Shown: positions 1-64,000 of the stretch, piece by piece | Layout of the letters: each line of letters opens with the position of its first letter | How positions within the stretch are numbered: the stretch's first letter is position 1 | Assembly: GCA_964016885.1 (NCBI GenBank) | Contig: OZ024742.1 | Span: forward strand, 317,130,001-317,194,000 | Reading direction: 5' to 3' | Source: Eledone cirrhosa | Lineage: Eukaryota | DNA length: 64,000 nucleotides | The notes under the pieces: model-generated | Told to the model about the DNA's origin: nothing | Seen by the model: the letters and a program-made list of their open reading frames with translations, nothing else | Database searches by the model: none | Translations under genes and position numbers: made by a program

Positions 1-1513
<1,513 letters not shown>

Positions 1514-1514
1514 T

Positions 1515-2842
1515 ATCTGATCCACCGAAACTCGGCCATTTCGGACCATACCAAAATTAACATACTGATTGCGGATTTGGTACGGGTGATGAGAAACGTG
1601 TCCCGCATGTGCACCCCCGAAGAACTAGAGAGACACATACAACACTTCATCCACCGTATGCAGTTGTCTGGCCACAATCAGAGAGATAAAATCAGAGTGT
1701 ATAGAGGAGCCAGAACCAAATGGGAAAAAATGGTAACTAATGACATAAATGGGACCTGCCCCTTGTATAGGAGCAAATTCTGGAATAGAATAGAAAGAAC
1801 TAGGAACAAGGCTAATAGAATAAACTCATGGTATGATAGCAATAAATACCAGAGTGTAATGTTCATCGATACAACCCCTAGAGGTGAATTAGCTTATAAA
1901 TTTAGAAGGCCCCTAAATAAACATAAACTCAATATTAAGATAGTAGAAAGACCAGGTACCTCCGTAAAAACACTTATTAGCAAGACATACCCTTTTCAAA
2001 GACCCTAATGTATAGATAAGAAATGTATAACCTGTAAAATAAGCCCCCATATTAACTGTAAAACTAGAAATGTAGTGTATAGCATAAGATGTACTGAAGG
2101 ACAATGTAGAGACAAAAATATAGTGTATATAGGTGAGACAGCTCGTAGTGTAGGGGAACGGATAAATGAACACTAGCGAGACCTTCAAGATAATAAAGAA
2201 TCATCTGTACTCTACCAACATGCTAAAATAGAACACAAGAGTAAATTAGAGAACATAGAAATAAAAATAGAATCTACACACAGAAAAGACGCAATGTTTA
2301 GACAAATTACAGAGGCAATAAACATAAAAGAATTACAACCAAAATTAAATAGAAAATATGAGTGGAACAGCAACATCACAACTTACAATTAAGGACAAAA
2401 TGAAAACACACACAAATAGAACAAACAACCAACCAGTAACATGTAAATAAACAAATAAATAAATGAACATAAACCCTTCACAGACACCCGGATGTGGCGC
2501 ATGCGCAGACTGAGCACACAACACACACACAGAAACAAAATGGCGTAGGACAGAACAAAGGAGAGGCACAGAAACAAAGAAAGGAATCCCCAGTCACTGA
2601 AGAGCTCACAAATTGTGTGACGAAAGAACTATGACTATATATAAACAACTATCTGGTTGTGGAACCAACCAACCAACCAGAAATTTATAAATTTGTAAAT
2701 TTATAAATATATAATAAATTGAAGTGAAAGCAACTGGTGCGTGGTTTCTTATTGGCAACATGACCCTCCCAAAGTATAACAATATCGGTCTCAACACACG
2801 ATTTCAGATAAAGAATCTTGCTAAACAAATTCAGAAACGAAA
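1515..2842 (+). mobile_element. 5'-truncated Penelope-like element (Neptune-like Cys linker): RT C-terminus, GIY-YIG endonuclease and 3' pseudo-LTR; pseudogenised
   Basis: Translates [32 protein letters not shown]...P*CIDKKCITC...CKTRNVVYSIRC...VYIGETARSVGERINEH*...FRQITEAINI...LNRKYE. Near-identical to 48235-49360. Flanked by (TA)n on both sides. Confidence 0.9.
2592..2636 (+). ncRNA. Minimal type I hammerhead ribozyme in PLE pLTR
   Basis: agtca-CTGAAGA-gc-tcaca aattg tgtga-c-GAAA-gaac-TA-tgact: stem I agtca/tgact, stem II tcaca/tgtga, CUA cleavage triplet. Confidence 0.75.
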
Positions 2843-2894
2843 TATATATATATATATTTATTTATATATATATTTATATATATATATTTTATTG

Positions 2895-3420
2895 TAAGAG
2901 TTGATCCTTAATACTGCATAAGCGGCTGTTATTTCTAGCACCGTGAATGTGGGATAGCTAGTTTTGGCCTGCCTACCCACGTGTAGTCAGTCCTGCAAAA
3001 TTTTTGATGTGTGATAGACTAATCTTACTGGATTCCTGTTGATATGCACAGATGATTTGGATATTTCACTCTTTTATTTCTATTCCATTTCGATTCTCTT
3101 TATTTTTCAATTCACATTGCGAAACTTATTTGGGTTTCGAGGTTCAAATTCGTCTACAGAACAGGTTTGAATTTTGAAATTTAAATATGTCCAGGAATCA
3201 TGGCAGTTGCCAATATAACCTTGTCTTTATTGACTTGTATCGAGACAGACAAATTGTATTCACTTTTATTAGTTTATTTCATTAATAGCTAACTTTGTCT
3301 GTTGCAATGTAAACACATTTCGTGTTTATCATATACTTTAAATGTATTTAACTGCTCGGAAGAGCCCCTTCCTGGAGCTTAATTATTGTAAACGACTGAG
3401 AGTTTATTCTCAAAATATAA
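2895..3420. repeat. Unclassified dispersed repeat, paralog of 6905-7480
   Basis: Shared blocks cggctgttatttctagc, ggtttgaattttgaaatttaaa and ggcagttgcc occur in the same order in both copies. Confidence 0.6.
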
Positions 3421-3429
3421 TATAATATA

Positions 3430-3461
<32 letters not shown>

Positions 3462-3713
3462 AATATTCGTTTTTGATTTTAATTTTTATTTTAAACCCTT
3501 TTATTTCTCCCTTTTTTATTAACTTTTTTCACTGAATTTGACAAGATGGATTTTAATACATTGAAACCTGTAATTTTTTAATAAGACTATCTTTTCAATA
3601 ATGTCACTTTGACGAATCAAAAAAGAAAATCAGACCCTTAAACATATCTCCCGTGCTATTTCCAACTTCATCTTTTCTCTATACCCACTGTTTTGTATAG
3701 AACCTCACTTCCC

Positions 3714-3776
<63 letters not shown>

Positions 3777-4361
3777 CGCATTTAGATAAAAATTGTTCAC
3801 AAATGAAGACTTTTGGTGACAAAAAAAGGCGGAATATACCGAAGAATATACTAATAGAATATACTACGAGAAGCATTTATTTGTTAACTATTTTCAAAAA
3901 GGAGTTAAGAATTATGAGTAATATCAAAATATTTTAGTCGAATGTTCAGTTGCGATGGAAATAAGCTGGCCATTATAATACACCACATCATGCTACAAAT
4001 CAATACGCTTCTATTGCAACATATATTTGAACAAACTACTTGATATACCTTTGTCGAAGTAATATCATATCTATCGTATTTTCTATTTGATATATAATTC
4101 AAGTTGTGACGTTGGTTGCAAATATTTATCATTTAACATTACGTTATTATTGTAAATGAAATATATACCAATAAGTAATTAGAGATACATATTTATAAAG
4201 AGATATAGTCTAACATAAAAATATTTGCTAATTATCTACACTATATAATACACTCACAATATAAATATTATATGTATATATATATATAATATATACAAAA
4301 AGAAAAATTTCGCTCTACATGGCTGAATACAATAAATGTAATTTGAGTTTTTCGAATATTA

Positions 4362-4536
4362 ATAATTGTTTCTACGTTTGGCACAAGGCCAGCAATTATT
4401 CCAGTGCATTACTGGTACTTTATTTTATCGACCCCGTAAGGATGAAAGGCAAAGTTAACCTAGGCGGGATTTGAACTCAGAATGGCAAGGGCCGTAACTC
4501 TTTGCGTCAAAGCATGGCGTCCGACCCTCTACCGAT
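4362..4536 (-). mobile_element. tRNA-derived SINE (major family of this window)
   Basis: Matches the family consensus: A-box tggcagtatcgg, B-box gagttcaaatcc, central gcctttcatccttacggggtcgataaaataaagtaccag, tail agaaacaattatt. Confidence 0.9.
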
Positions 4537-4879
4537 ATTAATAATAACATTCGATTCGTTTGCAATTATGCAAACAAGCCTCATTTTTGAAGCCAAGTCA
4601 GTAGAATGAAACCTTCATTCTTGCTCTTGTGTTAGCATGTAAACAGAACTGCAGACACTAATGTACAATATATATATAATACATATATATATATATATAT
4701 AAATAAGTAAAAAAATAATTTTATCGCTCTTCATGGCTGAATACATGAAATGTGAATCTGAGCTTTTCAAATATTACTATATAATGTTCGGTTCGTTTGC
4801 AATTATGCAAACAACCACTTTAAGCCATGTAAGTTGAATGACAGCATATTTCTTGCTCTGGTGTTGGCATATAAACAGA

Positions 4880-4926
4880 ACGGCAAACACTAATATTTCT
4901 GTGTGATTACCCTTCATCAGTACCGT
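4880..4926 (-). ncRNA. Minimal hammerhead ribozyme (degenerate stem II)
   Basis: Minus strand: acggta-CTGATGA-agggtaatcacaca-GAAA-tattagtg-TT-tgccgt; stem I 6 bp. Confidence 0.65.
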
Positions 4927-5052
4927 ATACTGCTTACCTGACAACTGTCAGAGCTAGTAAAAATATATTATATGTTCTGTCAATATACGGTGACTGATCT
5001 GCCAGATTTGCCTATTAGCAGATTGGCTGATCAGTTGGCAGTTAAACAGTAT

Positions 5053-5099
5053 ACGGTACTGATGAAGGATAACCACCCAGAAACATTAGTGTCTACGGT
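5053..5099 (+). ncRNA. Minimal hammerhead ribozyme
   Basis: acggta-CTGATGA-aggataaccaccca-GAAA-cattagtg-TC-tacggt; GUC site; stem III is a near-palindrome (ca[c/t]tagtg). Confidence 0.7.
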
Positions 5100-5399
5100 T
5101 CTGTTTATATGCCAACACAAGAGCAAAAATGACGTGGTCATTCAATTTACCTTATCCAGCATACAAATAATTCTAGTGAATAGCTTAGAATTTTTACAAA
5201 CCCAAACTTTTAACTGTTTAATAGCACTTTTTTATTTATTTGGGACCTAAGCAACGCAAAAAAGTGATTACAAGCCAGGAACAGAGAAAATAAATGTTTG
5301 TTACACGGTGTTATTTAACCAGACCATATGACTTGTATATATAGTGATTTTGTTCAGTTGAGGATCGACATTGAGCTCTGAGGGTTTCGGCTAGTTATC

Positions 5400-5485
<86 letters not shown>

Positions 5486-5486
5486 C

Positions 5487-6870
5487 AGTGGTGAGATCAC
5501 CACTTTCCTGAAAGAAACGGCCTGCTGAACTCCAACCAACATGGGTTCCGTAATGGAAGGGACTGCTTAACGCAGATCCTGCATCACTCTCACGATGTTT
5601 TGAGAGCCGTGGGAGAGGGCTCCAACACTGATGTCATCTACCTTGATTTCAGCAAGGTCTTTGACAGGGTTGATCATAGGATTCCACTGAAAATACTATC
5701 CAATATTGGTGTCTCTGGAAAGTTACTACGGTGGATCAAATGTTTCCTGGCAGACAGAACCCTACATGTTTTAGTCGAAGGAGTAAAATCAAGCCCTGCC
5801 AAAGTCAGGAGTGGCGTCCCACAAGTTGGGCCCACTTCTTTTCATCATCTATATTAATGGCATTACTGACATCATCAAGTATAGCAACATAAGAATCTTC
5901 GCAGATGATTCCAAGCTCCAAAGGGTCATCATTGAGATGGGTGACCGGACTAGCCTTCAGTCAGACCTACTGGCTGTTATCCAATGGAGGGAAAAGAATA
6001 ATATGCTGTTGAATGAGGATAAGTTTGAATTAATCCATTTTGGAAAAAAGGATGCCCTGAAACTACCATACTCTCTTCCTTCGGGTGAAACTCTCGTGGC
6101 ATCCAACAACATCAGAGACCTGGGAGTAACTGTGGACAACAATATAAGCTGTGCCACTCATATAAACAGCAAAGTTGATATGGCCCGCAGAATGTGTTCC
6201 TGGATTCTCAGAACCTTCCAGTCGAGAGATATTCACACTGTTATCCTTCTCTTTTCCACATTTGCCCGACCCCACCTTGAATACTGTTGTCCACTGTGGT
6301 CTCCCCACACGAAACAAAGTATCATAAAAGTTGAAGCACCCCAAAGATCGATTACAAAAAAGATAGATGACATAGCAGGCCTTGACTTTTGGAGTCGATT
6401 AGAAAAACTCAACCTTTATTCTCTCCAACGTCACCGTGAGCGCTACATTATCTGCATGATGTGGAAAATATTCCATCAGCTTTGCCCAAATGATGTTGGC
6501 ATTACCTTTAATGTACACCCAAGGCTTGGGTACCGTGCTATCCGCCCACGACAAATTTCTCACTCGCATCTCATAACAATATGGCACAATTATTTCACCT
6601 CAATTAGCCCTGCTCTCTTTAACATTACACCAAAACACATCAAAACAGAAACAGACCCCATCAAGTTCAAGAAATCTTTGGACAAATTCCTTCAAGAAAT
6701 CCCGGATAAGCCTCCTACACCCGGATATGCCTCCGTAAACAATAACTCTCTGCTCGAGTGGGCCATGGAGCTCAAACCCTGATATGTAAGACTTCGCCAG
6801 GTGGTTCTATTAAGTTAGACATGACATGGGCCAATACTCGCCGAAACCTATCAAAGATATCAAAGTTAAG
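5487..6870 (+). mobile_element. CR1-group LINE, 5'-truncated, RT domain to 3' end, frameshifted near 5825
   Basis: [21 protein letters not shown] / [49 protein letters not shown]; short tandem tail tatcaaagatatcaaag. Confidence 0.92.
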
Positions 6871-7596
<726 letters not shown>

Positions 7597-7622
7597 AAAG
7601 TGGTTACACAACAGTTACTTCA

Positions 7623-7672
7623 CCATACCGAGAACAATTGTTTCACCTTAGCGGATCCTCACCTCGTAATGG
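7623..7672 (-). ncRNA. Hammerhead-like motif with atypical position 3 (GUGAGGA)
   Basis: Minus strand: ccattacgag-GTGAGGA-tccgctaaggt-GAAA-caattg-TT-ctcggtatgg. Confidence 0.55.
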
Positions 7673-10003
7673 ACATGGTTATACAAAACAGGAAGGAGAA
7701 CCGCACAAACGCGCATGCGCAGAAACGATCACTTCACACAGGCAATACTAAATTGCATGCGAGAGGTGTAAGTGAGATAACTGCGAAAGTCCGAAAGTTT
7801 CTGGTTGATAAGAAAATTAGCATGTTGTTGCAATTCAATCCGGAGCTTTGTAGTTTTGTAAGAGGTGTTTCCAGACGTGTGGACAACGTGTGAAGAATTC
7901 ATAACTCGTGTTTAGGCAATCACTATTGCGTAATATCTTTAGAATATTTATTCGTTCATCAATACATAGTCCACACGACGGATTGCCCCTTGCGTATGTC
8001 TTGGACTTAGTGATGGCTTTCCATTGAATGGAGTAGTCTATACTTGAGTCCTTGAGGGACCATACGTGGCCCGCGAGTTTCGTGGATGAACGTCTGTCCG
8101 GATAAAGGTCGATTGGTGGTTCAGGAAGCGTTCCTTAAATCGGCCATCCGCCATACCCACATAGCATTTGACCTCCTGTGGTTGATTTGTTCGGTTGTAA
8201 GTGACCACAGCTTCATAAACTGCAGCGGGTGTTTTGCATTGCTGTTGAAGGGGACAAGCTTCGGCTTACGGCAAGAGCACTCTGGTGGGGTGTTGCTCTT
8301 AGGTCTGTTGGTGATGTGGGCCTTCATGTTCTTAGGGCAGGAGTATCCTAGTTTTACTTTGTGTCGGTTAAAGATGGAGTGGTATTTATGACCTATGAGA
8401 AAGTGTCTATCTAAGAGGGCTAGACATTTTTTGCCTACATTGGTTTTAACGTTGAGTGAGAAGGCAGGAGAGAATCAGATAGTTTGTCTATTGTTACGCT
8501 TTCTTTTCTTATTGCTGTTGTTGTTAGTGCGAGAGTAAGTGATATGTTGCGAGAAGCCGCTTTTAGCTAACGCCGTGTTATAGTAGGTTGTCAAAGATAG
8601 TCGCTGTGTGAAGTTCACACAGTTTGACATTATTGATTTTTACTCATCGATCTCAGAGAACCTGTTAAACAAAGCGTTGAACTTTGCTACCACTTACACT
8701 ACCGTCGATGGTTTAGACAGGGAAATCATCGCTCAGTGCCGGAAAACCCTCCTTTTCAACAACGGAGTAGCCTGGGCAAAGAAGTCAACAACTTGAGACC
8801 TATTCGACTTCTCCATGGGATCGTTTGATAGTGATGACGTATGCGACTTGGTTGGCCTATTTATTTTAGACATATTACGTGTTAGATTCCCGGACTTCCA
8901 CACGGAAATATACCGTGACGATGGACTGACCTTATCGAGCCATAAAAGTGATCACGACCTCGACCCGTTTAAAAAAGACTTAGCTTCTACCTTCAATGAA
9001 TTAGGACTTATGATAACAGTAGCTACCAACCTCTCTAACGTAGATTAGACATTAATTTAGACGTTCGCACACACACCTACAGACCCTTCCATAAACTAAA
9101 CGAAAAACTCAATTACATTCACAAGGACTCATGCCACCCTCAAACTGTTTTTAGAAACTTCGTAAATAATATCAGTACTAGAATCTCAAACCTCTCCTCT
9201 AATAAGGCTATCTTTGACAGGGCGGCACCCTACTATAACACGGCGTTAGCTAACAGCGGCTTCTCGCAACCTATCACTTACCCTCCCACTAACAACGACA
9301 GCAATAAGAAAAGAAAGCGTAACAATAGACAAACTATCTGGTTCTCTCCTCCCTTCTCACTCAACGTTAAAACCAATGTAGGCAAAATATTTCTAGCCGT
9401 CTTAGATAGACACTTTCCCATAGGTCATAAATACCACTTCATGTTTTATGTTGATAGAGAAAAAAGAAACCAGAACTTTGTCATCCCAACCAATTGGAGG
9501 TCAAATCCTATGTGGGTATGGCGGAGGGCCAATTTAAGGAACGCTTCCATAACCACCAATCGACCTTTAGGTACCCGAACAGACGTTCATCCACGAAACT
9601 CTCGAGCCACGTATGGTCCCTCAAGGACTCAAGTATAGACTACTCCATTCAATGGAAAGCCATCACCAAGTCCAAGCCATACGCAAGGGGCAATCCGTCG
9701 TGTGGACTATGTATTTATGAACGAATAAATATTCTAAAGAGAGTACGCAATAGTGATTGCTTAAACACGAGAAATGGATTCGTTAAACGTTGTCCACACG
9801 TCTGGGAACACCTCTTACATAACTACAAAGCTCCGGATTGAATTGCAACAACAACCTAATTTTCTTATAAACCAGAAACTTTCGGACTTTCGCAGTTATC
9901 TCCCTAACACCTCTCGCACGCAATTTAGTATTGCCTGTGTGAAGTGTTCGTTTCTGCGCGTGCGCGTTCGTACGGTTGTCCTTTCTGTTCCGTATAACCA
10001 TGT

Positions 10004-10053
10004 CCATTACGAGATGAGGATCCGCTAAGGCGAAACAATTGTTCTCGGTATGG
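10004..10053 (+). ncRNA. Hammerhead-like motif with atypical position 3 (AUGAGGA)
   Basis: ccattacgag-ATGAGGA-tccgctaaggc-GAAA-caattg-TT-ctcggtatgg; palindromic stem III CAATTG; ~100-170 nt downstream of the PLE stop. Confidence 0.6.
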
Positions 10054-10142
10054 TGAACTAACTGTTGTGTAACCACTTCTACCTAACTCGTCCCATGGAC
10101 TGAGTGCTCTACCACTACGGATATTACCTTCCAGTGTTCTAC

Positions 10143-10194
<52 letters not shown>

Positions 10195-10241
10195 CATATA
10201 TATATTATATATATACATATATAATATATATACATATATAT

Positions 10242-10299
<58 letters not shown>

Positions 10300-10329
10300 C
10301 ATATATATATAATATATATACATATATAT

Positions 10330-10389
<60 letters not shown>

Positions 10390-10433
10390 CATATATATAT
10401 AATATATATACATATATATACACACACACACAC

Positions 10434-10469
<36 letters not shown>

Positions 10470-10471
10470 AC

Positions 10472-10696
10472 AGATAAAAGAGAATCAGTGTTGCGATGAA
10501 AGGAATTTATTAGACATATTACAATTGTTTCCTATGGAAAATCTGCTTCGTAGAATCGAGCCGTGTCCGGGGACCGCGCCATTTCAGAGTCAGGTTTGAT
10601 TAGCACATCGATCGTACCTCGAGCTGGTCACTCGAGAAACAATTGTAATATGTCCAATAAATTCCTTTCGTCGCAACACAGATTCTCTTTTTTCTG
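10472..10696. repeat. Short inverted repeat (arms ~10472-10531 and 10636-10696) between (TA)n tracts
   Basis: agagaatcagtgttgcgatgaaaggaatttattagacatattacaattgtttc pairs with gaaacaattgtaatatgtccaataaattcctttcgtcgcaacacagattctct. Confidence 0.75.
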
Positions 10697-10775
10697 TCAT
10701 ATCATACTCTGCTGCATAAGGGCATCGAGTGCTCATACGGCCTACCGCATACGGACGCGTTAAGCATCCAACACC

Positions 10776-10861
<86 letters not shown>

Positions 10862-11001
10862 CACTTGTACAATTTTTAAACAAACGCATATCAATTACAA
10901 TATTATTAGTGTGTGGAGGTATAATTATCTGGACATTTATGCGTATAAAATCTGTCTGGGCTTTTATTTATGTTAAAATAATTATTATTACTTGAGTTGT
11001 A

Positions 11002-11290
11002 TTCTGAGTTCAATTAACTTTGCCTTTCATCCTCATATAGTCGATAAAATAAAGCACCAATAATGCACTGGGGTCGATTTAATCGACTTTCCCCTCCACC
11101 ATATTTGTTGGCCTTGTGCCTAAAGTATTACTTCAGTTGGTGAATTGGCAGACTCGTTACATCGTCGAATGGAATGATTTGTAGATTTTGTTCCGCTTCT
11201 TTGCACTCTGTGAGTGCGTAAACTCTCGCAAACGTAAACTTCATCTTTCACCTTTCTGGATCGATAAAGAAGCGCCAATCCAGTACTTGG
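11002..11290 (+). mobile_element. Two adjacent SINE fragments (one partial, one old and diverged)
   Basis: ttctgagttcaa..aactttgcctttcatcc..gtcgataaaataaag, then a diverged head tgaattggcagactcgtta. Confidence 0.7.
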
Positions 11291-12018
11291 TCTATTCTAC
11301 ATCACCTTACATTCGTTCTCTCTCAATATCTTTCGCCTTCTCTGAAAGAACTCGAGTGTGTTGAGACCTGAAAAGGGGAATGAGCTTCGCCAGGTTTAAA
11401 GTACTCAAGACACACCGTACAGTTACGGATCCATACATAACATTATTACATCACTTACTTAATAATTTGTTTGAATCGATATGATGTGAGTCATATTAGA
11501 TTATGCCATATTAGAAACGACTTTATGATGGTAGGATCTGATTAGAGGGAAATGTTGCTACTATTTCTAGCACGTAAAATGATTGCATAGATGTTCCTTC
11601 GTTGCGTAAGATGGCATAGTTATTAACATTTTGATCGGAGGAACAAGCGACGACGGGGAATACTGTCAGAGACATTAGTGTCTGCTTCATCAAGCACTAT
11701 CATAAACTTTTCATTTCTATTTCAATTGAGCTCATTTGAAACGTACATGTTGCTCTCTAAACCTCCTACTAAATACCGATACATCTTAGACGTATGTTTG
11801 TTGGGTTTCTTTTGTATTTTGTTGCCGTTGCCTTTTTTGTTATTATTTGATGTTGTTTCTGCTTGAGAAATCGGTTGATTATTGAACTGTTTTAATAAAA
11901 CATGTTACCTGACATCTGTGAAAAGAATGTACATATAGATTCTGAAGCCGTGCTTTACTTAATGGAAACATATCGTTCCTTCAGTAAATACTTATATGAA
12001 TAAATCAAACAGAACAAA

Positions 12019-12069
<51 letters not shown>

Positions 12070-12148
12070 CGAAGGAAATGTGGTAAGGAACCTGGTGGAC
12101 CATAACGCACCAAAGTACTCAATACTTAGGGTAGTACAGTGGGTAATA

Positions 12149-12260
12149 GGAACAAGTAAGACCCCGACGGCTGAGCTCAAGCCGTTTCGACGGCTAATTC
12201 TGGACTGAATGAAAATTTATTCTGGTATTTAAATAGCCGAGCTTATCAAGGGGTAATTCC
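12149..12260 (-). ncRNA. Type I hammerhead ribozyme, U3-A8 core variant, long stem II
   Basis: Minus strand: ggaatt-acccc-TTGATAA-gct-cggcta-ttt..(30 nt)..gaat-tagccg-tc-GAAA-cggct-tgagctc-agccg-TC-ggggt-cttacttg-ttcc. Predicted GUC cleavage between 12166 and 12165. Confidence 0.85.
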
Positions 12261-13443
12261 ATATATGGTCAAAGAGATAATCACCAGGATTGGTCACATC
12301 ACAAGTTAGTAGTAAATCTGTGATGGCAAATTGGTAGGGGAAGGGGTAGCTGAACCTGCCGGTAGAAGAAAAAGGGAGAGGGGGAGAAGTAGACCCATTC
12401 ATGCGTTGGTAGTGCCGGCTACAGCTGGGTGTGGGGTCAAAGAAGATACTGGGGAGGGGGAGGGGGAGGAAGTTGAAACGGTAAGTAGAACAATGAGGGT
12501 AAAACTATAAAAAGTACTGAGAGAGAAAAAAAAAAAAAAATAAGCAAAGTCTGGTTACTAAGACTTAAGTCTCTCGCTATTGCTAGGCTAAAGAAATACA
12601 TAAATAAATAAATAAATAAATAAGTGAATAAAAGAATGGATAAATAAATTTAAAAAAAATATATTTATAATGAAGAATAAAAAATAAATAAAAATAAACT
12701 AGGTGGGACGGAAATAAAGGGACCCTTATACGAGGTATAAGTGCGTGTATCGTACGGTCACGGGTCAACAAAGGGGGGGGGGGGGGGGAATACTAAAGAG
12801 ACTACCACGAAATAATAAAGGTTTCTACCCCAATCACAGGGCCAGCAACCACCCAGAGCAAGAAAGTAAACTAGTACGAGAATATCATTCAGGGTCCCGC
12901 AAAAAAATACTAGTGCTAACTCTAAGGGTACCGCCACGAAACAAAAAGTCTTATACAAGCTACAAGAAAGATCGTACGAAGTAAAAGTAAAGAACGGAAA
13001 ATTAATACAGAAACACCCCCCCCCCTCCCCCCCAAAAAAAAGAAAAAGGGAAAAGAGGAAAGAAATACTGGATAAACGAGAAATTAAAGCAAAGATGCCG
13101 CTAAGAAATATAGAAGGCACGAAAAAAAGGGACAGCGGTCGGAGAAGGGGGCAAGTATCCGAGGTCTAACACCTCTGCTATAAAAAGCGGAGTCAGCCAA
13201 ATCTATCATAGAATAGGGGAGGGGGGGGGGGGGGTGCTGAAGCTACAAGGGACCGAGGGGCTACCTCGGGTGGGCGAGAAAAAGACGACGACAAAGAAAG
13301 GGAACTGGGGTAGAGGGACTAGCGAGGGATGGCGGGAAGGAGGAAATATAGAGGAAGCGATAAAAAAAGTAAAAGAAGATCTTACCCTCCATTGGCAAGC
13401 AGGGGTTACCCCTTACAAAATAGGCAAGTGGAGTGTTATAGAC

Positions 13444-15614
13444 CTAGTCTACCCCCCCCCCTCCCCGCGGGTCATTATGGGGTTTGAGGGCGAGGTAAGT
13501 CCTACGTAATCGGTGTTTACATGCAGTAACCAGTTCATCTTTCTTGTTTAGGAGTTGGTCCGTCGAAAACAGCATTTGTAAAGTTTCCTCCGAGCATAAA
13601 TTGCACGGACGGCGTCCTCCCGTGTAAGAGTTGGCTCTGGACAGTAATTTCCAAGTGAGATCATAGTTGATGTTGTTGTCCTTGAGGTCCCATATGTGGC
13701 CCGAAAGTGTAGTGGCGTGACGCCGGGCCGGGTTTCGGAAGGTATGTCTGTGTTGGTATAGCCGGGCCTTGAAGGCACATGCGGTTAATCCTATATAAGC
13801 TTTGTTGGAGGTGTCCGTGCTCACGTTGCACTGGTAGATCACATTACGGTCTCTGCATCTGTTGTCGAGGGGGAAACTGGATCCATCAGGACAGTTGCAC
13901 CTCCTGGTCGGCTCTCCACTGCTATTTAGGTTGTTTCTTCCATCGAGGTTGAGTTTTTTGTTGTTGGAGGAGACGATGTTTTGTGCGAAGTTAGGTGTAG
14001 TGCTGTAAGAGAGTTTGATGGTATTTTTGTTAATTATGTTGTGGTAGCGGTGTTGTGGTGGGAAGTGTTTTTCAATGAGCCTGAAGAAAATTTTCCCGAT
14101 GGGAGTTGTCACCTCTGCGTTGTGGGGAGGATTGAACCATGTTACATTGCGTGAGCAGCGGTGTCGCCTGCTGGTTCCGCTAATGGGAGCTGGACAGTAG
14201 GATATTTCCTCCTGGAAGCCACTCCGCTTGAGGGCCTGGTTGTAGTAAGGCGCATGTTCATCGAATATCTTCTCATTGGCTGACAAACGGGATATGCGGA
14301 GGGAGATGTTTTTGACCAGGTTGTTGGTGATGTTCCTAGGATGGTTAGATCGGCGGTGGATGTAGTGAAGGTTGTCTTTGGGTTTCCTGTATGGGTAGTA
14401 CAGGTCATTATTGAGATCGAGGGTAACGTCCAGGAAATAAACTCGGGTCAGGGACGTTTGTAGGGTTATTTTAAATCCCCAGTCGCGGAAGAAGCTGATT
14501 AATTGTTTACGGACCCGATCTGTACTACTGGGGTTGTACCCTTTAAGGTAAGGAGCCCATCATCACGGTACAATCCACCACCGAAAGCAGGAAACATATC
14601 GGTGACTTTGGTTATAAGGAATAATCCTATAAGATATGTGACCTCCGCCGAATCCGTAGCGCCCATGCTGACGTCGAAGGGTGAGTCGGGAGCTCTTTTT
14701 ATCCATTTGGAGTTGTCAAAGAGTAAGACTGTCTTCCTGGCGTGGAGGATGATTTTTCTTTCCTGGTCGGTGATGGGCACGAGTGCTTCGGCGAAGTCCA
14801 AGGCGGCAGTAAGTAGCAGTAAGGTGATAGAAGCATAGTAGCTCTCTATGTCGAACTGGATAAATTTAGTGTCTCGTTTATCCTCCATATTGCTGAACCA
14901 TGAGATAACTTCCTGGGTGTTGATCCATAGGCTAAGTCGGGCGTGTTGCTTGACTTTTGGTATCACGCGGTCTAGGATTTTTTTTGCTGATTCTCCCTAT
15001 GTCGGACTTCGTTGGGTTTATAAGCCTGATAGATGGTTTACGGTCGAAATCGGATTTGTGGTCCTTCAGTGTGAAGTAGGGTGTCCGTGGGTCTAGGGGT
15101 TCGGTGCGGTCGGCGACCCCGAGGCTGGAGGTAATTTGTTGTCCATCTCGATTAATGTCCTCGATGCATGACTGGTTAGCCTTTTTATAGGTGGAGTTTA
15201 GGCTGCTCCTGATCAGTGTGTGGTATCTGTCAGGGTTGACAAAGTATAGGTTCCCAGTTTTATCCGAATGCACCATGATGTCATTGGTGTTATCATACTC
15301 TGTTAAGTTGCTACGGAGGTTTTGTAGGAATCGGTTGTGTCTGGGTTTGAATTTAAGGTTCTTGACCAGTTGGAAGAGGTCATTCTCGAAGGGTGAGAGC
15401 AAAGGGTTAGGGAGGGGGAAGATTTGTAGGTAATAAATCCGAATCTCTCCTTGGTACCGAAGTCCTGATTGTCGCAAAATCTGTCGTAGAAAAAAGTTCT
15501 CCATCTAAGTCTTTTCGCAAATAGATCGATTTTTTGCGTGAGCATCCGAAGGTAAAGTTTTTTCGGTGGGATTGGGATGTTCTTGCTAGATAAGTCGATG
15601 TTGTGTATTCGCAT
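13444..15614 (-). pseudogene. PLE RT/GIY-YIG polyprotein, ~3 frameshifts (near 15415, 14980 and 14530)
   Basis: MRIHNIDLSSKNIPIP..RLRWRTFFY; SDKTGNLY; FTLKDHK..RLINPTKSDIGRISK; FDIESYYASI; FDVSMGATDSAEV; GLYRDDGL; NVIYQC..AYIGLT..FKARLYQH; CNLCSEE..LNKKDELVTACKH. Confidence 0.92.
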
Positions 15615-15787
15615 GGTGCGGGTGAAAGAAATTGAGCTTAGCGGAAAAGTCTGGATACGGCGTGGTAAGGTCGGAAAGTGCTCTACTACGGGGATAGGAG
15701 CTAGATAACGAAGGAAATGTGGTAAGGAACCAGGTGGACCATAACGCACCAAAGTACTCAATACTTAGGGTAGTACAGTGGGTAATA

Positions 15788-15899
15788 GGAACAAGTAAGA
15801 CCCCGACGGCTGAGCTCAAGCCGTTTCGACGGCTAATTCTAGACTGAATGAAAATTTATTCTGGTATTTAAATAGCCGAGCTTATCAAGGGGTAATTCC
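15788..15899 (-). ncRNA. Second copy of the U3-A8 long-stem-II hammerhead (upstream pLTR)
   Basis: Same sequence as 12149-12260 apart from one loop substitution; lies ~190 nt upstream of the ORF ATG at 15614. Confidence 0.85.
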
Positions 15900-18800
15900 A
15901 TATATTGTCAAAGAGATAATCACCAGGATTGGTCACATCACAAGTTAGTAGTAAATCTGTGATGGCAAATTGGTAGGGGAAGGGGTAGCTGAACCTGCCG
16001 GTAGGAGAAAAAGGGAGAGGGGGTGGAGTAGACCCATTCATGCGTTGGTAGTGCCGGCTACAGCTGGGTGTGGGGTCAAAGAAGATACTGGGGAGGGGAG
16101 GAAGTCGAAACGGTAAGTATAACAATGAGGGTAAAACTATAAAAAGTACTGAGAGAGAAAAAAAAAAAAAAAAAACAAAGTCTGGTTACTAAGACTTAAG
16201 TCTCTCGCTATTGCTAGGCTAAAGAAATACATAAATACATAAATAAATAAATAAATAAATAAGTGAATAAAAGAATGGATAAATAAATTTAAAAAAAATA
16301 TATATATATAATGAAGAATAAAAAATAAATAAAAATAAACTAGGTGGGACGGAAATAAAGGGACCCTTATACGAGGTATAAGTGCGTGTATCGTACCGTC
16401 ACGGGTCAACAAAGGGGGGGGGGGGGCAAAATACTAAAGAGACTACCACGAAATAATAAAGGTTTCTACCCCAATCACAGGGCCAGCAACCACCCAGAGC
16501 AAGAAAGTAAACTAGTACGAGAATATCATTCAGGGTCCCGCAAAAAAATACTCGTGTTAACTGTAAGGGTACCGCCACGAAACAAAAAGTCTTATACAAG
16601 CTACATGAAAGATCGTACGAAGTAAAAGTAAAGAACGGAAAATTAATACAGAAACACCCCCACCCCACCCCCACCCCAAAAAAAGAAAAAGGGAAAAGAG
16701 GAAAGAAATACTGGATAAACGAGAAATTAAAGCAAAGATGCCACTAAGAAACATAGAAGGCACGGAAAAAAGGGACAGCGGTCGGAGAAGGGGGCAAGTA
16801 TCCGAGGTCTAACACCTCTGCTATAAAAAGCGGAGTCAGCCAAATCTATCATAGAATAGGGGAGGGGGGTGCTGAAGCTACAAGAGACCGAGGGGCTACC
16901 TCGGCTGGGCGAGAAAAAGACGACGACAAAGAAAGGGAACTGGGGTAGAAGGACTAGGGAGGGATGGGGGGAAGGAGGGAATATAGAGGAAGCGATAAAA
17001 AAAGTAAAAGAAGATCTTACGTCTCCATTGGCAAGCAGGGGTAACCCCTTACAAAATAGGCAAGTGGGGTGTTATAGCCTTAGTCTACCCCCCCCCCCCC
17101 CGGGTCATTATAGGGTTTGAGGGCGAGGTAAGTCCTACGTAATCGGTGTTTACATGCAGTAACCAGTTCATCTTTCTTGTTTAGGAGTTGGTCCGTCGAA
17201 AACAGCATTTGTAAAGTTTCCTCCGAGCATAAATTGCACGGACGGCGTCCTCCCGTGTAAGAGTTGGCTCTGGACAGTAATTTCCAAGTGAGATCATAGT
17301 TGATGTTGTTGTCCTTATATATAAAAATTTCAGGTTAACAATAATGTTGTGATAATATATCGTCACGTTAGAGATGAACAGCGTACGTGTAGGTTTGCTC
17401 AACGAGTATAAATTATATTCCGGAGAAATGTAGAAAAGATGAATATAAAGTAGCGGCTGCCCCCCCATATTCCCACGGACAGGAATTGTGTAAATTGTGT
17501 TATATAGAATTATTTTGTATTATGAAGTCAAAAAATATTTTATTAAATAACAGAATAGAGCGATCGTTATACTGTAACCATCGCTTGAAATCTACATTTT
17601 CATATTACAAACACTACCAGGATTGAACGCCTGTCTCCATCTCCGTTTGATTGTCAAAATACATATTAACATTCTCTATTAGTCTTAATTCTATCAACTC
17701 TTCTATTCTTTACCATTTAATATAAACTGCTATAGATAAAATGAGATTTCTTAATTCAATTCCCTAATGCATATACCAGCAGGCTACCAGCATTGTTGTT
17801 ATTCAGTAGCAGTGAAAATCTCCCTCTTCCTTAATTGACACTTTATAATTAAAACTACTACACCAAACGACCAGCCTTGTCCATTGTTCAATTGGTCAAG
17901 TATAGATTAAAGTAGGCACTCCCAAAAATTCTTATTTAGATAAAATAAACCATATACTCATTGTATTCTCATTAGAAACCCTTTATATACTTGTTTACCA
18001 GTAAATAGAATTGCCATCTGTCATATACTATCCCCTCTCTTCTTCCTTTATTACAACTAATATAAATACTTCAATTTTTCTTATTCTTTCCAATTTATCC
18101 AATATCTCTGATTATACATTTGCTATCGAATACTTGCTAGCATTATATGATTACGCAAGCATTATATGATTACAGAAACATATGTTTTTTTAAAAAAAGC
18201 ACTTTCATTTTATATTCATCTTTTCTATATATATATATATATATATACGCTCAAACGAACACACACACATATATATATATACGCTGAAACGAACACATAT
18301 ATATATATATATATATATATTTACATATAAACATGCAAAGATACACATAAATGTATGTGTGTAATATATTATAGGCTTTTTGTTGGCAAATAGAAGCTGC
18401 TCAAAACATGATATAGAATTCAATCTTATAAAAATCAATTGATGATTCACTTCATTCAATGAGCATGCACACATCTACAAGCAATAGTTGAGCAATGAAA
18501 TGATGTATTGATAGGGAACCAACTAGGTAAATTCTCATTGTTCAATGCTGGCCAGATGATATAGTATATAGCACAATAATGATATACATTTTGCTAGCTA
18601 TTCTACTATATCGTATGGGAAATCAGCAGGGGCATAACTATCACGTGGTCCTTAACATTTGATATCTGTTGTCATGTAGTTTTGGCCATATCGAATCTTT
18701 CGAGGAGAAATTGTCTCCGATACCAATAACAAATGCACGATATCTTTGAGTGTTTTATCTGATAGCTAGCGGTTAGATAGCCTACAATTTCGAACTCTAT

Positions 18801-19262
18801 TCAAATGTGGAATGGATTTGTAAATAGTCTATATTATTTTGATATATTCGGATATAGAATCATGGATTCCCCCCAAAAAATTGGTTGGGATGAGGAAGTT
18901 GTGGTTTCTTTTTTTCTCTATCAACATAAATGATTTTAGATGCTAGTTATATTGAACTGTAAATGTATTAGTGGTGATTCGTGTATCAATAGTGCTCAGA
19001 AATATTATATATAACTCCACTTTTGACAGGAAAGGGCCTGTAATAGTTTGAGAGATGTTTACAATTATAGGTTAGTTGTAGAGGTGGAGTCGACTTAAGA
19101 ATGTTTTTACTTTTGGCACATGATCTCGAAAGTAAATTCATCTTGTGGAAACAACTCACCTTGATGGTATAATATTCTTTATTTTTGTATTAATATTACT
19201 ATATTTATTATATACCATTGCGATGGTGAATGATTTACTGAGTTGCAACTGAACGAGTCTAA

Positions 19263-19310
<48 letters not shown>

Positions 19311-20541
19311 TGGGTGGGGCTGTATATCATTCCTGAGATGCTGAATCTATATTTTCAACTGTTCTCTTTCGTCTAGAATCAAATTAGCAGCTGGAGATTT
19401 TAAGGGACCAATGTTCATATCCCAAAGACCGAAACTCTCTTTTGTTTGATGTACATGCTGATATTTCCTATGTTTGAGAGAAAAACCTCTCACAGTAGTC
19501 AGTAGTACGCTTACAAGCTTTTCTAAGCTTTTGACTTTTGACTCTTGACACTCGAATGAAGTTAGATGTTTTTCTATAATCTAGTTTACCTTCGATGCTT
19601 TAACTTGAGAAAATATTTTGATAGCAGTATCATACATAGCTTTCCCTGTGCGATTTCAGTTTTAATCAGAATATAAACGGCCGTAATTTTTTGCCACGAA
19701 GCATGGTGTCCTCCGCCCTTACTACGTACATAGATAATGAGCTAATATAACAGTGTGATATCTGATTCAATTAAATCACTTACGGAATATATTAATCTGA
19801 TATGGTCGTAAAATGAGAGACGCCGATGAAATTAAAACTAATAAACACCGAAACCTAGTACTTGTCACGTCCTTATAACATTCGTTACATAAAATAAATG
19901 TAACATTAACCACAACGGTACATTTAAAACAACGTTTAGATTAATTTACTTAATTCGAATCATAAAAATTACGAGACAAATAATTAATTACCGTTACCTA
20001 CTTTTACATTAATCAACTGTTCTCTGGGAGAGTCGTTAAGATTATGCAATGACAGAACACATTTTCCACTATTTATATCTATCACATAATTATCTGTACA
20101 ACATTATATAAATCAGCGTAAATTATATTAAATTTACAAAGCTATTATGAAGCAACATAATACCCAGACCACATATTATTATTCACTCAAAAAATATGTT
20201 AAATTCATGAAAAACCTTAATCAACGATAAACATTTAAGAATATGATAAATTATAATAATAATTTTAAAAATAATTATAAAAACCCTAACGCTTTTACTA
20301 ATATTCTGCTTCTCGGTTAATCCATAAATTTAAACATAAAAATTAGAATTTTATATACCTGTGCTGAAATTTGCAGGATAGCCCGGGTAAGGTGAAGATT
20401 AAATAAATCCGGAGAGGAGGGAACTATGGGGAGTTGGGGAAAGATCCCTTTTTTACCGAATTATTATACTGACAACTCTCGCAGCCGTCCGCAATTTCAA
20501 AACGTATTGATTATTTTATTATTTTGGAACTAGTCAGAGAG

Positions 20542-20748
20542 CAGTATCGGTTGGGCGTCGGACAACATACTTTCCAGCAAAGAGGTGTGGCCTTTTACGT
20601 TCTGAGTTCAAATCCCGCCGTGGTTAGCTTTGCCTTTTATCCGTATGGGGTCAATAAAACACCATTAATGCACTGGGGTCAATTTAATTGACTTTCCCCT
20701 CCTTCCTAAATTTGTTGGCATTGTGCTGAAATCAGAAACAATTATTTT
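20542..20748 (+). mobile_element. tRNA-derived SINE (diverged, long-tail variant)
   Basis: cagtatcggt..ctgagttcaaatcccgcc..tttgccttttatccgtatggggtcaataaa..agaaacaattatt. Confidence 0.85.
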
Positions 20749-20759
20749 GGTATTAGTCA

Positions 20760-21775
20760 GTATAGCCAAGAGAGGATACATGACAATTAGACAAGCTGCA
20801 GTCCTCAACATCAATATTATAGGCACATCAGCTTCCAGTGAATAGAGTGAAAACTCGATCCATATATAGACGGTAAGAAACCAGCATGTGAGTGGCAATC
20901 CAGGCTGTAAAACATGTCAAATTAAGATTTAGAAAAAGCAGCATAGGTTAATTGCTCTGCTGAGAGAAAATGTTGAGATATACTAATCAACAGCCACGTT
21001 CCTCAAACTGGGAAGCTCAGCTCGTGAGGTGACGTCTGCTTACTACATTGGGTAAAACACCAAAAGGCAGACGGTTTGCAGAAACTCATAAAACTCATTG
21101 AATGTGTATTAGTCTTGTGCTACTATTTATTCTGTCATTAAAACGTTTGTCCTTTCTCCTCAGAAAATGTGAAGGATACATAATTGACTCACAGGAGGAC
21201 AGAAATACGAACCTGACCTATAATTTCTTTGAGGATGACCTGAAACTCGATTCCAAGAATATAAATGGGATGAAGAAAAATCTTCACCTGGTTACGACGT
21301 TTTCAAAGGATACAGGAATGGAATTTGGCCAGCATAAATGTTTATAATGATTGTAAAGTGGGGAAAAACTACAAGTCAATTTAGCAGCATTTTTGTCAAC
21401 AGCCTAACTGTTTCACCGACATCTGGTGAGGACTACTACAGATGCCTAAGTATAGATGAAAATATATCCTATGATGCTATCTGTGACAAGGAACGCGCAA
21501 TCGGGGAATGTTACACCCGATTAGGAAAAGTATGGTCATCTTAAATCTCTGCGCACAATAAAACAGGGGCTCACAGTGTGTTTGTTGTGCCTGTCCTAAC
21601 ACCAGTGCTTGGAATACTCGATTGGATGATAGACGAAATCCGAGCTATTGATGTTAAAACCCGAAAATACTAAATAACACCGGAAACTTCCACATCAAAC
21701 GTGATATAAACCACCTTTACTTGAAACGTGAGTAGGAAGGCAGAAGCCTAACATCAGTCCAGACAGCATTTGACG
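20760..21775 (+). mobile_element. R4/Dong-like non-LTR retrotransposon RT fragment, degenerate
   Basis: FFEDDLKL..LHLVTTFSKDTGMEFGQHKC; VPVLTPVLGILDW..IDVKTRKILNNTGNFH..HLYLKR..GRSL. Confidence 0.75.
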
Positions 21776-21799
21776 CATGTACCCAGAATAGTTGAGAAA

Positions 21800-21910
21800 A
21801 TTCGGTAAATTACACTAGGAAACGGGAGAAAGTAGACAGAGTTCCCTGCGAAGAATCGAAACCCACTTTTCTCGGATGCAGAGTGAATGACTTAACCACT
21901 ACGAACTAAA
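21800..21910 (-). mobile_element. tRNA-like SINE head (not a functional tRNA)
   Basis: Minus strand has tagtggttaag (A-box) and gggtttcgattc (B-box) but no clean cloverleaf. Confidence 0.5.
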
Positions 21911-22528
21911 GACCAGTAGTACTTTAGTACAAGTGGTTACTTGATGCACTCATTCAATGTAAATTGAAACGGTGGGCAGACGACGATGACGATAAAAATA
22001 TTGTTTTGAAATAATACATAGCATTATTGAACGGAGTTATTGAAACACTATATCTAAAAACATAAATTGCATGAAAACAGAACGCTTTTTTATCATAATT
22101 TTGTCATATCAATGCTGGCCTACATCTAAACAACAAGAATAACAATAACTACACGATTTCACATAGAGACGACACTAAAAATCATCTCTCAAATTTCTCT
22201 GTATTTTGTGTTCAAATGTAACAATATTTCAGTATTCATTTAGCTCTATATAATTTTCCTTCTCTATTCTTTCTATTTATCACATTGGTTTGCAATAGAA
22301 ATTGAAAATTTGAAATGTTTTTTTGTTTGTTTGTTGATTTTGTAAAATAGATTCAAAACATAATTTCAACACCTCTTTATCTCTTTGGCTACGCCGATTT
22401 AGAATCAACAATTTCAATTAGGTTAAGTGTGTTTGCTTTGAATTTATTTCCGTTTGTTTTTTAACTGAAGATTAACAAATGTAAACAGAGTCAGTATTTA
22501 CACACATAGACGAACACACACATACACA

Positions 22529-22580
<52 letters not shown>

Positions 22581-23049
22581 AACGACACACACACACACAT
22601 ATATATATTTATATATATATATATATGGCATATGCGTGTGTGTACGCTCGCGCTCCGGAGCGTTTCAAAAATATATTGCTCGCCAACGAAATGTTAATAA
22701 ACAAAATATCCTGAACTCGGCACAAATGTTTAGATGTTTAGAGACAAGATTTACAAAACACTTCAATCGCAAAGTTGTACACGACCCCGGAGTGTAAAAT
22801 ATTTTGTAATTATTATGCACGAACGCACATATCTTCACACACCGCTATACCCCACCACAAGCCTATATCCCGTATCAGATATAACACATCAATTAACACA
22901 CGTTGTACTAACTATATATACCCAACATCATACATTTCACCTACGTGAATGCTAATCCCCTAGAATAACCCTACACACATATGAACCACCTCAAAACAAT
23001 AACATCATAGCGAAATATTGGGTTATAACGGTTGTTATAAAACTTCTTA

Positions 23050-23235
23050 ATAAAAAAACGGCAGGAATTTATGTTACAACCGAAAATCATGGGCACCAGC
23101 AAAATAGACCAAGAAACAAAAAATAACCCATAGAATTCAAATAGTTACTAAATAAATTCCTTCAAGAAATAGCAAATAAGCCACATATATATTCCATCTC
23201 TACACAACCCCCTACTTGAGTCGACTAATCTTGTT
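23050..23235 (+). mobile_element. Degenerate 3' fragment of the CR1-group LINE
   Basis: FK*LLNKFLQEIANKP matches FKKSLDKFLQEIPDKP at ~6665-6712. Confidence 0.55.
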
Positions 23236-23405
23236 CAAATATGACTTAGATATGAAATAATATTTATTAGACTTTGCCAGATGGTGTTATTACGTTAAAC
23301 ATGACGTAGACAAATAGTGGAAAATAATGGTCAAACATTAAAAAGATTATCAGAGATGAGATAAATGTTGTCGTGTGTCTTTGGAAGCTTAAACCTGCAT
23401 AAATA

Positions 23406-23479
23406 CAGGGTTTCCCAAATGTATACACACTTCGATTAGAATACTGTTGAAGTGCGTATGCATTTTTCTGGGACATCTG
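23406..23479. mobile_element. Tc1/mariner-type mini-MITE (~74 bp)
   Basis: TA|CAGGGTTTCCCAAATGTATACACACTTC...GAAGTGCGTATGCATTTTTCTGGGACATCTG|TA; imperfect TIRs with TA duplication. Confidence 0.65.
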
Positions 23480-23510
<31 letters not shown>

Positions 23511-23893
23511 CGCTGTGTATGTGTGTGTGTGTGTGTAGCTAAAAGACAGATATTTATGATCACGGATCGTGTAACTGCCACCACTGGTCAACAGATGATT
23601 GTTTAATCTAGATAGGCCTTCCATCTTATTGCTTTACATGCCTTCAAATGTGAGCCTTGTGTGGACGGAAGTCAGACACCATGCCACGTTAAAGCGCAGA
23701 CCTATATCTAAAGGTTGCCTCGCCCCCATCTGCCACATGGGAACAGTTTAGGCAATAGATGTCACTCTTTCTATGTGTAAAATTGCAACATGACTAAGTA
23801 ATGATGCTAAATGGTGATGGTATATATGCGGGGGTGAAGTTATGATTGAGTGTTTGTGTATGTGGTCTCATGTCTGTATTAATGTCTAAATCT

Positions 23894-23980
<87 letters not shown>

Positions 23981-23982
<2 letters not shown>

Positions 23983-24037
23983 AACCAGTAAGACCCCGAC
24001 AGCTGAGCTCAAGCCGTTTCGACGGCTAATTCTGGAC
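23981..24037 (-). mobile_element. Isolated ~57-bp piece of the 12-17 kb PLE family pLTR (3' half of the hammerhead) inside (TA)n
   Basis: ggaaccagtaagaccccgacagctgagctcaagccgtttcgacggctaattctggac matches 12149-12205. Confidence 0.9.
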
Positions 24038-24038
24038 G

Positions 24039-24080
<42 letters not shown>

Positions 24081-24444
24081 ACTAGAAATAGATTGACATA
24101 TATATATATAAAATAAATACATGAAACAATCACAGGGAATTATTTGTAAAGAATGTAAGCACACGTAGCTAGGTAGGTAACTAATTAAAATTTAACTAGA
24201 ACTTCAAATATAGATACCTTTTAAAATGATTAATCTCCTTTGTATATATTTCTTTAAGTAAGAAATATATTTCACCTATTAATCCGTAAATTACAGCAGT
24301 TAAATTCTTGGATGTTCACCAAAGGAGAAGAAAATAACCATCTGGGTTTACACAGCAAATGCAAATCTGTGAATGATTCGAACCACGTGTTCAATTTTTA
24401 AAAAAATACACGCGTTGAACAACGTCATCCCAGTGGAGTGAATA

Positions 24445-24626
24445 GGACCAATTGAGTATTCCAAAGGTTGGTGTTAGGACAGGCTCAGCAAACACATTGT
24501 GAGCCACTGTTTTGTTTTGCGCAGGGAGTTCCGATGACCAGATCTTTCTTAATCGGGTGTAGTATTCCCTGGTTACGCGTTCTTTATTACAGATACCATT
24601 ATAGGATATGTCTCTTCTATCCCCAG
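24445..24626 (-). mobile_element. R4/Dong-like LINE fragment
   Basis: DISYNGICNKERVTREYYTRLRKIWSSELPAQNKTVAHNVFAEPVLTPTFGILNW, homologous to 21460-21625. Confidence 0.8.
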
Positions 24627-24966
24627 GTATATGTACGTACGTATGTATGTATGTGTGTAAATTTAGCATTGCTTCTATGTACGTGAGTGCCTGTTTATAT
24701 TTATTCTTGTTCATTAGCTTATAACATGATTGCATACCTTTTATTAAATGATTCCATATGTGTCCATGTGAGAGAGTACATGTGAGTGTATATGTTGTAT
24801 ATGTTTGTGTATGTATGAAGATATATGCAATCTTTATATGCAATCTTTAGCTAACTATCTCTGTGATCATTGCTTCATCTTCTGATTTAGCAAAATTTTG
24901 GTTATCAAGTCATTATAGTATCATTTGAGCTTTCCATTGCTAATCAGCTCCAATTTCCCCCTCCGT

Positions 24967-25030
<64 letters not shown>

Positions 25031-26434
25031 GACATATAAATGTATTCATATATCTATCTATCTAGCTATCTATCTATTCATCTATCTCGCAAGCTCACTC
25101 CCTCTCCCACGGTCACTCTTTCTATCTCTACCTTTTTCTTACTCTTTTGGTTCAAACCATTGAATCTTTTCTCTCTCATCCCCATCTTTCTCCTAAACTT
25201 CTCCCAAATGTTTCTTCTATGACTCTCACTCTTTGCCTTTGAAGTTTTCTCTCTCATGTAATTTTCCACATTACTCTTTTCCTCACTACCTTTTCTGTTT
25301 TAAATCTCACTTGTCTTCACTTCCACTTCATTTCACCATCTCTAATATCTTTCCTTCTGCACCTCATTTAATGCTCTCTAATCACTCCCTTCCTACTTCC
25401 GTCTTCTCCTAACTCATTCTCTCACTTTTTCTCTTCCTATGTTATTCATTCCCCCTATGTTACCGTCTTTTGTTCCTGTTCTCCTATTTTCCCTTTTGTT
25501 TTCCGTCCCCTCTATAGAATTAACAACCTTGAAAATAAAATCTCAATCACTGTTTTGCATCCATGTTTTAATTCTCTTTCCCTTTGCATTCAACACAATT
25601 TTTAACTGTTTTTTTTTCTTTCTTTCTCTCTCTTTCACTCTTTTTCTCTCTCTTTCACTCTTTTTCTCTCTCTTTCTCTCTGGCACCATCTCTCTCTCAT
25701 TCTCTATTTCATATATATATATATATATATTTGTGTGTGTGTACTTGTGTGTGTACTTGTGTGTGTGTGTGTGTGTGTGTGTCTGTGTTCGTGTGCGTGT
25801 CCTTTATAATACAGTCTTAACTACATTTTCATCATATCACTCACGTTTTCACTTTACCTCGCTCTCCTTCCTTCCACATACACACACACACACACATACA
25901 CTGATTATAATATTCTGTTTCGTTATCATTTGGTGCATGTGCTCAATCTTTTCTTTACCTCTGACATAATTTCGAGTTTATTCACTTCTCTATTATAGCC
26001 TGGTACCTTGCTTAACTGAACTCGATAGCGTCATCGGGCACGGCACGGCAGTGATATATGCATAGCTCTGGTTGACGAAACCGGATGGCAACAAGCCAAC
26101 TTGCTTGTTAGATACATGCCTGGTCTTCAGTCGCCCGTTACATTGGCAAGTTCGTCGCTAGACACTTGTCATGCCCTTACTAATATGTTTCTTCGCAATA
26201 AATCAAAATCGACTCCAATTATTCCATAACGTTATTTCTTCTCTCATTTCTCTTCTTTTTTTTTGCCTAAATGAGTCTTTCCTGACAACTGAAATTTTAA
26301 GTTTTGGTGCCAAATTATTTGTTGCTTGTCAAGTTTCAACAGATTCCTTGGTTTGCGAGTGCCAACTACCATAACAACCAACACTATTACAACTACTGCT
26401 GCCATCACCACCATCACCATCACATGCTCTAAAG

Positions 26435-26621
26435 CAGGCAGGTCAAACATGCGGCCCTTTACAAGCACACCTGCAGCTCGCACAAAGGTTTTTACAGCGC
26501 GAGCATGTTTTATCTTCGTAAAATTAGTTGTAATGTGTGCAATTAGTTGATGTGTGTGACCCTCAGACAACACATATGTGATCCATGTGGCCCTTGGGGG
26601 ACCCTCAGTTTGACATGCCTG
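26435..26621. mobile_element. hAT (Charlie/Buster-type) non-autonomous element
   Basis: TIRs CAGGCAGGTCAAAC / GTTTGACATGCCTG; 8-bp TSD ctctaaag / ctctaaaa; internal GCGGCCC-type subterminal motifs. Confidence 0.88.
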
Positions 26622-27384
26622 CTCTAAAATGTATATATCAATCCATAAACCTTCCATAATCACTTCATGCTAGAACCTAAGTTATGTCTTATCCATATTC
26701 TCATTTCTCAATCTTACACCTTAGTATTTTCTTTCTCTATGAAAATCCCCACCTCCCATCCACTTGATCCTATTCTTCCCATTCACTGTCTTTTCTTGTA
26801 TTTACTTCTCTTCCTATTTGGGTTTTTATTTGTTTCAAATGTTTCAAGACACTCCCTATCTTTCTGAATCTTAATTTTAATGACGCTTCATTTGTTCTTC
26901 CATTTTTTTCATCTCTGAATCAAATGCTGTCATTAATATTTCTATTTTTTTTTTTTTTTTTTTCGATTTCCTATTCGTGTATCTATTCCTATATTTCTTT
27001 CAAAATACTTTGTCTGACTTTTTCTCTCTTAGTTTCTTTGTAACAGACTGGAATGTTTTATGTGCATGTGAGTGTATGCACGCACGCACACACATACATA
27101 TATATATATATATATGTGTGTATGTATGTATGTATGTATATGTATGTAATATGGGTTTGTGCAATAAATACATTAAATATGCACTGAATGAAAAACTCAC
27201 CTATTGTGTATAAAATCGATATAATATTTTTATCAATAGTCAGTATACATCGGTGAAACTTCGAGGTTAACAGTCACTATTCATAGCAAATATATAAATA
27301 TATATACAGATACATAGTAACATTCGTACATACATACCTACATACATACAGACGTACGTACACACATTCGTACATACGTACATG

Positions 27385-27827
27385 ATGGCTGCAGACTCTG
27401 CTAAGAGTATTGCAAAAACTTGTAACAGATCCTGAACAAGTAATACATGTGCCTTGAAGGGTTTTTAAGTGAGGAAAGGTCTTGCATTCGACCGATCCCA
27501 CTCTCTGAACATCGAAAACATTACCCGAAAAGGATAACTTGCCAACATCATCTGATGCTTCCGGGCCGCAGGTTTTTTTCAGAAAGGTGTTGTGACAACT
27601 GGGGGCCTTTCATTCCCAGGTAAAAATAAAGTGCTACTTGGATGGCCGTTGACACTGCTGAGTTCCTCCGCCTTTTGCCGGGTCTTGTATTTCATCCCGC
27701 AGGGTGTCAAAATATCACCCTCCTCACCAAGCAAGCTTGGTGGGGTTGCCGGTTTAGTCGGCGACGACCCGACCATGAGACAGGTTGTACTGGGTTACAT
27801 GTTACCAGTAACACTCAAGTGCGACCC
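27385..27827. mobile_element. Retroelement terminal fragment with a conserved multi-hairpin module, embedded in (CATA)n
   Basis: The module at ~27660-27827 recurs at ~34490-34609 and ~56660-56828. Confidence 0.65.
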
Positions 27828-28628
27828 TACATACATACCTACATACATGCGTACATACATACATGCATTCGTACATGCGTACATACATACCTACATACAT
27901 ATCTACATACATACATTCGTACATACGTACATACATATTATGTGCATATGTTTCTCCGGAGCTTCCTCGCCCTTCTCCCTTTCATTCTTTCTATCTCACC
28001 CACTCTTTCTGTTCAGCTATATTTGCCATACTTTCTTCATTTAAATTATCTTGACCCTTTTCCTATCTCTACCTTCCAATAATCTCAGCCTTACCTTCTA
28101 ATCTTCAGATCTCCACCTCTCACTTCATCAATTTCTCTTCCCTCGGATTCCCTTCCACCCCTTTATACTCCCAACTACTTTCTGTACGTTTGAAGAAACA
28201 CTTTCTTAATTCGAAACATCAGACAATTCCAGTTAAATCGACATGCTTGCACCAAGCAATAATAATTCATTAAAAACAACTAGCCCAACATTAACAAGGG
28301 GAGTATGTACCATAAAGACAATATCAATAATAATTTGAACTTCCATTAATGACAAGAAGACATTAACTAAAATGCTATATTAAGTATGACAATTTACTTA
28401 GCAAAAAAAGAATAACTATTACAATGTTATAGGAAAGTACGGCGATGGCAGGAGACAGGAAAATATGGAGAGTGCTGTACCATAAGTCCAGGACCCCCGA
28501 CCCTCAGATATGAGGATAGGGTGAGTAGGAAGGAATAGCAATGGATATATATTAGTACACACAATAGTTTCATCAACAACATCAAAAATACAAAAAAATT
28601 ATTCGAATGTTATCATTAACAGCAAATT

Positions 28629-28817
28629 AATTGTTTCTACTTTTGGCACAAGGCCACCAATTACCCAGTGCATTACTGGTACTTTATTTTATCGACCCCG
28701 TAAGGATGAAAGACAAAGTTAACATCGGCGGGATTTGAACACAGAATTGCAAGGGCCGTAACTCTATGCGTGAAACCATGGCATCCGACCCTCTACTGAT
28801 ACTGCCAATCCACCGCT
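28629..28817 (-). mobile_element. tRNA-derived SINE, full length
   Basis: Family consensus; flanked by the probable TSD attaacagcaaatt / attaacagtaaatt. Confidence 0.9.
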
Positions 28818-28850
28818 ATTAACAGTAAATTAATGTTGATATTTATCATA

Positions 28851-28932
28851 TTGGGTCGTCAAGTATGAAATGTGTAGCAAAAAAAACATATGACCATATG
28901 CCTCACTACAAATTTCATACTTGACGACTCAA
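28851..28932. mobile_element. Mariner-like mini-MITE (82 bp)
   Basis: TA|TTGGGTCGTCAAGTATGAAATGTGTAG...CTACAAATTTCATACTTGACGACTCAA|TA; 27-bp TIRs with TA TSD. Confidence 0.8.
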
Positions 28933-29347
28933 TATAATGACGATTGTGGATCATCGTTCGATTTCGTAGTTGAACATTCAGATGTTTGCTGAACTAAACG
29001 TGTAACATAATCTGTGACAAGGGCTGACCTTTAAATTACAGGAACAACCCATCTAGTCGGTGTCCACAGTTTCTATCTACCTAATTTCATTCGTAACTTT
29101 AAATGATGACTGACTCGGTCGAACACGTCTCGACCAATCCATGCTGTGATAAAAGGATGATAATGAAGATGATGAAGGTGATGATGGTGATGATGATGGT
29201 GGTGATGATAATCCTGATGATTGTGGGAGTGGTGGTGATGGTTGTCACGATGATCGTATTCGTACTATAGGTTTTTAAAGCTGTGAAAAGAATGGAGTTC
29301 TCTATATAGAAAAACACGAAATAACTGGTATTATGATTATACCCAAG

Positions 29348-29530
29348 GGCGGTTGATTGGCAGTATCGGTAGAGGGTCGGATGCCATGCTTTGACGCATT
29401 GAGTTACGGCCCTTGCCATTCTGAGTTCAAATCCCGCCGAGGTTAACTTTGCCTTTCATCCTTACGGGGTGGATAAAATAAAGTACACTGGGGTGATAGC
29501 TGGCCTTGTGCCAAAAGTAGAAACAATTAT
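29348..29530 (+). mobile_element. tRNA-derived SINE, full length
   Basis: Family consensus; possible TSD attatgattata on both sides. Confidence 0.9.
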
Positions 29531-30062
29531 GATTATATCTGCAGAGGGATCTTTTAGCATCAACACAATATATTTCAAATAGACTGTAGAACATAATTAC
29601 AATGGTCAATCTACTTTGATAACAAAATTTAATGTATAAATATGCATGTTAGAAAAAAGTGTATATTCTAATTACTTCTGAATAATAGAAATGTTAATGT
29701 AATCGATTCGGGAAAGTTGTTTTAAGGTTAATATGAATTTGCTAATTAAATCTAACTGTTCTATAATTACTATAGCTTTTAATGTATATAGGAAATTACT
29801 TTGTGTATTTACTGTTTGTGATGTTACTCTTAATGACAATATTTACAATAATATTAAATTTTAAGTAATGGATTATCTTTATGCTACTACTACTCTACTG
29901 CTGTATCGACATTTCATGTTCTTCAGAAAATTTGAGACGAAATAAAACAGTACAATCTCAATTTCTATCCTAGCTATTACACACATAGAGCTTCTTCACG
30001 TTTTAAAGGTTCTTGATAAAACTTTTAAATCCATTAATACTCTTTGTTGAATTGAATCTTGT

Positions 30063-30363
30063 TGTACGACAGTACGACGCCCCTCTGGCGAGAATGGGCT
30101 GGACTACTACATATAAATAGTAGCGGCCTGAGGAAGTGGGCAAGTTCCACAGATCGTGTATTGATAGTCAGAGTTGGTACTAGTTCCACAGTTCGTGTGT
30201 TGATAGTCAAAGGTGGGACTAGTTCCACAGGTCATGTGCTGATAGTCAAAGTTGGAGTTTAAGTTCACAGTTCAAGTTAGTGTGTTGGATTGTTGGTTCT
30301 TAAAAGATTGATTTTCCGTTACCTGTGGTTATTGCCGTTTGTTTCGATTATATTGTTATTACA
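30063..30363 (+). mobile_element. Probable solo LTR with an internal 39-bp x3 tandem repeat (30142-30258)
   Basis: TGT...ACA termini, TATAAA at ~30113, near-TSD ttgt/ctgt; unit agttccacagNtcgtgtNttgatagtcaNagNtggNac. Confidence 0.5.
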
Positions 30364-30524
30364 CTGTTGCAGTGTATTCGTTTATCCATAAGGACATTAC
30401 AAATCTGAAGAGAATAAGCAATTTGATTTCCGGGATATGTGTGGGGTAAGTGGAGGAAATGGTATGTTTGGAGGATAATGGGGGAAAGATACAGAGTGAT
30501 TATTGGGGGTGGGGTTCGGTACAA

Positions 30525-31185
30525 CACATAACTTCGCATAAAACATCGTCTCTACCAACATAACTAAATTCAATAGAACACACACAGATCAAGGTATCAA
30601 CCTAACCAGGCAATGAAACTGCACCGACCTAAATAATTGCCCACTTCACACCAAATGCTTAAAAGGAATCTGGTATATAAATTCAACGTAATAACACCAA
30701 TCTTACAATGCCTACGCGAGGCTAGTTGCTCGCGAATTTAATACAAGATTCTACCAACACAGCTATAGAAGCCCGGACGGCAGAAAGGCTACTACAATAT
30801 CGAGACACGCATGGAAGCTCAGCAATAGGAATAAGATCTTCAAACTGCACTGGAGTCTCTTAATAAAGGCCAAACCAGATGCCGGGAGCCGTATCCCGTG
30901 TAACCCATGCTCGGAGGAGACCCTAAACATTTTGTTTGCCAAGGAACAATTGCTCAACAAGAAGTGCGAACTCGCCACTTCCTGAATATACAGCCCCCCT
31001 CCACCAATAATTCGCTCTGTAACATTTTCCCATCCTCCCACTACACTCTTTTCTCCACTTATCCCACACATCCTGGTCTCTGATGAAAGAACGCTTGGAC
31101 ATACCTGAAAACAAAAAATTAATTAAGTTATTATCCACTCGTTGTTTAACCTGCGTGAGCTCAGCGCTCGGGCAGTGCCTTTTTT
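30525..31185 (+). mobile_element. Degenerate PLE remnant (GIY-YIG region plus pLTR), related to the 12-17 kb family
   Basis: NFA*NIVSTN..TRQ*NCTDLNNCPLHTKC..RNLVY..FNTRFYQH..ATTISRHAWKL..PCNPCSEETLNILFAKEQLLNKKCELATS* aligns with ORF 13444-14286. Confidence 0.85.
31076..31173 (+). ncRNA. Degenerate long-stem-II hammerhead homologous to 12149-12260 but with a canonical C3-G8 core
   Basis: gtct-CTGATGA-aagaacgcttgg-acatacctgaa...-tccactcgttgtt-(taac; GAAA lost)-ctgcg-tgagctca-gcgc-TC-gggc; same TGAGCTCA stem III palindrome. Confidence 0.6.
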
Positions 31186-31190
31186 TTAAC

Positions 31191-31302
<112 letters not shown>

Positions 31303-31529
31303 TAAATATTTAGGTAAATGAAGAGTGATGTCAATCATATTTTATGGTCAGTTTAATTTCACAATCAAGAAAATAAAGCGAACTTCTCATCCATCGTATA
31401 AACTGTACAAGTATTTAAACCAAACTTCATGTAAATCCGACGAACAGTATATAGATATATATTATGTATAGAAATTTCGTATTTCGAAAGAAATACGATT
31501 TTAGGAAGCCGTAGATATGCGAACACCGG

Positions 31530-31860
31530 TTTTGTCCAGCAGAAGCAAGGGGGACAACCGTCTATACATTTCAGGCTTGACTGGCCATCGTCAGGACGAT
31601 CTCTCCCACTGCTCTGCGACTGCTGGACTTGAAAACAGCCGAGAACATATGTTAACCGCAGTCTTCCTCTTCCAGTGTGTCCTTGCAGGGGCTCCCACAG
31701 GAGCACTGAGTGCAGTGTCAACTCTGGATGTCGGTGAGCATGTCCAGCTAACCCCATATATATATGTGGGAGCCCCTGCATGGATACACTGGAAGAGGAA
31801 GACCACGGTTAACATATGTTGATACCCTACACTGGTCTCTTGGAGACGCAGGACATACAG
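31530..31860 (-). mobile_element. RTE-clade LINE 3' fragment with a local inverted duplication (31643-31698 and 31767-31820)
   Basis: Minus strand LAGHAHRHPELTLHSVLLWEPLQGHTGRGRLRLTYV; plus-strand copy WEPLHGYTGRGRPRLTYVDTL. Confidence 0.75.
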
Positions 31861-32848
31861 AGTATAGTATGTTTCCTATATTAAGAGATGAAAAAATAAT
31901 AACTGAGATTTTCGCTACTATATATTCAGAATTGAAATATAGAAGTTAGAAGTAGGCTTATGTTTAGTCACTTACTCATCCAATAGGAAAATATACAAAT
32001 GGACGGTCATGCATTGTTATATGAGAAATCAGAAATTAATTTTATAGCTTCAGAAGAAGCTAGAAATGTAATTCCATATGCGAACTTTTATAGATACTTT
32101 ATGGTTATTAGTTGGCTTAAGTTTGAACCTGATGGAATGTGACTTCTTAACAAATAGAGTGCAGTGTTTGGCTGTTCTATAGTAGGCGGGGATAAATGTG
32201 ATGTAGAGAATGTGATTGTTTATGTGACTTGGTTTGTGAGCATTTGTTAAACATCTTTTCAGTGTCTGTTCAAACGTGACTAGGAGAGGATATGGACTCA
32301 GCCATGTTAAACACACCCAAGACACATATTCCCTCATTTGCCATTTTACCTAATATCGTATCCACAGTTCTCTATTTTACCAGCAATGCGTAAATTTAAC
32401 CAAAGATTCCTTAATATAACCAATAAAATCCCTGGTTATATTGAAAACTTAAGAACAATGTCTACATATTTGCCAACCTGATATGGCTGAACTTCTAATA
32501 TATAATATAATATATATACTGTGGATTATATTCACCCCCCCCCCCCCCACACACACACATGTATATATGTATATGTATATGTGCACGTCGCAAATATAAT
32601 CCTCAGTATATATATTATATATTAGAAGGGGTAGCCAGCCTTATCAGGTTGCCAAATATGGAGACATTGTTCTTAAGTTTTCAACATATAGAGATTTTAT
32701 GAAGTTTAGCGATTGTACACACCGTTTAACAAATTTACACACGTACATTCTAAAATTAAATATATACCACCACCCCACTCTCCAGAGCGTGAAATTAATA
32801 AACATTCGTTGTACTGCCTCTCTGTTTTGTTCCTGTTCAAATTTTTCC

Positions 32849-32893
<45 letters not shown>

Positions 32894-34209
32894 ATGTGTC
32901 TGTGTTTGTGAATGGGTGTGAATATACGTATTCATACATGTGTGTATTTAGGATAACATTTTGTTTAAATTGCTGTAAGTGTTTTTACGTGTACCGAATC
33001 CCAAAATGAAAGTAAATGAATAAGATCCTGACATGATATGAATCAGGAATTAACGGAACGAACCAAAACTTTTTATGTTGTTTAATCTAAGTCTCTAATT
33101 CTGACACTCCATATCCTTCATTATAGATAAAGCATTTATATTGTATGTATGTGGCGGTGTGGAGGGATGAGGCTAAAGGGAGAAAGAGAGAGAGAGGGGG
33201 GAGAGAGAGAGACGGAGAGAGAGAGAGGATGTACTTAAGTGTAGTTACGGTGTAGGGAAAATATATCATATATTTGAGTATTGATGGGAGGGACAAACAC
33301 TAACGTTGTGAGGCAGAAGAAAGATGAAACCCACGCACATACATATACTCATATAAACTATTGAGAACTGAAGCTGGTGATTTTATCGGTATCAATACTA
33401 GTTAATTGAGGTGAAGTTGGTAGTTTTAGTAAGAAGAGCAATGAGAAGACTATTCATGTTTTAGTAATATTTTTTTTTTAATCGTCATTTATTTAACGTA
33501 TATGTTTTAGTGCAATTAGTTATGATATGTTACGTTTACCTATAGATAATCTGATTAAATGACAATAAAGCACAGATTGTAACATTTAATAAGATGGGTG
33601 CTTAATTATTATAGTAGGTTTTTAGTCATGGACCTTTAAATCTTTTGTTAGGGCAGTTAGTACAAATAAGCAAGGAATAGAATTATGACAAATCTATTAC
33701 AAATTCCATTGTATATAAAGAAGTATTAACTTTTAGAAATTATGATAATAATCAATTATGGCAACATTATACAATGATCCAATAACAAATATATATTAGA
33801 GTAATTATTGTGCGTTAGTTTTCAATACCGCAGCTAGTTTCACATTAATTTACTAATGAAATAACACAAAGACTTCATAGGTAATTGTATTCGATAACTT
33901 TAGAATATTTGCTTCTCAAAAAATTCAAAGAGGATTCATAATCTCTGATATACGTAGATGTATTTAGAGAGGAAGACGTTTAACTAGATGGAATTCTAGC
34001 CATCCATGTTATCTGAACTTTATCTATTCATGTTGTCTGAGCTCTTGGTGGAGAAGTAGAGTTACCGTCGGAATATAATTAAATATTTAATCCTAGCAGA
34101 GGCTATTCCTCTCCAGATCTGAATACAGCCAATTTCTTCCCGAGGAATAAAGGAATCGAAAGATTGAAAAAAGAGAGGATGTGTGTAATCTAATCTAATC
34201 TAGCGGAGT

Positions 34210-34609
34210 TTACACTCGCAAATAAGAAGAACCAGGGCCGCCACTAGGAGTATTGGATTTGGTGTACTTTATATTTATTTCGGTTGCTGAATATAATCAG
34301 GGTCGCTGCTCCTCCTTAAGGTCTTAGTTCTCTTCTAACTCGAGCGGGAGCGCCTTGCCATTGTCAATTTGCATTGATCATCTGCAAAGCCGCATTATTT
34401 TCAGAACCACTACACCAGTCTTTCGATGTGTGCAGCTGGAACTACTGCCACCCATTGATTTGGCAGGAATTGTTTCTTTCTCTTATGAGTTCTTCCGTCC
34501 TTTGTCAGGTTTTGTTGTTTTTTTCTGTCCTGCAGGGTGTCCAAAATCACCCTCCTCACCAAGTAAACTTGGTGGGGTTGCCAGTTTAGTCGCCGACGAC
34601 CCGACCATG
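34210..34609. mobile_element. Second copy of the multi-hairpin terminal module with divergent adjacent sequence
   Basis: cagggtgtccaaaatcaccctcctcaccaagtaaacttggtggggttgccagtttagtcgccgacgacccgaccatg. Confidence 0.6.
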
Positions 34610-34817
34610 CGTATGTGTATGGGTGGGAGAAAACGAGGGTGACCGAGAAGAATAAATAAAATATCTGAAACTGATATATACATTATCAACCGCGAATTTA
34701 TCAAAGGCAGAACTGTCCTCGGTGGAATTCGATCTCATTCGATCTTTGCTAGAAATATGATTTTTCTATTAAATTCTTATAGGGTTCTTTTAGCGGTATT
34801 CAATGATTATACTTCAT

Positions 34818-35557
34818 TGTGGATTGGCAGTATCGGTAGAGGGTCGGACGCCATGCTTTACAGCAAAGACTTACGGCCCTTTATGGTCTGAGTTCAAATC
34901 CCACTGACGTTAACTTTGCCTTTCATCCTTACGGGGTCAATAAAATAAAGTACCAGTAATGCACTGGATAATTGCTGGCCTTGTGCCAAAAGTAGAAACA
35001 ATTATATTTAATTGTGGTTTCACAGTGGATTGGCAGTATCGGTAAAGGGTCGGACGCCATGCTTTCCAGCATAGTTACGTCCCTTTGCGCCGAGGTTGAC
35101 TTTGCCTTTCATCCTTACGGGGTCGATAAAATAAAGTACCAGTAATGCACTGGTTAATTGTTGGCCTTGTGCCAAAAGTAGAAACAATTATATTTAATGC
35201 TGAAAACCTGAAGCCTCCGAAAGTTGAATAAAATGTTTGGGTGTAAACCGTGTAATGTTGGGGACAGCATACAGACCACAAACATTTCGGTGTGTAGGCT
35301 GAATAGGATTCCCTCAACTGCATCAAACACGTTAAAAACATATTAAAAAATGCCTACATTAAATTCATCTAAGATTTGTTAATATACACTGTATATATTT
35401 TAGTACACACAAACAGACAGCTACACACGGGTGGGTGTGTGGGTATGTTTATATTAACATATCTAAAGTATGTATTGAAAAATCTAAGATGAAGTTTTAC
35501 GTAATATATATCTTCATTGTACTTCATTTTTCTGTTCTATTTTCCCGTTTACTTTTC

Positions 35558-35631
<74 letters not shown>

Positions 35632-37390
35632 ATATAAAGGTATATATTAGTTTCATGCTTAATATAGTAGAAACATTTTTACGTTTTCATTAGAAAGTAG
35701 AATGAGGATTTAAAGAAGAAATAGAAAGATGGCGGAGAGTGAGCAGGGTAGAAACGAAAAGGATTTCTTCAAGAAAGAGCATTATCTCGATGACATGTGT
35801 ATATATATATTGAATGTGTGCATATGCTAGTGTATTTGTATGTGATTATAGTGTAAATGTGTATTTAATGCGATTATTGCATATCAGGCGGTTGATTTGG
35901 CAGTATCGGTAGAAGGTCGGACGCCATGCATTGTAGCATAGAGCTACGCCCCTTTATGGTCTGAGTTCAAATCCCGCGTAGGTTAACTTTGCCTTCCATC
36001 GTTACGGGGTCGATAAAATAAAGTACCAGTAATGTACTGGTATAACTGCTGGCCTTGTGCCAAAAGTAGAAACAATTATTTCACATCACAATGGCAGTGG
36101 ATTGGCAGAATCGGTAGAGGGTCGGACGCCATGCTTTGCAGCATAGAGTTACGGCCCTTTATGGTCTGAGTTCAAATCCCGCGGAGGTTAACTTTGCCTT
36201 TCATCGTTACGGTGTCGATAAAATAAAGTACCAGTAATACTAGTAATACTATAATTGCTAGCCTTGTGCCAAAAGTAGAAACAATTATGTGTATTTAAAC
36301 TAAGGTATATCCCAACTTTCAACTGCGATAATTTGTTTTATTTTAGTTTTTAAGTATCTTTCATGTGAACATCAAAGACGGTACTGTCTAGAAATTGTAT
36401 ATATGCGTATGACGGCTGCACATATATGTATGTGTGTACGTATCGTATGTATATGTGTATATGAGTGTGTGAAGTGTACACATATATATGTATGTGTGTA
36501 CTTATCGTATATACGTATGTGTGTATATGAGTGTGTGAAATCCCGCCAAGGTTAACTTTGCCTTTCATCCTTACGGGGTCGATAAAATAAAGTACCAGTA
36601 ATGCACTGGGATAATTGCTGGCCTTGTGCCAAAAGTAGAAACAATTATTACTGATATAAAATAATTGTTTCTACATTTGGCACAAGGCCAGCAATTATCC
36701 CACTGTATTACTGGTACTTTATTTTATCGACCCCGTAAGGATGAAGGCAAAGTTAACCTTGGCAGGATTTGAACTCAGACCATAAAGGGCCGTAACTCTT
36801 TGCTGCAAAGCATGGCGTCCGACCCTCTACCGATAAAATAAGAAGCAATAAACTACGTCTGAATATGATGCTATGTATTTGATATTTCAAATATTTTACA
36901 ATATTACACAGCTTCCTTGTTTGCGTTTCTTTTAGAGATGCCAATCAGCTAATGTGGTTACGTGGTTGCTCGTCTTGCTAGAAATAGCAACGTAATCCTT
37001 CTTAAATTAGAAGCAGCCGTCATAATGAGACGATACATTTGATAATTGTTTCTACTTTTGGCACAAGGCCAGCAATTAATCAGTATATTACTGGTACTTT
37101 ATTTTATCGACCCCGTAAGGATGAAAGGCAAAGTTAACCTCGGCGGGATTTGAACTCAGAATGGCAAGGGCCGTAACTCTATACGTCAAAGCATGGCGTC
37201 CGACCCTCTACCGATACTGCCAAAATGGTTGCTGATTTAGGTAGATAGCCAACAATTTGAAGGGAAAGGGAAAGACGATTAAATCGACCCCAGTGTGTTA
37301 CTGGTACTTTATTTTATCGAACCCTTCAGGATAAAAGGCAATGGTAAAGCCCGGTGGGATTTGAACTCAGAACGTAAAGTGCCGTAACTC
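34818..37390. mobile_element. Cluster of 8 SINE copies: + 34818-35004, 35024-35190, 35887-36080, 36093-36288, 36538-36648; - 36660-36834, 37043-37223, 37235-37390
   Basis: Each copy matches the family consensus. Confidence 0.92.
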
Positions 37391-39282
37391 ACATTTGATA
37401 ATATAGCTTGATATATATAGCTTGATATATATATATAGTTTAATATAATATATGACTGGATATAGCTTTGATAATATAGCTTGATATATATATAGTTTGA
37501 TATAATCTATACTGAAAGATGTGAGTGTCAAAGCGAGAATGCTAGATCATCACTGACCTGAGGTTAAACACGAACATCAATATCATTTAATGATAACATC
37601 AACACCTAGTTTATTTATTATACTTATGTGTGTGACAAAGATTTCATAGAAATTGTAGCCTGAAATCCAAAGTTAGGCCAAACAAAGTCTTATTGCCGCT
37701 AACATCATGAAAGCAAATCAAAGGGTATACTGAGAATCGTTTTATTTGTATTTCTGTTCTCGATCACCTTCGCCAAAGAGCAAATTCAATTGAGTTGTGG
37801 CCGAGACGCCTTGTACAAATGTTTGCATATATTTATGAACAGAACTCACTATTCTGAAGTGCTATAACAAGTAAAATCCAAACTACTCATAAACAATATC
37901 ACACACACTGTATGCGATAGTGTAATATTCTAAAAGACGTTTCCATACAATTATATACAAACAGAAATGCACCTTTCTCGGGGATCCCTATTAAACGGAA
38001 AGTCCTGTATCTTCGTGCCTATAGCAACTGAAAAAGAGCAGCAAGCACTGATACAAAACAGACCTATATATACTAAGTTAATAAATGTCAAAAATACTTG
38101 GAGACTTGGCATATATGAATGATGCTGGGGGTCAGAAAGAAATCTTGCTTGATCAGTTATAAAGATGTAAGGGATTACTTGACTTCGAGTATCAGAAAAT
38201 CGCCTGTGTTTAGTCTCCTGATTTGCTAGAAATAACAAATTAATAATACTAAAAAAAAAATAAAGGCAACATTGAATAATGTAGTTCTTGTACACATATG
38301 GTGACATTTGGAATGGTTTTTATCATAGACTGGCTCGATTATGCTGTGTATAGATCTACAAATCAACAAGAATATCTACATAGTACATGGGAGACAACGA
38401 GCCAACGTGAAAGACTTTTCGTAGTTATTCAATCCTCTAGACTTAGCAGATAAATTTTCCACAAATTCGATCTTACCAAGTTTTAAAAAAATCACATCAA
38501 ATAACGTACTCCTAGATACCATATATATAATATACCAAAGATTTAATACTCATAGCCAGAATGCCTGTGATCGATCTGGTATAATAAAACGTGAGCCGCT
38601 ATATAGTTGTTCAGTTGGCTAGAAATAGCAGCTAAATATGTCTAAAATTACCCCACTCCCTCTGCCATAAATTTAATAGACCTCTCCTCTAACCAAGTCC
38701 TGAATACACAATACCTTAACAATTACAGGATGGTCGTGTTTAATATACTTTTGCTTATAGTCCTGCTCCATAAAGTTAAACTTCAGCTGACCATCAACAC
38801 CAACAACAGCCACAACAAACAGCGCAGCTAAAATTGCTATTCCAAAATCGTACTTCCCAGACGCCAAGGATGATTCTGCTAATTATCGATAAACAAATGA
38901 TAAATATCTTACGTTAGTGTTTCATGTCAGACGAAAATCTATAACGTGTATATCGTTTCTTCTATAATTAGAAGAAAAACAGCAAATTCTAAGCAATCAA
39001 TTGGATTTGAACATCAATTCCGTAGCCCAGAATTTCTACTAAGTGAACTTTTTACAAATTCTGAACACTACATTAACTCAACCTGTATAACGTGTAAGTT
39101 TATTTGCAGACTATCACTTCTAGTTTTAAATACATAACGTTGTTGCAATAGGAAAAAGGTGGGTGCTGAAAAGAAAAGAAACGTTTGCAAGCATACCACT
39201 CAGCTAAAAGATTTCGTAATAAGCAAAAACAACGTTCCTAATACTACAAGATCTACAGGAATATTAGAATGGAATTGACAGG

Positions 39283-39398
<116 letters not shown>

Positions 39399-40199
39399 AT
39401 TCATACACGCGCGTGTGAGTGATTATGTGTTTGTTTCTTTATTTTCCACTTTTTATTTATATTAAATATATACATTTCGTCTTGTTAGGCGGTTGTTTAT
39501 TTATCTTTTTTACTATTTTCTATCCTTATTTCTTTTTATATCGTTCTTAATCTCTGAGGCTTTTTTTGTTGTTTTTTGCTGTACGCTTTATGTAACTTTC
39601 TTTTTTAGATTAGTTTTTCTACATTCGTTTCTTTGCTTTTCTGTTATTTTATACAGCACACTGCTGTGAAGCAAGCTGAATAAATCAGATTGCGAATTAC
39701 CGATGTCTTCAATTACTCGGTTAGAGAAAGAATCGTGTTTATATCTCCCATATGAAAACAAATGGAAATACCGCAGCAAGCAACACGCGAAAGTGATGGA
39801 TTATTACTGATGGTGCTTTGGCTTTAGCAAATCTAACAGTCACGGGTAGCTTCATGCCATACTCTCTATGGAAAAAAATCCATTACGTCTGATATAGTTA
39901 GCGCTGCTTTTGTTGATTGTGTTGCTTTGACTTCTCTTTCTACTTCGTAGTTTTCTTCTGACGAATTTCTTCTTTAAAAATATTACAGCTACTGGCATCT
40001 TCTAGCCCAGTGATCTGGAGAATAAAGATAAACTACATTTAATTGTCCTAGTTATATATTGTTTACTTGATCTTAATAATGTTGTTATTGTTGTCCTTCT
40101 TGCTTGGGCTAAATATGAAATTATAATGTATGACAGAGACGATATTAGGTTTCAAATGTGTAGGAGAGTAGAATATTGATTTAGGTGATGTTAAGTGTG

Positions 40200-40335
40200 T
40201 GCAAGACTTGCTATGCGGTTAAGACATTCTTTTCATAAATTCATGGCTTCGGGTTCGTTCCCACGGCTCGACCCTTTGAGCAATTGTTTTTGACAATGGC
40301 CTCTTATGTGCAGCAATTGATAGATAGAAACTGCT
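40200..40335 (+). mobile_element. Second tRNA-derived SINE family (old copy); another copy at 42607-42770
   Basis: gcggttaag..gggttcgttccc..tttgagcaa..tagatagaaactg vs gcgtggtagaag..ggttcgatt..ggtagacggaagc. Confidence 0.6.
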
Positions 40336-42899
40336 TATGCTCGTGGAAGAGTCTGTACCTGTTCTTGAGTAATTCTTTTGTCGCCCAAATTAACACCTTA
40401 ATTTTTGTATAATTTTCATCTATAACTAATATTCAGACTACAACTCCGATCTGAAAATAGCTTTTCCTCTTCACAGATGCCCTGATAAAGGGCATTGACC
40501 CTATTTTCCTCCCTATAGAAAATACATATCGCCAAATATTATCAGCAGAATTAAGTGAAATGGCTACAAGCGGGAATAAGAATAACTGAATAGTTTTAAC
40601 TAATAAGACAATTGTTTTTCAATTTTGTGTGTTTTTATGTCTTCTGAATGTATTTATAGAATCATGATGATCTTTGAAGTCAGATAATGTCACCGTCTAC
40701 CTCTGATTCTCACCCAATCTCTCTATCTATTATATTTCTATTTCATCTATCTATCCATCTATCTATATATCTATCTATTCGTTCTAACTGATTCGTTTTT
40801 TCAAATATCATTTTGGAAGAAGAATCAGGATGGAGAGAGAGGTGCTGTACCCCAGCAAATTTTATAAAAGGTGGGTGAATGTAGCAAAGATGGCCTGAGT
40901 GGTTGGGCCTTCGCTCTATATAAGCCTGTAGGTTGAGGAAAAAGAGTAAGAGAGGAAGGGAGTACTCACTGTTGGTGCTCCTGGAGATGAGGGTTGTACA
41001 TTTTTTCGGGGTGTGTACAACCCCTGTGTAACACCTCCCCCCTATTGGGGATTTCAATTGTTATTTGTTATTGTATTAATAGTTTTATTTTCATATACCT
41101 GTATGTAAACTCCCCATTTGTATTTGTCCCCTTCTTTTGCGCCCTTGTGGCTCATAAAGACATTTAACTATATATCTATCTATTTATCTACATCTATATC
41201 TATAATTATATCTACTATCTTTCTCACTAATATCCCCATCTGTCTATCTACTCACTTTCTATCTCATATCTCTGTCTATCTATTTATATATCTTTCTTTC
41301 TCTCTCATTTTTCGGCAATGTCTACATGTCACTGTCGCTAATACACTTTTCTTGTATGAATGAACACTGTGTTGTGTCCTAAATTTAAAGAAGTTGAACC
41401 ATACATATGTTTGATTCTTGGAAAATGAGTCACTATTCTTTTAATGTAGTTTTGATGTAAATGACAGAAAAGCAACTTCTATTTTCAGTGTGGGGACAGG
41501 TGTTAAGTACATTATGCCACCTGGTTTAGCACCCCTCTTGACTAATGGGGGCCCTTAACAAAGTCCTTCTATTGCAAATATTCAGACCAGGCTCCCAGCT
41601 GAGAGACTCCCTGACTTCCACCATCAAGGTAATTAATCTCATTAGTGCCTAACAATAGAATTAACTCTATGTTCAGTTCTACGCTGCCCCTCTTCTCTGC
41701 TATCACCCTCTACTAAAACGGAAAATACACTCCCTATTCAATGAAACATGAGCTCACGTACCTCCCAAATTGCTGTTGATCTTTAGAGCTTTTATAAACA
41801 GATGATATACTAACTTTTCAGAATCCTTCTTTCCACAGTTTATAGACCATGGTGTATTATGATTAATACCTCCGTGTAGAAATCCTTCGCCTTCTTCGTT
41901 CACTTTTCATCCAAATCTGTACTACACACAGTTGGTAAATTTCCTCCCCGTCTATTCCATCTGACACAACCCCTTACATACATACATGCCAAGTGCTAAA
42001 ATAGATCTAATTATTCCGAAAAAGTTCACTGGTATTAATAATATCCTTCCCATTACCTTCAATATATATATACAACTCTGGTGTGATCCATTGTTTGGTT
42101 CTGTCTTCCACATACATTGCCCTCTGCGACGAGGAAAGTAAGTTGCTAGATATATATAACTATTGTCAAATACGTCCATCCATTCAGTGCATTGGATTAC
42201 AAGAATCTTATGGCATCGGGCGTAATTTCTTTGTGATATTTGTTCCGGCCCTTTAAGTTTAAACCCCGCTCATATCAATATTGCCGTTCAATCTTCCTGG
42301 TTCGATGAAATAATGTACCAATCAAGTATTAGTTTGATTTAATAGACATCTCTTTCTTGTAAATGCTGACCTTGTACCTGAATTCCCATTAAATTCATGC
42401 ATTCGCCTATTTTTAGTTTTCAGCGTTTGAATTCTAGCGAAATTGTTTTTGCCTCTCACCTTTCTCTTTCTATCACCACCCCTCTTTCTCACCATTCTAA
42501 TATCACTATTTTGGTTTTTAGTGTAATGGTGTCTAAGTATTTTGATTTAATGATTGTAGTAAGTCCATTAATGACCCACACATATACCTACGTTCTATAT
42601 ACCTTGCCGCAGGTATGATAGCGTGGTAGAAGTTCGTTTCACATTCATGAGATTCCTGGTTCGATTTCACGGCAAGCTATCGTTAGAACGAGACTTTACC
42701 CTAGTCTTGGTCGATCTAAAACGTGTGAGTGAATTCAGGTAGACGGAAGCAGTGTGGAAACCGTCCAATGGAGTCACATATTGTATCATGTTGCTGTAGC
42801 TTGGCAATAACGTTAATAGTACATGTGTATGTTGTATACTCAACAACTGGCACATTAGACATTCACTTGATCAAACAAACGAATGCTCGTCATCTAAAT

Positions 42900-43525
42900 C
42901 AGAGGTTCCTTGACTGGGCGTACCACCCCCCGGTAAGGTCCAGGGGCGTGCTGGGCCTAAGGGAGCTGTGGTGGTGCTGTAGAGAAAAGAAGGCCTTTAA
43001 GAGGAACGGAGAGGCTGTAAGTGTCATTCCGCCCATGCAAGTGAATATTATTATAGTATTGTATACATGTGATATAATAGTATATTAAATATCGAATGAT
43101 ATATACTATATATAAATATCAAATGATACATATTATATTAAATATCAAAGGATACATATTATATATAAATATCGAATGATATATATTATCAATAAATATC
43201 GAATGATATGTATTATTTATAAATATCGATTGGTACATATTATATTAAATATCAAATGATAGATATTATATATAAATATCGAATGATACATATAATAAAT
43301 ATCAAATGATACATATTATATATGAATATAGTGAAATAAAAAATATATATTTATTTATTCATAGTATATATTATGTCATTCATTGTATATAAATTTACGA
43401 GTTTATTTATTATATATTATTTACAATTTGCATGTAGGTATGTCGCTCTGGAAATAAGGGTGGAGGCGTGAGGGTATTATGTGACCGTGAAGAGGGCGGT
43501 GGCCCAAAATGTTTGAGAACCTCTT
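42900..43525. mobile_element. hAT (Charlie/Buster-type) non-autonomous element with an internal ~26-bp AT-rich minisatellite (43080-43325)
   Basis: Termini CAGAGGTTC.. / ..GAACCTCTT; exact 8-bp TSD ATCTAAAT (42892-42899 and 43526-43533). Confidence 0.85.
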
Positions 43526-44239
43526 ATCTAAATTGATGAAAGATCCACCATCCTCATTATCACCATCATCATCCTCATATCTGTTCAGGTTTAGCAGCCA
43601 TATATAACCTCATTCACTAAAGAAAACATGAAATAAATATATATCTAAGTATTGGGTAACATATATCACCTTTAAGAATTTTCTTTTCTCCTCTAAACCT
43701 CCCACTCTATTACGGGAGCATGGAAAAACGGATAAATCATTCTATTTTTGTATAGTTGGTCTTATCGTTATCTATATCTTCTGTTTCCGCATTCCTCTTT
43801 TTAAAATTTAGTTATTTTCACATTTTCTTGACTCCTGGTTAGGGATTTTCAAGATAATTTATGCAATCACTGACGTTGATGTATTTCTCTCTTTTATTTT
43901 AAAGAAATTCGCAATCATCGATTTATTTCATTTAACTGTAATCTAATTCGGTGACAGTTTTAAAATAAAACATATAAACTTCTAGCCTCGTTACTGCTGC
44001 ACAAATAAAACAAGAAATGATTTTGTAAGAGTAAAGATGCGATATAGACAACAGTATCAGTCCCAATACATAACTGGTATTTGTTTTACAGGAAATGGTG
44101 GTTGCCGCTAGATTTATAGTTACAACGGGAATATTAAGGTATTTCATCCCATGTTCTACTATTTCGGAAACGCATCACAACTGTTATATAACTATAACGA
44201 AGAATTGCTTTTTAGATACGTTGGACGAGACTGGGTTAA

Positions 44240-44375
44240 TCTCTCTCTTTCTCTGTCTCTCTCTCTCTCTCTCTCTGTCACCCCCCCCCCTCTCTCTTCC
44301 ACTCTCTCTCTCTCTTCAACTCTCTCTCTCTCCCTTGCTCTCATTCTCTCTCTTCCACTCTCTTCCACTCTTTCT

Positions 44376-44413
<38 letters not shown>

Positions 44414-44630
44414 CTCTCTCCGTCTCTCTCCGTCTCTCTCTCTCTCTCTCTCTCTCTCCCTCTCTCTCTATCTCTCTCTCTCTTCCACTCTCTCTCTGTC
44501 TCTCTCTCTCACGCTCTCTCTCTCTTTCTCTCTCTCATTCTCCCTCTATCCTCTCTCTCACTCTCTCTCCCACTCTCTCTCCCACTCTCTCTCACGCACT
44601 ATCTCTCTCTCTCACTTTCTGTCACTCTCT
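44240..44630. repeat. Degenerate (CT)n microsatellite
   Basis: Read directly. Confidence 0.95.
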
Positions 44631-44844
44631 ACCTAACTATCAGTATTTTTTTAACTGTAATTCAAAAGTCTATAATTATGATTTGATGACTCTGAGAATT
44701 GCTTAAAGGATAAACGTATCTCTGGAATACTCAGCCACAATGAATATCATAAAAAGAATTTAGTTTTCGAACAATGGGATACTAATATTCGAGAACGACG
44801 GGGAATCTCCATTATCGTCACAGCAACCAAAACTAATGATATAC

Positions 44845-44905
44845 CTACTACGACTACTACTACTACTATTACTACCACCACCACCACCACCACCATTACT
44901 ACTAC

Positions 44906-44984
<79 letters not shown>

Positions 44985-45130
44985 GATGTTGGTGGTGGTG
45001 GTGGTGGTGGTGGTGGTGGTGGTGGTGGTGGTGGTAGTAGTGGTAGTGTTAGTAGTAGTAGTAGTGATAGTAGTAGTAGCAGTAGTAGTGGTAGTAGTAG
45101 TAGTAGTAGTAGTAGTAATAGTAGTAGTAG
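44845..45130. repeat. Compound (CTA)n(CCA)n / (TAG)n(TGG)n trinucleotide repeat
   Basis: Read directly; strand switch at ~44908. Confidence 0.95.
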
Positions 45131-45289
45131 CCTTACAAGGATTACAACTATTCCTTTTGTCTATACAAGGATATAACAACCTAGATAAATATGTCACTCA
45201 CAAAAGGATCATCACAAAGAAGCGTAAAAACACCTGATAACGCATACATAGATACGTTCAATACATAGACTCACACACATTCCCATTTC

Positions 45290-45368
<79 letters not shown>

Positions 45369-45988
45369 ACATAGACATATAAATCTCAATTTGCAATCAA
45401 TTACAGATAATCGTGCGTTTTCTTATTTTTTATTCTTGTCTTCAATTCTAGTATTTTGTGGTGTGTTTTTGTTGTGTAGTTTTTTTTATTGATTTCTTTC
45501 TTTTCGTTTCTATAAATTTCGGTTTTTTTATGGCGGAAATAATGTAATAAAGACTCCAGTTATTTTTAATTCTGTGATATCTGATTGATTTTTACCTAGA
45601 GACCGACTAGATGAATTATTTCTATTCCCACTTTTGGAAAGAACGACTATTTGGCTTACGCCATTAAAATTTTATTTCTCAGTCGAATACTCTAATTTTT
45701 TAAAGTAATAAATAAATAAATAAATACATTCATTTCAAGTAGTAATAATTGTATAATTGTGTATTTGGGAGTTTCATTTCATTTTATATCGAAAATTAAT
45801 TAAAGAATTAATAATTTGAAGCAGAGAATATTCTCCGAAGGACAGTTTTCTATACATAGATGCCACAATGAATATTGTATGATAGTCATTTAATGACTGT
45901 AATTACTTGATATGTTAATAAGTACATTAACTCTACACGATCACGAACATGCCTATACATACACGCCTTTAAACACACACACTCGCAC

Positions 45989-46030
<42 letters not shown>

Positions 46031-47065
46031 AATCAATGTTATCTTTGATCGAGATGATGCGATGGTGTATTTGAATTCATATAAAAATAAGAAAAATCAT
46101 CGTTTGAACAGCCGTTAAATAAATAAAGGCGGTGTGTACAAGACAAGTTTATACAGACACATCTTCACCTTCATCAGCTCTCAAACTAGCAAAGTGGTTT
46201 TGCAAGATGTATGCCGAATACTTCTCTTTGGCAGTCTACAGAGCAATATGCTTGAAGTGCTCTTAAAGTATTTCAAGTGATACGTCAGTTGGGTAGTCGT
46301 TACCCTCAAGTTTGAACCCCCATCTTATGCTTGATCTTAACAATGTATCACTAACTATATACATTTATAAGGATATGTGTGTTTACAGTGTATATAATCT
46401 GGCTGAATTTATGTGTATGTGTGTTCGATATAGTGTTTGTGCGTTTGTGCGCGCGCAATCGGGTATACACATAATACTAATTTATACTTTCTACTGCAGT
46501 TTATGAATACAAATATCTAGTTTGTGAGTTTTATATTCAATAATATTTACCACCAATATTACATATACCAACAAGACTTTTGATTATAAACCAATAACAA
46601 ATTTTAACGATTCTTTGGCTGAATATTGAGGGAGGTATGTTGCTTCCAATCTTAGTTTTATGACTGGACTGGTCGATTAAATTGTGAGAAGCTAACATCA
46701 GCGTATGAATATTTCAATTTGCTTGAGACATCTTTTTATGTGTGATGAAATATTGCGAATGAATTTTACTCTTCATTCGAGTAACCATAAAAGCAGTATG
46801 TTAAGGGAAAAACCTATTATATATGTTACCTAAGCAGTTGTTTTATTTCACTATATATATAAGTAGATACATGATGACAGGCATACTGTATGCTTCAATA
46901 GGGAAATGATGGGTTATAGGTTTCAGAGAATATAATAATGGTTAGCGCAGTAGTAGTCGTGTTGGGCTTGTGTAATGTATTCAGTTATAGACAGTCTCTG
47001 TCTATAATCGGTACAGTATATGGAAGGGATATATTAGGTTAACGCTTGATATAGCAGGGAGAGGA

Positions 47066-47101
47066 TCTTAACGTTTCGGACGCTAGTCCTTCGTCAGAAG
47101 A
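47066..47101 (-). ncRNA. Minimal hammerhead ribozyme (solo pLTR remnant, ~47060-47330)
   Basis: Minus strand: tctt-CTGACGA-a-ggac tagc gtcc-GAAA-cg-TT-aaga; palindromic AACGTT; GUU site. Confidence 0.8.
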
Positions 47102-47343
47102 AAGAATGAGAAATAAGATAGATTGAGGGGACGGGCGGGTTGGAATTGGAAAAAATGGTTTTAGATAAAAATAAAAAAGATTTGAGATTGGGCATATTGA
47201 AGGTACTAGGGTGGGAGTGAAAAATAGACGGGTGAGAAGAAGGTGGTGTAGAAGATTGTAGTAGAGGAAAAGTGGTAGAGAGTCGTGGAATATTTAAATG
47301 CAAGAAGCAAAGTAAATAGATATACACTCTCTCTGTCTCCCCC

Positions 47344-47375
<32 letters not shown>

Positions 47376-47624
47376 TTCACACACACACGCACACATGTCT
47401 ATATATATATATATTTCGTTTCTGAATTTGTTTAGCAAGATTCTTTATCTGAAAACGTGTGTTAAAACCGATATTGTTATGCTTTGGGAGGGTCATGTTG
47501 CCAATAAGAAACACACGCACCAGTTGCTTTCACTTCAATTTATTATAATAAATTTATAAATTTAGGAATTTATAAATTTCTGGTTAGTTGGTTGGTTCCA
47601 CAACCAGATAGCTGTTTATATATT

Positions 47625-47667
47625 GTCAAAGTTCTTTCGTCACACATTCTGTGACCTCTTCACTGAC
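47625..47667 (-). ncRNA. Hammerhead copy in the inverted pLTR, C3->G mutated
   Basis: Minus strand: gtca-GTGAAGA-g-gtcaca gaatg tgtgac-GAAA-gaac-TT-tgac. Confidence 0.6.
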
Positions 47668-49164
47668 TGGGGATTCTTTTCTTTGTTTTTGTGCCTCTCC
47701 TTTGTTCTGTCCTACGCCATTTTGTTTAACACAGATAGATGGAACGGGTGGACCAGAGCCATACGGACACCCGAAAACCACGATGAACTGAAGAAAATGA
47801 TTGCACATGCGGTAGGGGCCAGCATAAAACTAACCCTTAAGGAACATATGTTCAAATTTAATGGAAAAACATATGCCCAAGAGGAAGGAGCAGCTATTGG
47901 TGTTAGCATTGCAGGCGACATAGCTAACTTATTCATGGTATGGTGGGACAGTAAACTTAAATTTAAACTTAAAGAACAATTAGAAGACCCCTTAACCCTG
48001 ATAATGTACTCCCGCTACGTTGATGATATAAACATCATAGTTAAGACACCCCCACTAGAGAACAGTCAGAAACTAGAGAAAAATACAATGGAAAGCATCC
48101 AGCAAAGAGCTAACTCCAAGTAAACACCCCAACCATCGATTACCTGTACTAGACACAGAGCTCTGGTTAGATACCATTAATAACAAAAAACAAATCCTCC
48201 ATTCCCATTATGCCAAACCCATGACTTCCAAACATCTGATCCACCGAAACTCAGCTGTTTCGGACCACACCAAAATCAACATACTGATTGCGGATTTGGT
48301 ACGGGTGATGAGAAACGTGTCCCGCATGTGCAACCCCGAAGAACTAGAGAGACACATACAACACTTCATCCACCGTATGCAGTTCTCTGGTTACAATCAG
48401 AGAGATAAAATCAGAGTGTAATGTTCATCGATACAACCCCTAGAGGTGAATTAGCTTACAAATTTAGAAGGGCCCTAGATAAACATAAACTCAATATTAA
48501 GATAGTAGAAAGACCAGGTACCTCTGTAAAAACACTTATTAGCAAGACATACCCTTTTCAAAGACCCTAATGTATAGATAAGAAATGTATAACCTGTAAA
48601 ATAAGCCCCCATATTAACTGTAAAACTAGAAATGTAGTGTATAGCATAAGATGTACTGAAGGACAATGTAGAGACAAAAATATAGTGTACATAGGTGAGA
48701 CAGCTCGTAGTGTAGGGGAACGGATAAATGAACACTGGCGAGACCTTCAAGATAGTAAAGAATCATCAGTACTCTACCAACATGCTAAAATAGAACATAA
48801 GGGTAAATTAGAGAACATAGAAATAAAAATAGAATCTACACACAGAAAAGACGCAATGTTTAGACAAATCACAGAGGCAATAAACATAAAAGAATTACAA
48901 CCAAAATTAAATAGAAAATATGAGTGTAACAGCAACATCACAACTTACAATTAAGGACAAAATGAAAACACACACGCACATAGAACAAACAACCAACTGG
49001 TAACATGTAAATAAACAAATAAATAAACGAATATAAACACACACAGACACCCGGATATGGCGCATGTGCAGACTGAGCACACAACACACACAACACACAC
49101 ACAGAAACAAAATGGCGTAGGACAGAACAAAGGAGAGGCACAAAAACAAAGAAAAGAATCCCCA

Positions 49165-49207
49165 GTCACTGAAGAGGTCACAGAATGTGTGACGAAAGAA
49201 CTTTGAC
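49165..49207 (+). ncRNA. Minimal hammerhead ribozyme in PLE pLTR
   Basis: gtca-CTGAAGA-g-gtcaca gaatg tgtgac-GAAA-gaac-TT-tgac. Confidence 0.75.
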
Positions 49208-49353
49208 AATATATAAACAACTATCTGGTTGTGGAACCAACCAACCAACCAGAAATTTATAAATTCCTAAATTTATAAATTTATTATAATAAATTGAAGT
49301 GAAAGCAACTGGTGCGTGTGTTTCTTATTGGCAACATGACCCTCCCAAAGTAT

Positions 49354-49411
<58 letters not shown>

Positions 49412-49447
49412 AAAAGAGCCATTTGTTATGTCTTCATTACGTTTATT

Positions 49448-49537
49448 GAGTTATGACGCGCTTTCCGCTATTGATCGTCTCAAGATTCGATTTGATCGAT
49501 CTAGCCCGACTATGGAATCAAGGGCTCATCGGACCTC
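49448..49537 (-). ncRNA. Possible hammerhead with branched stem II in a pLTR-like remnant (~49410-50030)
   Basis: Minus strand: gaggt-CCGATGA-gccc..gggc-tagatcg..cgatc..tagcg-GAAA-gcgc-GTC-ataactc. Confidence 0.4.
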
Positions 49538-52332
49538 TTTTGTGATAATGACAGAATGGACCTCTTAGGGCGTAGAAAAAGTATATAACGATTCACATTA
49601 ATGTGTGGTGGTCAGTTAAAGTTTGTTTTGATTTGTGGTAATGGTAGATGGAATGTTTTGGTATGTGTGATAGGTGAAGGGAAGGATTATAATGAAGAGA
49701 TGGTGAGAGAGATGGTGGTGGGAAGCGATGGTTGCAGCGAGTTGCGGGTGTGTGGTTGTTTAGTTGTTTCATAGACATTATGGCGTTTATGTGGTAAAGC
49801 GAGCGTTCTGAGTGAGACGGTAGAGGTGGTTATGGGCGGTAAGTGATAGGAGATCAAAGAGTGTGGTGCTGTACTAAAGGGAGATGGTGTTTCTGTTGGT
49901 CAGAGGTTTGTTAGAGAGGAATAAAAATAAAAATAAATAAAAGTAAATTAAACATAAGTTAAGGATAAGGATACTATGAGAAAGAAGGGGTTGTGTTTTT
50001 GGTAATAAAAACGTAATCAAAATAACCAGTTAAAGTTTGTTCCTCATTTGCTTTTATAGAACTCCCACTGTCATCGCATCCATCTTTCTCACCCTCCCCA
50101 TCTCTCTTTATTGTGAGCTAATAGGGTCCCACGCGCTGGCCGTCCCACAGCCCCGGCGGGCAGAATGGAGAAGGCGTTTCCCCGGAGGATGGTAAGGGAG
50201 ATGCGCTGGAAGAGCCATTCCATCTCGTGCTTTCACACCTGCGGCTGGCCAGCTCAGCACCTATGGTGGTGAGTAGGGAGGTAGCCCTAGGGCCAGTGCA
50301 ACAGAAGTCTCCACTGCCAAGGACACGACCGCAAACCTGTCGAGTTAGGTGGTCTAACGTTTTCTGTTGTGTGGCAAGTATGCAAACGATATATATTAAA
50401 GGGCTATGTAGTACTAAAAAATATGGGATTAAGGACTGTGTCTAGTGGGTGAAATGAATATTTCATAAATGAATAGATGAATAACTAAATGAATTAGTTA
50501 CTACGCTAACAGTAAGGGCTAGACTATACTTACATACACACACGCATATACAGAATATACATAGCTACAGACATACAGGCACTCGTATATACGTACACAA
50601 GTCTGTACCCATATATATACACACACTTAGATATGTACGTGCTCATAGGCTCAAACATACATACAATCATACACGTTTGTCTGTGTGTACTCATAGACAT
50701 ACAGACGCAAGTATATGTCCTAGTAATACGCCTAGATAAATATCCCACAGGAATATATGGTGGTATAAAAATTTAGTTGAACATCTATAAGAAGGGTGAA
50801 AATGTTAATACATGGTGATACGGTTAGTAAGACGAGAAATGTTAATAGTGAGAGAATAATAATTGTAAAAATAACGATGATAAAATTGTGTGTATAGGTT
50901 AGCCCTTATAGTTAATGTAACAACTAATTCACAAATAAACATTTAGAAAGCCTTCTAGCTATGAATATTGAAAATTAATACCTACATATATAAGAGGATC
51001 TTGTGCTCAAATATGTTTCAATTTTATTACTTCTCCTAACATTTGGCAAGATTTAGAAATTCTCAGTATATATAAAAATAAAGAATATGCTGTGACGTTC
51101 ATGATGTGCATATCTAGGATCTTCTTAATTTTCAAATACATTTGCTTGGCTGATATTGTTGGAATCATCTCCCTTGTTTGCTATTTCAAGAGTTCAAACA
51201 GCTCTGAGGGGAGGTCTATCAACTGATTGCAGGGATGATTTCAGTTAATCGACTTTTTACATAAGTGAAACAGATTCGTAGTAAACATATAAATAGAGTC
51301 TGTATTAAACCAAGTTAAATCAGTCTTAACGGGAAAACATTAATGCTCCAATTCTAAAGGTACACATTGTAATAGTCATGACTATACATATCACAGCATC
51401 AAGGAAATGAATATATATTGGATAAATATTTTTAAACATTATCTGCTATAATATTTGATACAATTATTTGATAAATATATCGTGATTTTATTTATAGAAA
51501 TGAGAATGTGTATGGAGGAAATAGGATCGTTCATAAATATTTTACTGAATAATAACGATAAATAGAAAGATTGGGAACACAGATCAAATGTAGCATCAAG
51601 CTAAATGCAATATATATTGCCGCGGTATCCAAACGTCCTTCGAAACAATAAAGAAGAAACAAGAAGAGAGAAGTTAATATTTACCGCGAGCAACGTATGT
51701 GAATATATAGACGACTGTGTGTGAATTTGTATATGTATGCATTTGTTGTTTAACTATAAATATGTTTGAGGGTTAACATATAGAGAGGGATGTATGTATA
51801 CATATATATATATAGATATATAGATATATATATATATACATATAGATATATATGTGTGTGTGTGTGTGTATGTGTGTATATATATATGTGTGTGTGTGAG
51901 TGTGCCTGTCTGTGTCTCTGTGTGTTTATGGTTATACATTTATATATGTGTCCGTATATCGGTGTTTATTTACTGATGCATTTATTCCCTCACATCAAAA
52001 GATATCTTATTGATGTTAGCGCGTATGATGTTTGAATAATAATCATATATTTGTGAGAATATCTTCTCTATTTCTGGAAATGTATGTATATCTATATTCA
52101 TCTTATTCCACACACATTTGCACGTGCATATCAAAAATATATTTTGACAGTTTTTGCGTGTTGATTGCTAACATATATGCTAGAAATAGTAATCACATCT
52201 ACCTCCAAACATATTCTCATTTCTGAACAGAACCACATTAAATAATGTAGTCTTAACCATGCTTGTAATAAAGATTCAGCTAAGCTTAAAACGCCTCGCA
52301 TTTCATATCTGCTGATCTAATTACATACACAC

Positions 52333-52383
<51 letters not shown>

Positions 52384-52403
52384 TACATACATACATACAT
52401 ACA

Positions 52404-52491
<88 letters not shown>

Positions 52492-52697
52492 GTATAGGAT
52501 TATCCAAGATGTAGTAATGGTTAATTACTACACTGGATATGGTTGACGTACGGTAAGAGGTTACTCTACGAGTTATGGAAGACCCCTGCATATCTTTCTT
52601 TCTCTCTCCCTCTTCCCTACTTTTCTCTCTTCCTTTTCTACTCTATCTTCCCCAACAACCCCACTTAAGGGTAGTTACATTGTACATTTTACCATTC

Positions 52698-52809
52698 TGC
52701 TCTGATGAAACAGTGGTCACAGCATTGGATATTTGAGTTCTGCAAGTACTTGTGAATTTGCACGTAGCATAACTAGGCTGCAGTACCACCGTGGAAACAC
52801 TTGTAAGCA
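52698..52809 (+). ncRNA. Type I hammerhead with a long (~85 nt), branched stem II
   Basis: tgct-CTGATGA-aa-cagtggt-ca-cagc..tgcaagt/atttgca..gctg-cagt-accaccg-tg-GAAA-cacttg-TA-agca; GUA site. Confidence 0.7.
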
Positions 52810-52858
52810 CACGGAAAAATTACCTTTTTATGATGTCTACCTGTTATTATTCATTATT

Positions 52859-53053
<195 letters not shown>

Positions 53054-53137
53054 TGGTAATATGGTAGTAGGAAATTACTGACCTTTCCTGTTTATAGTAG
53101 TTTATAGTATATACATAACTATAAATAGTATTATAAT

Positions 53138-53217
<80 letters not shown>

Positions 53218-53386
53218 GGGGTAACAGATTATTGTTATAGGTAGTCCACTTAAGTGTAGTCCAGTTATGGTACTCCGGGTAGTGGATGATATCAACGCTT
53301 GGCTAAGTTTGACTCAAGAAGGAGTTTCCATAGTGATGCTGCGAGTACGCTGTAATTCCTATGTTGTAAACACTTAGACAATGATA

Positions 53387-54109
53387 AATCAGGAAAAAAG
53401 TGTGACACGGTTTACTATACAAAAAAGGTTTTTAATCTCATTGCTGACAATTGTTTCTCTGAACTGGTAGGTCTAGAGATCGCTACCCGCTTATTTTCAC
53501 GTTATTCGATCACCAATACAAAGTTCTAACCAGTCAATTCATCGGAGCTTGTGAGAATGAAAGGAGTATACAGGCATGGCTACTATATATAGTAGTAATG
53601 GCATTCAATCAGAACAATAACAACAATACTAACAATGCTAGCAATAAATTATTTGAAATAATCACAACATCAATCTAGGTGATAAATATAGTATATCTAC
53701 GATTTTAGCGTGTAAAACTAGCTGACGTGAGGCAGATGCATAAAATTGACATGTAAAAGCTGTCATGAGGTGTATTATATATAGTGTAGAGATAAGCCGG
53801 GGGCTTTAAACAATGTAGGTCTGGTGGCCGTAAGAATCATTTATTACTGACAGGTGAAAAAGTTATCACTGTAGTAAGGATAGTAATATTTGTGGTGTTA
53901 GGTTCAATATTTGTGCGTCTATATTAGATGAAAGGGTTGTCTAGCTTTCTCATCATCAATAACATACATGTATAAGACAACATTAACAGAGTAGCAATAT
54001 AATAGGCGAGTAGCGATCTCTAGACCTACCATTTCAGAGAAACAATCGTCAGCAATGAGATTAAAAACCTTTTGTGTATAGCAAATCGCGTCACTCTTCT
54101 TTCCTGATT

Positions 54110-54110
<1 letters not shown>
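53387..54110. repeat. Inverted repeat (arms ~53387-53500 and ~53995-54110) between (TA)n tracts; PLE pLTR remnant
   Basis: aatcaggaa..aaggtttttaatctcattgctgacaattgtttctctgaactggtaggtctagagatcgctac pairs with its reverse complement at 54010-54110. Confidence 0.8.
53437..53555 (-). ncRNA. Type I hammerhead with long stem II, CCGAUGA core
   Basis: Minus strand: ctca-caa-gct-CCGATGA-attgactggttag..(~55 nt)..ctaccagttcaga-GAAA-caattg-TC-agc-aa-tgag. Confidence 0.6.
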
Positions 54111-54145
<35 letters not shown>

Positions 54146-54186
54146 AGTATGCATGTATGTATACGTACATACATATATGTATACAG

Positions 54187-54773
54187 ACGTACAGTAGTAT
54201 GTATATATATACATACACACACACATATATATATGCACGTATCGGTTTACCGAACATTTATTATAATGCTCGGTTTGTTTGTAAACAAACAAACAGCCCG
54301 AATTACGCCGTACAGTTTTTAGGCAACTACGTCACCCTTATGTTCAACACTGACAGGGGAACGATGTACTAGTTTCAAGCTTATTAGCTATCGTCAGCAT
54401 CGTATAACTTCCTGCCAGATGGTTGAACGTCTGAAAGTATATACTTTCCTTATGCATATTAACGGCTGAGCAGCCTAATTTGCATATCGAGTGAGTTTAA
54501 TCGGCCGGGCGCACCGAAAACGATACATGAAATAGAATGAAACGAAATTTAATTTCTCACTATTAGTACGGCAGTTACTTAAATGTAAGTATGCATATAT
54601 GTATACGTACATAAATATATATATACATACGTACAGTAGTATGTATATATATATACATACACGCGCACATATATATATGCACGTATCGGTTTACCGAACA
54701 TTTATTATAACGCTCGGTTAACAAACAAACAGCCCGAATTACGCCGTACAGTGTTTAGGCAACCACGTCACCT

Positions 54774-54774
<1 letters not shown>
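54187..54774 (-). mobile_element. Small non-coding partial-tandem element (period ~442 bp; direct repeats 54187-54339 and 54629-54774) containing a hammerhead; retrozyme / mini-PLE candidate
   Basis: ~150-bp direct repeat, no ORF, intact hammerhead at 54361-54403. Confidence 0.65.
54361..54403 (-). ncRNA. Minimal hammerhead ribozyme, intact
   Basis: Minus strand: acgatg-CTGACGA-t-agct aata agct-t-GAAA-ctag-TA-catcgt; 6-bp perfect stem I; ACTAGT palindrome; GUA site. Confidence 0.85.
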
Positions 54775-54805
<31 letters not shown>

Positions 54806-54940
54806 TTAGAAAGTGAGGGTTTTTTTTTACAAAATGAAAAATAAACGAGGTGGCCTACACGAGTGAAAGTATAAAGAAAAAGAGATGAAATCGAAAATGC
54901 AACTGGAGTCTTATTTTTAAATATATATATTTATTTGGTT

Positions 54941-54978
54941 CCTTTACCGGTTTCGCAGTTCTTCTGCTTTTCAAAAGG
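54941..54978 (-). ncRNA. Minimal hammerhead ribozyme, U3-A8 variant
   Basis: Minus strand: cctt-TTGAAAA-gcag aagaa ctgc-GAAA-ccgg-TA-aagg; ACCGGT palindrome; GUA site. Confidence 0.75.
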
Positions 54979-55778
54979 TGAGTTGAGATGGAGGGTCTGT
55001 GGTTTTTCTCACAATATATATATATAGGCGATAGGGCGTCGTAATAAGAAGGGCTTAGATATGTGTACCGACCCGATGTGTTCTAAGTTCAAATAACACC
55101 GAGTTCAACTTTGCTTTTCGTTCTTTCGTGGCCGATAAATAAATAATTAGTTCGATTCTTTCTCTGTCTTCTTCTCTGAAGACATGCATTCCGACCTGGA
55201 GAGTGATGGGTTTCGCTAGGAGAAAAATCGTTAGGTTACGCCATGTGTCATGGCGGTGCTCCTATGACTCTATCGGGGGTTACGAGTTCCGTACCTTAGC
55301 CACCACACTGATTGATTAGGTTGACACAAGTTTGATTATATTCCACTCCATTGTCCAATGAAATTGAGATATGTCCCTAATTTATAAAATGATGAGATTT
55401 CCATCTAAGCATTCATAATTTTTTTTTAATTGTTTTCTCTTTTCTTTAAAACAATTTTCGATGTTTGTAGATTCATTACGTAGGCGAAAGTTTGATTGAG
55501 TTCTACACACGAGCTCAAATAAAATAGAATTCTATTTGATAAAGATTTGAAATTTGCCCAAAACATGTAAATTGTTTCAGATTTTCTTGAAATTGTATTT
55601 CTATTTGTTTGAAAGCCGCAACAGTTAACGATATGTTTCTTTTTCTTTCGAAACATTTTATGTAGTTGAGATTGTTTAATTATATTATATATTATATTAT
55701 ATATTATATAGTGACACACTTCTTAACTTCTCTAAATTCTTTGGTTTACTTACTTGAATTACGATCAACTACCCCTCC

Positions 55779-55928
<150 letters not shown>

Positions 55929-56068
55929 TAATATGTGTAGAAGTAAACACGGTAAATCCCGTGTCTAAAATTACGAGGGTAGATTACACCACAAATGTTA
56001 TATATCCTTCAACCTGAATCATATGGGATGTTACAAGATTTCTTACAAGATTTCTCATACATACTATT

Positions 56069-56106
<38 letters not shown>

Positions 56107-56639
56107 TGTGTGTATATTAAAATAAATTCACTTTCAGATGCACATATACACATACACACATACACACATGCATGCATGCTTCCATACATACATACATGCA
56201 TTCATGCACGCACACATACATGGTGGCTGCTAACTCGTTTTCGAGTACGGCCACTACTTTATATCCATGTAGGAGAACCCCTACCGATGCGCTGAACGAG
56301 TGTGACTTTTTAGTCCAGCCAGCGACTTTAAAACTCTGGTACAACCACTACACTTGTGACAATTATTGACACATAGTGCTGGGCCCATGGTACCATATGA
56401 CGACAAGGGCAGAGAGATCTCCAGATATAAAGCAATGCCTGTGCCGTGAAGCTTTTATAGTGAGCAAAGGCAACGCACAAAGCCAGTCCCACTCTATTAA
56501 CCAAGATGATATTTATCAAAAAGAAGAACAAGTCAACATCATTGGATACCATCAGGGTTGCAGGTGTTATATCAGAGTTTTCCTTCTCCTAGAATTCTGC
56601 CTTGACAAAGGCTAAGGGGTCATCTCTCCCGGTGATTTT

Positions 56640-56828
56640 GGATGGCCATTGTCTCTTAAGAGCTCCTTTGCCCTTTGACAGGTTTTGTTTTTAGCCCTGC
56701 AGGATGTCCAAAGTCACCCTCCTCACCAAGAAACCTTGGTGGGGTTGCCAGTTTATTCGCCAACGACCCGACCATGAGACAGGTTGTACTGGGATACATG
56801 TTACCAGTAGCACCAACTGGTGACCTGA
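56640..56828. mobile_element. Third copy of the multi-hairpin terminal module
   Basis: caccctcctcaccaagaaaccttggtggggttgccag..cccgaccatgagacaggttgtactgggatacatgttaccagtag. Confidence 0.65.
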
Positions 56829-56850
56829 CATAAATACATACATATATACA

Positions 56851-57372
56851 CTACTGAACAACACCGGAAACTTCCACATCAACAGTGACATAGACTGCCT
56901 TTACTTGAAACGTAAGCAGGGAGGCAGAGGCCTAACAACAGTCCAGACAACATTTGAATGTCGCATCAGATCTCTCCGACAACATCTACGAACCTCGAAG
57001 CGTAGAAGCCCGTTTCTCGAGCAAGTCTATCTGCATGAAACAGATAAGATCATGAGAGTTGGGAAGGAACTCCTTGAGAGATATTCCCTGTGTGATAATC
57101 AAAAACTCACACCCAGGGATGTCGCTCAGCAGTATCGCAGTGAATCCATGGACGAAAAACTGCTTGCCTATCAGCAAAAAACATGCATGGATATGTTGCC
57201 AGGAAGCTCCAGAGTGAGAGTAATATACATAAGGAAAATAGTCTATCTTGGACCAACAACCGCTATATTGGCTCCCACTTTGAAGGATACGCTTTTGCAA
57301 TCCAGGAACAGGAGATTAGCACGAAATACCTGATTCACGAAAGATGCAGGCAAAACACCTAGATGTGATAAC
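56851..57372 (+). mobile_element. R4/Dong-like LINE fragment (post-RT region)
   Basis: LLNNTGNFHINSDIDCLYLKRKQGGRGLTTVQ..MHGY..HFEGYAFAIQEQEISTKY. Confidence 0.85.
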
Positions 57373-59965
57373 TAAATTTTGAAATATCATCCTACGCAAA
57401 TCAACATTGATTTGTCTATAGATGTGAGGGTTATGGTGACAGTAATGTCGTTTGGATAGACCTTTTATGTTTGACAGCTTGACACTATTCATGTCTCAGT
57501 TGAATCTGAAGTACTCAATGCAGCAAAACTGTATCTAGAGTAGTGCAAAGCAACTCACTTGAAATCTTGAAGACGAAGTTTTCTTTAAGAAATACATATT
57601 ATTGATAATTATCTGTCTTGATAAATATTATTTCCCTTAAAAGTATGTGTGCGCCGGTTTTATAAATCTCGGAGAAATCTTTGTGACCATTAGCTATTTT
57701 AAAGTATTTTTATAAAATGAATTTCGCATTTTTAAGAATAATGACAGCTTTATCATAAAATTTTCGAAAGGAAAAGAATGAGATTAAATGTGAAGCAGAG
57801 ATTAAGCATAGCCTTGCAGGTGCCTGAGCAGAAATAACACACTTCATATTTGCAATCAAACCACGCGCACAGAAATTCTTTTCACAATCGATATGCTGGA
57901 CGTTAGCGACACTAAACTGGAGGGTGGACAGGTTTTAATCAACCTTTAAATGTTTTTCTTCAGGTGATCGCTGACATTTGCAGCTAATATCGCACGAACA
58001 CACACTCTCTTATGGACAATACGGTGATAGCACAGAAAGATAGAAATTTGGATTCTGAAACTCCTCCTGGCAGTCAGTGACAACATAAAAATGGGAGTGC
58101 GTGACATTTCCAAACGGTTGCCATAAATCCATTAATCATTTGCATTTCCTCCAGCATAGCGATGGTTAATGTGTTGAAAATAGAAGGCACAAATACCGTT
58201 TCAGCATTAAACGTTGAATATATCAAACGTTAAACGAACACTGTCGTTCCAAAGTGGAGAGAATTTCTCATCTCAAAAAATAGATACCCAGTTACGTTTT
58301 AAGAAAGATTTTGAGTTCTTTCTATGTAAACCGATTTAATCTACTTTCAAAGTATTAATAATAATCGTCATGTCAGTTTGATATCACAACATTCTTCTCG
58401 TTATGATCATCTCTTTCTCTCTGTTTCTCTTTCCCCTCACTACTCCCCCCCCCTCTCTCTCTCTAGTTTTAGATATATTTGTTCGAAAAGTGTTGGTTTC
58501 TTTCATAAGTTGGCATACAAAGAAGGTTCAATCCTGCTTCATTGTTTAGAATTGTTGCAAAACGTTTGGATGGGCTTAGTATTGCTTCTGTGAAGAAACT
58601 TAAAGAGAGTTTCAGCCTTGAAATTCCGAGGATGAACTCAGTATTTCTCCATTCGCCATATAGAGTTTGCAATTTTGTGCATACTATGTAGCTATGATGT
58701 TATTAAATAACAAACTCATACTCAAGCATATTCATGTCATGGTGCCTTGCAGCCAATGAGCCAATTATGATAAAATTGTTGATATTTATTCAGAACTTGC
58801 TTGATTTCATCTTAATCTAATTTCACGTGAGCATTTGTCTTGGGTTTTTTTTTTCTATCTTCCCACAATATTTCGGGCGGAAAAGATTAAGGTATCAGTT
58901 ACTGTAATCAAATTTCATATAATTTGTCTCTCATAAAACTAACAGTATAGCTTTGCTTTGCTCAGGAAACACTACACTCAACGATTTCAGATAGTTTTTT
59001 TTTTGTTTGTTTTTTTTTGTTTCTGCAGTTGTTGATGTAGTTATTGGTATTGTTTTAGGTCGGGTTGGCCGTAACTGAACTGACTTTTCAACAATAGTAT
59101 TCCCGTCCTGACTGGATCTAGCAATATATTTCTAAATGTGTTTTTCCATTTACCTTTATGTAATTTGAAACTAATTTAGCTACTAATTCTAGTAGGTCTA
59201 TTTGTTACATAATGGATCTTTCATTGCTTTGGAAGACTTAAAGTTTGTTTCGTGTTTCACCTTTATATTCGATAATATTTTGTAAATGTTTCCTCATTAT
59301 TTTTCCAGTACTTGTTTCAGTTTTCTTCGATTTTAATTCCATTTCCCAACAGTTATATTTCCATTCAGTATCGAAACGTTTCATTTCGTTATACAGCTTC
59401 ACTAATATTGTTGTATGCGAGAGTCAAAATGTATTTTACATTCGGGTGATGGCTTAGCACTCGAGGGAATATTTACATTGTTTTGCCTTTTCATGATAAT
59501 TACTTTATAGGTTAATTGGCATGCTATTTACAAAATTATTTTGTGTTGTTTCGATGTCTCTATGATTGTTGTTGAAGGACCTATTCTGTCATATATACTA
59601 TTTGAATAAATAATGGAAGTGAACGAAGAATCTTCAACAAAAATCGTTATTTTAATAGATAATAACAGCTGCCGTAGAGGAGAGATCTGACCGGTCGAGA
59701 GTAAAGGGCGTTTTAAGCTTTGATCTAACCATTTCACTAAGCGTTCATCGCCGTTGGGAAATGAGTAAATATCTGAACTTTTGATATCTCTGTCTACAAA
59801 GTGTATATTGTTTGTTCATGTTAGAAATATTTGTATAACTATCATTGACATTTTTTTCCTTCATCATGCTTTACATATACGGTAGCATTATTAGTCTTGA
59901 ATATATGTTTGTATGTATATATGTATGTGTATGTGTGTATATATATATATATATATACAGTATAC

Positions 59966-60048
<83 letters not shown>

Positions 60049-60049
<1 letters not shown>

Positions 60050-60080
60050 TAGCATTAAAGCCCGGCGTTGCTCGGGGTCA
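60049..60080 (-). mobile_element. Helitron 3' terminus (5' boundary not found)
   Basis: Minus strand: hairpin cccgagc-aac-gccggg, then tttaatg-CTAG|T. Confidence 0.6.
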
Positions 60081-60347
60081 GTAAGTTACCAATGTTAGGT
60101 TGCACCACCCATTTTATGGCAGCACTTTTTTTGTCTGCCAGGCACTGGGTGAATGAATTGCAGACCTGGACTGCCGAAGCAGGAGCTGCGCCAGCAGTGA
60201 CAATTGTAGTTTCGCCTGTGGATACTATCTCTGTGCAAAGAAGTGTTAAAATTTATTGTTTCACAGTACTTGCGCAACACGCACGTAGACGATGCCAGCC
60301 AAACAACAGAGCTGCGATGGAGTTGTTCTGCATGGTTGTCTAATGTG

Positions 60348-60620
60348 TGTTTTCTAAATTTAAGACAGTAGGGAGGGGTGTGATATGGGGGAGAGTTAGC
60401 TGCTGTTTCTAGCAGGTTTAGTGACCTCATAGAGGATATGTTTTCTAAATCTAAGAAAGTAGGGAGTGGTGTGATATGGGGGAGAGTTAGCTGCTGTTTC
60501 TAGCAGGTTTAGTGACCTCATAGAGGATATGTTTTCTAAATTTAAGACAGTAGGGAGGGGTGTGATATGGGGGAGAGTTAGCTACTGTTTCTAGCAGGTT
60601 TAGTGACCTCATAGAGGATA
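60348..60620. repeat. 91-bp tandem repeat x3 derived from a dispersed repeat
   Basis: Units start at 60348, 60439 and 60530; the core gctgctgtttctagcagg also occurs near 11560, 36977 and 38618. Confidence 0.9.
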
Positions 60621-61169
60621 TTATTGTGTATAGTAAATGAACTGATACTTCTTTCCTCTACGTTCGTTGAGAGATGTTTTAAAAAAGATTTATCGCTATT
60701 TTATTTTGTTGTTGAATAAATGTATCTGTTGCTTTTGAATAATTGTTGTTTCGTATGAAATGTAATAAGTTCTCTTTGTCATTGAAGTAAATAAATGTTT
60801 GACCGTTCCACACTCAAATACAAACGTTCTCTCTCTCTCCCTCTCACTCTCTCTCTCTCTCTCTCTCTCTCTTAAAGTTTGTAAGTTTAAGCGTATATAA
60901 GAGAAAGTTGCAGCATGTATGTAGTTTTATCGAATATTAAGGGGAGTAGAGAGAGGTTATCAGATTGTATTAGAGGCTTAAAGCGTCATGTATTTAGTTT
61001 TATCGATTATTTCCGTAATTGTGGGTGAGTTTGAATGGAATAAAAAGTCGTTGACTTAAGTTAGACCATTTAGAACATTCTTACAGACATTGAGTCGAAT
61101 CAGTTTGAAATTGTGCAAATGTATAAACATGGAACATGCACACACACAACAACAATCTGCTTTTTGTAG

Positions 61170-61305
61170 ATAATTGTTTCTACTTTTGGCACAAGGCCGG
61201 CAATTACCCATTGTATTACTGGTACTTTATTTTATCGACACCGTAAGGATGAAAGGCAAAGTGAACAATGATATATATATACACATATATATATAAACAT
61301 ATATG

Positions 61306-61348
<43 letters not shown>

Positions 61349-61369
61349 CACATACATATCTGTATACCA

Positions 61370-61434
<65 letters not shown>

Positions 61435-61780
61435 TATTTTTTTGTTTTTTTTTTGTTCCTATATTCGCTTCCTACAGCTCGCTTCCACAGTCTAGCAGTC
61501 CTTTTTTTTATCGGATGTGGTAGTTACCGCTATTGCTATTACTAATACCAATGTAAGGGCGATGGATTGGGTGTATCGGTAGAGCGGCGACATCATGCTT
61601 TACAGCATAAAGTTACGCCCCTTTATATTCTGAGTTCAAATTTCGCCGAGGTTAGCTTTGCCTTTCATTCTTACGGGGTCGATTAAATAAAGCACCAGTA
61701 ATGTACTGGAGTCGATTTAATCGTCGTTCCCCTCCCTCAAAATTGCTGGCCTTGTACCTATATAAGAAACCATTATTTTG
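61170..61780. mobile_element. Two SINEs: partial (-) 61170-61264 and full (+) 61557-61780
   Basis: Family consensus. Confidence 0.85.
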
Positions 61781-61855
61781 CACTGAGATTATTGCTGGCC
61801 TTGAGCCAGGGTGTAGAAGCGATGATTATTATTATTTTCTTAGTACTATTATTAA

Positions 61856-62708
61856 CTAGCTGACGTACCCAGCTTCACCCGGGTAAACAGATGATAAGAG
61901 AAGACAGGTAACAGAGAAAATGACTGTATTGGATGTTTGTCTGGTTACAGTATGAGGTGAGTCCGTGGTGTCTGTGTGATATAAAAACAGTTAAAACAAT
62001 CTTCCAGATATACCAGATTCTTCGTTGTACCGTTTGTGCATAGTATATGAACAATTCTAGGTGCTCCCACCTAGAATAGTGACCTCTAGGAGATGGTTCA
62101 TCTTCTGTCTGATTGTAAAACGTGTATCATTGCATAGACGTGGTTGTTCCACGTTTCTCAAAAGGATGATGGGAGTTCCAATCTTTTATATTATATGTAG
62201 ATATAGATATACATAATTAATATAAAAGATGATGCTCAGCCAGTCGTCTTCAACCATCACAGCACGCCGTCGCTGCTTGGCTCCAGTGTTTCGTTGGCGT
62301 TGTTCAACCAGCTCCTCTTCATTCATGGCGGCACGTCTTCGCCTCTGAAGTTCGGCGTTCCGATGGCGCTGTTCGGCCCGTTTTTCTTCATTCCTGGCTG
62401 CACGCCGTCGCCGCTGTAATTCACTGTTTGATAAAGTCGAATTGCTTTTACTTTCTGTGGAACGCTGCACGAACGCACGCACACATAAACACACGCGCAT
62501 GTACATACACACGCACACATGGTAATAGTTACAGCGTTCACTTGGCCTCTGTTTCTTACTCTCCCCTCTCACTCCCTCATTGGCATTATGCATATTAATT
62601 TAACTTTCGCGTCGTTGAGGTGGGCGGTGTCGTTTGAAACCTATGAACCACTGATAATCGAGAATTATGACACACAGAATACTGACATTGTTGAAATTCA
62701 TATATAGA
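61856..62708 (-). mobile_element. Internally deleted Helitron with both termini
   Basis: 5' A|TCTATATAT at 62708; 3' hairpin acccggg-tgaa-gctgggt then CTAG|T at 61856; Pif1 helicase fragment KIGTPIILLRNVEQPRLCNDTR (~62115-62185); 23-aa STPR-like repeats ELQRRRRAA..EE...EQR.RN. Confidence 0.85.
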
Positions 62709-63564
62709 TGTAGGAATTTATTTACAGAGACCGGCACCACAAGGCCTTTTTTGTCGGTATCGTGACGGGTTCATTATTGGTGTTATTGTTGTTGGCACTG
62801 TTGCCGCTTCCTGCGAGATGGGGCGATGTTGCTGTTGTTGTCGTTGTTATTGTTGCTGTCATTGTCGTTAATTGTCGTTGATTGTTGTTGTAGTTGTCGT
62901 TGTCGTTGTCGTTGCTGTTGTCTTGATTATAGCTGTCAAGTGTGTATATCGCCCAATCTCAGAGTTCTGTTTATTTCTGTTGTTGTCGTCGTTGTTGTTA
63001 TTGTTGTTGTTGTTAGCTGGTCATTACTATCACTGCGACTGCAACGGCCAGTGTAGGTGATGCTGTTCGGTGTTTGCTGATATTGTTGTTGTTGTTGTTG
63101 TCTTGAATGTGGTTTTCATCAAAATGTGAATGTTACCCTCCCTCAGAGTTACATTTATTGCTTTCACTATCTGCTGGATTCTAGCTACGTATAGACTATC
63201 GTTCGATACTGGTCAACACAACACACTTGAGGGATTACTCTTTTGATAATTTATGACCCTAATTCAGTGGGGGCGGGATGCACGTGAGTTCTGATTTCGC
63301 TACTTGACACATATGAATAACACTTTGCTCCAGAAAACACGACGGCTGGGAAACCCTCTTAGAACTCATGCCTGCCAGGCGCACGAGCAGAAGGACGTGT
63401 TTTTCCTACCGGCGGCATATAACGAAATCGAATTTCATCTAAGGATACCGTTCTCATAACAACAAAAAATGCATGAATTACACCTTTATTGCATGGGAGA
63501 ACCCTTGATATAATTATACTGAATAAACGATTTATGTAACATCAGCATCTTTCTTAATGTTATT

Positions 63565-63755
63565 ATTGGATTGGCAGTATCGCTAGAGGGTCTGACGCGA
63601 TACTTTGTAGCATAGAGCTATGTCCCTTTATCGTCTGAGTTTAAATCCCGCCGAGGTTATCTTTGGCTTTCATCCTTACGGGGTCGATAAAATAAAGTAC
63701 CAGCAATGTACTGGGATAATTGCTGGCCTTGTGCCAAAAAGTAGAAACAATTATT
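63565..63755 (+). mobile_element. tRNA-derived SINE
   Basis: Family consensus. Confidence 0.9.
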
Positions 63756-64000
63756 ATACTAAATCTCCATCGTAACTACAAATTATGAATGAGAGCTTTC
63801 TCCTGCTTGCTCCTGTTTTTACCAAAACAATCTCTTCGGAACACACACACACACACACACACATATATATGTATATAGTTTTGCGAGGTGTTTGATATGA
63901 AATCGTGTGTTAGTACTATACGAACATGCCAGACAACAACACGACGGTAACATAGACAACATAGAAGTTAGAATAATATCTAAACATAGAAATGACCCAG

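Follow-up and report, generated by a model that had tools for sequence, protein, structure and literature searches.

In the accessible passages of Cervera and de la Pena 2014 (PMC4209133), hammerhead ribozymes are described in both pseudo-LTRs of Penelope-like elements (PLEs), as tandem copies about 3 kb apart, along with U3-A8 hammerheads found by homology to Cercyon PLEs, with about 1,300 matches in S. mansoni. The same passages propose a model of cleavage, ligation and circle formation, report low, dimer-dependent activity of metazoan PLE hammerheads, and describe monomer-active fungal PLE ribozymes in which helix III is long enough to form alone. Cleavage of PLE hammerheads as dimers is also stated, with reference to Lunse et al., in the available part of a review (PMC6765202). 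Several natural U3-A8 hammerhead cores, with earlier in vitro activity cited, appear in the accessible text of Perreault et al. 2011 (PMC3088659). For the Hydra clade, the available portion of Craig et al. 2021 (PMC8557442) contains 26 ribozyme rows in File S2, all of them CUGANGA with short helices II and III, and a string search of that supplement, as accessible, with four probe strings from the ribozyme studied here found none of them. Excerpts of Frangieh et al. 2024 (PMC11167929) report protein-assisted cleavage by an anole PLE, ribozyme mutants of which inserted normally in vitro, two reverse transcriptase (RT) start sites that match DNA ends, and no RNA-seq reads beginning or ending at the cut site. 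A circular template has been shown for short retrozymes (PMC7229834, in the passages available), and further context is found in the accessible part of a preprint (bioRxiv 10.64898/2026.07.22.740005). The U3-A8 variant in PLEs, tandem ribozymes and the excision or circle model are therefore already published in PMC4209133 and PMC3088659; the U3-A8 pseudo-LTR hammerhead with release of a unit RNA, as described in the initial annotation, is thus not supported as new, since PMC4209133 has the variant, the spacing and the model.

The stretch of Eledone cirrhosa DNA analysed here (64,000 nucleotides, hereafter the window) carries on its minus strand a U3-A8 type I hammerhead with the core UUGAUAA at 15888-15882 (U3 15888, A8 15883), present in two copies:

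15788..15899, minus strand: upstream copy of the type I hammerhead, with 15899/15788 closing its distal helix I
12149..12260, minus strand: type I hammerhead, downstream copy (U3 12249, A8 12244, C17 12166)

In the upstream copy, helix I pairs ACCCC (15893-15889) with GGGGU (15804-15800) and continues, beyond an internal loop, with a distal part made of GGAAU (15899-15895) and GUUCC (15792-15788). Helix II consists of G10.1-C11.1 (15881/15828), a 2x1 internal loop and 6 bp (15878-15873/15835-15830) closed by a 37-nt AU-rich loop, and helix III of CGGCU/AGCCG around UGAGCUC (15823-15819/15811-15807, 5 bp plus A15.1-U16.1), so that helices II and III are built from the same CGGCU/AGCCG arms. The GAAA lies at 15827-15824 (G12 at 15827) and the GUC has its C17 at 15805. 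All the parts of a type I hammerhead fold are present, namely three helices (helix I of 5+5 bp, helix II of 1+6 bp), a Watson-Crick 3-8 pair, GAAA and GUC. The two copies differ at 1 of 112 nt, in loop II, and their spacing of 3639 nt (U3 at 15888 and 12249) is exactly that given in the initial annotation.

The window was scanned for cores of either type, C3-G8 or U3-A8, requiring at least 5 Watson-Crick pairs for helix I and 4 for helix III; this returned two matches, the 15888 and 12249 copies, and none in any of 200 dinucleotide shuffles. Together with the helix-by-helix parse, this bears out the earlier identification of a UUGAUAA hammerhead in both pseudo-LTR copies. The strict CUGANGA consensus is not matched by this core, so that searches limited to it would indeed miss the motif, as had been claimed; Rfam likewise gave no match at the gathering score in the whole window and none at E<=10 in 15600-16100, and also missed the window's other minimal hammerheads. 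The motif is real, and both its core variant and its kind are already known.

The ribozyme belongs to an element with the following parts:

15702..17316, minus strand: upstream pseudo-LTR, 5'-truncated, with the endonuclease C-terminus, 3' UTR, ribozyme and a 100-nt tail; its 5' junction adjoins a short TA run
12063..13683, minus strand: downstream pseudo-LTR, ending in (TA)n at about 12066
13444..15614, minus strand: RT plus C-terminal GIY-YIG-type ORF of a Hydra-like PLE, with three frameshifts near 15410, 14985 and 14540
12260..13444, minus strand: pyrimidine-rich 3' UTR from the stop codon to the ribozyme, about 1.2 kb and unusually long

The repeat is 1.63 kb long and 95.7% identical between copies (38 substitutions, 32 gap columns), contains the endonuclease end, the long 3' UTR and the ribozyme, and is arranged as one partial unit, truncated at its 5' end, with a complete unit after it and TA runs at both flanks. 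The description of a near-complete PLE bracketed by pseudo-LTRs thus holds in that a PLE ORF lies between two repeats, but the ORF has three frameshifts and the repeat extends over 1.63 kb. The frameshifts are seen from the alignment of homologs (104 full-length proteins found) in four pieces, which by tblastn span residues 8-705. In the contig alignment, other family copies vary by single-base indels at the three sites, so that the breaks would be copy-specific decay or assembly errors. As assembled, the copy at 13444-15614 is unable to encode a full protein, and its RNA would be no more than a passenger. The ATG (15614) follows the cut site at a distance of 190 nt, in agreement with the initial annotation, although this distance is ordinary for the clade; a short upstream ORF begins at 15742.

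The protein motifs are RWR, SDKTG (DKT), YRDDG, YIG and CNLCSEE..LLNK..CKH, with RT preceding the endonuclease (EN). Of the features of an EN+ Penelope-like element, the ORF with RT and GIY-YIG endonuclease and the 1.63-kb partial-tandem pseudo-LTR were found, and an intact ORF was not. Those of the Hydra clade include a C-terminal EN, DKT for DKG, and CxxC plus CxH around a conserved E and N, all found here, as is (TA)n insertion, with (TA)n at the 3' end, a TA run at the 5' junction and contig loose ends in TA. RWR stands where the Hydra clade has RWK (RW[KR] in 89 of 104 homologs), and in the linker the CxC is present while the third Cys of CxCX5C is absent from the 13444-15614 copy. The 3639-nt unit exceeds the length of "generally" less than 3 kb given for the clade because of its 1.2-kb 3' UTR. 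On the basis of its motifs, of TA targeting and of the likeness of the ribozyme of loci L060/L061 to Hydra-1_aMil, the published row of which it matches nearly identically by eye, the element is best called Hydra-like. Assignment to Naiads is ruled out by the C-terminal EN and the DKT motif. Pfam gave no match on the four ORF pieces; a metagenome scan with the C-terminal ORF piece alone confirmed 0 of 199 candidates, and among viral contigs 0 of 29 candidates were confirmed and a 19-nt ribozyme pattern had 0 matches.

Two further pieces of the window are related to the ribozyme:

31066..31185, plus strand: decayed homologous hammerhead, C3-G8 (CUGAUGA), with a long AU-rich loop II and a GAGCUC palindrome, GAAA lost
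23978..24037, minus strand: solo 60-nt family fragment in (TA)n, 3' half only (GAAA, helix III, GUC and the helix I 3' arm)

The motif at 31080 aligns with a local score of 73, against a maximum of 60 in 2000 mononucleotide shuffles, and follows the end of a decayed related ORF at about 30500-30980 (42% identity, stop codons). It has UAAC in place of GAAA and a weak helix I; with GAAA lost, a working C3-G8 ribozyme is ruled out. The covariation of the 3-8 pair that the initial annotation had drawn from it is correct in that the motif is a true homolog with C3-G8, but its broken core makes the support weak. The solo fragment lacks the U3-A8 half. A second, unrelated U3-A8 minimal type I hammerhead lies at 54940-54980 on the minus strand (position 3 at 54974, core UUGAAAA); its helix I has 4 bp, its helix III is palindromic, and the short fragment that holds it has TA runs on either side. 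Three further C3-G8 minimal type I candidates are found on the minus strand at 54397, 47097 and 31594. The window also holds another Hydra-like PLE at 7598-10078, with a 507-nt inverted repeat and two ribozyme copies in which G8 faces A or G at position 3. Pieces of yet another PLE lie at 47566-48954 on the plus strand (RVT_1 and GIY-YIG Pfam matches), and a PLE-like ORF piece near 1500-2008.

The 3-8 pair was followed in 89 related loci, 77 from metagenomes (out of the 80 of 483 most similar to P0001) and 12 from genome contigs, by counting ORF-linked sense-strand hammerheads with positions 3 and 8 left free. This gave 65 matches in 55 of the 89 loci, forming 40 motif families, of which 38 are C3-G8 and two U3-A8 (L024 and L056), with none mismatched, and 0 matches in 284,575 shuffled nt. 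Many of the 34 loci without a match have short flanks, and a relaxed look at 13 of them found C3-G8 motifs in four; a G3-C8 pattern match in L085, with a 54-nt span, came from the same relaxed look and was not credited. Outside the 40-family count, L032 has one minus-strand copy with U3-G8. That all 40 motif families keep positions 3 and 8 as a Watson-Crick pair argues for selection acting on the catalytic core, and covariation as such, 38 families against two, is in this way borne out by the relatives. In a quick tree of 84 rows, built of fetched homologs only with no outgroup or published reference, U3-A8 needs at least two changes; the tree pairs the window family with L024 (SH-aLRT 85, long branch), as a shared origin of U3-A8 in the two would predict, but L024 ranks 9-71 in tblastn of the four ORF pieces. 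As judged from these sequences, U3-A8 is an uncommon, recurrent and compensatory state in the clade.

Copies of the window family were sought in contigs from three public runs of one study, representing at most two samples and possibly the source of the window itself. No change at position 3 or 8 is present among the 40 differences from the window that were listed (547 further rows exist), and many of those 40 represent nearly all depth disagreeing with the window, which is an indirect indication that U3 and A8 are conserved across family copies. As to other loci, L010 has on its minus strand, at 5268 and 2765, identical G3-C8 hammerheads 2503 nt apart, one on either side of a full-length Hydra-like ORF (5070-2968). 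Natural PLE ribozymes with G3-C8 may be less common than those with U3-A8; one paper listed for the term G3-C8 is PMC3884650. The contigs of loci L078-L089, which carry Hydra-like PLEs, are deposited as bacterial genomes or MAGs and are probably host DNA in the bins.

What sets the window ribozyme apart from these relatives is its size. The span from A9 to G12 is 54 nt, against 10-31 nt in the 40 relative motif families, and that from A15.1 to U16.1 is 17 nt, against 7-8 nt. About 1260 nt separate the ORF end from the core, a distance that in the relatives is 69-521 nt in 47 of 48 matches and 1190 in one. That from the cut site to where the ORF match starts, about 200 nt, is ordinary, being 90-203 nt in 22 matches. 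A blastn search of the 3' UTR and ribozyme against the 89 related loci gave no match, and the best protein identity among these loci is 42%; since they include no close family relative, covariation support for the enlarged arms comes from the decayed 31080 copy alone. The enlarged, arm-duplicated build, as modelled, is the sole part that was not found in print or in the 40 relatives. It is undescribed in the literature searched, in which subscription papers were thinly covered, and the catalogue of Lunse et al. and the supplement of PMC4209133 may show similar forms.

Two segments take part in its predicted folding:

15806..15824, minus strand: near-palindromic helix III segment, predicted at -30.7 kcal/mol as a homodimer versus -7.1 kcal/mol as a hairpin
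15819..15834, minus strand: competing 6-bp hairpin in which the 3' arm of helix II pairs with the 5' arm of helix III, and which in the monomer model would remove G12-A15.1 from the core (pair probability 0.59-0.65)

In the monomer model the minimum free energy (MFE) structure, at -26.7 kcal/mol, is an arm-swapped fold with GAAA inside the 6-bp hairpin, and the three-stem fold, at -25.1 kcal/mol, lies 1.6 above it with a probability of 0.24-0.27 (strict, 0.001); the folding z-score of the monomer is -1.0. In the dimer model the MFE is -66.7 versus -53.4 kcal/mol and corresponds to a double hammerhead in which helix II is intramolecular and helices I and III are intermolecular, a register that persists in the model with 30, 60 and 100 nt of flank. 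A full ribozyme copy modelled with the solo fragment gives -55.1 versus -41.5 kcal/mol. All these energies are of secondary structure only, ignoring tertiary contacts and the entropy cost of joining two copies.

The DNA ends of the family fall beyond the cut site. Loose ends of family contigs run into TA at 15705, 100 nt past C17, in 295, 330 and 15 contigs of the three runs, and at 15785/12146, 20 nt past C17, in 55+55, 56+58 and 8 contigs, and the window's own copies end at both classes (12066, and the solo fragment at 23978). Among the relatives, 25 matches are followed by (TA)4 within 200 nt, at a distance of 31-117 nt from the cut triplet. Tails of 20 or 100 nt cannot be templated by a linear, doubly cleaved RNA, which ends at C17, but can be by a circle or by tandem RNA left uncut. 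Contig depth was also summed, a measure that is not copy number: it is about 1.2 million in the two bins with the ribozyme 3' part and, leaving out one repeat-skipped bin, about 5-70 thousand elsewhere in the element (runs X1 and X3). This excess and the 60-nt solo fragment suggest that short insertions of the 3' end are very numerous and mostly lack the U3-A8 half. A cluster of opposite-strand contig joints, and the 5' end of the solo fragment, lie at 12202-12206 (about 15841-15845), where loop II is about to give way to the 3' arm of helix II, a position that may mark a common RT stop or an inversion point.

By taking into account the modelled folds and the DNA ends, the locus is probably a usual Hydra-like PLE pseudo-LTR hammerhead in an enlarged U3-A8 form, favoured as a dimer, which would trim tandem transcripts and would not be needed for a direct linear template. 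A lone RNA would mostly misfold, with the CGGCU/AGCCG arms in swapped partners and GAAA hidden, so that a lone ribozyme is predicted to cut poorly. Two copies, at the ends of a read-through transcript or on two transcripts, would pair through the palindromic helix III and a swapped helix I into a double hammerhead, which would cut after C15805/C12166, perhaps aided by the element's protein. To judge by the DNA ends, reverse transcription would begin downstream of the cut site, at a distance of 20 or 100 nt, on a template that would be uncut tandem RNA or a re-ligated circle, with cleavage serving mainly to trim tandem or read-through transcripts. Release of a linear unit RNA by double cleavage is possible, but the family DNA ends lie 20 and 100 nt past the cut site, the ORF of this copy is frameshifted and, in the one PLE tested (PMC11167929), insertion in vitro did not need cleavage. 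The monomer may itself be active, because the three-stem fold is so close to the MFE and the model ignores tertiary contacts; its helix III has a length that would allow it to form alone, like that of the monomer-active fungal PLE ribozymes. The single junction pair of helix II before the internal loop may lower activity.

A less likely but still serious alternative is that each hammerhead copy cuts alone and frees a 3639-nt unit RNA that would be circularised into the replication template. Both hammerheads are intact and nearly identical, helix III is able to form by itself, and the probability of the three-stem fold is 0.24-0.27, but the swapped fold dominates the monomer model. A circular template would suit the partial tandem structure and the DNA ends beyond the cut site, as proposed in PMC4209133 and shown for short retrozymes in PMC7229834 (both as accessible in part), whereas an excised linear monomer would have a 3' end without the 20-100 nt tail; further against an excised template, the available passages of PMC11167929 report normal insertion in vitro by the anole ribozyme mutants and no RNA-seq ends at the cut site. 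At 12434, 12886, 13649, 15975 and 16498 the two repeat copies agree on a letter that nearly all contig depth contradicts, as expected of one source template, but a tandem parent or a subfamily would also explain these five letters. A further reading, which appears unlikely, takes the hammerhead for a relic of weak or no catalytic activity, retained at the 3' end of the element for protein binding or as an RT-start structure. One class of DNA ends, at 15785, lies 3 nt beyond position 15788, where distal helix I ends; PLE hammerheads are weakly active in vitro according to the accessible part of PMC4209133, and Naiads spread without canonical ones; however, neither copy has lost any core position, positions 3 and 8 form a Watson-Crick pair throughout the 40 families, and the loss of GAAA in the 31080 homolog, which would fit a relic, occurs in an element decayed throughout, with stop codons. 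A chance match to the hammerhead pattern is very improbable: the monomer folding energy is ordinary and Rfam is silent, but none of the 200 shuffles matched and the position of the motif relative to the ORF equals that of the ribozymes of the clade.

A stronger and unlikely version of the preferred dimer-favoured reading would make of the build an active switch in place of the passive dimer dependence of PLE hammerheads: the duplicated arms would hold the lone ribozyme off and a 16-bp palindromic duplex with a partner would turn it on, with the very numerous 3'-half fragments in (TA)n acting as trans substrates or decoys. If this were true, the ribozyme would sense tandem or abundant transcripts, and a full copy could cut host transcripts with a 3'-half fragment while being itself left uncut. 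Irrespective of such a switch, Hydra-like PLEs carry U3-A8 cores (two of 40 motif families plus the window family) that CUGANGA descriptors miss, and the prediction of a monomer that is off and a dimer that is on, testable by simple changes of the arms and the palindrome, makes the window hammerhead an unusually clean test case for what PLE hammerheads do.

Among known systems, and within the parts of the sources available, the natural U3-A8 hammerheads of PMC3088659 have the same compensatory core pair, with no PLE link in the accessible passages of that paper. PAc Poseidon (PMC11167929, excerpts) also has its ribozyme near the pLTR/ORF junction and two DNA end classes, which here are at 20 and 100 nt, but it belongs to another clade, is C3-G8, has its cut site inside the ORF and was assayed in vitro, whereas the window ribozyme is known from sequence. 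With the Hydra clade, as described in the available text of PMC8557442, the element shares an RT with C-terminal EN, DKT, CxxC..E..N..CxH, (TA)n flanks and a ribozyme near the 3' end, and differs from it by U3-A8, larger helices, the 3.64-kb unit, RWR for RWK and the missing third Cys. The Schistosoma mansoni Cercyon hammerheads, in the accessible passages of PMC4209133, resemble it in being type I, in both repeats about 3 kb apart, with U3-A8 and G10.1-C11.1, and a palindromic helix III region, proposed action as dimers and the circle model are common to the PLE hammerheads of that paper. The motifs presented there are minimal, with no or a tiny helix III; unlike them, the window hammerhead can be parsed without an extra nucleotide between A9 and G10.1, and has a helix III of 17 nt, a loop II of 37 nt and repeated arms with a competing fold.
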